Assembly: GCF_006345805.1 (NCBI RefSeq)
Contig: NW_021832122.1
Location: 87,216 to 151,215, forward strand
Source: Octopus sinensis
Taxonomy: Eukaryota
Direction of reading: 5' to 3'
DNA: 64,000 nt
The position numbers were made by a program, and so were the translations under genes. Under the pieces are notes generated by a model. It saw only the letters and a program-made list of their open reading frames with translations, was not told the origin of the DNA and searched no databases. Positions 1-64,000 of the stretch are shown piece after piece. Positions within the stretch are counted from its first letter, which is position 1, and each line of letters begins with the position of its first letter.

Positions 1-973
1 GGTCTCCAGCGAGGATTCGGATAACAAGGAACTCTTTGACGAAATGGAGTTTGTGGAAGAAAGGCATGTTGGGCAAAGATTGGACGATTGTCCATGATTT
101 GGGCCACGTTGATTCGTTCATTGTCGATGATGATTTCCCGAATTCCGTTTTTTGAAAGGATTGGGAGAATTGCGATAAGTTTTTGTAGATCGAATTTGGA
201 AATATTGAAACTAATAGTATTGTGGCTTGGGGGATCATCACTTTTTTTCATTCTTCATGTCGGTTAAAGGTCTATAAATTTACCGATCATTAATTACCAC
301 AAAAGCGATATTCAAATATTCAATCTGACTATAATTATTTAGTTTTTACTATTTAAATTTTTTCTATTTTTTTACTTCTTGTTTCTTTTTTTATTTTCTG
401 TGATTAATAAAATATAATTTTCTTTACTGGCTTATCTCACGTCTTCTCTTAAGTATTTTGATTGCCCTATTTTTTAAAATTATGACAACAAATATTACCA
501 CGGACACTCATCCCTGAGACTAGGCAGTTTCAAATAAGTACTTTCTTACCACATCCAGATCAATTTAATCAGTAGTTTTTACAAAAAATGTCATTAAATT
601 CGTCAAAATGTCAGTTTTTTTGAATAATGATTCAATTTTGACTTGCAAAATTTGTAGCTTAAGCACGCTGCAATGCACGTAATAAACCAATAGAAATATA
701 ATCGCAAAATAGCGTTCAATAACGTCAATAAATCGTTTATAAATCAAGTGTTTTGGCCCAGTTGACTTACTAAAACTAAAAAAATCGGCTAAATAAAACT
801 TTTTTTGATTTTAAGTTTTGATTTTTTTAATTGGGTTATTTTTGAGCTCATAATAAAAGATTTATAATAAGTTTATATTTTTTGATGAAAATACATTGGA
901 TTATAATTAAGTAATAAATTTATTAAAATTGTTTTAAATAGTTAATTAATCTTAAATAAATTCTAAGTTACAA

Positions 974-1340
974 ATGGATGTTGTTAAGTAACTATTATTT
1001 TTGGACTATTTTAAGATTTGATAACGAATTTATTGATAAAGTGTTTGAAAATGACAATTCCAGTGAATATGCAAACATAATTGCAGTTTTAATAGGAATT
1101 TCGTCATTAATTTTCAAAGTTTTGGTCATTTTGGTGATTTTAGAGCAAATTTTTAATCTGGATTGGAATTATTAGTTCTGTCATTGCTTTTTGCAACCGC
1201 AAAACAAACGACGAATGGACAAAATATCTAAGCAGTTTTATGTATTCTTTATTTTAATTCTCAGGCTTTGTTTTGGTGCTGCAGCCATGTGTTACGGAAG
1301 GGATTCAAGCCCAGCAACAATTCCTTTTTTGTCATACTAG
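974..1340 (+). CDS. WDR83OS: PAT complex subunit Asterix (UPF0139), 4 exons
   Basis: Splicing three GT-AG introns (23-28 nt) gives MDVVKFDNEF...EYANIIAVLIGISSLIFKSKFLIWIGIISSVIAFCNRKTNDEWTKYLSSFMLCFGAAAMCYGRDSSPATIPFLSY*. This matches the Asterix pattern DYMNLLG..KW.AW....S.ISFAN...ED.KQ..SSFML from memory. Confidence 0.85.
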
Positions 1341-1472
1341 GATTTCTATTTTAATATTTTTTTGTTATTATTAATCTTTAATTTTTGTTTTTTATTTAAT
1401 TTTTTTAAAATAAGTATATTTTTTAAATTAGTTTTAATTATTAAAGAATAAATTATTCTATTAAACCGCGTT

Positions 1473-4489
<3,017 letters not shown>

Positions 4490-4619
4490 TTAACTAATTA
4501 AAATACTTTTTGTTTTTATGGCTGTGATTTGGGGTTCATTTAGTTAATTTTTAACTTTAATGAGTTATTTTTTTTGTCCAGGAAGCAAAGGAAAAATCAA
4601 AAGAGAACGTAGGAAAATA

Positions 4620-4900
4620 TCGAAAACAATTTTAATACCATCGCTGTGCTTCTAGGATGAAAACTTATTATCATGGCAAAGAATTGCCGATAAATTTTCC
4701 TTTTTGTTCAAATTGAACATTTTCAGGAGTACAGTTAACGCTATTTAAAAAGTCGTGAGTCAATTCTGGAACAATTCAAACTAAAAATGCATCTATAAAA
4801 ACAGTCAAAAAGTTAAATTTCTCGCAACTTGATGAAAAACTTATTGAGTGGATGGATTTAATAAAATCAAAAGGTATATTTCTCAAATCTGCCGGAAATT
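4620..4900 (+). mobile_element. Degenerate Tigger/pogo transposase fragment (CENP-B-like HTH)
   Basis: Frame-broken translation KSRESILEQF...TVKKLNFSQLDEKLIEWMDLIKSKG resembles the pogo HTH_Tnp_Tc5 region. No TIRs found. Confidence 0.5.
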
Positions 4901-4989
4901 TGACAGAAACCAAAAAAGGCACTTTTGAGAGAGTTTACTGTACGTTGAAACTTTATTAAACTCTCGAATATCAGAAGTTGAAAACCTGA

Positions 4990-5950
4990 AGAATGGTTCG
5001 TAGATGTGCGCAGCCATCAGGCTACTGCCTCGTCGACAGAAGAAAACAAACATGGGAAAACAATTTGAAATCCAATCGAAATGGTCATTGCAATTACCAG
5101 CCACTTTGAATGATAATGTCAGAACGGATGCTCTCAACAAGGGTGAAGAAAGTTATTTAAACAACAAAATAATAGACCTTGAAGTCTTAATACCTATTAA
5201 AAAATTAAAAAAACAACTGCGTGGCGGGTCCGGACAACATCAACAGTGAATTGATAAAGTACTTCCCATTGGAGATTTCAACTATTATCACAAATCTTAT
5301 GAACGACATGTTTTATGATACTACCATATTACCTATTGGGAAAAGAATAGTGATTTCTCTTCAAAAACCTAATAAGCCGCAAGAAAAGAACATTGATTTA
5401 CACATCATCCGTCCAATCATACTCCTGAACACAATAAAAAAATCTTTTGCTTGTAACACTGGAACGCATTACAGGCCCTGTCAATGACTATCTGTTGGCC
5501 AGCCAAAGTGAATTCGGCCTTAGGAGATCGACTGCAGATTTAATATGGGGACAAACGATGCTGTCGACTGTTACACTTAATCTGCGGACCACATGGCTAC
5601 AAACCGGCAAGATTGCAACAGCCTTATATGCCAAGCTATACAATGCTGTTATTAAGCCCATACTTTTTTACAACGGAGGAACATGGCTAAACAAAAATCC
5701 CTCGATTCGTTTCAAATAAGACAATTAAGACTTCTTATCGGCATCAACTGGCCGAAGAAAATCAAGAACTCCACTTTATACTGTACCTGGAACAGTAGAT
5801 CCATCACTATGGACATTACCGAAGCTCAGTGGCTCCTATTCCAACACATACTAAGGCTCGACCAAGATGAAATGGAATCATATTATAAGGATAGCAAATC
5901 GGCGTTCCTAGGACGTCTACGAACAACAATACCTACTGTTATCTGCTGAA
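4990..5950 (+). mobile_element. Decayed RTE-like non-LTR retrotransposon fragment
   Basis: ORF pieces GPDNINSELIK, IVISLQKPNK...IRPIILLNTIKK, SQSEFGLRRSTADLIW and KLYNAVIKPILFYNGGTW, i.e. RT domains 0-2 plus the post-RT region. Contains frameshifts and a large internal deletion. Confidence 0.8.
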
Positions 5951-6968
5951 TAAAATTAATAATAAAGCATCTGTGTTTTTCAGATGCAAGGATAAACATA
6001 ATGTCAACCTATCTATCAAATTGATATACCGATTTTGATTGAGGTGAATTTCAATTCAACGAACTTAATATTTCCGTGTAAAACGAGATTAAAAATGAGA
6101 TAACTTCAATTTAAGAGGTTATTTACAGGATCTTTTGGAGCAAATTGAAGTTTAGAAATTTTATAGACATGATCACAATGCAGGTGAGTTTTTGTGCCTT
6201 TAAGATTGTTAAGTAAATATTCCCCCATAAGTTATAAACTCACCAATTATATATTTTTTCCGTTCAAAGCATGTCAGTTTTGCAAGTTGGTAGTAGCAGA
6301 GGGTTACTATTTATCAGAAATCCTTATCCCGTGTTTATGTAAATCGTCATACTCTTGAGAGTTTTAGTACAGCTGATTGGAAGCAAGTCCTCATTGACTT
6401 CACAATAGATAGTTTATTTATATAATTTGTAACTTACTTTGAGACAATTCCATTCCAGGTAAAGACAATCACTACAATCTTTACATTATCTTTATGAATT
6501 AATTATAATTCTTGTATATTTATGCTGATTTTCCACTTTTTCAGATGTTAATTTATTCATTAAGTGATTTCAATAATCCATATTAAATTCAATTTTTTGA
6601 CGAAAGTTTATATTTATATTGGATATTGGGTTTGTTACATTTTATTTTTAGCTCAGCTGAAATTGTCGTATCTACTCATATTTCTACAAACTATTTGGAA
6701 CTCAAACAATATTTTTTCTACCTTCAAGTTTTTTTTATTCTTTAATAGTCTTCTAATAAGATTTTCCATTTTTAAAAATATTTTTTGTACATCCTTGTTA
6801 TAAGTAAAAATTAATCCGAAAATAATTAATATTTTTGAAGTTTTTCTTTTAACAAAAACGATTTCGATATATATAATAATTTTTTAAATTGATTAATATT
6901 AAGTTTTTTATCAAAATAACCCTAAACGATTTCCACTTTACATATTATATTAATACTGATTAAAATTC

Positions 6969-7763
6969 ATGTTCGGATTGTTAGTTAATCTTCTGTACTT
7001 CATTCAATTAGGGCAAAACAGAAAACTTTTAAGCCACGTAAGGACATCGACGAAGATAACAGATGCTTTGAACTCAAACAAGTTATGGATAAGACACTCG
7101 GAACTCTGGATATAATGTCAGCAGTCAAAGTTCCGCCTAACAGTGATATGAACGAATGGATTGCAGTTAACAGTAATCAAATTATATTTAATCTGATTTT
7201 TATTAGCTGTCGACTTCTACAATCAAGTCTCATTGCTTTATGAAACAATTTCTGACTTTTGCACGGAGATTAGTTGCCCAATTATGTCAGCTGGGCCCAA
7301 ATACGAATATCACTGGGCCAGTAAAAATCACCGAAAGCCATTAAAGCTGTCCGCTCCAGAATATATCGCTAACATGTTAGAATGGACAAATGACACATTT
7401 AATGACACTACAGTATTTCCTCCAGAAATAGGTGACTATTATATACTAATCCCATCCTATCTTGATTTGATAAGTAATATCATTAAATTATATATTTTCC
7501 TTGTTTTAATTATTATAGGGACTCCGTACCCAAAGAACTTTATGGCAGTTGTTAAAAAAATTCACTGTCGTTTATTTCGGGTTTACGGACACATTTATCA
7601 CAGCCATTTACAACAAATCAAGGAATTGGACGAGGACGCTCACATGAACACTTCATTCAAACACTTTGCATGTTTTAACAAAGAATTTGACCTCATCCCC
7701 GCGAAAGAACTGGCACCAATGGATGTAGTTATTTCAAAAATAATAAAAAAACTCAACCCGTAG
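6969..7763 (+). CDS. MOB1: MOB kinase activator (MOB1-like), 4 exons
   Basis: MFGLAKQKTFKPRK...EWIAVNTVDFYNQ...CPIMSAGPKYEYHW...RLFRVYGHIYHSH...HMNTSFKHF...ELAPM; canonical introns. Confidence 0.92.
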
Positions 7764-7808
7764 TTAAAATTAGCGACAAAAATTAATCATTTTTACTAAT
7801 AAAGTTCT

Positions 7809-8680
7809 CTATTCTTCAATCAACTCCCCTGCCGCTTCCTTATCAATAAACCAAAGGACAGTTGGTCCTTTCACTAAGGAGGATGGCAGATTTGGATTTT
7901 CCCCATCTCTAAAAACTCTCTTTATGATCTTTCATAATTCGATTACCCGAATTGCGGAAGACTTTGATTTTCCACAGACAGCAAATATTATGGAATGTGC
8001 CTGATTAAGCATTTTTAGAGAAAATGATATTCTTTTCGGTGGGTTTTTAGGTGAGTCAAAAATTGGAACGATCAAAGATTGACTCTAGTTTAATCTTAAA
8101 AAAACCAACAGAAAGTGCAGCATGATCGGGAAAAAGAGAGCACGTGTGACCATCTGGGCCCATTCCAAGTACGATAAGGTCAAATCTGACCTCAGTTTTT
8201 GGAAAAATAGACAATATTGAATTTTGATATGCTTGAGCCGCCTGGTCAACTGTCAAGGACTAGATATTTATTTTTAGAGTTCACGAGGAAGGTTAAGTTG
8301 AATTGGAAAGGTTTTATCATTGGGGACTTCTGCTGGATCGAATAAGTTGTCTTTGTAAAATCCAAAAGTCGAATCAGAGTCATTAAGATGAACAAAGCGC
8401 TCATCGGCTAAAAATATTCTCCATTTCGTCCACTCAATTCTCGTGGATTTCTCCAGGAGATTCTGGCATAGCATTGTAGCCACGCTTCCTCCTACTCAGA
8501 ATGAACAATTTAAAATTTCATTTACCAGATAATGCCAAAGTAAAAAGACCTCGATTTTCTATTGCTTTTTGGGCAGTATCCAATATTTTGTTTGATATTG
8601 CTTCTCCTATTTCTATTTCATTTTCAAGAATTGTTAATTCTTTCTAATATTTTGATATATTACTATGGAATAAAAACCAT
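7809..8680 (-). CDS. PGLS: 6-phosphogluconolactonase, 6 exons
   Basis: [66 protein letters not shown]. Confidence 0.95.
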
Positions 8681-9348
8681 AACGAGAGTTAAAAATGTGA
8701 TTTCTTAATAATTAAAAATATTATTAAAGTTCAATAAATATAAATATTTTTTGAATGTTGAAAGATTTCCACACGGATGATCTTTTAGATTCTAGAAGGA
8801 ATATATTTTTTGTTTGACGTCTCTGCGACTTAGAAATCACTAACGAGTTTACTTTCTAATATCTAGTGCCATAAGTTGATTAATCTTCATTATAAAATAT
8901 GTGATGTTGTAATTTTTTGGTCTGGATCTATACAATCTCGTTATTTTAGATTGCACGATAATGAGGATTATTAATGTGATAAAAAATTATTTTTTAGATA
9001 GAAAACTCAAATTTGAACACACCATTCAAAAATTATTAAAAACTAAGATCTTCATTTAAACCTCAAGTAAAGACAAAAATTATTGTGTATACATAATAGG
9101 CACTCATCATCATATTCACTAGGCAGATCCTTCCGTTTCCGCGAACAACATTATCATATTTTCACTGCCTAGATGCATGAACGTTTAAATATTGATTTTT
9201 GTAATAAAATTAATTTATTAATCGGCAGCTTAGTAACGAAAGTGACATTAATTATGTCTTTTTCTGTTTGATTATTTTCTGCTCAGAAAAAATATTTTTT
9301 AATTATAATTAATGAAACAGAAAAAATTATCTAAGTTAAATAATTTCA

Positions 9349-12300
9349 CTAAACATCTTTCCTTCCGTAAGTTTTCTCGAATAATGAAAGCTAAAAATAC
9401 TTAAATTACCTTACTTTTGATTTTAATATACGATTTTCTTCCCTGTAATCATCTTCTGTCATATTTTGACTTCCTCGACCAAATGACGTCATCTATTTTT
9501 AAAATGATCAAATAAATTATTGCCAAATTTCTGTCCCCTTCTAGTTGTCTAATTCTCTCACGTAAAAATTCGTTATTCTGTTCAAGTCTAAATTGGTTTA
9601 TGGGATTAAAAATAAACTGAATATTCATAATTCTTGTTTCGTCATGAGTTAAGCTTTTCCACGGCTTTTCCGCACTTTTTATTTCTTTACCCGATGCAAA
9701 GACTTTAAAATCCTATAAATTATTATAAAAATTTTATAACGAGGTCACTGAGAGTGCTGGAATCCGGAAACTGGGTTGAGAACTACAAATAATTGGATAA
9801 TAATAAAATATAACATCGATTTCGCTTTTTTTCTGTTTTGTTATTTCTAATTCTTTTCTCAAATATAAAACTGTTTTTTTGAGTTTATCTAAATTACAAG
9901 TATAATGTTAATACTATTCGCATCAACGTGCCGTTCTTTCTCATTACAATTTTCTTGAATTATGATTTCTTGAGCTTTGTTTTGTTTTTTGACATCAAAA
10001 AGAAGTTTTGAAGTCGATTTCAATTTTTCCTAAAGAATAAATTGAATTAATCAACCTGAAGCGAAGAAACGGTATTTCGATCGCTTTTATTGACTTCTAT
10101 TGAAACAGATTTTGTGTTCGCAAGACTTTGTCTTAGTTTTTCGATGGTTTTAATATATTCCTAATAATCTCAATTTGTTTATATGAACAGAATTGTCGTC
10201 ATTAGTTTTGCAAATTTGTGACTTTAAATCGGCAATTTCTTTCTTGAGAATTTCCTCTTGTGAAACATTTCTCGTTTGCCCATCAGTCAAAGATGCAATT
10301 AATTCGTTCTTTTTCTTCACATCGATTTTAACTTTTTGTAAAATATTCTTCACTTTTTTCATGTCCTGGGTCCGTTTTTCTTTCAAACTATAGAGTGTTG
10401 TAATAAATAGAATATAACTCCGTCACGTGACTTTCACTGTCCTCAATTCTTTGTTTATATTGGGTTCGAAGCACTTCCAGTTGTTTATGAGCATCGTTAA
10501 GTTGATCAGTTAAAGATCCAATCATTCGCTTTTGGTGTGAAATAGTCTCTTCCAAGTCAAGGTTTATTTGGTTGAAAGGGGCTATATCTCTGGAAACCTC
10601 ACAATTCTTTGAGAAATCGAGTGATTTCCGATGAGAGATTTCTCTGTTTAGTTTGGAAACGGCGTCTTGATATTCTTCACTTTTCAAGTTGGCAGTTCTA
10701 TTTGCTTCCAACAATAGACCACGTAATTCGGAAATTGTATCTTCTTTAGTTTCCAAGCACTTATTGAGTGATATAAGGTTGAGTTTAGCTGCATCGAGAG
10801 CTTTAGATTCGTCTGATTTTTGAGTATTATATTTCTCGACTTCCAATAGCTTGATCCTCATTTGAGCGATCACTTCATCTCTTGAGAGGACATCCCTTTC
10901 TGCTTTTTCCAATAAAATTTTATTTTCTTTTAGTTTCTGCAACTTTTAGAAATGTATTAAAACCATTTCCATTTCTTTCACGATTTTTTGTTGGTCCTGA
11001 ATGTCATTAACAATTCGCGGACCAATATCTTGAGTCACATACAGAGATTCCTATTTCGTGATATTTTATTTAAAAAACTTTTTGGAATGTCTTCTCGTTT
11101 TCAATGTTAAAATGTTTTTTCAAAGTGATTTCGTAATTTTCATAGGAAGACTTTACCAGTGAAGCCTTTTAAGAATACAGAGACTTCAATAACCTGAATT
11201 AATTTTGAATTCTCTTCTTCTAACTGTCTCAATATTTCCTCTTTTGCCGAATTTCGGTAGACATTGATTTTATTTTTCTTTCTAAATGATCTATTTTCCT
11301 TTTTCTCCGCATGTTTTCGAGCTGCATAACTTCATAATTCTTCCATTTATCTTCGTTTTGACAAATTTCATGATCTTTTCCTCCCATTTGTTGTTCAAGA
11401 AACTTGATTCTCAATTCTGCTTTATCGACGTTTTCTTGGATGAAAGAATTTTTTTCAAACATCTAAAATGGCTCAAAACTCAATTAATTACATTGTTCAA
11501 TTGGTCCCTTAAATCTTTGTTTTCAGTAAATAGTCTTTCTAAGGAAAGGTTCTTTTTTTCATGAATTAGGAAAGGAACTGAATTTACAGATTTTGCTAAA
11601 ATATCCTTCAGGGGATTTAAAAATAATTATTTTACAGCAATGCGAGATTGGAGTTGTTTAATTTGGTCTCCAATTTCCAATTGATGGCAAAATGATAGGT
11701 TATCGCAAGTATCGAATAATTTTAGGAGTCGAAGGTTTTCTGCTTCTGCTTGCTTGATTTTTTGGTTTTTAATAACAACGTTTTGGTTGGCGTTTGTTTC
11801 CGCAATACTAAGCTTTATTATTTTACGATAAAGTTTTCCTAAAAATTCAATTTCTTATTTTACCAAATGTTTCTTTATCAAAATTTCCTGACTCAAAGTC
11901 TGAAATATGTTTCTTTAAAATGTTCACTTCAGTATTCAAGTTGACATTCTGCGCTTTGAGGGCTCCCAGCTGGCATGACAATACGTCAGATGTTTCCTAT
12001 GGTGATTAAACTCATTAAACTCGCAAACGACGCATTTCATTATTTGTTAGAACTTGATCTTTTTGAATAGCCTCTGTATTTTCGACAAGTGCGCAGTATT
12101 TCTTTTGCGGAACGGATTCTACAAGAAATAAAAATATTTCAAATAACGTGATAGTTGTCCTATCAAAATTGTTTCTGTTGCTTGTAGTCGAAGATTTTCG
12201 TTTGTAAGCTATTATACTATTTTCATAAAAGTATACTTTTAATGTAGTCTCTTCAAGTTGAGAATTTCTTTCTTCGACAAACTTTAGTGAGTTTTTTAAG

Positions 12301-15300
12301 TCTAATTGCAATTTCTTGTTAAACTCGATTCTTTGTTTGTCTTCCAAAGCTTTTATCTCGTAAAGTTCTAAACGTCTTTGCAAACTTGACACTTCGTCAA
12401 CTGTAAAAATGAATGCCTAAAATAGCATACGTTTGGCTGTATTTTCTTTTGATGATTCCAAAAAGTTCAATTTGACTTGTAACACACCAAGTTCCTCTTC
12501 AATTTGATTTTTTAAAGAAGTGGTCTTCTTTAATTCGGCCTATTCAGATTATGAAAAAGTTCATTACTTCGAGGTTGTAAATTGACTTTTTTTGATCGAT
12601 AGTTGCACTTGTTTTTTCTAAAAGCTCGCTGTATTTTTGTTTTATTTTTATATTTTCACCAAATATTTGGCTGTAGACAGTCTGGGACACAGAATCCTCC
12701 AATTTCCTCATAAGTAACTGTATTTTGAAAGCAGCTTTGTCCTATTTATATTCATATATTAATTTTCAATTAACTTTGACTCCCTCGAGGTACGAAATTC
12801 TGTCATTGCTGGTTATTTCATTAGAACTAACTATTTCTTGCTGTTTTTTCAATTCCTGTGAATAAAAAACACAGTGATATACCTTTTGAATTTCTTCTTT
12901 TTCTTCACAAACAGAAGAATATCGACTGATCAATGCTTTTTCATTTACAGAAAGCAGAACAACTCTTCTTGTTACCTCTGCCAGACTTTCCCTAATTGTG
13001 TCATTTGATGAGTTTTCTATCACATTTCTGAATTTCTGTGAATAAAGTATCAAAAATTAACTTCATATTCAAATATAGCAGTCTCGTCCTCAGCCCGTTT
13101 ACTTTCAAGCTCTTTAATCCTTTTTAACATTTTTTGTTTGTCTTGGTTCCATTCCTAGAAAGTAATTTTTGATTTTCGTAACAATTTTTTGTCTTTTGTG
13201 GTCTTCGTAAATCAGAAATAGTCTTTGTTTGAGGACTGAGTAATCTTTATTAGTTTTTGAAAAATTTTTTGTAGCATCTGTCAATTTATTTTGAAGAACT
13301 TCATTTTTCTCAACAAATAAATAAATTAGTAAACTTGCAGAGTTTCAACAAGATATTCTTCCATACTTATTACGAATTCTGCACCGAAAGTATTTGAGGT
13401 CTCAAGATAGGACAATTTCAAAAGGTTAGCTGGGGGTAGAGTAAGAGATAACGATGGGAAGTCATTACTCTATTTCGTCTTTAGAACAAAATCTTTACTG
13501 CTCCTTCCGTTAAAAGTTGAGTCCTTTGTTTATTAAAAGCATGCAATTCCCATCATTAGACTCGCTTGATATCATATCAAGTAATTCCTGAGCTGGGGCA
13601 TTTTCTCCTGATGATTAAATAAATAAAATTACTTATTTTAATTGATAATTCTGACATTATTTTTTTTAGTTGCTTATTCTTTTCTTTTAAAAAATCGTTT
13701 TGACGTTCATTTTCGACTTTACGAGTCGTTGAAAGCTCAGATACAACCTTGCTTAAATTTTTTATCTGATCTATTTTTATGAAGAAACTCACTTCTTTTA
13801 TTATTGAAGAATTTTTTGAAGTATCTATAGATTGAGACTTCTTTTCAAGTTCCCTAGAAATTGCCAATTCAGACTCATTGCCCATTCTAAATTGAAAATT
13901 TTACACATCACTTTTGAGCTATCAATTTTCCTAAATTACGAACGTGTTCCTGCAATTGACTTCTTTCTTCTTCTAGAGACCGAATCTAAACAAGATTGAT
14001 AATTTTATATAAAAAAACTTCGCTTTTAAGTATGACTATGGAAGCCTTAAGTTCTTCTTGTTGAAATTTTTTTGATGTCATAAATTTGTCAAGTTCCTGG
14101 TCGTCAAATGGTAGCGACAATTTTGATCTATAAAACTCATTCTGATCCAATAATTGATCCATTCGAAACTCCACAGTTCCTAGAGCTTCAAGCGTTCCTT
14201 AAGTTCTCTATAATAATTTTCCTTGAATCAGTCAGAACTAACTTTTCCAGATTTTTGATTTTTGATTTCTGGTCATTGATTTCAGCAATAGCGTCAGTCA
14301 GTCCGAATACTCCCTAAAACATCGTCTCATAATAGTACCTGCTCTATTCTGCATCCACGATTGGTGGTTTCTTCAAGCTGCATTTCTAACTCACAAATTC
14401 TAGATTCTGCCTAAAAATAATCTAAAAATTTACAGATTCTAAATTTTCTTGAGCTTTAGTTAGTTTTGCTTGCGTTTCCGTTATTTGGCGTTCCATTTTG
14501 ACGATTTTATTAATAGATTCGGCTGTAATTTGACATTTATACTTATAAATTATTACATGAAGCAATCCGAGATTTTATAAGTTCAAAATTTTCGATTTCC
14601 TGTTCAATTTCTCCCGCGGCTTTTTTAAGCTCTTCTTGAAGGCGTAGTACTTGAGACTCCTTTTCTTCAAGAGCCTTATACTTATTCTACATTTTCTTAC
14701 AGTTGTTAGTTTATTAATAATATTTTTGTCTGAATCTAACTTTAGTAAATTATTTTCTTTTTCCAGTTCAAAATTTTTACGTTTTAGTTTTGACATTTCC
14801 AATTCCTTTCCTTCCAGAAGTTCCTTGTAAGATTAACAAAAGATTTGGATACCCCCCATTCCGTTACCTTCTGGCTCACCAAAACCATCACTTCGTCGTT
14901 GACCTCGTCGTCGTTTTTCAAAACAGCCGTGAATTCATTTTCCTTAGAATTATGTACAAAATAAACACCCGAGTCTTCATAGTTAAGTTTTCTTTTCTAA
15001 GCTCGTCGATTATGTTGTCGCTATATTTCAGAACTTCTTTGAGTTTTAAATTTTCTTCCAGACATTTTTCGATTTCTATTTTCCCAACATCAAGTTCGGT
15101 TTTTGCCTGATCTGTCGCTTCCTTAAGTTTCAAGTTCACTTCGATTAAGGCCTAAATTTGACTGCAAATCAATACTGAATTTTCATGAAGCGCATCGATG
15201 AGTTTTTCTTTGAATTTCTTACTTTTTTCTTCTGCCTCTCCTGTACCCAAACCTTTTGCTAACATTGTCTCCCTTTGGAAATTCACTTGGTGTTTGTATT

Positions 15301-15909
15301 CACGTAAATCCTCTAGCAATTGTCGATTCTAAATATAAATCTTTATTTTGATGCCTTGGTCTCCAATTCTTTGGCCTCTTTTTTAGCATTTTCTGCTAAT
15401 TCCAAGTTTGCTTGTTCGTTTGCTAGCAACTTCTCATGTTCCTTCGACAAAATAATGTTAGATGCCATCAATTCGTCGAATTCTTTTTCTAAATCTCTTA
15501 AGCGTGATCTAATCATCGCCTCGGAAGCCGGAAGTGCAGCTATGGCCTTTAAATTGTTTTATTTTTTAATTACGTCTTTTTCCTTTATTTCACGACGTAG
15601 AGATGTAACTTTAGTTTAGTTATTCATGTGAAGATTACTTGTTTTATCTTTAGCTGTAAGTTGTTGATCATATTCATTGATAATTTCTGCAAAACTTTCA
15701 TCGTTTGAATTTTTGTGTTGGCAATTATGACAACGACTTTATAAGCGTTAATGATTTTAGTAAAGTCTTCGACAGAATTCGGATTTAACTAAATAATCTA
15801 AAGATTTTAACTATACGTTTGTTAAATTTTCAAGCCAGTAATCCTGGTCAAATTCTTTGTCCGGATTTTCAATTATTTCTGATATTCCGTTCCAATCTAC
15901 ATCATTCAT
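9349..15909 (-). CDS. CEP290: CEP290-like centrosomal/transition-zone coiled-coil protein, ~38 exons
   Basis: Starts MNDVDWNGI. Contains GVFGLTDAIAEIN, EEYLVETLQ, RRVVLLSVNEKALISRY and RLELYEIKALEDKQR, which resemble CEP290 blocks. Long coiled coil across tiny introns. Four 1-nt frame breaks are needed to join it, and two introns are GC-AG. Confidence 0.8.
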
Positions 15910-15977
15910 GTTGCCTAGTGATTATTATGACAATTAATATGATTTTGATTTTATTTTTGTACAAGAAGATTGCTTTT

Positions 15978-16150
15978 ATTTTTGTTCAAATGAACAACAC
16001 GCATGTCCTCGACTCACATGATAAGGTTTTAAACCTTCATGCCAAAAAAATTAAGAAAAAATATTTGCAGATTTTGGTTAAAATGAACAACAAGTATATC
16101 GTCGACTTACATGATGAGGTCCTTAAAACCTTCCCGCCAAAAAAATAATT
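15978..16150. repeat. 93-bp imperfect tandem duplication
   Basis: aaatgaacaac at 15988 and 16081; cgact at 16010 and 16103. Period is 93. Confidence 0.85.
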
Positions 16151-16169
16151 TTATGCATTTTCGCTTTGG

Positions 16170-16505
16170 TAGCCAGCGTGTGACTCGACATAATAGAAGC
16201 GACGATATTAACAGATAAGTATCAAGGTGAGGGTGTTTATATTCCACTAATTTTGAAAATTTTTAGAGAGCGAGTGTTCTTTCTACGAACAGCTGTATGT
16301 GGGATGTTCAAGGATAAACAGAAGAGAAAATTTATTAATATATGCCAAGGAAAGACGGACAACAAACATCGTTTATCAACAGGCGTAGAATAGGGTTACA
16401 TCAAACCAGGTCGTTTAATATATTTACTTAAACTTATAGTTGTTTGATGAAACAGGCCCTCCGCAGGAGCTAGGTCGCGGTGAGCGAAGGGAGCTGCCGA
16501 GCTAG
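16170..16505 (+). mobile_element. Helitron 3' portion (internally deleted RepHel helicase C-terminus plus terminal hairpin and CTAG)
   Basis: IIEATILTDKYQGEGVYIPLI and YEQLYVGCSRINRRENLLIYAKERRTTNIVYQQA* match the Helitron helicase end. They are followed by the hairpin tcgc-ggtga-gcga and CTAG|T at 16502-16506. Confidence 0.85.
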
Positions 16506-16689
16506 TTCTCTATAAATGTGGCTTTAAACTTCCCAATAGCCAATGTTTTTAAACACATATTTCTTATCGATCTCTTATTATATTTCCGTTGTGTACTTCA
16601 CTGATTAAAATTTTTTTAATTTTAGAAATATTTCTGTAACAAGTTATTATTTACTAAACGTAACAATGAGATTTTTCAAAGATCTTCTA

Positions 16690-17001
16690 GGTCATCAACA
16701 TTTTCTAGTCACATTCCAGCATTTTTTAGGTCAGTGTGTATAGATAGTTGTGTGTGATCTGCTACGAAAACAGTTGGTTTTTAGAAAGTACAAATCCATT
16801 ATGTCTTTTGAAAAAGTGGCAGGATCCATTCTTAGATCTTATCAAGCATTCCTTATAGTGATCCCCAAGGATTTAGATTTACATGTAGCAAATTCACTTT
16901 GACTCGAAGACAGGTATTTGTCTACTGTAAAAGAGATCATATTCAGGAGAATCAAAGAGAGTACCTTTCGTAAAATCGTTAGAAGGATGATTGGTCTAAA
17001 G
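16690..17001 (-). mobile_element. RTE-like RT fragment, cut off at a hAT insertion
   Basis: VDKYLSSSQSEFATCKS parallels the 5450-5540 fragment (DYLLASQSEFG); many stops. Confidence 0.55.
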
Positions 17002-17830
17002 CAGGGGTCGGCAAAAGCGGGCTCGCGAGCCTTTGGAGGCTCTTTAACTCTTAAGTAGGCTCTTTCAATTTTTAACTATTTTTTTTGTTTTGTTAATAAT
17101 AAAAAATCTTTGCACGTTTAACATTAATTTTTTGTGGTACATCGATATATGCCTAGCAATAAAAAATTAATAAAAAATCGATAATGCGCGACATTTTCAA
17201 TCAAAATGGACTGAAACTTTTGCATTCACGTCTAATTCAGAACAACTACCGAAATGTCTCATTTGCCAGGAAACTTTGAATCAAAATAAAAAGTCAAATT
17301 TAGAGAGACACTTTAACACAAAACACTCAAATTTCGCAAAAAATATCCAATTGGTGATTCGCGAAAGAAAGCTGTCGAAGAACTTGCAAAGAATAATCAG
17401 ATTGAGAATTCCGCTTTTAAATATTGGTATCACAATGCCAGGACTGCAAATATTGCCAGTTTTTTGATAAGCCAAGAGATCGCAAAAAGGGGAAAACCAT
17501 TTACCGATGGCGAATTTATAAAGGCATGTTTCATTAAAACCTCTGAAGAACTTTTTCACGATTTTTCAAATAAGGCAGAAGTCGTGAATAAGATAATGAA
17601 TATACCTTTATCTGCGAAAATAGTAGCCGACAGGACTTTTAAGATGTCTTCGAATGTATCTGTTCAACAAGTTTCGGACATGAAATTGTCTAATTCAATT
17701 TCAATAGCAATAGATGAATCATGTGATATAAATGACATTGGACAAGTATTATTGTTCATGTCACTTCCCGAATTTTTGAATTCGTAGAATTTTTTGCCCT
17801 AAGATGTGCTTCGCAAATATATCATTTAAA
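17002..17830 (+). mobile_element. Truncated hAT (Charlie/SPIN, GTF2IRD2-like) transposon
   Basis: Starts with the TIR CAGGGGTCGGCAA. Translation gives CLICQETL..NKKSNLERHFNTKH, EIAKRGKPFTDGEFIK, IPLSAKIV and SIAIDESCDINDIGQ. No right TIR seen. Confidence 0.85.
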
Positions 17831-18164
17831 ATATTGAGTACTTTACATATCAGTAATGTTGGCGAATGTTTCACATACTATCAATTTACAGACTTTTATT
17901 GTTTTACAGGTTTTGCAGAGCTGTTTGTATCTCCGTCAGCGTTATAGGCTTAGTCAAAAATGTTAAATCATCGACAAATTGAGTTATGTGTTCGTCGATA
18001 CTTCTAAAAAGAAATTAAAAGTATGCGGAAATATTCTCTGCTATTTCTTTTTTCTTGTAAACTAGAGGAGAAGAACTGTGAATTTAAATTCATTTGCAAA
18101 AGAAATCAACCTTCTCCAAAATCGTCAACTCAACTCAGACCAATATTTTGAAAAGAGGAGTCTA

Positions 18165-19375
18165 TAACTATTTTGTTGAACTATTGAACTGTTTATTTTC
18201 TATGTAACAAACTCGTCACTAGATTAAAAGGGGGAGAGAAGAGCCAAACGAAACCAAGGAGACGGAAGAAACAAGTTTGTTTGCTGATTGGGGTCAACTC
18301 TAATGGGACACCAGATGTCCCTTCGATAAAAATAACGACTCCTTGCACCACTATTTATTTAAGTGATGCAACAGTTTTTCAATGGATCGTACCGATCCCT
18401 CCAGCTCTGGGGTTAGCTTGGATTTTAAGTCCAAGCCATGTGCCAGTTTAATGGCATATCTCCGCGTTTTCTCCAAAAGATCAATATGTTTCTTTCCTTC
18501 GCAGCTTCCGAACCATCCTTGAGATCCATAGATCAGGAAGGGTTCTATACACGCAGAGTATACGTATAAGAACGTTTCCGGTTTCAGCTGGAATCGCATC
18601 AGAGCTTTCAACATTTGGGTAGCCTTGTTCTTTCTCTTCCTTATATACATCTTGAATGAACCAGTTGCATCCACAACTATTCCGAGGTATTTAAGATCCT
18701 CCACGGGTTTTATCGCTCCGGTGTTAATACAAACATCAGGTTTCCTTCTCCTTTCACCAATCCAGCAAACAGTGCTTTTTTCAAAAGATAAAGACAAGCC
18801 TTTATCCTGGCACCATTTGCCAATTTTTTCGATATGACTATGGGTTCTTTTCCACGATATTGATTTGCTCATAGAGAAATCCATAATTAAAATATCATCT
18901 GCGTAGATGACCATCTCCATGCTAGGGAGATCCACTTGAGGAATGTCGCACATCACACAGTTAAATAAAAGTGGACTGATGACAGATCCCTGCGGAACTC
19001 CTCTCTTAAGCAAAATTCTCTTCGATAATTGGTTTCCGACCCGTACAAACGATTCTCTTCCCGAGAGGAAACTCTTCATCCAAACTAGGGCTGTCTTTCC
19101 AACGTTAAAATTGTATAAAGTTCGTAATAGCCCAACATGCCAGACGCTATCAAATGCTTTTGATATGTCTAGACATGCAGCCGTAAGATACTCTTTTTTC
19201 TTTGTGCTGTAGATATGGCCTCCTTTAACAGTGAAAAGCAATTTCCAGTGCCCTTGTTCCGCCGAAAACCCCATTGCTCTTTCAAGAGATACTGTTTATC
19301 TTCAATATAAGTTGATAGTCTTTTAAAGACAATTTTTTCCATGATTTTTGAGATAGAACAAGGCCCTTAATTTTT
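18165..19375 (-). mobile_element. 5'-truncated LINE (Jockey/I-group) with RT ORF
   Basis: 307-aa ORF with LDISKAFDSVWH, GVPQGSVISPLLF, YADD and KYLG, followed by a 3' UTR ending in AATAAA and short AGTTCAA-type tail repeats. Confidence 0.92.
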
Positions 19376-19479
19376 AAATTCTATGGAAAATAAAGTTAAT
19401 TGAGGTCCTAAGTTAGTACAGTTTTACTTATGAAAATGAAAAAGCCATTTTTATTTAATAGAATTTACTTATTATGTTA

Positions 19480-20006
19480 TTAATGGCAATAAAATAAGAA
19501 TACAGCAGCATAAACGAAGAACGACTCGTTGTAATATGTCGAACACATCTGAATATCGACTTGAGGGTCACAAAGCATTTTCGGGCTAATAATGACACTC
19601 TGCTGATCGTTTTGCTGACCAACATGTATACTGACGATAATTTTATAGTTTTTAGGAGTGATCTCTTTAATTGCATTTTTGATTCCGTCTGCGGTTTCTA
19701 AAACGAGTACAGACATGTATTTTGGAATGTATTCTATTTTTCCAAAAATTTCCTTGATTTTTGATTCGATAATTTTTTGTCCTTCCTTCTGGTCAAACAT
19801 ATTGTCGATATCTGGAAGTATTTTGTACGTATTTTGGAGTTTTATGATTTTTTGTATATCTTTTCTGGGGGTTCCAGTCTCACTCTTCATTCTCATTGAA
19901 AACATTATGTTTTTGACTGTAGATTTAAGAAATGCTGGCATCTCCTGGGTAATATAGATAGAAAACTCGATTTAGCACATACAAATAAATAATGATTATC
20001 CGTCAT
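19480..20006 (-). CDS. Tctex1-domain dynein light chain, 2 exons
   Basis: KLQNTYKILP...YIPK...ADGIKNAIKEITPKNYKIIVSIHVGQ...LCDPQVD...YYNESFFVYAAVFLFY; first exon MTDNHYLF. Confidence 0.85.
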
Positions 20007-20516
20007 CAATTAGAGCATATTTTCCAAACAGCGGGAATATTCCATGTGAAATTTATCAATTATGGATTGATTTTAATAAAATATCGATTAAATTGTTAAA
20101 GTTCTTAATTATTTCTAAATAACCTACGAGCTTCTTTTAAAAATAGGCGATTTGAGTCCTACAGAATCCTACAGAATAATATCATTTTGAAAATATAATT
20201 TTTTTCGATTTTATAAAATTATTCAATGTTTTTGGGCAAATTTAATCAGCCACTGATAATTATTTTTAGATTCTCAAATTAAAAAAAATACTGTGTATTG
20301 ATGAAACATTTTTTTTTCTTTTTTCTGTAGGATTCTTAAAATTCTTAAAATAAAAAAATTGATATTAAAAACCGCAAACTAATGTTTTTTTATTAATTTA
20401 TTTAAAATATTTTTTTAATATTTCTATTTCACTTTTATTTGAAGTCAATTTTATTTTACTTTAATTTGTTTATAAAAATTAAAAAAATTAAAACCAAGAG
20501 CTTCACATTCTGCGTT

Positions 20517-21770
20517 ATGATCCTCCTCGTGTCATGTTTTTTGAACATTTTTAACGTCTGTTCCGTAAATAGTATGTTTTAAATATCCTAAAGTCTAATC
20601 CTCGCCCATATGGAAGGTATTATTTAGCCGAAGCCTTTTTGTATCGGAATCTCTCTTATTCCAAGTAATCAATCTTATTTATTACTTCTTTTAGTTGGAA
20701 ACTGTCTGGAACTGATGACTATTCAGATGAAAGTTTTTTAAGATTTTACTTTTCTAGTATTTACCATTGAGCAAAAAGAAGGCGGAAATTCAGTTTTGTT
20801 AATAAAGGTCTTTAAATTTGAACCTAATAATTTTAGTCAACTGATAAACCAAGAAAACTTGTAAGAAAACTGGAAACTCCACTTCAATTTAAAAAACATT
20901 TATATTTTCAGTGAGTCCTGTACGGTCAATATAGTGTTGACCTGCAATTTTACCAAAAAAGTGGAAAAATTGGCCCTTTTATGATTCAATTGGTTCAAAA
21001 AGATGCAGTGCCTGCGTTATCTGTGGAATTGGAACTCGAAGAGGGTGATATTCGGTCTCAACTTAAGGTACGCGATAATAAAATAATCAAATAAGATCCG
21101 ACTTGATCTCTATAAGTGTAAGAAAGTAGATGGCAGCTGTTTTGAGACGGTAAACTCGTTAATCTATTTTTAGATATTTGGCAATAGTGAAACAGTTAAG
21201 GAGATTTTGAACATGTATCCTCATCAAATTAGAATCGAAATTCATCATGATTATTATTCCATTTGGATTGATTCAGAAGAACTGGTAAATGGTACAATTT
21301 TTGAATTAACGGGAACGGAAAACAATTTGTCTGGAATTAATAAAATTGTATTCTATTATTTTAAATGTAATAGAACAACATCATGCTGGTTGCTCCAACA
21401 AAATCATCTGATTCCTTTTTAGAAATAGACAATATTTTTTTGACTGACAACCGAAGGTCCCTTACAAATTGGACTAATCAAATAAATTCATTTGAGGACG
21501 AAAGTGTAAGAATTTAGACAAAAATGTATAGATATATGATTTTGTTGTTCGTGCGTATTACATGAATCCTTTTAAATTATTTAAATATTTATTTTTCATC
21601 ACGCTTCCTGGAACTTTGGGATTAGCCTTGCTATTGTGGAAATATTGTTATAAAGTTATTTAAATTAATAATTATTAAAGACTCCACTAATTGAAGACGA
21701 TGTTGAAGATGTTCATGAGTCAAAAGTCGAATCGGAAACTGAGAATACCAGTGTCCATAAACGACGGTGA
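20517..21770 (+). CDS. Calnexin-like type I membrane protein lacking the P-domain, 10 exons
   Basis: Signal peptide, then LVRKLETPLQFKKHLYF, HQIRIEIHHDYYSIWIDSEELVNGTIFE, LEIDNIFLTDNRRSLTNW, a TM segment (YLFFITLPGTLGLALLLW) and an acidic tail ending KRR*. All introns are GT-AG and in frame. Confidence 0.7.
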
Positions 21771-22039
21771 TCCCAACTAGATTTCTAGAATCAATCTAAT
21801 TTCGGCTAATTTAATAAACTAAATATTTTTGGAATAATTTTTTATCTATATCGAAATTTCAAATAAGAGATCGCATTATGATTAAAAATTAAATTATAGA
21901 CCAATTAGATGTTTATGATGACACAAAATTTATTGATTTATAACTCTCAAGTCAAAATAATTTCAATAATGTTGGCGGGGTCCGCTTCGGATGGATGGCT
22001 TCGTTAACTTCCAGTAAATTACAATTATCTCCGTTTGAT

Positions 22040-23270
22040 AAATTTTTAGCCTGTACGATCAATTCTCTCACCATTCAATTTACGGTACCTGGACGACGCG
22101 ACCATTGGCGGCTCTGTGGAATCCATCACCGAGGACCTATCCCGCCTAATCCCTGCTTTGGCAACCTTGGCCTAGAAGTTAACGTGAATAAATCGGAACT
22201 CCTAAACCTAAACTACCCTGAGGCGGATTTTCCGAATGTCAATATGATCATCCAAGACTGCATCACTGGTGCACATATAACCCAGCCATCAGAAGCAACC
22301 TTTCTTTGATGCCCTCTCGGACCAGCAGGTCTCCGAAATCATCTAGTCAACAAAGACCGCGAATTCTACCGCCTTACTAAAAGACTGCTGATGCTTGACT
22401 CACATAATGCCTTTTTTCTGCTGAAATACAGCCTTCACATGCCAAGATTCCTTTTCACTCTACGTTGCCTACCATGCTTCTCTCAGCCTGATATCTTGAA
22501 TTCCCTGGATTCTTATTTGAGATCCACAGCCAAATCAATTCTCAACGTAAAATTTGATAAAATTGGATGGAGACAAGGAAAACTTCCCGTCAGGTTTGGA
22601 GGTATTAGACTTCGCTCGCCAAAGGATCTGGCCCCGCAAGCATATTTTTCTTCGATGTGCAGCAGCCGTCACCTAGCCAATGAGATTCTACTCTCCTATA
22701 AAGAACTCTCATTGGACTTGCCGGTTGAAGTTTTATCGAATTTCTGGACCTACGCTAATTTACCCCTCCCGTCCGACATTTTCGTGCAACGGAAATGGAA
22801 TGAAATCTGGGCCGCCGACTCGTTTTTGAAGATGAAACCAGAGCTAGACCAACACCGGCTAGCGTGCCTACTCTTACCGGCTTACCGTCAACACTTGAGC
22901 CTGTCGGATTAGACCGTGGTAACGGCAAACGCCCAGACGGAATGACAATCTTTCCTTTTCGGGACGGCAAGTGCCTCGTCTGGGATGCTACGTGCATCGA
23001 TTCTTTCTCTCCATCGGCAATCATGTCATCTGCCACTTCCTCGGGTCCGCTGCGGAAAAGGCTGAGACGGCCAAAATTAGAAAATACCAAGAACTTGGAC
23101 GCCGCTTTATAATCGTACCAATCGCTTTGGAGACATCGGCCGTCGCCGGGCCTCTTACCTCGGCCTTCATCAGCGACATCGGGAGGAAATTGGCCCACAG
23201 GATGAAAGAGCCACTCGAGGTTTCGTGGCTATTGCAGCGGATATCCATCGCTATTCTCCGTGAGTAGTTT
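22040..23270 (+). mobile_element. Decayed CRE-like non-LTR retrotransposon (RT C-terminal part plus restriction-like endonuclease)
   Basis: LGLEVNVNKSEL, GWRQGKLPVRFGGI, GKRPDGMTIFPFRDGKCLVWDATCIDSFS, PIALETSAVAGP, WLLQRISIAILR. Confidence 0.85.
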
Positions 23271-24559
23271 TTAAGAGAACACCGAGGAGTATGATGGTCT
23301 AATCAGGCATGGGATCAAAATCATTGAAGAAGTGGTAAATTATCCTTGTAATTGAACAAAGTTATTCTTATTAAAACAATATGAAAACTAAGGAAAAAAG
23401 TGTCGTAACTTAATTCTTAGAGACAATAAAAGAGTGGCGTTGGTTATCTCTTTTAAAAGGAAGAGATTTAATGTCCAGCGGATTACAAATGAATTAATAA
23501 GTTTTAAATTAACTAGCAAAAATTAGTTTACATTGATTAAAAAAAAAGTTTTTGAAATTAAAAGTTAAACTAATAATTTGAACGTTAGGTTCTTGTCACG
23601 TTAATGCTGACTTGGGAGTCAGAATATATATTCAAGTTACCCATAATTAATCACTTATAGTCTATCTTGGAAAGATGTAGTTCGAGCCTCTTTTTGCAAG
23701 TTTCCAAACCCTTTTTCATCTGTTAACATAGCTTCAATTGACGTACTTGAAAATAAAGTTACATCCAAAGAGGGAAAGTTGGTTTTATTGCGCCATCGTC
23801 TAATACACATGACATATAATATTCCTCGGATTCTCTCTTCCATAGTCTCCTTAAACGCAACTTACATTATTGAGCATTCTGTCTTAGATTTATCAAAAAA
23901 TGAGTTCTCAATGAATTCTAAAAATGTAATTACTATAATTATAAAATAGTTAAATTTACGAGGTATTATTAACGTGGAAGAAAAACTGGTTTACCGCCAG
24001 CATCCTACCAACAAAGACCAGTTAAAATCATATTTTCCTTAATATCTTTAGGACCGTTTTAAATTATGTTTCTTCTGTTAATATCCGTGGAATTCCTTTT
24101 GCTTCTTTTTTTGAAAAATTTGTTTTGGAGAATTTTAAGAAGAACAGTGCTTTAGGTCGAAAAGCTATAACTTGGAGAGTCGAAAACGAGCTTCCCTAGT
24201 GTTTTCGATTTTCTGATATTTAAAATTTATACAAATATAGTTTTTATGTTCTTTTACTAATCAGATCTTCAGAATTATAAATTTTATTAAAAAATAGCCA
24301 CTATAATAAAACAAAAAATCGTAAATGAAGACAGAATATCAATGTAATTATTGGAATTTGAAATAATCCAAATTGGTTGATTTTTTTAATAAAAAAGTTA
24401 TTTGTGTTCGGGAAGAATTGTTTCATCCAGGTGAAATTGGGCATCGTCCCAACCTATCCGGACTGCTGGCAATAAAAAATCTTATTTTTTGTGTATTTCA
24501 ATGCAGAAAACGCGCTACGGCTCTCGATCCAATATAATCTCTCATCTGATCACAATCCC

Positions 24560-24990
24560 GAACTACAATCACCACTGGATATAAAAAAACAAGACATTTA
24601 TCAATTATAGGAATGACAGATGAGATGAATATCAACTACTTGCGACTTTTATCCTTATGTGCCTTTTTTGTTTAACAGTTTTACAAGCATGAACATTTTT
24701 GTCTTATCTTTTTGCTTCACGCTTCAGTTTCTTTGTACTTCAGCGATTTTTGCATTTTCTTTATATTTAGTAATATCTGGTTGCGTAATTTTCAAAATTC
24801 CTCTATGTTTTTAAGGTTGTTGAAGTTTTGTATTCTTAGTCTAAAGTCTTTCTGCTTTTCTGACATATTTTGTTGAATTGGTCACTGCATCCCATATCGT
24901 ATTTGCAGCTTTTGTCGTGACAATATCTTTGAGTACTTCTTGTACTTTTTAATGATTGAATGATTCAAGATTGAAAATTTTTTTTGTTTT
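24560..24990 (-). mobile_element. Probable decayed RTE-like LINE linker fragment
   Basis: Stop-riddled translation (KYKENAKIAE...DKTKMFMLVKLL) resembles the endonuclease-RT linker of RTE elements. Weak match. Confidence 0.3.
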
Positions 24991-25066
24991 CATTCGAATT
25001 TTTTCTGATTCAAAACTATGTCGTTTTGTGACATAGTTGATTAAATTATTTTAAATCTGCGGTTGT

Positions 25067-25539
25067 ATGAATAAATATTTAACTGTGGGGCTCGCTTCTT
25101 CTCTAGCACTAAGTTTATATTTAATTAAAGACAGACTTACTAATTCTGAATCAATTAAAGAAAAAAATTCAAAGTCGAAAGATTCCTTAAAGTGTACTAA
25201 AGTCGTAGAATATTGATTCTCTAGTTCCGCAGTTACAAAATCGACTTCCTTTAATAAATATTTCTGTTTTATTGAATGTTTCTCCAGAAGGTATTTTATT
25301 CTTGAAATAAGCAATTAGTGCCAGGATACTCTTATATCAAAAACCTAGTGGAGTGTATACCGGAAACAGTTTCTAGAATTTCCAGCTTCAGTAAACCTTT
25401 GATTACCCCAATTGCTGAGAAACTAAGGCAGGATGGAATTTTATCGCTAAACGATCTCTGGGATCGGCCGGCCAACGCTGTTCGCGGCCTAATAGCCGCC
25501 GGCTTTCATCATATCATGGAGTCCGGAGCTACTAACTAA
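25067..25539 (+). CDS. Chimeric partial LACTB duplicate with intact spliced ORF (137 aa)
   Basis: 25048-25456 aligns to LACTB 46092-46560 including both introns (25202-25232, 25291-25318). The spliced frame is open from ATG 25067 to TAA 25539. The last ~27 aa come from unrelated GC-rich DNA. Confidence 0.6.
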
Positions 25540-25588
25540 TTAATAAAAATTGGCTTCAGTATTCCCATAAATAATTTAAATCAGGATT

Positions 25589-26047
25589 GTAATTCGTACG
25601 GCTCACTCCTACAGGTAATATTTAATAAATCTGATATTTATCAGTAAACAATAATAAAGCCCATTAATTAACATATTTGCTTTATTTAAAGAAATGAAAA
25701 TAAAAAAGTCCAGGAGGAAAGACGAGCTCGATCTGCGAGCATTGCCAGAGAACGGTTAGGTCCCTGCTAAACGAATAGTTTGTGCGTTGCCGCGCATGAT
25801 TGTAACCAAACTAAGGCAGGCCAATTATTTGATATTGATTTTTGAAATGGCATGAAGATCGAAAACTATAGCGAGAAATGGTCAGAGAGACTAACAGTCA
25901 TATCGCTGTAGAAAAAGAGCTGAGGAGTCAGTTTTTTCACTGTAATAAGACAAGGGAAAACATCGTGGTTAGACAAGTCAGCGGTTTAGTTTCCCAAAAG
26001 AGGGAAAATCTTAATTATTGGATTAGGGTAATTTGACTATGAGTTGC
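25589..26047 (+). ncRNA. Candidate nuclear RNase P RNA (divergent)
   Basis: P1 GUAAUUCG(25589)/UGAGUUGC(26040); P2 ACUCCU(A)CAG(25605)/CUGAGGAGU(25920); CR-I-like GGAAAGACGAG(25716) pairing with UUUGACU(26032) as P4; P7 UCGAUCU/AGAUCGA; P10/11 CAUUGCCA/UGGCAUG enclosing CR-II CAGAGAA, a P12 hairpin and CR-III UGAAA; CR-IV-like AGAAAAAG. The order matches eukaryotic RPR. No covariance model was run. Confidence 0.65.
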
Positions 26048-26528
26048 TTTTATAGTAACAATAGTTCCCTATTATCAAAATAAGATAATAATTTATGGAT
26101 ATTATTCATAAACGACTATTTCATAAAATTTATTTTCATTAATAACACGAGATCCATTTTCCTGGCAGAGAAAAATACCGCAGATAATCTCTGCATGATA
26201 ATTAAGCACCAAACTATTATTATCTGACCGCATACGTATATTTTAATTAATAATTTGTATTCATGCGTTTCAAAATTTTACACATTCAGATCAAAAAAAG
26301 ATTATGTTTAAATCTCAGTAAATTATAACAAATCAGATTTACTTTTTCAAAAAATTTTTCGATTGGTAAATATATAATAAAAAAATACCACTAATTCTTA
26401 TTTGAGTTAAAAAGCTTTTAAAATTTTTAGAAAATACGATTATTGTAGGTTCGAAAAATCCCACTACTATTCCTAGATTTTAAAACTAGAAAAGTTTAAT
26501 TCAGAAATGTAAATTCAGCAATAAATGT

Positions 26529-27806
26529 TCAAGTATTCATATAATCATATATTCGATCGTAATAATCCTCCTTGATTGAACGCCCCGCCATATTCACATC
26601 CACTCCAATTTTCTCAGTACGTCTTGGTACATTTAAAAGCTGTGCCACATTCTTCAAAAAATCAGGATTACATGAAATATCCAAATTATCGAACAAATCA
26701 ATGCTCTCACTGAGCCACATGATATTCTGAGTCGCAGTAGGAGACGAATTTCCATCAATATAAAGAGAAAATAAAGAATTGAGTTGAAAACAAGCAAATT
26801 TTGCCTTTGTCCCGTCCACGAGAATACATTGAGTGACCATTGGGTAAGGAATGTCCAGTCCCTCAAAAGGAAAAAAATTCATGTAATGAGCAGAACTCAG
26901 TGCCTGAGCAAAATTAAGTAAAAGTCCGCGGTGTCCCCAATTTCCGTTTACGTGGTGAAGTGCAAGAAGAGGTGCCATAAATGGATCCCCAATTCTAAAC
27001 CCAGGCAAAATTTCGGGGATTATTGATTTTCTACATATTCCATATCTTCCTGGGGGGATGGACAACGTGGGGAAAATAGATTCTTTGCATAAATCGTCAT
27101 TGATTTGAAGATTTGGGAATATTTCTCGCCTCGATCTGATTTGGCGGTGACATATTTCGTCGATGTAAAACCGACAGAGTCCAGAATTCCGTCTTCCAGA
27201 ACAATTTCCGCTGACTGGACGAGTAAAATGGGTTCTAATATCAACTGAGTCGTCAAATTGCCACAAATCGTCAAATTTTGAATTTTTTATTGCACATCCG
27301 GTAAAATAGTCAAATATAGCTCTAAAAATTACGGCAGAAAGGTCAATTGCAGAAGGAAGACTTCTAAGAGACTTTACATTATAAAAATTCATGAGGAATT
27401 CTAATTTTGAATTTACGGAATTATTCAAATTGGTCAACTCATTTGTGGAAATATCAACGGAGGTGACGTTTGTCGGAAGACCTTTAACAATGTGAGTTCT
27501 TGTCAGATTTTGGAGAACTTCCAAACTGTATTTTTGATGGGATTTTGCATTAAGAATCCAAAAAACTTGTTTTTCATTTCCAGAATAATATTTTAAACGC
27601 TTTTCAAGATTTGGCCTATTTTTTAAATTTTTTCCAAATCTGTGCAAATTCCAAGCTTCGTAATCGGGGAGTTGACCCCATTCACCTGCATTAAAAATAA
27701 AGTTATTACCTGGTGGAAAGCGTAGTACAACTGGCGGATACAGAGATTGAACCTCTGTAATCAAAGAACAAAATGTTCTTTTATAAAACTTGCACATGAA
27801 AAACAT
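26529..27806 (-). CDS. MRPS30: Mitoribosomal protein mS30/mL65, single exon, 425 aa
   Basis: LYPPV near the N-terminus and PYPMVTQCILVDGTKAKFACFQLNSL...NIMWLSESIDLF, which matches the mL65/mL37 C-terminal pattern. Uninterrupted ORF. Confidence 0.7.
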   Translation of the reverse strand: MFFMCKFYKRTFCSLITEVQSLYPPVVLRFPPGNNFIFNAGEWGQLPDYEAWNLHRFGKNLKNRPNLEKRLKYYSGNEKQVFWILNAKSHQKYSLEVLQNLTRTHIVKGLPTNVTSVDISTNELTNLNNSVNSKLEFLMNFYNVKSLRSLPSAIDLSAVIFRAIFDYFTGCAIKNSKFDDLWQFDDSVDIRTHFTRPVSGNCSGRRNSGLCRFYIDEICHRQIRSRREIFPNLQINDDLCKESIFPTLSIPPGRYGICRKSIIPEILPGFRIGDPFMAPLLALHHVNGNWGHRGLLLNFAQALSSAHYMNFFPFEGLDIPYPMVTQCILVDGTKAKFACFQLNSLFSLYIDGNSSPTATQNIMWLSESIDLFDNLDISCNPDFLKNVAQLLNVPRRTEKIGVDVNMAGRSIKEDYYDRIYDYMNT

Positions 27807-27963
27807 TAAATTAAATTTATTTAAAATAAGATAATAAAAATGCTATAAAGTATAAATGCAAATAAAACAAAAAAACCAAATCAAAAAGACGGAAATTTAT
27901 TAAATAAATGAATAATAGAATAACCGTTAATAAGCCATAAATAATAAATAACAATTGCTTGAA

Positions 27964-29301
27964 TCAATTTTTTCCATTTTCATCGATAAATCGTTCTTTG
28001 ATATATAAAATGCAATTCTCAAATTCTTCCAACACAGCTTCCTCAACCAATTCCGGATCACAACACTCAATACGGGCCAGTAAACAGTTCTTAAGCCCAT
28101 CAATCACGGCATCCGTGAATATATCGTTAAAAACACTCGCATTCCATATTCTATCTGAAGGAACCATAAGACAGGAAGAAGCCACGTCATTCTTCAACAC
28201 CTGAGCCCTCAGATTAAGATGAGGGAAATCCAATGGATTGATTGAATGCCTTCTTAATAGTTTAAATTCCGAATTCCTGCAGTCATCACAACCACAGAAG
28301 GCAGTACAGGAGACTCCATTCTAATCTTATATCCACCCAAATACCAACCGCATAACATTCGCAGTGATTCCTTAGACAACTCGACCGAGAACACGAACAT
28401 CCTTTTTTTCCAATAACTTGCTCTTTCTGAAGTGTCATTTTAGGTTTGAAGGCCGTAGGATTTCGGGCAAGAAGAGTCTGAATTGCATGAGACCGTTCTT
28501 CGTCGAATTTCTCGTTATTGTGACATCCAACACAATTACAGTTTAGACAGTACATTCCATTGGAATAACATTCACAATATCTATACTTAATAATAGCTCA
28601 TTACAGTTTAAGACATTGAGATTTTGTACAGTTGCAAGGTTTTCTGATACGTTCATGTGCTCTACTGGATAAATAAACACGTTTTTTACAGAATATTCGC
28701 CGAATATTCGATCCGTTGATTAAATGAAATATTAAAAGTGTCATTTTTAGACTGAGCCTGTAAAAACCTAAATTAAATCGAATTAACTTTAATTATAGAC
28801 TGAGAATTGTTGAGAATTGTCGGAACTGGTTTATTATTGATCGAATTCGAAGTAATTTGGGAATTAGGCGTGGTTTTTGGATGTGTTTTGGCAGGTTTTG
28901 TCGAAATTTTGACGATTCGATGCTTAGAGGGCACACTTGGTATAACAAAACCATCATCAAGCTTCACTAAAGTATTTTTCTACAAAATATCTAGGCTACA
29001 GAGACTGGGAAAAAACCATTTGGGATGATTCTTGCTCAGCAAGTCTTTCAACTCGAAATGGTGGGATTCTTGCGGTCATAAAATCACTGATAGAAGTTTT
29101 TAGAGATGTCTGAGAGTTCGAATTTAATTTTGAGGTTTCTTTGTGTTTAAACGGGTCGTCAACTGCTTGAATAGTGTTCTTAGGTTGACCTTTTCCTAAC
29201 GTCTTTATATTGACAGGGCCACGAGACTGGAAGGAATGATTTGTCCCAAATATGTTAATAGCAGGCTTTATATCCAACATTTTTTTAGATTTTTCAGACA
29301 T
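27964..29301 (-). CDS. LIN54: LIN54/tesmin CXC-domain protein, 6 exons
   Basis: [28 protein letters not shown].GCHN, hinge RNPTAFKPK, and a second CXC KGCSCSRSSCLRNHCECYA. Confidence 0.9.
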
Positions 29302-29886
29302 TATTTCTATTTTTCATTACAATTTCACTAGAAATTCATAATTCAATAATTTATAATTAAAGGGAATAATTAAATACATTAACAACCTGAACAAAATGAA
29401 ATAATGTTCAAAACCAGGCAGTGTATTTAATTATTTCTTTTGTTAATAAATAATTTTATATATAAATATAATTTAAATAAACAATATAATTTTTCAATAA
29501 AAATTATTAACAGTAACTTTTAAGTTTAAAAGCTAATGACGAAATTTTATAATTATCCAGTTTTTACAAGATTTTATTTTCCTCTGCTTCCTCATTGAGC
29601 TGGACACTAATTTTTAATATTCATCTGAACATTAGGGAATCTTAAAGTAATTTTACTTAAAATATGTAGCAGAAAATCAATATAATCTATTTAATTTTCT
29701 GTCACTTAATTAATTTATGCAGTAAATTGTTTCCGCATTGCTCAATTTAAAGTTTTTTCTAAAAATGTATTTTATTTTTAAGAGATCCATAAACGAAATT
29801 GAATACTTTTTATATATTTTTATTCCCATGTAAAAAGACCAAGGGACTATATCTGGTAGACTAAGACATGTTCATATTTTTAGATA

Positions 29887-30435
29887 CAGTGGGTCAAATT
29901 AGTCTTGAGACTCTTGTTCAATAAATAAAATTTTAGTTTCTATAGCATAACTCTATAACATAACTGCAAAGAGACTCAAAAATGGCTAGAATTAATACCA
30001 TTGAATTGGCAGGTCACTCCCCAGATCTAAATCCATTGAAAATCTTTAGAAAGAATTAAAAGCCAGAGTATGGTCACATAATCCAAAAAAAATTACGGAA
30101 TTAAAATTATTTTGTTTTGAAGAATGGAATATAATTCCCGTAGAAACTTGTCAAAAGCTTGTGAGCAATTACAAAAATCGTTTAAATGAAGTTTTGGAGA
30201 ATAAAAAATATTTTACAAAGTATTAAGGGATTTGTCCCAAGACTAATTATCATTTAATTTTATGATTGTTTGTTTAAAATGTCAAAGTTTTCTTAAAATA
30301 AATCGATTTTGGATTATTTTTAGATGTTTTATTATCTTGTTTAATTTTTTTAGCTTTTGGAATAAACAGGCACGTTAAAGGAAAGAAAATTTTATTAAAA
30401 ATAAAAAAGTGTTTCGAGACTAATTTGATCCACTG
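29887..30435 (+). mobile_element. Internally deleted Tc1 element (549 bp)
   Basis: TIRs CAGTGGGTCAAATTAGTCTTGAGAC and CAGTGGATCAAATTAGTCTCGAAAC, a TA on both sides, and residual WPGHSPDLNPIENL-type coding sequence at ~30005. Confidence 0.92.
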
Positions 30436-31086
30436 TACGACTATGGGTAAAAAAGTGCCAATAACCGGTTAGATTATCTCAAATGCTTATGCGCTATCAT
30501 TTGTTTTACTTTTCTTCAAAAATCAATATATTAATGAACATTTGTGAAATAAAAACAAAATAATTGTGGTTTTGTGAAATCAATTTTTTCTGAGATAATA
30601 TTAAAATAGGATAGTTTCACTGATATTATTTGTAATAACTTCAATAATCTTTTTATGGTTCTTTTTTTAATATTTGAACCATTTTTATGTATTAACACGG
30701 CCAACCGAAAATTGATTCTATTTAACGAAACAAGAAAACCGATTAATATAATCGTAAGACAAGGTTCAATTTAGTTAAGAAACTTTATCGAATCCAAAAC
30801 ACATGATATAATGTCAATGAATCCAGAGTAGATTTTCTATTCAACTGACAGTTGATTTTATCTAAAAATGAATTTTATTTTCATTATTGATCATTTCGTG
30901 TTCTGATTGATTTTTTTAGAATGTATCCTGCTGATAAAATTTTCAATTATCTATAATGTATTGAGAAGAAAGTAAATTAGCTTTATTTTGATTTATTGTT
31001 CTTTAAATTGTATATAGCTTGTTTTTAAAAGATTTAATATTGTTTCAGCAGAAATTTTTTTGAATTAATTCATAAAAGTGGTTGTA

Positions 31087-32288
31087 GGTACCATGCGGAT
31101 TTAAATAATTAAATTATCAAATAATTTAATAAATATTTCAAATGTTGCAACCTAGTGAGCTATTCCAGTTTTTAAATGCTTGGATTTGCATCCAATTCGT
31201 CTGTTATTTATACAGGTTATTAGGGTGTAATTTAGAGAAAAAAATAATCAAAAAAAACTATTTAATTATTTGTGCGTAAAGTTTTTTTCGAGGAAGAAAG
31301 GCTACTATGGCATCTAGCAGTTCGTCAAATGCGTTGTTCAACTCGCTTACTTGTTTTCTCTAGAGAAATTCTAAAAAATTTGTTTTAATTGTTTCTACCA
31401 GCAAAGTATAATCCCATAAAGTTGGACGAGGTCTCTGTACTTTATTGCGCCTTTTGCACTTCCCCACATTCTCTCTACAGCTTGAGTATGTGCGTGTGTC
31501 GTGGAATCGATAAAATTTTACCTAAAGAAAGAAAGTATTTAAACAAGTACTTATGATTCACTCAAATATGCGCGCAACGATGGGCATTTTCTGTTAAATA
31601 TCCTATATTTTTTTAATAGAAAAAATACATAAAAAATTGAAATCAGAAACTAATAGAGCTATATGGGACCTGGGGGTCAGTCCGACGAAGACGCACTGCG
31701 AATCGAGGGGCAGTTCCAGCGTAGAATAGAGACTGAGACGCGCTGGAAGAGCCAGCTAGCCTCCCTCCGGTCATGCGTCTTCAAGGCAATTTTATGGCGG
31801 AGCATACGCAACAACCTCTCGGCCTCCTTACCGACCACGCCAGTGGTCTCAAAAGCAAAAGCATTGACCTGTCAGGTACCATCTCCAAAAAGCATTATTT
31901 AGTTCCACGGCACACTCTCCCAAACATCTATTGTTGAAGGAGAATTCGGCTTTAATCATTTTTTTCGCTTTTGAAAACATGGTCTCATATACTTCTACGA
32001 CTTTCCCTATTCCACTTAGACATATACTATTAACTTAGTTAAAACCAATTATTAATTTAAGAGCATTGAGAAGGTATTCAGCACATACCTCTCTGAGCGA
32101 GATAGCCCAGTTGACAATTGTCTGTTCGGTCCAATTCAATTGACGTCTGCACAAAGGTATTATGTTCTTTTCGAAACTCCATAGATAGATAAAACGGATA
32201 CTAAATGCTAAAGATATTCTGGAACCTTCAAACCACGTTCCTTGAATACTAATTTTGATAATTCAATTATTTCAATCCGTATGGTGCC
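31087..32288 (-). mobile_element. Decayed Merlin (ISXO2-like) DNA transposon
   Basis: TIR-like GGTACCATGCGGATT (31087,+) and GGCACCATACGGATT (32288,-). Coding remnants QTIVNWAISLREVCAEY (32040-32150) and NFIDSTTHAHTQAVERMWGSAK (31450-31525). Confidence 0.8.
31640..31990 (-). mobile_element. CRE-like retroelement 3' fragment nested in Merlin
   Basis: ETTGVVGKEAERLLRMLRHKIALKTHDRREASWLFQRVSVSILR; the nucleotide sequence closely matches 49805-49955. Confidence 0.8.
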
Positions 32289-32663
32289 TATAACCACTTT
32301 TATGAATTAATTAAAAAAATTTCATTAATTTAATTCAACACTAAAAAGTGGATGTAGCTAACCTACGAATACCCTATATTTTTTCGCAGCTAATCATAAT
32401 ATTTTTTCGCTTATAAAAAAACTTTCATTCTTTAAAGAATGAAGTAAGGTGGATTTTCTATGGAATATCGAATTCAACTAAAAAAATAATAATTTGATGT
32501 ATTGCTATTTGTTTTTATAATTTTTTTAGTTTCAGCACTGTACCCTTGCTCAGTATAATATAAATTCTTAATTATGTTTCTCCAGTAAAACAACATGTTA
32601 ATAACCAATTTATGGAAAAATATTTAGTCCGATAAACCCTAATTATTGATAATTTCCTGGTTA

Positions 32664-33183
32664 TTAATTCCTATAACTTCCAGTGCCATAATCTGCTCCT
32701 CCGGCAAGTCGAATGGCAGTGAGCATATCCTCCTCTTTTAATTCATTTTTGTAAGAAACGGTTTTTGCAATTGCGTATGGCTAGATTTTTATTCATACAA
32801 TTTAAACTTCCAAATAAGGTGACAGCTCTGTTCTGTGACCTATTACTTTTCCTTTATTTTTGATTCCAGCCGAAGGTCCAATCCATGTGATAAAGGCAAA
32901 TTTTAACCTCTTGCTCAATTCGTCCCCAATGATGAAGCACGCATAGCAATATTGTATCTTTTTATCTAATATAATTTAAAATCGCAATACCGTCAAGGCA
33001 GTCCAACATATCCTTATAGGAGGACCCGGAATTGCTTATAGTAAGTGATTCATCTGAATCGTAGTCGAGAATCAACCTAATAGAGGTTTGACATTATCAA
33101 GTAAAACTTTACCATTTAATATCATTTTTATGATCCATGATTTCTTCTTTCTTCTCTTTTAGGGATGAATCGACGACCACCAT
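32664..33183 (-). CDS. COTL1: Coactosin-like ADF-H protein, 4 exons
   Basis: IKWLILDYD...GDELSKRLKFAFITWIGPS...LAGGADYGTG. Confidence 0.9.
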
Positions 33184-33376
33184 TTTAAATGTCGTTCAAT
33201 TCCATCATTTTATGCTTAATTTATCGCGTTGAATTGCTAATTTTAGAATTAATGAATATTAATTCATTTTTATAGATTTTACCCTAAATTAATTCGAACC
33301 CAAAAATTTTAAAGCTAAAATCAAACTCCGTTCTTAATAAACTCTTACAAGATTTTAATCCCTAAAAATTGTGCTG

Positions 33377-33930
33377 ATGGGAAGCTCGTTTTGGCCCGAG
33401 TTTGCCGGATTCTGCACTTATTAAGCGTTAGTAGGACGAAATCTTTTGTTAGTCAATGCACGAAAATTTGTTTTCTGTCTAATCAACACCGACTCGCTTG
33501 CCTCTGTGCAGGTTGCTGTCAAGGCAGTAATGCTTAGCCAAAAGCTCTTCCTTTCACTTCCATCGGGAATCTGGTAGACAAGGATTTTTTTGAACATCCC
33601 AATTTTTCTGTGTCGGGCTGAAGATCCACATTACCATACGAGCAAGGAAAATTTTTTCTACTTGCTCAGACACATTCTCACGCAGAAATCTCGCTCAGTG
33701 CTGTCGATTCTGGCAATGCGCTAAGGCAGTCGAGGATCGCAAGATGCTCAATTTCGGCCACGTTTAAAACTCGTTGTTTTTTACTCAAATCGCTTTGAAA
33801 TCCTCCGGCATCACCGACCCAATACGCTAGGCTTCTTTCGCTCGCTTAGTCCTTGATATCCGTTTGATGCTCGTCGATTCAGTTCTTTCTTGACATTTAG
33901 TCAGCGAGAGGTGCTGAATTGCACTTTCTC
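33377..33930 (+). mobile_element. Decayed CRE-like endonuclease-region fragment
   Basis: acttgctcagacacattctc...cggccacgtttaaaactcgttgtttt aligns with 57073-57200 (TCSDTFS motif after the RLE WD.TC). Confidence 0.6.
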
Positions 33931-34094
33931 GAAGGTCTACAGTGCCAGAGAAGAGGAGGAAGAAGAGAAAGAGGTGCATGCATCCTCAGTTCACTTCAAA
34001 GACTTTTTGACTGAGTTAGGTAATTGATTAGTTAATTAGTTTTTTTTATTAATAAATTTTGTTATAATTGTTATCTAGAACATTCTTGTTGTTG

Positions 34095-34642
34095 ATGTCT
34101 GATCTTACCGTTTACGAATTAGAAAAAATCGTTGCTAAGGGAGTAAGCACTGACGGGGAAACCATTTATTGTGTAAAATGGAAAAATTTTGACGAGTAAG
34201 TTCTACTTTTAATTCTTAGTGATCAAAATACTTGGGAACCTGCCGCTAACTTAAGTAAACATTCTATAACGTTGTTCAACAAATCAAATAAAAAAAAGAG
34301 ATCAAAGAGACCAAGATTGACTACTACAAAATCGCATGCCAAAAAAAGAAAAACAACATCTAGCCAAGAGTCTGTTTCTGATATGTCTTTGCCGACTAAT
34401 CACGATGCCGATACTCAGACATCGATTTTATATAAAGGAAATATAATTGAAAATGTTATTGGAGCCAGGAAAACTGAGGAAGGATTAGATTATCTTATTA
34501 AATGGCATTTTTTATGCTTATTTGTAGGAAGGATAATTCAGAACCAGAGTTCGTCTCGTCGTTGGTTGCTAGAGATTTGTGGCCTAATGAAATTTTTGAT
34601 TTTATGCTCCAACATATCTCATGGGCTGAAGATTCCGAATAA
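34095..34642 (+). CDS. HP1/CBX chromodomain plus chromoshadow protein, 3 exons
   Basis: YELEKIV...YCVKWKNFDDDQNTWEPAANL, a basic hinge, and IENVIGA...LDYLIKWKDNSEPEFV...WPNEIFDF. The second intron is GC-AG. Confidence 0.9.
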
Positions 34643-35138
34643 CTTTACTTTCTTCCTTTGTAAGAATTTTCTTTTGTGTCATTTTTACCTTGAAATTAAC
34701 TTATCAAATTAAATTTCCTATTTACTCTTGTAAAGCCATTTGTGTCTTCTTGTGATTCTATAGAGCCCTGGTACCTCAAAGCTTACTCATTTTTGCCTTT
34801 GACAATTTCTTAATCAGAGTCTGAGTCATGACTAAAGAAATTTGTTATATTTTTTAGGTTAGTTTACATTTATGAAGAAAGAGTTTAGAAAGTTAGAGTA
34901 CTTTTTAAATTTTGTTTCAATAGCAGTAATTTGAATATGCATAAAGTTTAGTCTAAAATCTGGCCAGCTCCATCGTTTTGTTTGTTTCGGAACTGTATTA
35001 ATAATTTCTATATTTTTTCTATGTTACGTTGAAAGACTTTAATTCTACGATATTTTATAACCTGAGGATCATGAAACTAAATACATTTTCTTTGAGGTCA
35101 GTTACTTTTATAATTAAATTTCTCAAAATTTTATTTCC

Positions 35139-38071
35139 ATGACAATGAGCTTTTTAGAGCAAAAACAACTTGATCAAGATTTAATTCGATATTTTAAAAA
35201 TAACAGCCTTCCAGAGATTTACGAGGTTTGTTATTATAAATTTAAACAACCAGGCTATTCTTACGGGACTAGTCGTTGTTCAACCGAAAGATCACATTAA
35301 ATTTATAATAAACTGCATTAATATCTTACGTAAAACTGATATTTCAAAATCCCGGCATGAAAAAATATTTTTATATTCTTTAGATACATGTTTGTGGAAG
35401 ATAGTCTCAAGCCAAAAATTTCAAAAATGATTCGAATCGAGGTCGCTTCCATTTTTTTCCCAGACAATGAATACGAGGTATCTATGTTTCCTAAATGATC
35501 CAAAGCCTTCCGATGAGTCTAAAAGAATTGCCTGTGCATATTACATGACTAAAATAACACAAAAATATTTCAAGTAGTTTTTTTGATTTGATTCCAAGTA
35601 AGTTGATGCAAAATCATATTCGAGAATCTTACAAGAAAAAAATTAGAACAATCATGAAGAAAAGAGTTGACGAAATGGTTCGGAAAAAGTGTTTACTTTT
35701 TTATTTCAAAACAATAAAGGTCAGGTTTATTTTTATAAATTAGGACAAATATCTCGAAATCAAGGGACGGAGAATAAGTAAATATTAAATATATATTTCA
35801 GTGTCTTTATCCATCATGAAAAAGGTTGTAACTCAATCTGTTGGTCGTCTTATGATTACTTTATGGCGCCAACAAGTTCAGGAGACCAAAAATACCCGCG
35901 AATATTTTGAGGTTTTACGATTATCCAATTTTTAATAGAAACTCGAAATTTCCGATATTTTAAATACAGGAAGTTGTTCTCAAGATTTGGTATCTGGGGA
36001 CGATGAGATCTCAATGCTTCCCATATCTTTGAGCACTGCTGTAAATTATGTTGTAAGCCTCAATTTTTGGTTAGATCTTTTCTTATTTGGACTTTCGCTC
36101 TCTTCTTCGTTGTGAATCAGTTTCCCGTTCTTGGAACGCACTTATACAGTCAAATACTTTATTGAGCAGAGTTGATTTGTTCAATTAATATTTTAGATAA
36201 ATTTTAGCGGATTTGACCATTTGTTAATATAATATGTTATAAATAATTATTTAGGCAAACCGATTCTTTCGTGTGTAAACAACTTAGACGGGCTCGTCCA
36301 TTTTTACTTTCTTTGAATTTAAAAAATTCTTTTATAAAAAGAGCAACTTTTCTAGAAATTGGATTTTGTCTAAACATCATAGACCTCAACGTGTCCAGTT
36401 GTCGGAATATCACTGTTTTCATAATTGGTAATTTACATGTTTATAGAACACTGAAATTATCAATATTGTCAAATCATGCACAAATCTTACCTATTTAAAC
36501 ATTTCCTATACAAATTTATCAGATGCTGCACTTAAGGCGATTTCAAAGTATTTTTATTCATAGAATCTTTTTAGAGAATGTAAAAGATTAAAGTTTCTGA
36601 ACATAGCATGTTGCGCTGAAATAACCGAAAAAGGAATCTATTTTCTTTCGAGGGGAGTTATGAGCAAATTTTTGACGTATCTTGATATTTCTGGATGCGG
36701 GCAGGTTAAGGTGAATGAAATACAGTATAGATCACTTACAAAGGTTTCTATGAATTAGCCAATGGATGCGTAAATGTAAAAACTTTAATAATAAATCAAG
36801 TTCCGGGAATTACTGACGAGTGTTTAAATGTATTGTTTAAATTAATATTTAAGTGCATTGGAGAAAAAATGGTACAAATCGAACACATTTCTCTCATCGG
36901 GGCTAGTCGTCTGACTGATCAAGCATTTCAATATTTGTGTGGAAATCTCAGAAACCTCAAAAAAATAGAAATTGGACGTAATTTTTTGTTCTTTTTTAAA
37001 CATTAGATAACAGTTTCATAACTAATGAAATGTTAAAATTGACTCATTTGAATATCAAATCTCTATCTTCCTTAAATTTAGTTGGCTGTTTTTCCCTGGA
37101 TGACAAAGGAATGAAAATTCTCAGTTTTCTCCCAAATTTAAGAATTCTTAATCTTTCAAATTGCATTCGGTTTTTTTAACTTTGTATAAATTCAAGAATT
37201 TCTGATACCGGTGTTAGAAACATAAGCGAAGGACCTCATGGATCTCTCCTGACCGATTTGAATCTCACCAACTGCTATTTAATTGGAAATACGGCAATTC
37301 AGTCCATATCTCGAAGGTTCCATATAATTAATTTTAATCCAGGTGCTTGGGACTTGAGAATCTAATTCTATGTTATTGTGACCAAATAGGCTCACAAGGA
37401 TTAGAATTACTATCAAATCTTAATCAATTAGTGACGTTGGATCTTTCTGGGTGTTCCTGCACTGATCAGGCAAATCATATATTATATTTACTGACTAGAC
37501 ACTTTCGGCACTCAATTCCAACCGAATGCTTTCATCACTTACTTTATCTGATTGTTCGTCTATTACGGATTATGGGCTACAGAAATTAACGTATCAATAT
37601 TTTCAGTTAGAACATCTTAGTCTTGCGAACTGCTCAGTCTTTATTTGTTTTTTCATTTTTTTAGAAAATAACGGATGCAGGAATCAAAATATTATCTCTT
37701 AATTGTAAATATTTAAAGACTCTAAAACTATCTGGTTGTTTTGGGGTAGGTAAATTATTTTATTTACCTTATAGCTTACTGATATGACTATAAAATGTAT
37801 ATCGACTGTTTGTTCTCATTTGACAAAACTAGACTTATCTGGATGCCATTTGCTTAGGTATGAAATGTACAAAATCAAAATATTAGTAACCGAGCCCTCA
37901 AACTGCTGATGTTCGGCTGCAAACAATTAGAACATTTACGATTACTTGGATGTACTGCAATTACCCCGTTTTCACAAATTACTTAATTTTAGGAAAAATG
38001 CAAAAGCTATCACTAACGTGATTAAAACTGTGGAATATTCTCTTTATAATCAAAATGATAATACTTTTTAA
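35139..38071 (+). CDS. FBXL13: F-box/LRR protein 13 (DRC6-like), ~24 exons
   Basis: N-terminal docking-type segment LIRYFKNNSLPEIYEAILTGLVVVQPKDHIKFI, F-box LPISLSTAIFSYLDFRSLLRCESVSRSW, and many cysteine-containing LRRs. Two introns are GC-AG. Confidence 0.85.
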
Positions 38072-39117
38072 ATAGTTTTGATTAATATTTCATGGATGAT
38101 AAACTAATTAAATGCCGATATTCATTTCTAATTACGATATAAAAAATATTTATAATAGTAAATACTATTTTTTTATAAAAATCCAGTTTAACATTAAAAA
38201 TTTAATAAATTCAAAATTAAAACAGAAAAATAAAAAACTCCTGAACGGATTTTTTCAAGGAAACCATTATGGAACTAAAATTTTACTGATATTTGTCAGC
38301 GACCAGTGTACTATTCTTTGCCGTAGTGAATATAAAATCCTGCGATAAAGAAAAACTTTGAAGATCGTCAAACCCTTATGCATCTTTCAATAGAGCTATG
38401 TGTGGTGAAATGATATCATGTAGTTAGATTTACTCAAAAAAAGTAAAACATCAATCAATTTAAACAATTATCTAAATCCAATTATATGATTTCAATTCAC
38501 CACATAACTATATTATCACATAGCTTTGTAGAGCCAGGAAACTATCCCAGTGTTCATTAACGATTATTCGGATGTTGAATCATTTGGTTACTTATACTTT
38601 TCTAAGATTTTTGTAGAAACAATTGCCAGAACGCAAAAAGTTAGTGGTAAAATTATTGATAGGATAAAAAACTTTGAATTCAACCGCAATCACAGATTAT
38701 GATAGCGAGAACCACAAATATTAAATTGGAATAGAGAACCCTCTTTATCGCATCTGGAGTCTCTCGGGTCATTAGAGTGCGATCCAGATGGGACTAAGAA
38801 TGTCACTCATGCATCTAATTTTTGAAAACTTTTCAAATTTCTGTAAACTTAACCAGCTAACTTAAAATGAAAATAGCAATTCTTTTTTTCTTTTTGAATG
38901 ACAGTTACCATAGCAATATAGTAATTTGAAGAAATTCGATTCTATTGAACTTTAAGATTTTTTAATAGTTATTGCTTTATCCATTTCGTATAAAAATTTT
39001 CGAAAAAATATGTCAATTTTATTCTACGTAATTTGACATTCGTTCGGAGAAAAAATAAATTCCAATAACGCCGGTAATAAATAGTTAATTTTTTAATTTT
39101 GCAAGCGTCTGTTTTGA

Positions 39118-40360
39118 ATGACATTAAGACTTGAAATAAAAGAATCAAGAGGGACTCTGAGATACAACGATAACTTTCAGGTAACTTCTGAATGTGAGAG
39201 AGTTAATAATGCCATGAAAGGCAGAGGTACATTTATAGAATGGCTAATAACGTTTAGGCACAGATGAGAGTACTCTTAGTGAGTTTCTGAGCAATACATC
39301 AAATTATCAAAAGCAACTTGTTGCCAGCCAATATAGCAAGCTATATAATAAAGTATCATGTGATACAAAATCCTCTATAAGGACTTGAGTGAACAAATCA
39401 AAAGTGAATTGAGTGGAGATTTTAGAAGACTTGCTTTGGCTCTAATGAGGTCGGATAACGAAAATTCCCAAGAGAATATTGTTTTAGCCACAAAAGTTAA
39501 AATCTTGGTTTAAGAAGAATGTAGGGAATTGGAACTAATGAAACACTTTTGATTGCCGTTCTGCTAACTAGAACGAATGCAGAAAGAGCAGAACTTATAA
39601 GGACATTTAATTCTAGTCAATTTAATAACATTCATTTTTAGGATCTAAAAAAACATTACAAGCTCTTATCAAATCAGAAACAAGTGGAATTTTGCGGACC
39701 TTCCTCACTGGATTAGTTGAAGTATGATCATAGTTATAATTCAAAATAGAAAGACAGGGATGAGTTATCCGATTCAGATAATCAAAATTATATCTATAAC
39801 AATAACGCTGAGCAGTTAGTTGACAGAGAACTTGCAAGACAGCAAGCAGAGAGCCTCAATGAACTTTTCAACACAAAAGGAAAGATTAAGGACACCAGCT
39901 TATTTAATGAAATCTTTGTCGATCAAAACCGATATCAGGCTGCGGCTTGCATTCAGGAATATCGAGCTGTATTCAAAAATTTTTGAAATTCTTAAGTTAT
40001 CGAACAATGATTTTTTAAAGTCAGTCAATAATAAAGTTAACAGTGATGCTCAGAAACTATTGGAACTTGTTTGTAAGTTAAACAAAAATTAAATTCTAGA
40101 CTCGTGGACTATCCATCCAGTAGGATTCTACAGTTCTCTTCTACAGAAATCTTTTCAAGGGACCGGGACCGACGAAGATTTGTTGAATTTTGTAATTGTC
40201 AGTCGACGCGAGGTGACGGAATTGTAGTTTTGACATATAGAGGGATTTATTGAATATTTCTGAGGAATATGAGAGATTGACTGGAAAAGCACTTTCTAAT
40301 TCGATTCAAAGCGAGTCTTCTGGCGACTATCGCAAATTACTAATGAGCCTTATCTGTTAA
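39118..40360 (+). CDS. Annexin, 9 exons
   Basis: Repeats MKGRGTDE...SELSGDFRRL, GIGTNE...SETSG and GTGTDE...SESSGDYRKLLMSL. Confidence 0.95.
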
Positions 40361-41529
40361 TCTTTAATCTAACTAACAGTAACTTTATTAATTCCTAAAA
40401 TGGTTTTTGGTGCAATAATTATTTTATTAAAAGTTCAGTTTATTGCTTTTTCACATGTTAACATTTAATCAATTTTTTGATTAATTTGATGTACTTTTTA
40501 TTTTTAGTTGGATTAATACAGACCTGATTTATAGTTTAAGGGTTCTGGGGTTAGGGAGATTAAAAATAAAAACGACCTTTATTAATAAAAAGAAAATAAT
40601 TAATTGCCTAATTAAATACTGACCCTTTGAAGTGGGGAGGGTGTGGCACTAATGCACCTCCTTCCCTTTTTTCTCCTTTTCTTTAAAAGTAGAAATAAAT
40701 TTATGTACAATAATATTAGATATCTTACAAAAAACAAATGAATGTTCATATTTAAAAAATAGATTATTTTATTAGGGACAATGGGATTGCAAACCATTCC
40801 GATTTTTTTCATGCTGAATTCTGAATTACGGAAACCCCGAAGTCTTAAAATAGATAAATTGTAAAGAAACTTTAAAAAAATATGATAATGCGTATAAGTT
40901 TAAATACAATGCATATACTTTTGCTATATCAACGTAAATTGTTCTGCTGGATAGAGTTCAGGATTTTTTTTGAATATGGAAACCAATCTTAGTAACAATC
41001 GTTCTAGCTTGAAAAATCTCCCCAAAAATCCAAAATTCTAAAAAATAATCAAAATTGTGAGAATTCAAAAAGATAAAAAATCAAAGTACTTAAAAAATAG
41101 ATGTCTTGTAAACTTTGGCAAAGAAACAGGAGAGCTCACTTTTTCTTATTGGGTGTAGTTTTATTAATCAAAAAGGTCTATGCTGACAAATTTATAACTA
41201 AAATTTCTTTACTATTTTGTTAAAAAGCGATTTACCTTAGAGCGTGCCATATATTTAAATCTTTTTCCATTTTTGGTGATTTTACCCCTCTTCGTATAAC
41301 ATGTCAACATTTTCTTTAACTTTAAAACGTTTTGCGATTTTTCGAAGGTTTTCAAGAAGAACCACCAGAAGTTTAGTCCTTGCTTCTAAAATAAAGTGGT
41401 TCTCAATGGCAGCGTTTATAGATGTGACCAAATAGCTTACGGATGTCGAAAAATCGTATTTCACCTATAATATGAAAAGAGATGTATCTTAAATTATTCA
41501 ATAATTTTGAAATTGAAAAAATATTAATC

Positions 41530-41790
41530 ACAGCTGAACTTGTCTAAACCGGACCCTAACGATATTGTGAAAATCTTCCGGTTTATGAAGGTGACTACGT
41601 AACTGGCAGCTGGTTGATTTTGAATCTCCAGGATGATGAGATTTTCTAATAACAAAAAGTTCAAGTTTTTGTCTATATCATTGCAGGAAAACATGACTGT
41701 CAAACGCTTCTTGGAGAGCTTATCATCAGACTTATTGGCACTTTTGTCCGAAAGAGTTTTGTCAAGTGAATTTAAATTGAAAAAGAATTA
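41530..41790 (-). mobile_element. Degenerate Tigger DDE_1 fragment
   Basis: DKTLSDKSANKSDDKLSKKRLTVMFSCN resembles the pogo DKTL...K.SK.RLTV..C.N motif. Confidence 0.55.
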
Positions 41791-43125
41791 AAAATTGAGA
41801 CCGGAAAAAACGGGCAGTATAGGGAGAGATCCAGTTGATCAGAGGCAAATTTACAATTTACGCTTGAAAGGTGAGATACAAAAACGCAAACACATTGATA
41901 AAAATTGGAATTGTCGATCAAGATTTATTCAATTAAGTAAAGGTTCGAAAAATAACATAAATACGATTTGCCTGCCATTGAGTTCTTGTAATGCACAAAT
42001 AAATGATATAAATAATACCTTCGGGACTGAGATGTGATGGAATAGTCAAAATTGTAAAAATATCACTAGGACAAAGTTAAACTGAAAAAAATTTCCGTGC
42101 TTATATTTAAAGCACCGTTACCTAAAAACACTGCCAGTATGCAAGAAGATAACAAATATGAGGTAAACATTCTTGACAACTTGCAGAAGAAAGCTGATAA
42201 AATGAAACCAATAAGAGTAAACGGATTAAGAATTAAATAAAATCAATTTAAAAGAGTCTCGTAAAAGTTTTCTGCTGGAATTTGATAGCAATGTATCTTA
42301 TGATATAAAATTTATCTGAACAGCTGGTGTTCTCATAGGCAATAAAATGATTTGTTTAGTGGTCCTATTTATCATTTGAATAATTTATATAAATATTTTT
42401 TTATTGCTAAATCACGAAACATTATTTCTGAGGCATTTTTAAGGCGCGTGTGAGATTAAATTAAAAATCAAAATATTTAAAAAATATCATTCTAACGTTA
42501 AATTAAAATGATAAAAACGACAAACAGATAAGATACGACATCAACGAATAAAGAACATTGCTGAAAAAATTAATTCTATAAAAAAACTTAAAAATGGATC
42601 TTTTTAAATGTAAAATTCGTTTTAACAACTTAAAATAAATTAATTTTAGTGCAGTCATTATTCACTATGCTGGTCAGCTGTATCTCCTGCAAACTGCATA
42701 AAAATAAAAACACTAACTCATTTTTAATAAACTATTCTCAAGTTTATTTGAAATAAGTATATACAATTTATTATTTTATGTGGACTATTAGACTCATTCA
42801 TTGATTAAGAAGATTAAATTAAAACTTTTTAATCTTTATTTGTCAAGCAACGATTATTGAATTTAATTTAAAAAGGTCATTGGAATGAATCAAAATAATA
42901 CTTTGAGTTTCTTTAGTACTAATGATTAAATAATGCCACAATTGGCACATAAATCAATAAAAAATTCACATTGCTCTTGTAGCATTTTGTAACAATTACA
43001 TGTCAAAACATTGGAACGATTTGTACTGTTAATAATAAAATCAAATACAAATTAGATTAATTTATATTTTTTAAATTTATTTAAAAATTAATATTTTTGA
43101 TTTTGTTGCTAACCTCAGTTTAACT

Positions 43126-44784
43126 ATGGTTGCTCGAAAGGAAACTAAACATTTTGTTAATAGCGAAATGGTTTTTTAATCAAATATATCCACAGACAAT
43201 CAGTGACTACTACGAAAAGGAGGACTATCAGTACGGGCCAGAAGATGAATGCAGAGAAGTCCCTCTTTGGTATTCGGTCCACAGCTATTGCGTATTCGTC
43301 ATAATTTACCTACTCGGACACCTACGCGATTTTTTAGAAAAATATGGTCTAACCAAGCACAAAAAAATAGAAAAGGAGATTCCTGTATTTAGTCGATAAA
43401 TGTACATAAAAAGGGTTTCAGATCACTTTTGAGAAATTTCGAAAGTTTCTACATACGAAATATTTATTTACGAGCAAGAAGCTGCTTTGAGAGAGTTATC
43501 CGCGGACCTCCTGGAGTTGTGTGTAATATGGCGGAGAGATATAGCGACGATGGAAACATTTCTTTTAAATTTACTGGAAAAATTCTTAAAAATTTAATAA
43601 ACATGGGATCCTACAATTATTTGGACTTTGCCCAACCGGAATCGACTTCTCCTACATTTGAAGCAGTGGCAGAAAGCATAAAGAAATATGGAATAGGAAC
43701 GTGTTCTTCGTTTTCGGAATTGGGAGATTTCGATGCCCATGAAGAACTGAATACAACAGTGGCAGCATTTTTGGGGACCGAGGCTGCAATTTCTTTTCCA
43801 ATGGGATTTGCCACGAATGCACTAAACATTCCCTGTTTGGTAGGAAAGGTTGAATTTCTGGGTTCATTTTAGGGAGATCTCATCATATCCGACCAACTCA
43901 ATCACATGTCCCTCATTTTGGGATCTCGTCTCTCGAAGGCGACTATAAAAATCTTCAAAACCAATGACATGGATGATCTTGAACGACTTCTCCGTAGTTC
44001 CATAATACACGGACAGCCACGAACACATCGTCCCTATAACAAAATACTGATTATTGTGGAGGGGATTTACAGGTTTTCCCTTTTTATTTATTGGCCATAA
44101 GTATGGAGGGTACAATTCTCAAACTACCGCGATTGATTAGTCTAAAGAAGCAGTACAAGGCATATTTATTTATCGACGAGGCTCACAGCATTGGTTCCCT
44201 TGGGCCTCGTGGAGGTGGAGTATGTGATTATTGGAATGTGGATCCCAGAGAAGTCGATATCCTCATGGGTACATTCACAAAGAGTTTTGGTGGATGTGGT
44301 GGATATCTTGCTGGGTCACACTCATTTATAAACTATATTCGGAATAATTCGTGTTTTATGGACAGTACCACTATGCCACCTCCAGTAGCAACTCAGATCT
44401 CCAAGGCAATTCAGATTATACAGACGCCGTCTGGAATTGAGAGATTAAAGTCTTTAAAACGGAATCTCAGCTATTTCCGGAGAAGACTAAAGGAAATGGG
44501 ATTTCTTGTTTACGGACACAGGGATTCTCCTGTCGTTCCCGTTGTGTTTTCGTCTCTGGCAAAAATTGATTTGATTGGCAAGTATAGCTTGGATTCTGGA
44601 TTGGCTTTGACTTTGGTTGGTTCTCCAGCCACTTCACTGATGGGGGCAAGAATTAGATTTTGTATATCTTCTGGACATACGCGGGAAATGCTTGATAAGG
44701 TTTATGAATACACTAATATCAATAGACTCTGAGGGTAATGGACGAAATGGGAGACTTTTACTCCTTCAAGATGAGCTAGTTTAA
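43126..44784 (+). CDS. SPTLC2: Serine palmitoyltransferase LCB2 subunit, 6 exons
   Basis: [51 protein letters not shown]-lysine motif [19 protein letters not shown]. Confidence 0.95.
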
Positions 44785-45119
44785 CATTTATTTAATTACT
44801 CTTTCTTTTTGCTCATTTTCATTTAAAATTTTTTACCATTTCACTATTAATCTCATTTAAAAACTTATATTTTGTGATATTTGGTATATAAGATAGTGAA
44901 ACCTGTGTTTTTGTTAACACGTAGCTGTTTAAAAATGGATAATCAAAGTTAAGTTATTGATTTTCCTGTTAGTGGTTTAGAATGACGTAGTTACGATTAT
45001 AATTACTTTTGTTTTAAATAAGAAATATTTGGACTTGGGTCTTTACTTAAATAGGAAGAGTCCCCCCTTAATTGCCATTGCTTGGCGGTTTTGTTGTATC
45101 TTACAATATGACATAAAGA

Positions 45120-45742
45120 TTACGGATTCTCTGAAATTGAACACTCGATTCGATGACATTTTCCATCATTTCTTGGCATTTTCCATTGGTACTCCTGATA
45201 TTTTGCTCTGTTTTCGGATAGATATGACGGGGACTTGAGTTCGCTGATTTCTTTTTGCCATCGCAGCTTAAGCGAATCTAAAATTCCAAATTTCATTCCA
45301 TTTCCTTTTATTTTTGCCCAAAATTCAAACCTTCTGCAGGATAATCTGATTTTTCAGGAATCCAACTCATTGAATTTGTATTCCATTTTCTCTTTGGAGG
45401 AATTCGACTATTTTGAGATCTTCCGTTGTAATACTCTTCATACCAAGTGATATAAGGAGTATTAGGAGATTCTTGGTTGCCAAATTCAAAAAACTATTTC
45501 GATTAAAATAAAAATTATTAAAATACATTTCTATTAGTATTTTCCAACGGTCTTTTTACGCAGTTTCTTTTTAAAACGTTTGGAGAAAGAATATTAAAGT
45601 CTTGGTCATATGTTGTATTACTTTTGTAATCATTTTTTATCCACTGATATATGATAGAGATTTATACCTGCAGTCTTTCTTCATACCAATTTCCAATAAG
45701 AGCATTTTTTGTGTAACGATTTTTGTTAGAATCTAAAAACAT
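45120..45742 (-). CDS. CFAP107: Ciliary microtubule inner protein CFAP107-like, 4 exons
   Basis: YTKNALIGNWYEERL...ITWYEEYYN...PPKRKWNTNSMSWIPEKSDYP...FGILDSLKLRW matches the C1orf158/CFAP107 pattern from memory. Confidence 0.75.
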
Positions 45743-46110
45743 TTGGTATCCATAGAAAATATTTTATTAATTTTTTTTATAAATAACCATTAATGATATT
45801 AAATTAATTAAGATCGATTAATTGAAGGGAAGCCCAGCAGCCTGGCGGATTGCCAAACTGTTTCCCCGGATAACGGCGATCGAGAACCGTTGCAATAACT
45901 AGTTTTAAATAATATTTATTAAAAAAATTCAATTGTGTAATTCTAACTTATCAAATTGTTATCCCTGAAAATGTAATGACAGAGTTGATAAAATTATTTT
46001 ATATTAAATGTTTTCATAAAATATTGTTTTAAATAATATTAACATTATATTAAAAATTTATTTTTTACCTGAGAATTTATTAGATATTTATATTTTAAAT
46101 CTGCGGTTGT

Positions 46111-47458
46111 ATGAATAATATTGGTAAATATTTAACTCTGGGGGTCGCTTCTACTCTAGCATTCAGTTTATATCCAATTAAACACAATCCTACTAATTCT
46201 GAATCAACGAATGAAAAAATTTCTACAAAGTTAATCAATCGCGACTCTTACTCTGACATAATTTCAAAGTCCAAAGATTACTTACAATATACTAAAGTCG
46301 TAAAATGTTGATTCTCTAGTTTTTTAGTTAAAATATGGACTTCCTTGTATAGCTATTTCCGTTTCCGTGAATGGTTCTATTGTTTGGGCAGAAGGTATTT
46401 TTATTTTTGAAGTGAGCAATTAGGGCTAGGATACTCTGATATCGAAAACCTAGTCGAGTGTAAACCAGAAACAGTTTTTAGAATTGGGAGCATCAGTAAA
46501 CCCTTGACTGCTGCAATTGTCGGGAAATTAATACAGGAAGGACTTTTATCTTTAGACGATCCTATTTCGAAGTACAATATTGACTGGCCCGCTAAATTCA
46601 TTGACGGAAATGAAGTAAAATATGTTCAAATTATATAACTGTGTTCTATTACGTGTCGACACCTCATGTCGCACTCGAGTGGAATCCGCCACTACAATAA
46701 TCCAACTTCTGAAATTGACGAATTTCACATCAAACAGTGTTACAAGGACGTGAAAAGTGCACTTACCCTATTTAAGGATGATCCTTTACTTTTTATTCCA
46801 GGTTGATTTTGAAATGATTTTGGTCCTGTATAGGAACGAGAACCCATTACAGTACTTTTGCTTGGACATTGGTATCAGGGATATGTGAGTCTGTAACAAA
46901 AAAATCGTTTCCATCACTTCTTAGAGAACTTTTTGATTCTCTTTCAATGAACGACACTTTTCTCGATAAAAACGACACAATAATTTTCCACAGAACTCGG
47001 TTGTAATTGAAATTAGTACTATTACATATAGATATTACAAATTTAATTCTTGTAATGAAATCGTGAACTCACCATACGCTGAATCGACTCATAAATATGC
47101 GGGAGGTGGAATTTTGTCATCAGTTTTGGACATAAACGTGTTTGCCAATGCTATGCTGGAGAGTTATGAAGCTAATTCAAATAGTTATCTATCTGCTACC
47201 ATTGTTTCTGAACTGTGGTCCCCACATTATAAATCAAAGAAAGACTATTTTGGACTTGGATGGTTTATTTCTGATCATCCACGTGCCCCAAAGTATATTT
47301 ACCACACAGGATGTTCAGTTGGAGGCAGTTCTGTGGTACTAATACAACCTACGGATAAAAATTCACAAATTCGTGGAGTTGTATGTATAATGACTAACGT
47401 TGATGGAATCAATTTACTTAGCAGTGCAAAAAGAATTGCTTCTGACTTTTTTAAATGA
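46111..47458 (+). CDS. LACTB: Serine beta-lactamase-like protein LACTB, 6 exons
   Basis: VWAEGLGYSDIEN...FRIGSISK (SxxK), HLMSHSSGIRHY, YST, KYAGGGILSSV.D, HTG. One intron (46615-46641) apparently ends in TG. Confidence 0.92.
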
Positions 47459-48424
47459 AATTTTTTATTCATTATTTCATATTGGTGATATTTTTATTAA
47501 ACGCGATTGTTTTATACTATACTTATAGATAGAATTCTTTTTAGGTCGTATTTTTAACTACACTTAATTATAACTCATTCTGGTCAGTAAAATAAGATTT
47601 TAATCAATGTTTTTATTTCACCTGTAAAATTACACTGAGATTATAAAGTCTGAACTAGCAAAAATAACAGTAAATTAAAAATCGAATCATTTTTGTACAA
47701 ATCAATTTTTGATAAACACTTTTATATTCTTTCTATATCGCCCATTCAAGTATAATTGGCTATAGAAAGTCTGTTGTCCAACAGATCGGTAAGCAATTTC
47801 TTTTGATGATTGGAACCAAAATTGTTTTGCAAGCAAGCACGTCTTTGTTTTACAAATAAGCAACATTGTGACTTTTCTACTAGTCTCAAAATAGAACAAA
47901 ATAAAATCAACACTAATAGAAAATAAGAGCATTCCAACTTCTTAATTTCGATAATTCGCACCCTCATATCTTTGCCCCGATCCCAGTCAAGACGTCGGGA
48001 GTCCCAGAACTAAAAAATTCCTTATTAAACTGGGGGACCTGGCAAGCAGAAAGAGAAATGATTATCGGGAACGGACATGGCTTTCCAACGCATATCAATA
48101 GCCATCTTGCGTGGGAATTGCTATTCCATCTTATCTCCTGCTGCTACTTAAATATTAAAAACTAAATAATATTTTACATTTCAAAAAAAAATTTCGATAA
48201 TTATGGGATAACTACCACTCGTTAACAACGAAAACAGAAACCATTTGGCAAACGTCCTGAACAATGTAACGTTTTAAACAGATGTCTTTCTACTTCTATA
48301 AAAAGAGCACCGAATAAATAATCCAAAAAATGCTAATTATCTCAACTTTGAAGATACCAGTTAGTGTAATAATTAGGGCAATTTAAGTGTTTATTTATTT
48401 TATTTAACCGCCAAGACCACAATA

Positions 48425-48734
48425 AAAATCAAACAAAAGTCACGTGACCCCGATGCACTCGACCAGGGACCTCATCTTCGCTCAGTGATCTTTCCACGAG
48501 CCCACACAAGATCGCACCGGGCAGCAGGCCGTTTTTAACGGGGCATTTGCAAACAGACTGAGCTTTAGCTTGATCAGGTCTTCCAGAGGAGCCGAACCGG
48601 AGTGTTTGTTATCGTGCGACCAATGATCGGTTAATCTGAGGGCCCTTTGTTGGACCTTCTCGATTCGCCTTTTGTTGGACCACGATAACCGCGGAACCCA
48701 TGATCCGCAGGCGTAGGCAATAGATGGTTCAAAG
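48425..48734 (-). mobile_element. LINE 3' end fragment
   Basis: YACGSWVPRLSWSNKRRIEKVQQRALRL post-RT motif; ends in an AAATA-type tail at ~48390-48405; abuts a hAT TIR. Confidence 0.65.
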
Positions 48735-49627
48735 CAGTGGTTCTCAAGAATTTTGAGCCAGGGGCCGCAAAAATCAAATTTTTTATTTATAGGGGCCGCA
48801 CATTTCTTTGTCAACTTAATGAAGATAAGATATTTGTTATTTCAGGTTGAACTGAAGAAAATACATATGATTTTTGTTTTACTGTATACATGGAATTTAG
48901 AGTTGCGTCCTATCGCCGCGCATTTGTTATATCAATGAATGAAAGAATTTATAAACTACTTTGTCATATTTTCAAAATCTGGTACGATATTAGATGTCGA
49001 AATCCGCAACATCTGATCTAGATGGATATCCGTGAGTTCATTGTGGTATTATTTCCTAATTTTAGTATCGTTACTTAGAGGTAACTTGTGTGCAATATCG
49101 AAAACAGCGGGCGAACAACATTCCGATGCAAATATTTCGATTGCCGTTTTATATAATTCGCCATCAGAATAAGGCTTCATATTTTTAGCCAATAGGTAAC
49201 TAATTTTGTATGATGCCAGGTTAATATTAGACGAATATGTCCCACTTTTGAAAGTGGATGATCGCTTTAAATAATCTTCTTTCATTTGTTTTAGTTTTTT
49301 CGTCCGAGAAACACCAGTGAATTTTTCATAAAGAATAGAGTGGGAACGGTAGTGCCGTTCGATTGTATACGTTTTTAAAGTTACAATAATAGAATTGCAT
49401 ATTAGGCAAAAAGCCTTTCCATTGACCTCAATAATGAAATATTTTTCTTCCCAGATGAGTTTAGAAATCCTATTTTCCTTGGGAATTTTTCGAAAACGTT
49501 TAGAATTCGACATCACAACAACAAATAAAAAAACCTGACAAAAAATAAAATATTTATAGAAACATAAACCCCTCAATTAAATCCTAGGGGCCAGGAAATC
49601 TTTCAGGAATAGGTTGAATAGGGCCCT
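48735..49627 (-). mobile_element. Internally deleted hAT (GTF2IRD2-like) element
   Basis: Terminal CAGTGGTTCTCAA at 48735. ORF 49049-49576 has the BED-type finger WEEKYF...CLIC...ERHY and YKISYLLAKNMKPYSDGE...LPLSNDT. The other end is uncertain. Confidence 0.8.
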
Positions 49628-49804
49628 TTTAATTTTACATTCTACTTTTGTTCAATGCTAATTTGAATTATAGATTTACTCATGTGGCGCCGAGTCATCA
49701 GACAAAAATTAATATTTAGCTAAAAATAAATAATAAAAATATCGATGGTACGTGCGACAAAAATGATATACAATTTATTAAAATACAATTTATTTCAGCG
49801 ATAC

Positions 49805-49960
49805 AATTGCCTTGAAGACCCATGACCGGATGGAGGCTAGCTGGTTCTTCAAACACGACCCGGTCTCTATTCTACGCGGAAACTGCCTCTCGATCCGCAG
49901 TGCGTCTTCGTCGGACTGACTCCCAGGTCCGATGTAGCTCTACTAATTTCTTTTTTCATT
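49805..49960 (+). mobile_element. CRE-like retroelement extreme 3' end
   Basis: Near-identical to the reverse complement of 31645-31800 (attgccttgaagac...cgcagtgcgtcttcgtcggactga...agctct). Confidence 0.8.
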
Positions 49961-50269
49961 TCATTAAGAAGAAGGTTGGCATTTGAAGTTTGTAAAAAAA
50001 TTTATCAAAATAATGAGATCGATTTTCATGAGATCGATTATGTCTAAATTATCATATTGATTATGTCTATACGTAAAATAAAAATCAATTATTCTATAAA
50101 AAGAAGGAAGGATAATCATGCGTATTTTTTAGAGACTGAATGCTGGACAAAGTCTTTGCGCAGTTTTCATTTATTTATTGGAGTTTTATGTATTTTAAAT
50201 TCCATCACATATGCACATTATATCCGTTATTTTTTTGCTAGTGTTAAGATTAAAATTATTCAATTCATG

Positions 50270-51660
50270 ACTTTAATAAATTCAAGGGTAATAGTTCTTT
50301 TATAATAATAAAATAAATCATATCAAGAATATGCATCATGATTTTTAAAGTCAAATTTTCATTTATCATATAATTAAAAAAATGTATACATTCAAAAATG
50401 TATCTAAATCACAATTATCCTATAAAAGGAAAAAGGGATAATTACGTGATTTTTTATTTGACCTATAAAGTAGGGGGGCTAAGACTGCAACCTGCTCGTG
50501 GTGCCTCTTGCATACCAATTAATTAAATTGGTTACTAATGGCAGTAAATATTCATACGTTCATCAAATCTTGCGGCGGGGCATTAATAATATATTTTAAA
50601 TTCCATCACATATAAAATTGTTTAATTTATGACTTCAATAAATTCAAGCTTAATAGTTTTTTACAATAATATAATAAATCATATCGAGAATATGCATCAT
50701 GATTTCTAAAATCAGATTTTCATTTATCATATGATTAAAAAAATGTATACATTCAAAAATGTATCTAAATCACAATTATCCTAGTAAAGGAAAAAGGGAT
50801 AATTACGTGATTTTTTATTTGACCTATAAAATAGGGGGGCTAAGACTGTAACCTGCTCGTGGTGCCTCTTGCATACCAATTAATTAAATTGGTTACTAAT
50901 GGCAGTCAATATTCATACGTTCATCAAATCTTGCGGCGGGGCATTAATAATATATTTTAAATTCCATCACATATAAAATTGTTTAATTTATGACTTCAAT
51001 AAATTCAAGCTTAATAGTTTTTTACAATAATATAATAAATCATATCGAGAATATGCATCATGATTTCTAAAGTCAGATTTTCATTTATCATATGATTAAA
51101 AAAATGTATACATTCAAAAATGTATCTAAATCACAATTATCCTAGTAAAGGAAAAAGGGATAATTACGTGATTTTTTATTTGACGTATATTAATAGGGAG
51201 GCTAAGACTGCAACCTGCTCGTGGTGCCTCCTGCAAACCAATCAATTAAATTGGTTACTAATGGCAGTCAATATTCATACGTTCATCAAATCTTGCGGCG
51301 GGGCATGAATAATATATTTTAAATTCCATCACATATAAAATTGTTTAATTTATGACTTCAATAAATTCAAGCTTAATAGTTTTTTACAATAATATAATAA
51401 ATCATATCGAGAATATGCATCATGATTTCTAAAGTCAGATTTTCATTTATCATATGATTAAAAAAATGTATACATTCAAAAATGTATCTAAATCACAATT
51501 ATTCTATAAAAAGGAAAAAAGGGATAATTATGTGATTTTTTATTTGACGTATATTAATAGGGAGGCTAAGACTGCAACCTGCTCGTGGTGCCTCCTGCAA
51601 ACCAATCAATTAAATTGGTTACTAATGGCAGTCATTATTCATACGTTCATCAAAATAGTT
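50270..51660. repeat. ~361-bp tandem array, ~4 copies plus degenerate flanks to ~51900
   Basis: aatatgcatca at 50328, 50689, 51050 and 51412; GC-rich core ggctaagactg(c/t)aacctgctcgtggtgcctc in each unit; a degenerate fifth core at ~51686-51735. Confidence 0.97.
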
Positions 51661-52332
51661 TTGCAAAATTTATTTGACCATTAATGAGTGGGTGGGCTAA
51701 AAATTGCAACCTGGTCGTGGTATTCCCTGCAAACAAATTATTTCAATTAGTTACTAATAACATTCATCATTTATACAAATATAGCTGTCAAAAAAATTGC
51801 TGCGTATCTGCGACAATTCTAGTTTATTTCTTTATTAGAGTTTTATGTATTTTAAATTCAATCACATACACACATCATATCGGTTATTGTCTTTGCTTGT
51901 TTTAGATCAATGTATTTTTTTAATCTTATATAAAATATTTATGAAAATATCTTTAAATATGAAGATCGTTAAATATTTACCAAGTTGCAAGGCTGTGATG
52001 GTTTGTATAATTTCTTTCTAAAGAAGAACTTCATAAGTCAATTTTCGAACTGATCCGTGGAGTACCCCAGGTCAGAAATTTTTATGAATAGTATACGTAA
52101 AGTGCTGGTAATTATTATTCTAAAAGAATAAAGCCTCATACGGAACTATTTATATCAGTTTTCTATGGCGTTTTCATTAAGGAAGATCGACTTCTGACAT
52201 TTTTTAGAGCAATAGATGACAATGTTCCACTATTCAAAGGTTCAGGAATGCAAAAAAATGGAATTGATATGTCAAGAGCTATTGATTTTATCAAGAATAG
52301 TTTAAAAATTTTAGAGATAAAAACGACAGGTA

Positions 52333-53980
52333 CAGTCCGACCTCTAAATGGGGCACTAAGTGCCTCAAATCAGAGGTTTCCCCAAAAAAGAGGTTTTTCA
52401 AAAAGCTCAATAAATAAAGAAAAAAAACATTATTTTTTAAAATAATCAGTTAATTTTTCTCCATATTTATATTTATTTTTAATTCCTAATGACACTTTCT
52501 TTCTGAATTCATAAAAATCATGAAGAAAATCTGGAATCAAATCAAAGATGTTTGTCTCTAAGTTTTCCATCAAACTTAAAATTTGTGATATTGATGGTTC
52601 GCAGCTTATATTCTCATAGATATTGGATCATTATCTTCTATTTCATCAAAACATTCATCAATAACATTATTAAATATTTCTTCAGATGATTCATTTATGC
52701 AACTCGAGTCTGATGGAGATTGTCGAAAAACCTTTTGCCAGCAGTTATAAATAATATCCGCAGATACATTATTCCAAGCATCTGAGATTATTGTTACCAC
52801 TTGCCGCAAATTTAATTTGTATAAAAAATCAATTAGACAATTCAAATAATTATCCTTGAAATTTTTAATGATTCCAGCATCCAATGGTTGAAGTATTGGT
52901 GTCGTATTTTTTGGTAAAAATAAAAAATCAACGTTGCTAAATGTCGATATTTTGTGGCAAGCAGCGTTATCTAATAACATTAAGATTTTTCTTTTTTGAA
53001 TAATCATTTTTTCATTAATTTTTTTGAGCCAGGATATAAAAATGTCTCTTGTCATCCACGCATTTTTGGACGAAGAGTATAAAATTCCATAAATTTCGGG
53101 AGAAAATTTTTTGAAACATCTAGGATTTCTATATTTTCCGATTATTAATGGTTCAAATTTTTCTCCAGTGTAACTACAGCATAGATGAAGAGTAACTTTA
53201 TCTTTACTCCTTTTAAAGCCCCGTGCCGAATCACCAGTTTTCACGAATGATTTACGTGGGGTAAGTTTGATAAAAAGAGAAGTTTCGTCACAATTAAAAA
53301 TGTTCTCCTTTCCATATTGTTCAACTTTGATATTTAATTCTGATAAAAAATTCAAAATTATCGCATGATCAGCAGATGCGGATTCGCCTGACAATGTTCG
53401 GAATTTTAATTCATGCCTCTGCTTGAATTTTCTAACCATCCATTTGAAGCTTTAAACTTGTTTAAGCCCATTCTCGAAAAAACAGTTAGGGAAATTTTTT
53501 TTAAAAGAGTTCCAGAAACTGGAACATTCTGATCCCTTAGACGCTGAAAAATATCAAGGACTTTTTCATCAAATCCGTTTTTATTTTCACTTAATGATGA
53601 GGAAAGAAATCCTTTTTTGATAAATGGAAGAATATTCTTTTTTATACGAAAAATAGTTCCCTTGCTAGTATTGTACATTATGGATAATCTCCTCTCAGAA
53701 TGTTCTTTCTTTAAAAGATGATCAGCAATCTTCAACTTGGTTTCATAATTCAAAGGCATTACACAAGAAATTTAAAATGAAACGTGTCTTAAAATATTTA
53801 TTTTTTAAATTGGTATAATTAATTTTATTTAATAAAAAATCAATGACCCAAATAGGAATGTTAAAATTAATTGATTTTTGATAATTTGGTTAAAAAAATT
53901 TATAATGCCCCAAAACAGAGTTTTCCCCAAAAAAGAGGTGCCCCACCCCTGGAGGTGCGCCCCAATTAGAGGTCGGATTG
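52333..53980 (-). mobile_element. Near-complete Tigger/pogo DNA transposon (1648 bp)
   Basis: TIRs CAGTCCGACCTCTAAATGGGGC and CAATCCGACCTCTAATTGGGGC, a TA on both sides, HTH ORF 53406-53759 and DDE_1 ORF 52606-53439 (NCDET, LLDN, QPLDAG). The two ORFs are separated by one missing A at ~53430. Confidence 0.95.
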
Positions 53981-54074
53981 TATTGACAATCGAAAAATTA
54001 ATGTGAAAATTATTAGAAAATAGAAAGATAACATCATTTTGTTAATTGAATGATGTCAGAAATACCAAAATTAA

Positions 54075-55756
54075 CTAAAATTGCGCTTTCCAATTTTTGA
54101 AAGCGACAGATGCAGCAACTGCAGCTCCTTTTCCACTCCCGTCTGTAGATAAGCATGTTTTAAACTAAAATTAAATTAAGCATCGAATATTTGTATATAA
54201 GAAAATATTTAGTTAAACTATTAATAACCATTTTTTTAGTTAATTGAGACAGTGCTAACTCCATAGTTTTTGAAAAATACTCATGAAAGCGGTAAAGCGA
54301 TCCATCTACACCAATAATAACAAAATCAGAGTCCGCACGTTCAATAAGTACAGCAAGACCTTGATATTTCTTATAGACCACAACTTACCACAGGCAACCA
54401 ATCTAGCCGCTCTCTCACTGACAACTTGACAAACAAATTTGAGTAGAGTCAGATACGGCAGACATGGGTCAGTGACCCCAAACTCACAGAAAACCTTACG
54501 TGCGTTTGACATATCTTCATCAGGGTCACTTTTTTAATATCATTACGACAATACTTTACTATTTCTGAAACATACTTGGTAATAAAAGACTGAGCCTCGT
54601 CTATTTTTGATGAAAAGTTACAGGAAATGCATCCCTCTTGTCTCAATTTGAGTAAAATCTGTCGGACCATCTCTCCCATATAGAAACCAGAAATCATTTT
54701 CTCGTATCTTTGTATTGAAATATAAAAAACACATTTGTTGTCCTCTATTTACTGAATTTGAGTCAATGAGCCTGTCAAACTCACTCAATACAAAATCTAA
54801 TTCTCCATTTACTCCAAAAGCTCCCCATTCCGTGTTTATTATCATCTAATATATTGTTAATACTACCAATACCATGTCGGTATTTTTAATTTCAGATCTA
54901 TCAGCCATTTCAACGTTTTCTAGTTTTTCTATATATGAAGCATTAGTCCCCGTTCCTAGAAATTCCGAAAAAACAAAAACCAATGATAAGTCCGATTCTT
55001 GTTTCGGGATTTTCCAAGGCACATGCGAGTAATGTTCCCACTGTATCATTGACTACAGCAAAACATTTAACATTCAGATCCTAAAATATGTTTTAAAATT
55101 AGAAAACCCTTTTTTCGATAGAACAATGGAGTAGTTCGACCACATTCTGACCGACCACACCTTCGCAATTAAAATCCTTGGTCCATCTTATTAAAACAGC
55201 GTTATTGAGTCCAGACTGTTTGCAAGGAAAAGAAAAAGTAAATCCCAACGGAATTGGAGAATTATTTGACTTTTTGCTGACGTCAATGCCATTAACAGTG
55301 AAGAAACTTTCCATACATGTTGCTATGTGGTCAAAAAGCTAAGAAAATGATAATATCTCAATTCTCACAGTGTCCGCAGTTCCATATCTGGCAGAATAAG
55401 GAATTTCAAAGACTTGGTTGAGCATTTTAACTTCTGTGCCGTTCAAATCTATTAACAAAACACGAAAGTTCGTCCCCCCTAAATCAAGAGCGACAAATTT
55501 TCCAAGTTCTACAAAATAGTGTTTTTTAAAAAAACCATTTGTAGGTAGATTTGTTACATATGATGGAAACATTTTTATTGAAGCAGTCATGTTTGTTTTT
55601 GATGAAAGTCCAGCTTCCATTGCCATTTCCATGCCATCTCGAACTTGAACGTATTGTTCATGAGTTAGGCATAGTGGTTTGACCACATCGTTTATCTGAA
55701 TACTAACACACCCTTACTTTGGAAATGATTTCTTTTGAGAATAATTGAGCATCCAT
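54075..55756 (-). CDS. HK: Hexokinase (single-domain), 10 exons
   Basis: [83 protein letters not shown]. Confidence 0.97.
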
Positions 55757-57059
55757 TATATTAAATTGAATTTATTGAATTTATTTTAAATTCGGTTTAC
55801 CAGAAAGTACAAAACTACTTTCAAAGTAATATGTTTTATATCAAATTACAATTAAAATATATTTAATTAATTTTAATTTAATTTATATTATTTCATAGTT
55901 AATGATTTATTAAGTCAAGTAGAAGGTTCCATGCATCCAATATGCACCCGGATTGACGAGTGATACCGTCGCGGAACCGGATGTCCTCATCGGCCGCACA
56001 ACAAAAAGTGGGGGGGGGGCAAGATGGACTAGAAGAGACACATGACTTTATTTAGATTAGTTAGTTCCTTGGTTACATGTTTTTTTTCTTCTTGATTTTT
56101 CTATAAAAAAATGTGTGGCCAGCCTGGGCGAAATGGACGATATGTCGTTTACATTCGCGGCAGGGCTATTTACGATTTTTTACGAAGTAGCATTAAATTT
56201 GATTAATACTTGTTTGAGATAACTATACTTAAAATTGAATCGAGATGGTTTGTGAGCAGATATCTCTTCTGATAGTACGCTCTAACTCTTTCTTGATCAC
56301 GTTAGCCTCTAAATTAAAGTTACTCATAAACTTTAATGAGACAATTCAAGAATAATTTTTACATTAAAGTAATTCTATCAAATTTATAAATTGATTGTTC
56401 AATTTGATCTTGTCAGAAAACGTCATATAGAATGATAAATTTATTAGACAAGTTTAGTCACCATAATAGTTCCTAGATATTGTTATCCTCTAAATAATGT
56501 GCACTTTTTTGGGTGTGAAACAGTTTTGCCAATCTGACTTTAATCTGATGTGGCAGATGATCAGTGATGCTTTGTGTGAACTAGGAAATTATGCATTATA
56601 AAGAATCTCAAGCATTTGACCTCAATAGATTTAAGATAAATATTTTGAGAGGAATCCAGTGACAGAAATAATATTGTTTCAGTCGATGTATATTTGGAAA
56701 AGGATATCTGAACACTCGGACGTACGATGCTCATGAAAAACTGGTTACATTTTACTTTGAACAAATCTTGATATTTTAATTTTTGATTAACTTCAAAGAT
56801 ACTTAACAAAAGATATTAAAATTAATTATTTTTGTAGTCTCGTCATGGGTCGTGTCCATAATTTCCTTTGACATATTTTATCTATTAAATAAAAATTCTT
56901 GCTTTACCTCACCTCGATTATTTGATAAATGTTGATTATTCCAGATTGAAGATTCGAATTTATCCAGCCACAACTAAGGGTTTGTTCTACAGTATTTTAA
57001 AAAGTCAAACCTATCTCTAATGTGTTATGATAGGTTTCCATACAAGCAGAGGAAATACC

Positions 57060-57330
57060 TTATTTGATATTTGGACCTGCTCAGACACATTCTCGTAAGA
57101 AAATTTCGATCCTGGGCACGCGTCAAGCCAAGCGGGGGATCGCAAAATTATTAAATACGGCCACATTTCAAACTCGTTGTTTTCTACTCCAACCGTTTAA
57201 AATCCTCCAGGATCTTCCGCCTCAAGACGCTTCGCTTTTTTCGCTCGGTCGACGGATTTCAAGGATAAGACACGACTCAAGGGAGTCATCTTGGCTCTTG
57301 GAACGTCTGTCGATCGATTTTTAACGAGTA
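57060..57330 (+). mobile_element. Decayed CRE-like endonuclease/3' fragment
   Basis: Aligns with 33660-33800; ends in RESSWLLERLSI. Confidence 0.6.
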
Positions 57331-58525
57331 TCCAAACACTTACCAACTTCCCAAACCCAGCATGGTTTTAAACCATTGCACCCAAAAACTACTAATTTAA
57401 AAACACTTTCCCAATTCGTCCTGAACGTCTTCAATGAAAAGAGACCGCTAAAACGAACAGTCCTATTTTTTGTCGACATCTCTAAGGCCTTTGACAGCGT
57501 CTCTAAATGTAGTCTCAGCAACAAAATTGACATGACCGACCTAAGCTTAAACTACAAATCCTGTCTTGGAAACTTCTTATAGGGCTTGAGTTACGTCTCC
57601 CTCACAGACCATTTTTCTAAGCAACTTTTTTCCAAGCGAGGTATCTCGAGGTTCCGTGCTGTCTTCAACCATGTTCAACCTTTATTTGCACGACTTTCCA
57701 GCCAAAGACCCAAAAAACTTCTTACGCAGACATTATTATTGACTCAAATGCGAAAACTACAAAGCCGTTTCCTTCAACATTCAGCAAACACTATACCTCG
57801 GTGAGAATTGGCTTATCGAAAAAAGGCTCGAAGCTTTATTCTCCCTTGGTCACCCTATTATCTTTGGGCAGAAACAATCAAACACACATCCCAAGCTATC
57901 TCTCTTTGATTCTGACCCTCCGCTATCCAAGCACCCCACTGTTCTCGGATTTACCTTCGATCCAACCATGTTCTTCAACAAACATTTTTCAAACATCTCG
58001 GACAAGGCAAACAGGCATATAAACATTTTAAAAACGATAAGTGGTCGCATCACTGGTGCCCAGAACCACTCCTCAAATGAGTTTACAAATGATACCTCCC
58101 CCCAGTTCTATGTTACGCAAGTCTCAGCTGAGCTCCTTGTCTATCTACAAGGTCCACTGTAGGACTTCAATCAGTAAAAAACAAGACAATACGCATTAGA
58201 TCAACACCCATCACCTGTACTGTGAAACCAATTTTCTCCTGATAGAAAAACATCTTAATATGAAAAGAACACAAATCCTATTTACTTGCATAAATCCTAC
58301 CATTTTTGCACTGGTCTAAAATGCTATCTCTCCTTTATGTAACCTCTGCTGTGTTGACGACCACTCAGCCAATCACCTTTTCCGCTGTCCCGATCATCTT
58401 CCTATCCGTAAAAAATTTTTGTTCACTCCCAGAAATCCTTTGGGAGCAACCTGTGAAAACGTTGTTGTTTCTGCTAGCCGCTGGTCTCAGACCCTGACCG
58501 CGGTTATGCAACAACAAACTAGTCT
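57330..58525 (+). mobile_element. Decayed LINE (Jockey/I-group) RT plus C-terminal zinc finger
   Basis: FVDISKAFDSV, broken GVPQG.VLSP/YADD and LLGFTFD motifs, C..C....HS..HLF.CP...LWE.PV, then a (CAA)n tail at ~58509. Confidence 0.8.
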
Positions 58526-58559
58526 AAAATGCTGAAAATTCCTCTATAACTCTAAGTTA

Positions 58560-59480
58560 ACCAACATTCAAAAAAATAACTTTTTTTAATTCATTAAGTA
58601 CATGGTTGCGCTTGTGCCGGGCTTTACTTCAGGTTATTCTTTCTATCATTTTCTTAACTAACTGCCTCCAAGAACCACGGTTCTTTGCGGTTTCTCTAAA
58701 GATATCCAGATCATCTCTATTTTTTAACTTTCGTCTTAAATTGGTCAGGTCCTTGTGTAGGACCTCTGGCAAAGTCAAACGAGGTCTTCTACGGAAAGAG
58801 TTGTTCACTTCTAGGCAGAAATAGTTCCCCGTTGCTATGTTGGCAAGTGTCATTCGCTCTTCCGAGGGATGAGACGAAATAGACTCCATCTTGATTCAAT
58901 TGTATCCAGGCTCAATGGTCTTGCATTACATATTTTTATAAATTCTAATTTGTTATTTTCTTTGGGTAGTTGATGCCAGGCAACAATCGGAGTTGTTTAC
59001 GATGGAAGAAATCTAGTTTTTCCATTAAAGTTTGCGAGACTCCCTAGGTTTTGCAGCATTGTACATTAGGAGCGGTTTTACGAAGGCATTGTATAGTCTT
59101 ACACACAAATGTGTGCTGATTTGTTTACGATAAATCCAGAGTGCTCCCATTCTTCTAAAGGCCGCGACGGTCAACATTTTTTTGTTAGTGATATCTTCAG
59201 GATTTCCAATCAGGGACCAAAATTTTGTTTACGTATCTTTATTTTTCATCAGTTCGTGTTAATTCGTGACGTATGATTGTTGTTTCACTCTTCTCAGCAT
59301 TAATTTTGATGAACCATTTTTCTAGCTTTCTGGCATTCTTGTCCATATGTAGTTTAATGTTTTTTCGTCTCGGAATATATTTTACCATCTGCATAAATCA
59401 TTTCAGTTTGAGCTAAGCTAAAGTCTTTGAGTGCCGTCTCCAGATATGTCACAAAAGGTACCGGTGACAGGGAATCCCAC
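58560..59480 (-). mobile_element. Decayed RTE-like LINE 3' part
   Basis: LYNAFVKPLLMYNA and RRRPRLTLPEVLHKDL...WRQLV; the same family as 5600-5950. Confidence 0.75.
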
Positions 59481-59499
59481 TGCGGTACCCCAAAAGTTG

Positions 59500-60660
59500 T
59501 TTTGAATGGGACAGATTTTACATTACCAAGACGTCAACAACGTAGTTCCGAGTAATATAATGATCATTCTGACACTGTCCTCGTCAACCAAATTCTCTAA
59601 GATATTGAGAAGTGGTACATCTGAATCCGTCCTTGATGACTTGATTATCTTAATCTCTTCATTGCGCGCTATTGGTCTTGAAGTCAATTATCATAAATCT
59701 GAAATTATAAACATCAATTACGACAAACCATTTTTTCGATATTCATCGTTCCTTCAACTCGCTTCTATCTAGAATCCAGGTCACCACGCCATCGAATCTC
59801 AAAGAAATAATCTGTGATGTCCCTTTTGATGACCTTGGCTGGAAGCAAGCAATCCTTCCGGTTAGAGTTCTCTTCAGCTGTCAAATGCTGGTCCGCTAAT
59901 TGCCTCAAAGTACCTAATGATTTAGGACGCAAACAGCGATAATAGGACGTAAATCTTTCCTCCTCAAGTGTAAATTTGATCAACCAGGCTTATCTGCTTG
60001 CGGGGTCTCAAAAGTATTCAGGAGCCTGGCTGATAGCTATCCCAATGGCGTCAGTCGGGACATTACTGGATAAAAAATGCCTCCGCATCGCAGTTTTTCT
60101 GGGCCTAGGATTAAACATCTGCCGTGAGCATCAATGCCGCTTCGGTCAGACGGATGACACCCTAAGACTATCTTGCCGTTATAGCGCTGGGTGTTTCCCT
60201 CGCCACTTTGAGCTTAATGATGTGGTGAGCCGCTCCATGGCATCTGCGTGTATTCCCTAATGTGCTGGAACCAGTCGAGTTGGATCGCAAAGATGGAAAG
60301 CGCCCAGATGGCATGACAACATTCTCATTCGATCACGGAACATGTCTCATTTGGAACACGACATGCTCCAACACATTCTCGGCATATAATCTAATCTCGG
60401 CAGTAGCTGTCTCGGCTCGGCGGCAAGACACGTAAATCTCGCATAAAAAGAAATTTTTGTCCCGGGAAAAAACCACATATTTTCACCAATAGCCGTTGAA
60501 ACATCAAGAGTCATCGGCCCAGAATCGCTCTCTTTCTATGTCGATTGGGGACGAAGATTATAGGGGAAAAATCCAAACCAGACTCATAATCTTTTCCAAA
60601 AAGTCTCCTTTCCGATCGCCTGGGGAACTATCAGGCCACCTTATGCGCCGGCAATTTTTA
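59500..60660 (+). mobile_element. Decayed CRE-like non-LTR retrotransposon
   Basis: IGLEVNYHKSEI, LGWKQAILPVR, YSGAWLIAIP, NVLEPVELDRKDGKRPDGMTTF...CLIWNTTCSNTFS; parallels 22040-23270. Confidence 0.85.
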
Positions 60661-60959
60661 ATTAAAAAATTGAGAATGTAGAATTGAATAAATAACGGTT
60701 TCTCCTCATGAATAGACATAATTTAATTCTATTCTTTTAAAATAAAAGTAAGCCAATTCATGAAGTTAAGTCATAACGTGATACTTCTAATCCAACCAAG
60801 ACCAAGAACAGCCGAAACACTTTTTTAAAATCAAGGCTGAACCACACGTGCTAACAATTACCACAATGTTTTAACACGACGAAACTCTTTAAAAACTCAT
60901 TTTTTCAGATAAAAATAATAAAACACTATCATTGCTGATAGAAATACATTTTGGCACAA

Positions 60960-63806
<2,847 letters not shown>

Positions 63807-64000
63807 TTTATATAAACTAAATTGATTAATAAAAATTAAAATTAAAAATAGCAATTAAATTTTAGATATAATTCTATGTACAAAAATTAGTTGCGAATGT
63901 AATAAAAAAGCCGATATTAATAACTAAATAAACAATGTAGTCTGAAACAAAGAAGCGCACAACAAAAATTATCAGCTTGAGAATACGCAATTTATTTATG

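Follow-up and report, generated by a model that had tools for sequence, protein, structure and literature searches.

The analysed window, by which we mean the whole stretch of 64,000 nucleotides, has a GC content of approximately 32%, uses the standard genetic code and contains animal-type genes together with remnants of reverse transcriptase and DDE transposase. MCM2 lies at approximately 1.9-4.4 kb, an aminotransferase gene is also present according to its Pfam match, and decayed reverse-transcriptase ORFs are seen at 21.9-23.6 kb, upstream of the LACTB fragment described below. A ciliate genetic code was ruled out by standard-code ORFs with Pfam matches (MCM, PDCD9, aminotransferase, RT, DDE), and the DNA is metazoan. 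The introns of MCM2 and LACTB measure about 20-35 nt, in agreement with the figure of about 25 nt given in a preliminary description of this DNA, and animal introns of such size are known only from myxobolid myxozoans and Dicyema japonicum (PMC13644364). The AAA domain of MCM2 shares 55% identity with its Henneguya counterpart and 60-65% with bilaterian sequences; from intron length and this comparison a dicyemid-like lineage may be guessed. The top MCM2 match in the protein collection is 65% identical, with no close relative there, the MRPS30 neighbour of the locus has zero matches at E<=1e-5 among 5.8 billion proteins, and an exact-pattern scan of metagenome contigs for relatives returned zero matches.

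The locus itself combines a fragment of the LACTB gene with a candidate RNase P RNA (RPR) on the same strand, and includes the following features.

24953-25066, forward strand: promoter-proximal DNA and 5' UTR of the LACTB duplicate, placed by alignment to the parent
25067-25539, forward strand: spliced chimeric ORF of 135 codons, LACTB-derived up to 25456
25067-25201, 25233-25290 and 25325-25539, forward strand: exons of this ORF, with ATG at 25067 and stop codon TAA at 25537-25539
25202-25232 (31 nt) and 25291-25324 (34 nt), forward strand: introns 1 and 2, both GT..AG
25457-25539, forward strand: GC-rich block (57% GC), the non-LACTB tail of the ORF, at -142 to -60 of the RPR
25542-25547, forward strand: AATAAA, 2 nt after the ORF stop
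25566-25582, forward strand: TATA-like A/T block CATAAATAATTTAAATC at -32 to -17 of P1, of low specificity in AT-rich DNA
25599-26047, forward strand: putative RNase P RNA homolog, matched by a descriptor and without an Rfam match
26048-26051, forward strand: terminator-like T4 run, beginning one base after the P1 3' strand
26532-27842, reverse strand: PDCD9/MRPS30 ORF, the next gene after the RPR
46111-47458, forward strand: intact parent LACTB gene, ATG at 46111 and stop codon TGA at 47456-47458, source of the duplicate

The derivation of the ORF from LACTB, proposed in the preliminary description, was confirmed by a PDB search, in which residues GYSYIKNLVECIPETVSRISSFSKPLITPIAEKLRQDGILSL match human LACTB (E=0.004, the best three matches being LACTB), and by a BLAST match to the complete LACTB gene of the same window, where 25047-25456 and 46091-46561 share 72% DNA identity with gaps counted. 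A tblastn search with human LACTB as query recovered the complete gene (46.3-47.5 kb) and, as a further short match, 25324-25452. Looser settings stretch the DNA match upstream to 24953, with 65% identity between 24953-25097 and 45986-46150. The exons are 78-85% identical to the parent over aligned bases, the introns are retained and 81-85% identical, and the homology stops sharply at 25456. The ORF is a DNA-level duplicate of about 500 bp (24953-25456) that comprises promoter-proximal DNA (approximately 115 nt of upstream LACTB DNA), exons 1 and 2 and the first 132 nt of exon 3, while the parent sits 21 kb downstream. The 46 nt before the fragment ATG show 76% identity with the parent, and 25 of them match perfectly in one block; promoter constraint was rejected as the cause of this block, such a length being expected by chance at this divergence. 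The term "chimeric" is equally apt, given that homology ends at 25456 and the last 27 codons cross the unrelated GC-rich block. This block carries two GCCGGC palindromes (25467 and 25498) and has neither a paralog in the window nor a Pfam or Rfam match; its interpretation as a structured RNA or a second CR-I was discarded (fold z-score -1.6; mismatches at 4 of 7 CR-I positions).

At the protein level the fragment is in neutral, AT-biased drift and without constraint. Its dN/dS against the parent is 0.86, the differences are distributed over codon positions as 23/18/18, and parental G/C sites are changed at 31% versus 10-13% of A/T sites. The ORF contains the N-terminal segment and approximately 45 residues around the SxxK motif (SFSK) instead of a complete beta-lactamase fold, and a Pfam search with it gave no match. 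The ATG, both GT..AG pairs and the open frame are kept, and the exon gaps of 9, 42 and 9 nt are all multiples of three. In simulations of neutral substitution the frame survives in 4-18% of trials, according to the share of changes placed on the fragment, and the joint neutral probability of frame, splice sites, ATG and in-frame indels is roughly estimated at 0.003-0.03, a value which counts at least one in-frame deletion and is subject to selection bias, since intact frames catch a reader's eye. The intact frame and splice sites hint at a maintained transcription unit, the residual signal being real but modest. The fragment resembles partial gene duplicates and pseudogene fragments in being a 500-bp copy with introns, a sharp breakpoint at 25456 and foreign read-through, as well as in a dN/dS near 1 with AT-biased decay, but differs from them in the frame, start codon and splice sites that stay intact at approximately 18% divergence.

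In the Rfam search no RNase P or MRP RNA was detected in the whole window at the gathering score, and the slices 24500-27000, 25560-26090 and 25696-25830 (135-2501 nt) gave no match at E<=10. The identity of the RPR was deduced from motifs and helices only, by means of a descriptor of conserved regions (CR) and helices built from the eukaryotic consensus; its patterns were cross-checked in part, by eye, against human and E. coli sequences and the salmon-louse RPRs (PMC4287351 S6). The descriptor consists of CR-I (GNAANNUCNGNG, at most 2 mismatches), an S-domain with AGAGAAC flanked by the P10/11 and P12 helices, CR-IV (AGNNNNAUNNNNGANG, at most 1 mismatch), P2 formed with CR-IV positions 11-19 and one bulge at most, CR-V (ACNNNANNNNGNNUA, at most 1 mismatch), P4 with 6 or more of 7 pairs, and P1 with 6 pairs directly outside P2 and CR-V. 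Across both strands of the window it has a single match, at 25599-26046, and when about 18 Mb of Markov sequence was generated for each of two composition models, 0 sequences passed all steps; the chance expectation, taken as the product of the stepwise pass rates, is approximately 1e-5 to 3e-5 matches per window. The thresholds were fixed after the candidate was seen, and the match is still significant when two to three orders of magnitude are allowed for this post-hoc choice.

Every genome is expected to carry at least one RPR. The segment 25599-26047 is very probably a real but very divergent homolog of it. The candidate proposed in the preliminary description is supported by the single descriptor match in the window and has no Rfam match. 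The fold energy is -87.7 kcal/mol when constrained to the model versus an MFE of -102.7, the fold z-score is -1.8, and no open frame underlies the candidate on either strand. RNase MRP RNA was rejected informally: a GARAR loop does not follow CR-I, and both the AGAGAAC internal loop and the combination of CR-IV with P2 point to P RNA. Neither a second RPR copy nor a second GC-rich block was found within the window. The modelled elements of the RNA are as follows.

25599-25604 with 26041-26046, forward strand: P1, CGGCUC with GAGUUG, 6 pairs of which 2 are G-U; chance 0.02-0.03
25605-25614 with 25920-25928, forward strand: P2, nine Watson-Crick pairs and one bulged A; conditional chance 0.07-0.18
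25615-25662, forward strand: P3-like hairpin, 17% GC, without independent support
25703-25714, forward strand: CR-I, AAAAAGUCCAGG, 5 of 7 specified positions; AGU/GGU uridine and flanking A-G present
25707-25713 with 26032-26038, forward strand: P4, 6 of 7 pairs; chance given the motifs approximately 0.04
25726-25740, forward strand: hairpin
25742-25746 with 25815-25819, forward strand: P10/11
25747-25753, forward strand: CR-II
25754-25758 with 25803-25807, forward strand: P12
25808-25814, forward strand: CR-III
25835-25862, forward strand: inserted hairpin with the T5 run
25910-25925, forward strand: CR-IV, AGAAAAAGAGCUGAGG, 1 mismatch, leading into the P2 3' strand
25929-25942, forward strand: hairpin CAGU-UUUUUC-ACUG with the T6 run in its loop, directly after the P2 3' strand
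26025-26039, forward strand: CR-V, AGGGUAAUUUGACUA, 5 of 6 specified positions

The register of P2 is that of the human RPR, and AGAAAAAGAGCUGAGGAGU agrees with the human CR-IV and P2 3' strand at 12 of 18 positions. The stretch 25742-25819 reads UUGCC-AGAGAAC-GGUUA...UAACC-AAACUAA-GGCAG and has the S-domain topology, the same helix test being passed by 12-15% of random AGAGAAC sites; CR-II AGAGAAC is identical in human RPPH1. At the 3' end CR-V AGGGUAAUUUGACUA is followed by UGAGUUGC and then by UUUU. Human RPPH1 has GGAAGGUCUGAG at CR-I. The salmon-louse RNA also carries GGAAGGUCUGAG there (PMC4287351 S6). In the candidate the G10-to-A change of CR-I is paired by U in CR-V; one G-C pair of P4 is now A-U, i.e., both sides are changed. 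Four consensus positions depart in all (two in CR-I, one in CR-IV and one in CR-V), which together with the missing Rfam match may be signs of decay or of extreme divergence in the core. The model is interrupted by three AU-rich expansions (25663-25702, 25823-25909 and 25929-26024), of which the last two hold the T5 and T6 runs.

These runs, already pointed out in the preliminary description, were read directly from the sequence at 25839-25843 (gaTTTTTgaa) and 25932-25937 (cagTTTTTTcac) and are the only sense-strand runs of four or more T between 25599 and 26047, so the candidate departs from a type-3 Pol III gene, which is free of internal T>=4 runs. Every known Pol III would be stopped by an internal T5 or T6. 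Because the AU-rich expansions carry both, Pol III would be predicted to end most transcripts early, and the runs are without explanation under Pol III: to judge from the sequence, the copy would be either crippled or made by Pol II. If T5 and T6 are read through, the T4 run at the 3' end would be no terminator either. The idea that Pol III left its footprint in a scarcity of sense-strand T-runs was considered and dropped, as the counts match the composition of the RNA itself and the depletion is not significant. Removal of the runs by tiny spliceosomal introns was rejected as well, there being no suitable GT..AG around T5 and, for T6, one of 19-23 nt that cuts P2.

The 49 nt counted in the preliminary description between the ORF stop and 25589 (positions 25540-25588) are correct; in the structural model P1 starts at 25599, 59 nt after the stop. 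The conclusion drawn there, that little room is left for a promoter, fails because LACTB homology ends at 25456: P1 is preceded by 142 nt of non-LACTB DNA, a promoter-sized stretch into which the ORF tail reads through, and this tail may well overlap the upstream region of the RPR itself. By chance, a T4 run would lie 0-4 nt from a randomly chosen position with a probability of 0.08. In the intact LACTB and MRPS30 genes the hexamer is ATTAAA and stands 37 and 28 nt past the respective stops, and, because AATAAA stands 2 nt after the stop of the ORF, the fragment mRNA would probably be cut approximately 25-40 nt before the RPR. Two further AATAAA hexamers occur inside the RPR (25625 and 25654). 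No other Pol III gene (U6, 7SK, MRP or tRNA) that could define the PSE of the lineage, an element of type-3 Pol III genes placed at about -50 to -70, was found in the window. Downstream of the RPR there is no same-strand exon or ORF, and the RPR is not intronic; the rest of LACTB, which would make it so, was sought there, and the remaining exons occur only at 46.3-47.5 kb.

[quoted passage not shown] The arthropod state was proposed to have arisen by duplication and subsequent loss of the Pol III signals (PMC4287351), and the Pol II-hosted RPR1 of the salmon louse carries T4-T5 runs (PMC4287351 S6; OCR text). With canonical nuclear RPR genes (human RPPH1, RF00009; type-3 Pol III) the candidate, as modelled, shares the order CR-I, CR-II, CR-III, CR-IV and CR-V, the topology of P1, P2, the P4 pseudoknot, P10/11 and P12, and a TATA-like box some 25-30 nt upstream with a T4 run after the 3' end. 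It differs from them in CR-I, which is AAAGUCC, the form of bacterial and MRP RNAs, where metazoan RPRs have AAGGUCU, in a single hairpin in place of P8 and P9, and in the three AU-rich expansions, the internal T5 and T6 and the lack of Rfam recognition. The embedded RPRs of insects and crustaceans are similar in orientation with respect to an upstream Pol II-type gene and in the T-runs inside. Unlike them, the candidate follows a stop codon and AATAAA, is outside an intron, and has a correctly placed T-run and a TATA-like box, the latter of low specificity; its "host" is a truncated pseudogene-like duplicate and not a highly expressed housekeeping gene, and its lineage is non-arthropod, the 20-35-nt introns suggesting a dicyemid or myxobolid (PMC13644364).

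The explanation that we prefer, with about even confidence, is that of a very divergent RPR copy in stand-alone layout whose adjacency to the LACTB fragment is coincidental. The RPR would keep the ordinary arrangement of a TATA-like box, 142 nt of its own upstream DNA and T4 at its end, and the LACTB segmental duplication of about 500 bp would have landed beside it, after which the fragment would drift and read through foreign upstream DNA to the first stop, where it would find an AATAAA of its own. Fragment and RPR would then be neighbours and not host and passenger. The flank signals, together with the prior from all other non-arthropod animals, favour this layout; use of the promoter and activity of the RPR we infer from sequence. 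Within the layout, the simplest reading, because T5 and T6 would end most Pol III transcripts, is a crippled or inactive copy with the working copy elsewhere in the genome, which we propose tentatively; somewhat less probable is an active gene whose own promoter is used by a polymerase insensitive to T-runs. Against the stand-alone explanation it must be said that the modelled RPR helices seem well preserved, unlike those of a long-dead copy, that a second RPR copy elsewhere is an assumption, and that TATA-like sequences are common in this AT-rich DNA.

The preliminary description had instead suggested that the RPR may come from a LACTB-derived Pol II transcript, which we consider unlikely. 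The RNA would be freed from either the 3' UTR or read-through transcripts beyond the poly(A) site and trimmed to the protein-protected P1. The TATA-like box and T4 would be left over from an earlier Pol III gene, in which the duplicated promoter would have let T-runs accumulate. Such a host could account for the internal T5 and T6, which clash with efficient Pol III transcription, and it can draw on the same orientation of the duplicate, the 59 nt from stop to P1 and the approximately 115 nt of LACTB upstream DNA, on T-runs of the kind seen in salmon-louse RPR1 and on the duplication and signal loss proposed for arthropods (PMC4287351). That the fragment keeps its frame and splice sites, along with the ATG and in-frame indels, despite a dN/dS of 0.86 lends the model some support, and the preliminary description explained frame and splice sites by the host role. 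This role does not in itself lead one to expect an open frame, however, since the RPR would be set free in the nucleus, and the protein of the fragment is not conserved. The model is further opposed by the AATAAA 2 nt past the stop and the two others inside the RPR, by the TATA-like box and T4 run at the positions of a stand-alone gene, by the 142 nt available for a promoter, by the non-intronic position with no downstream exon found, and by the Pol III-type genes of the non-pancrustacean animals. An evolutionary version of this idea, which on sequence grounds appears improbable to a similar degree, is that a non-arthropod animal, probably a dicyemid, is in the middle of switching its RPR from Pol III to Pol II: a cassette of LACTB promoter and exons would have landed 142 nt upstream and would drive read-through across the RPR, the read-through would have relaxed the ban on internal T-runs, and TATA and T4 would remain as relics.

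It is likewise doubtful that the candidate is no RNase P RNA at all and owes its motifs to chance resemblance in non-coding, moderately GC-rich DNA. The failure of RNaseP_nuc, RNase_MRP and all other Rfam models even at E<=10 would fit this view, as would the fold z-score of only -1.8, the departures at 2 of 7 specified positions of CR-I and at one each in CR-IV and CR-V, the three AU-rich stretches of about 40-95 nt that interrupt the model without explanation, the S-domain step, which is barely selective (15% of random anchors pass), and the thresholds chosen with the candidate in view. The descriptor expectation per window, however, amounts to at most approximately 0.03 across a genome of about 1000 windows, P1 and P2 are placed exactly as RPR architecture demands, CR-IV and P2 resemble the human sequence, and coding potential is absent from both strands. 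The remaining probability belongs to other readings, among them a young functional gene derived from LACTB and unrelated to the RPR. Its product would be a short protein, anchored in the membrane, with the N-terminal hydrophobic segment and the SxxK region, and selection on it would be relaxed or positive. Such a gene, the least probable of the readings named, could explain the frame open through two introns, the in-frame indels, the kept ATG and splice sites and the AATAAA right after the stop; it is opposed by the dN/dS of 0.86 without codon-position bias, by the end of the protein approximately 45 residues into the beta-lactamase fold, with a tail read through into unrelated DNA, and by the absence of a Pfam match.

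An inactive copy would make the locus a commonplace mosaic of duplicated pieces. Should the RPR call be correct, a first handle would be gained on RNase P RNA in an extremely reduced, fast-evolving animal lineage, in which the standard covariance model fails, and the AU-rich expansions would be unusual for a metazoan RPR. If, in addition, the RNA is functional, T5 and T6 would force a route other than Pol III, which would mean that Pol II-made RNase P RNA arose in animals a second time, independently, and the locus might then be a transitional state showing how the arthropod arrangement came about.

Between the partial duplicate of the LACTB gene (the LACTB fragment) and the candidate RNase P RNA (RPR) lies a GC-rich block, which is listed below together with the neighbouring protein genes and mobile-element remnants.

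18354-19295, minus strand: RVT_1 ORF, a mobile-element remnant
21900-23650, plus strand: reverse-transcriptase-like frame with a YLDD motif, stop-riddled, just upstream of the LACTB fragment
25457-25539: GC-rich block of 83 nt, 57% GC versus 32% GC in the genome
26532-27842, minus strand: PDCD9 ORF (mitochondrial ribosomal protein S30), a single exon of 437 codons (Pfam PDCD9, E=3.6e-13)
46111-47458, plus strand: LACTB, the parent of the fragment, apparently intact, with introns of ~27-35 nt
52609-53451, minus strand: DDE_1 (pogo-type) transposase ORF, a mobile-element remnant

The start of the GC-rich block coincides exactly with the LACTB breakpoint, where homology to the parent gene ends, and the block occupies positions -142 to -60 relative to the RPR. 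It carries two GCCGGC palindromes (at 25467 and 25498), has no paralog within the window and no Pfam or Rfam match, and its fold is not significant. The block could be captured DNA, or it could serve the RPR as a promoter or enhancer element.

The 13-mer AAACTAAGGCAGG is shared by exon 3 of the LACTB fragment (25420-25432) and the RPR (25808-25820); in the RPR it covers CR-III and the 3' strand of P10/11. The chance probability of a 13-mer common to these two stretches is ~0.009, and the parent LACTB differs from it at 3 of the 13 positions; the sharing could reflect micro-conversion, mimicry or coincidence. The parent gene also has an ATTAAA 37 nt past its stop.

Two small elements are found inside the RPR itself. 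Immediately 3' of a CAG, GTAATATTTAATAAATCTGATATTTATCAG (25615-25644) forms a 30-nt GT..AG unit, equal in length to the introns of this genome, and coincides with the P3-like hairpin's 5' half. The other is the hairpin GGUC-AGAGA-GACU (25880-25892) within the first 3' insertion. Its loop is reminiscent of the GARAR loop in P8 of RNase MRP, yet the hairpin's location in the RPR is wrong for that element. Across the whole 64-kb window no tRNA genes were found, and the Rfam search gave zero matches at gathering score.

The PDCD9/S30 ORF is convergent with the RPR, which lies on the plus strand, their 3' ends being ~430 nt apart, and it is extremely divergent, since a search of 5.8 billion proteins gave no homolog at E<=1e-5. 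For the MCM2 gene of the window the closest match (65% identity) is located on a contig of Logan SRR25749194 (L001), in which exon-sized ORFs are separated by 33-46 nt; this contig could come from a distant relative whose introns are of a similarly tiny size.
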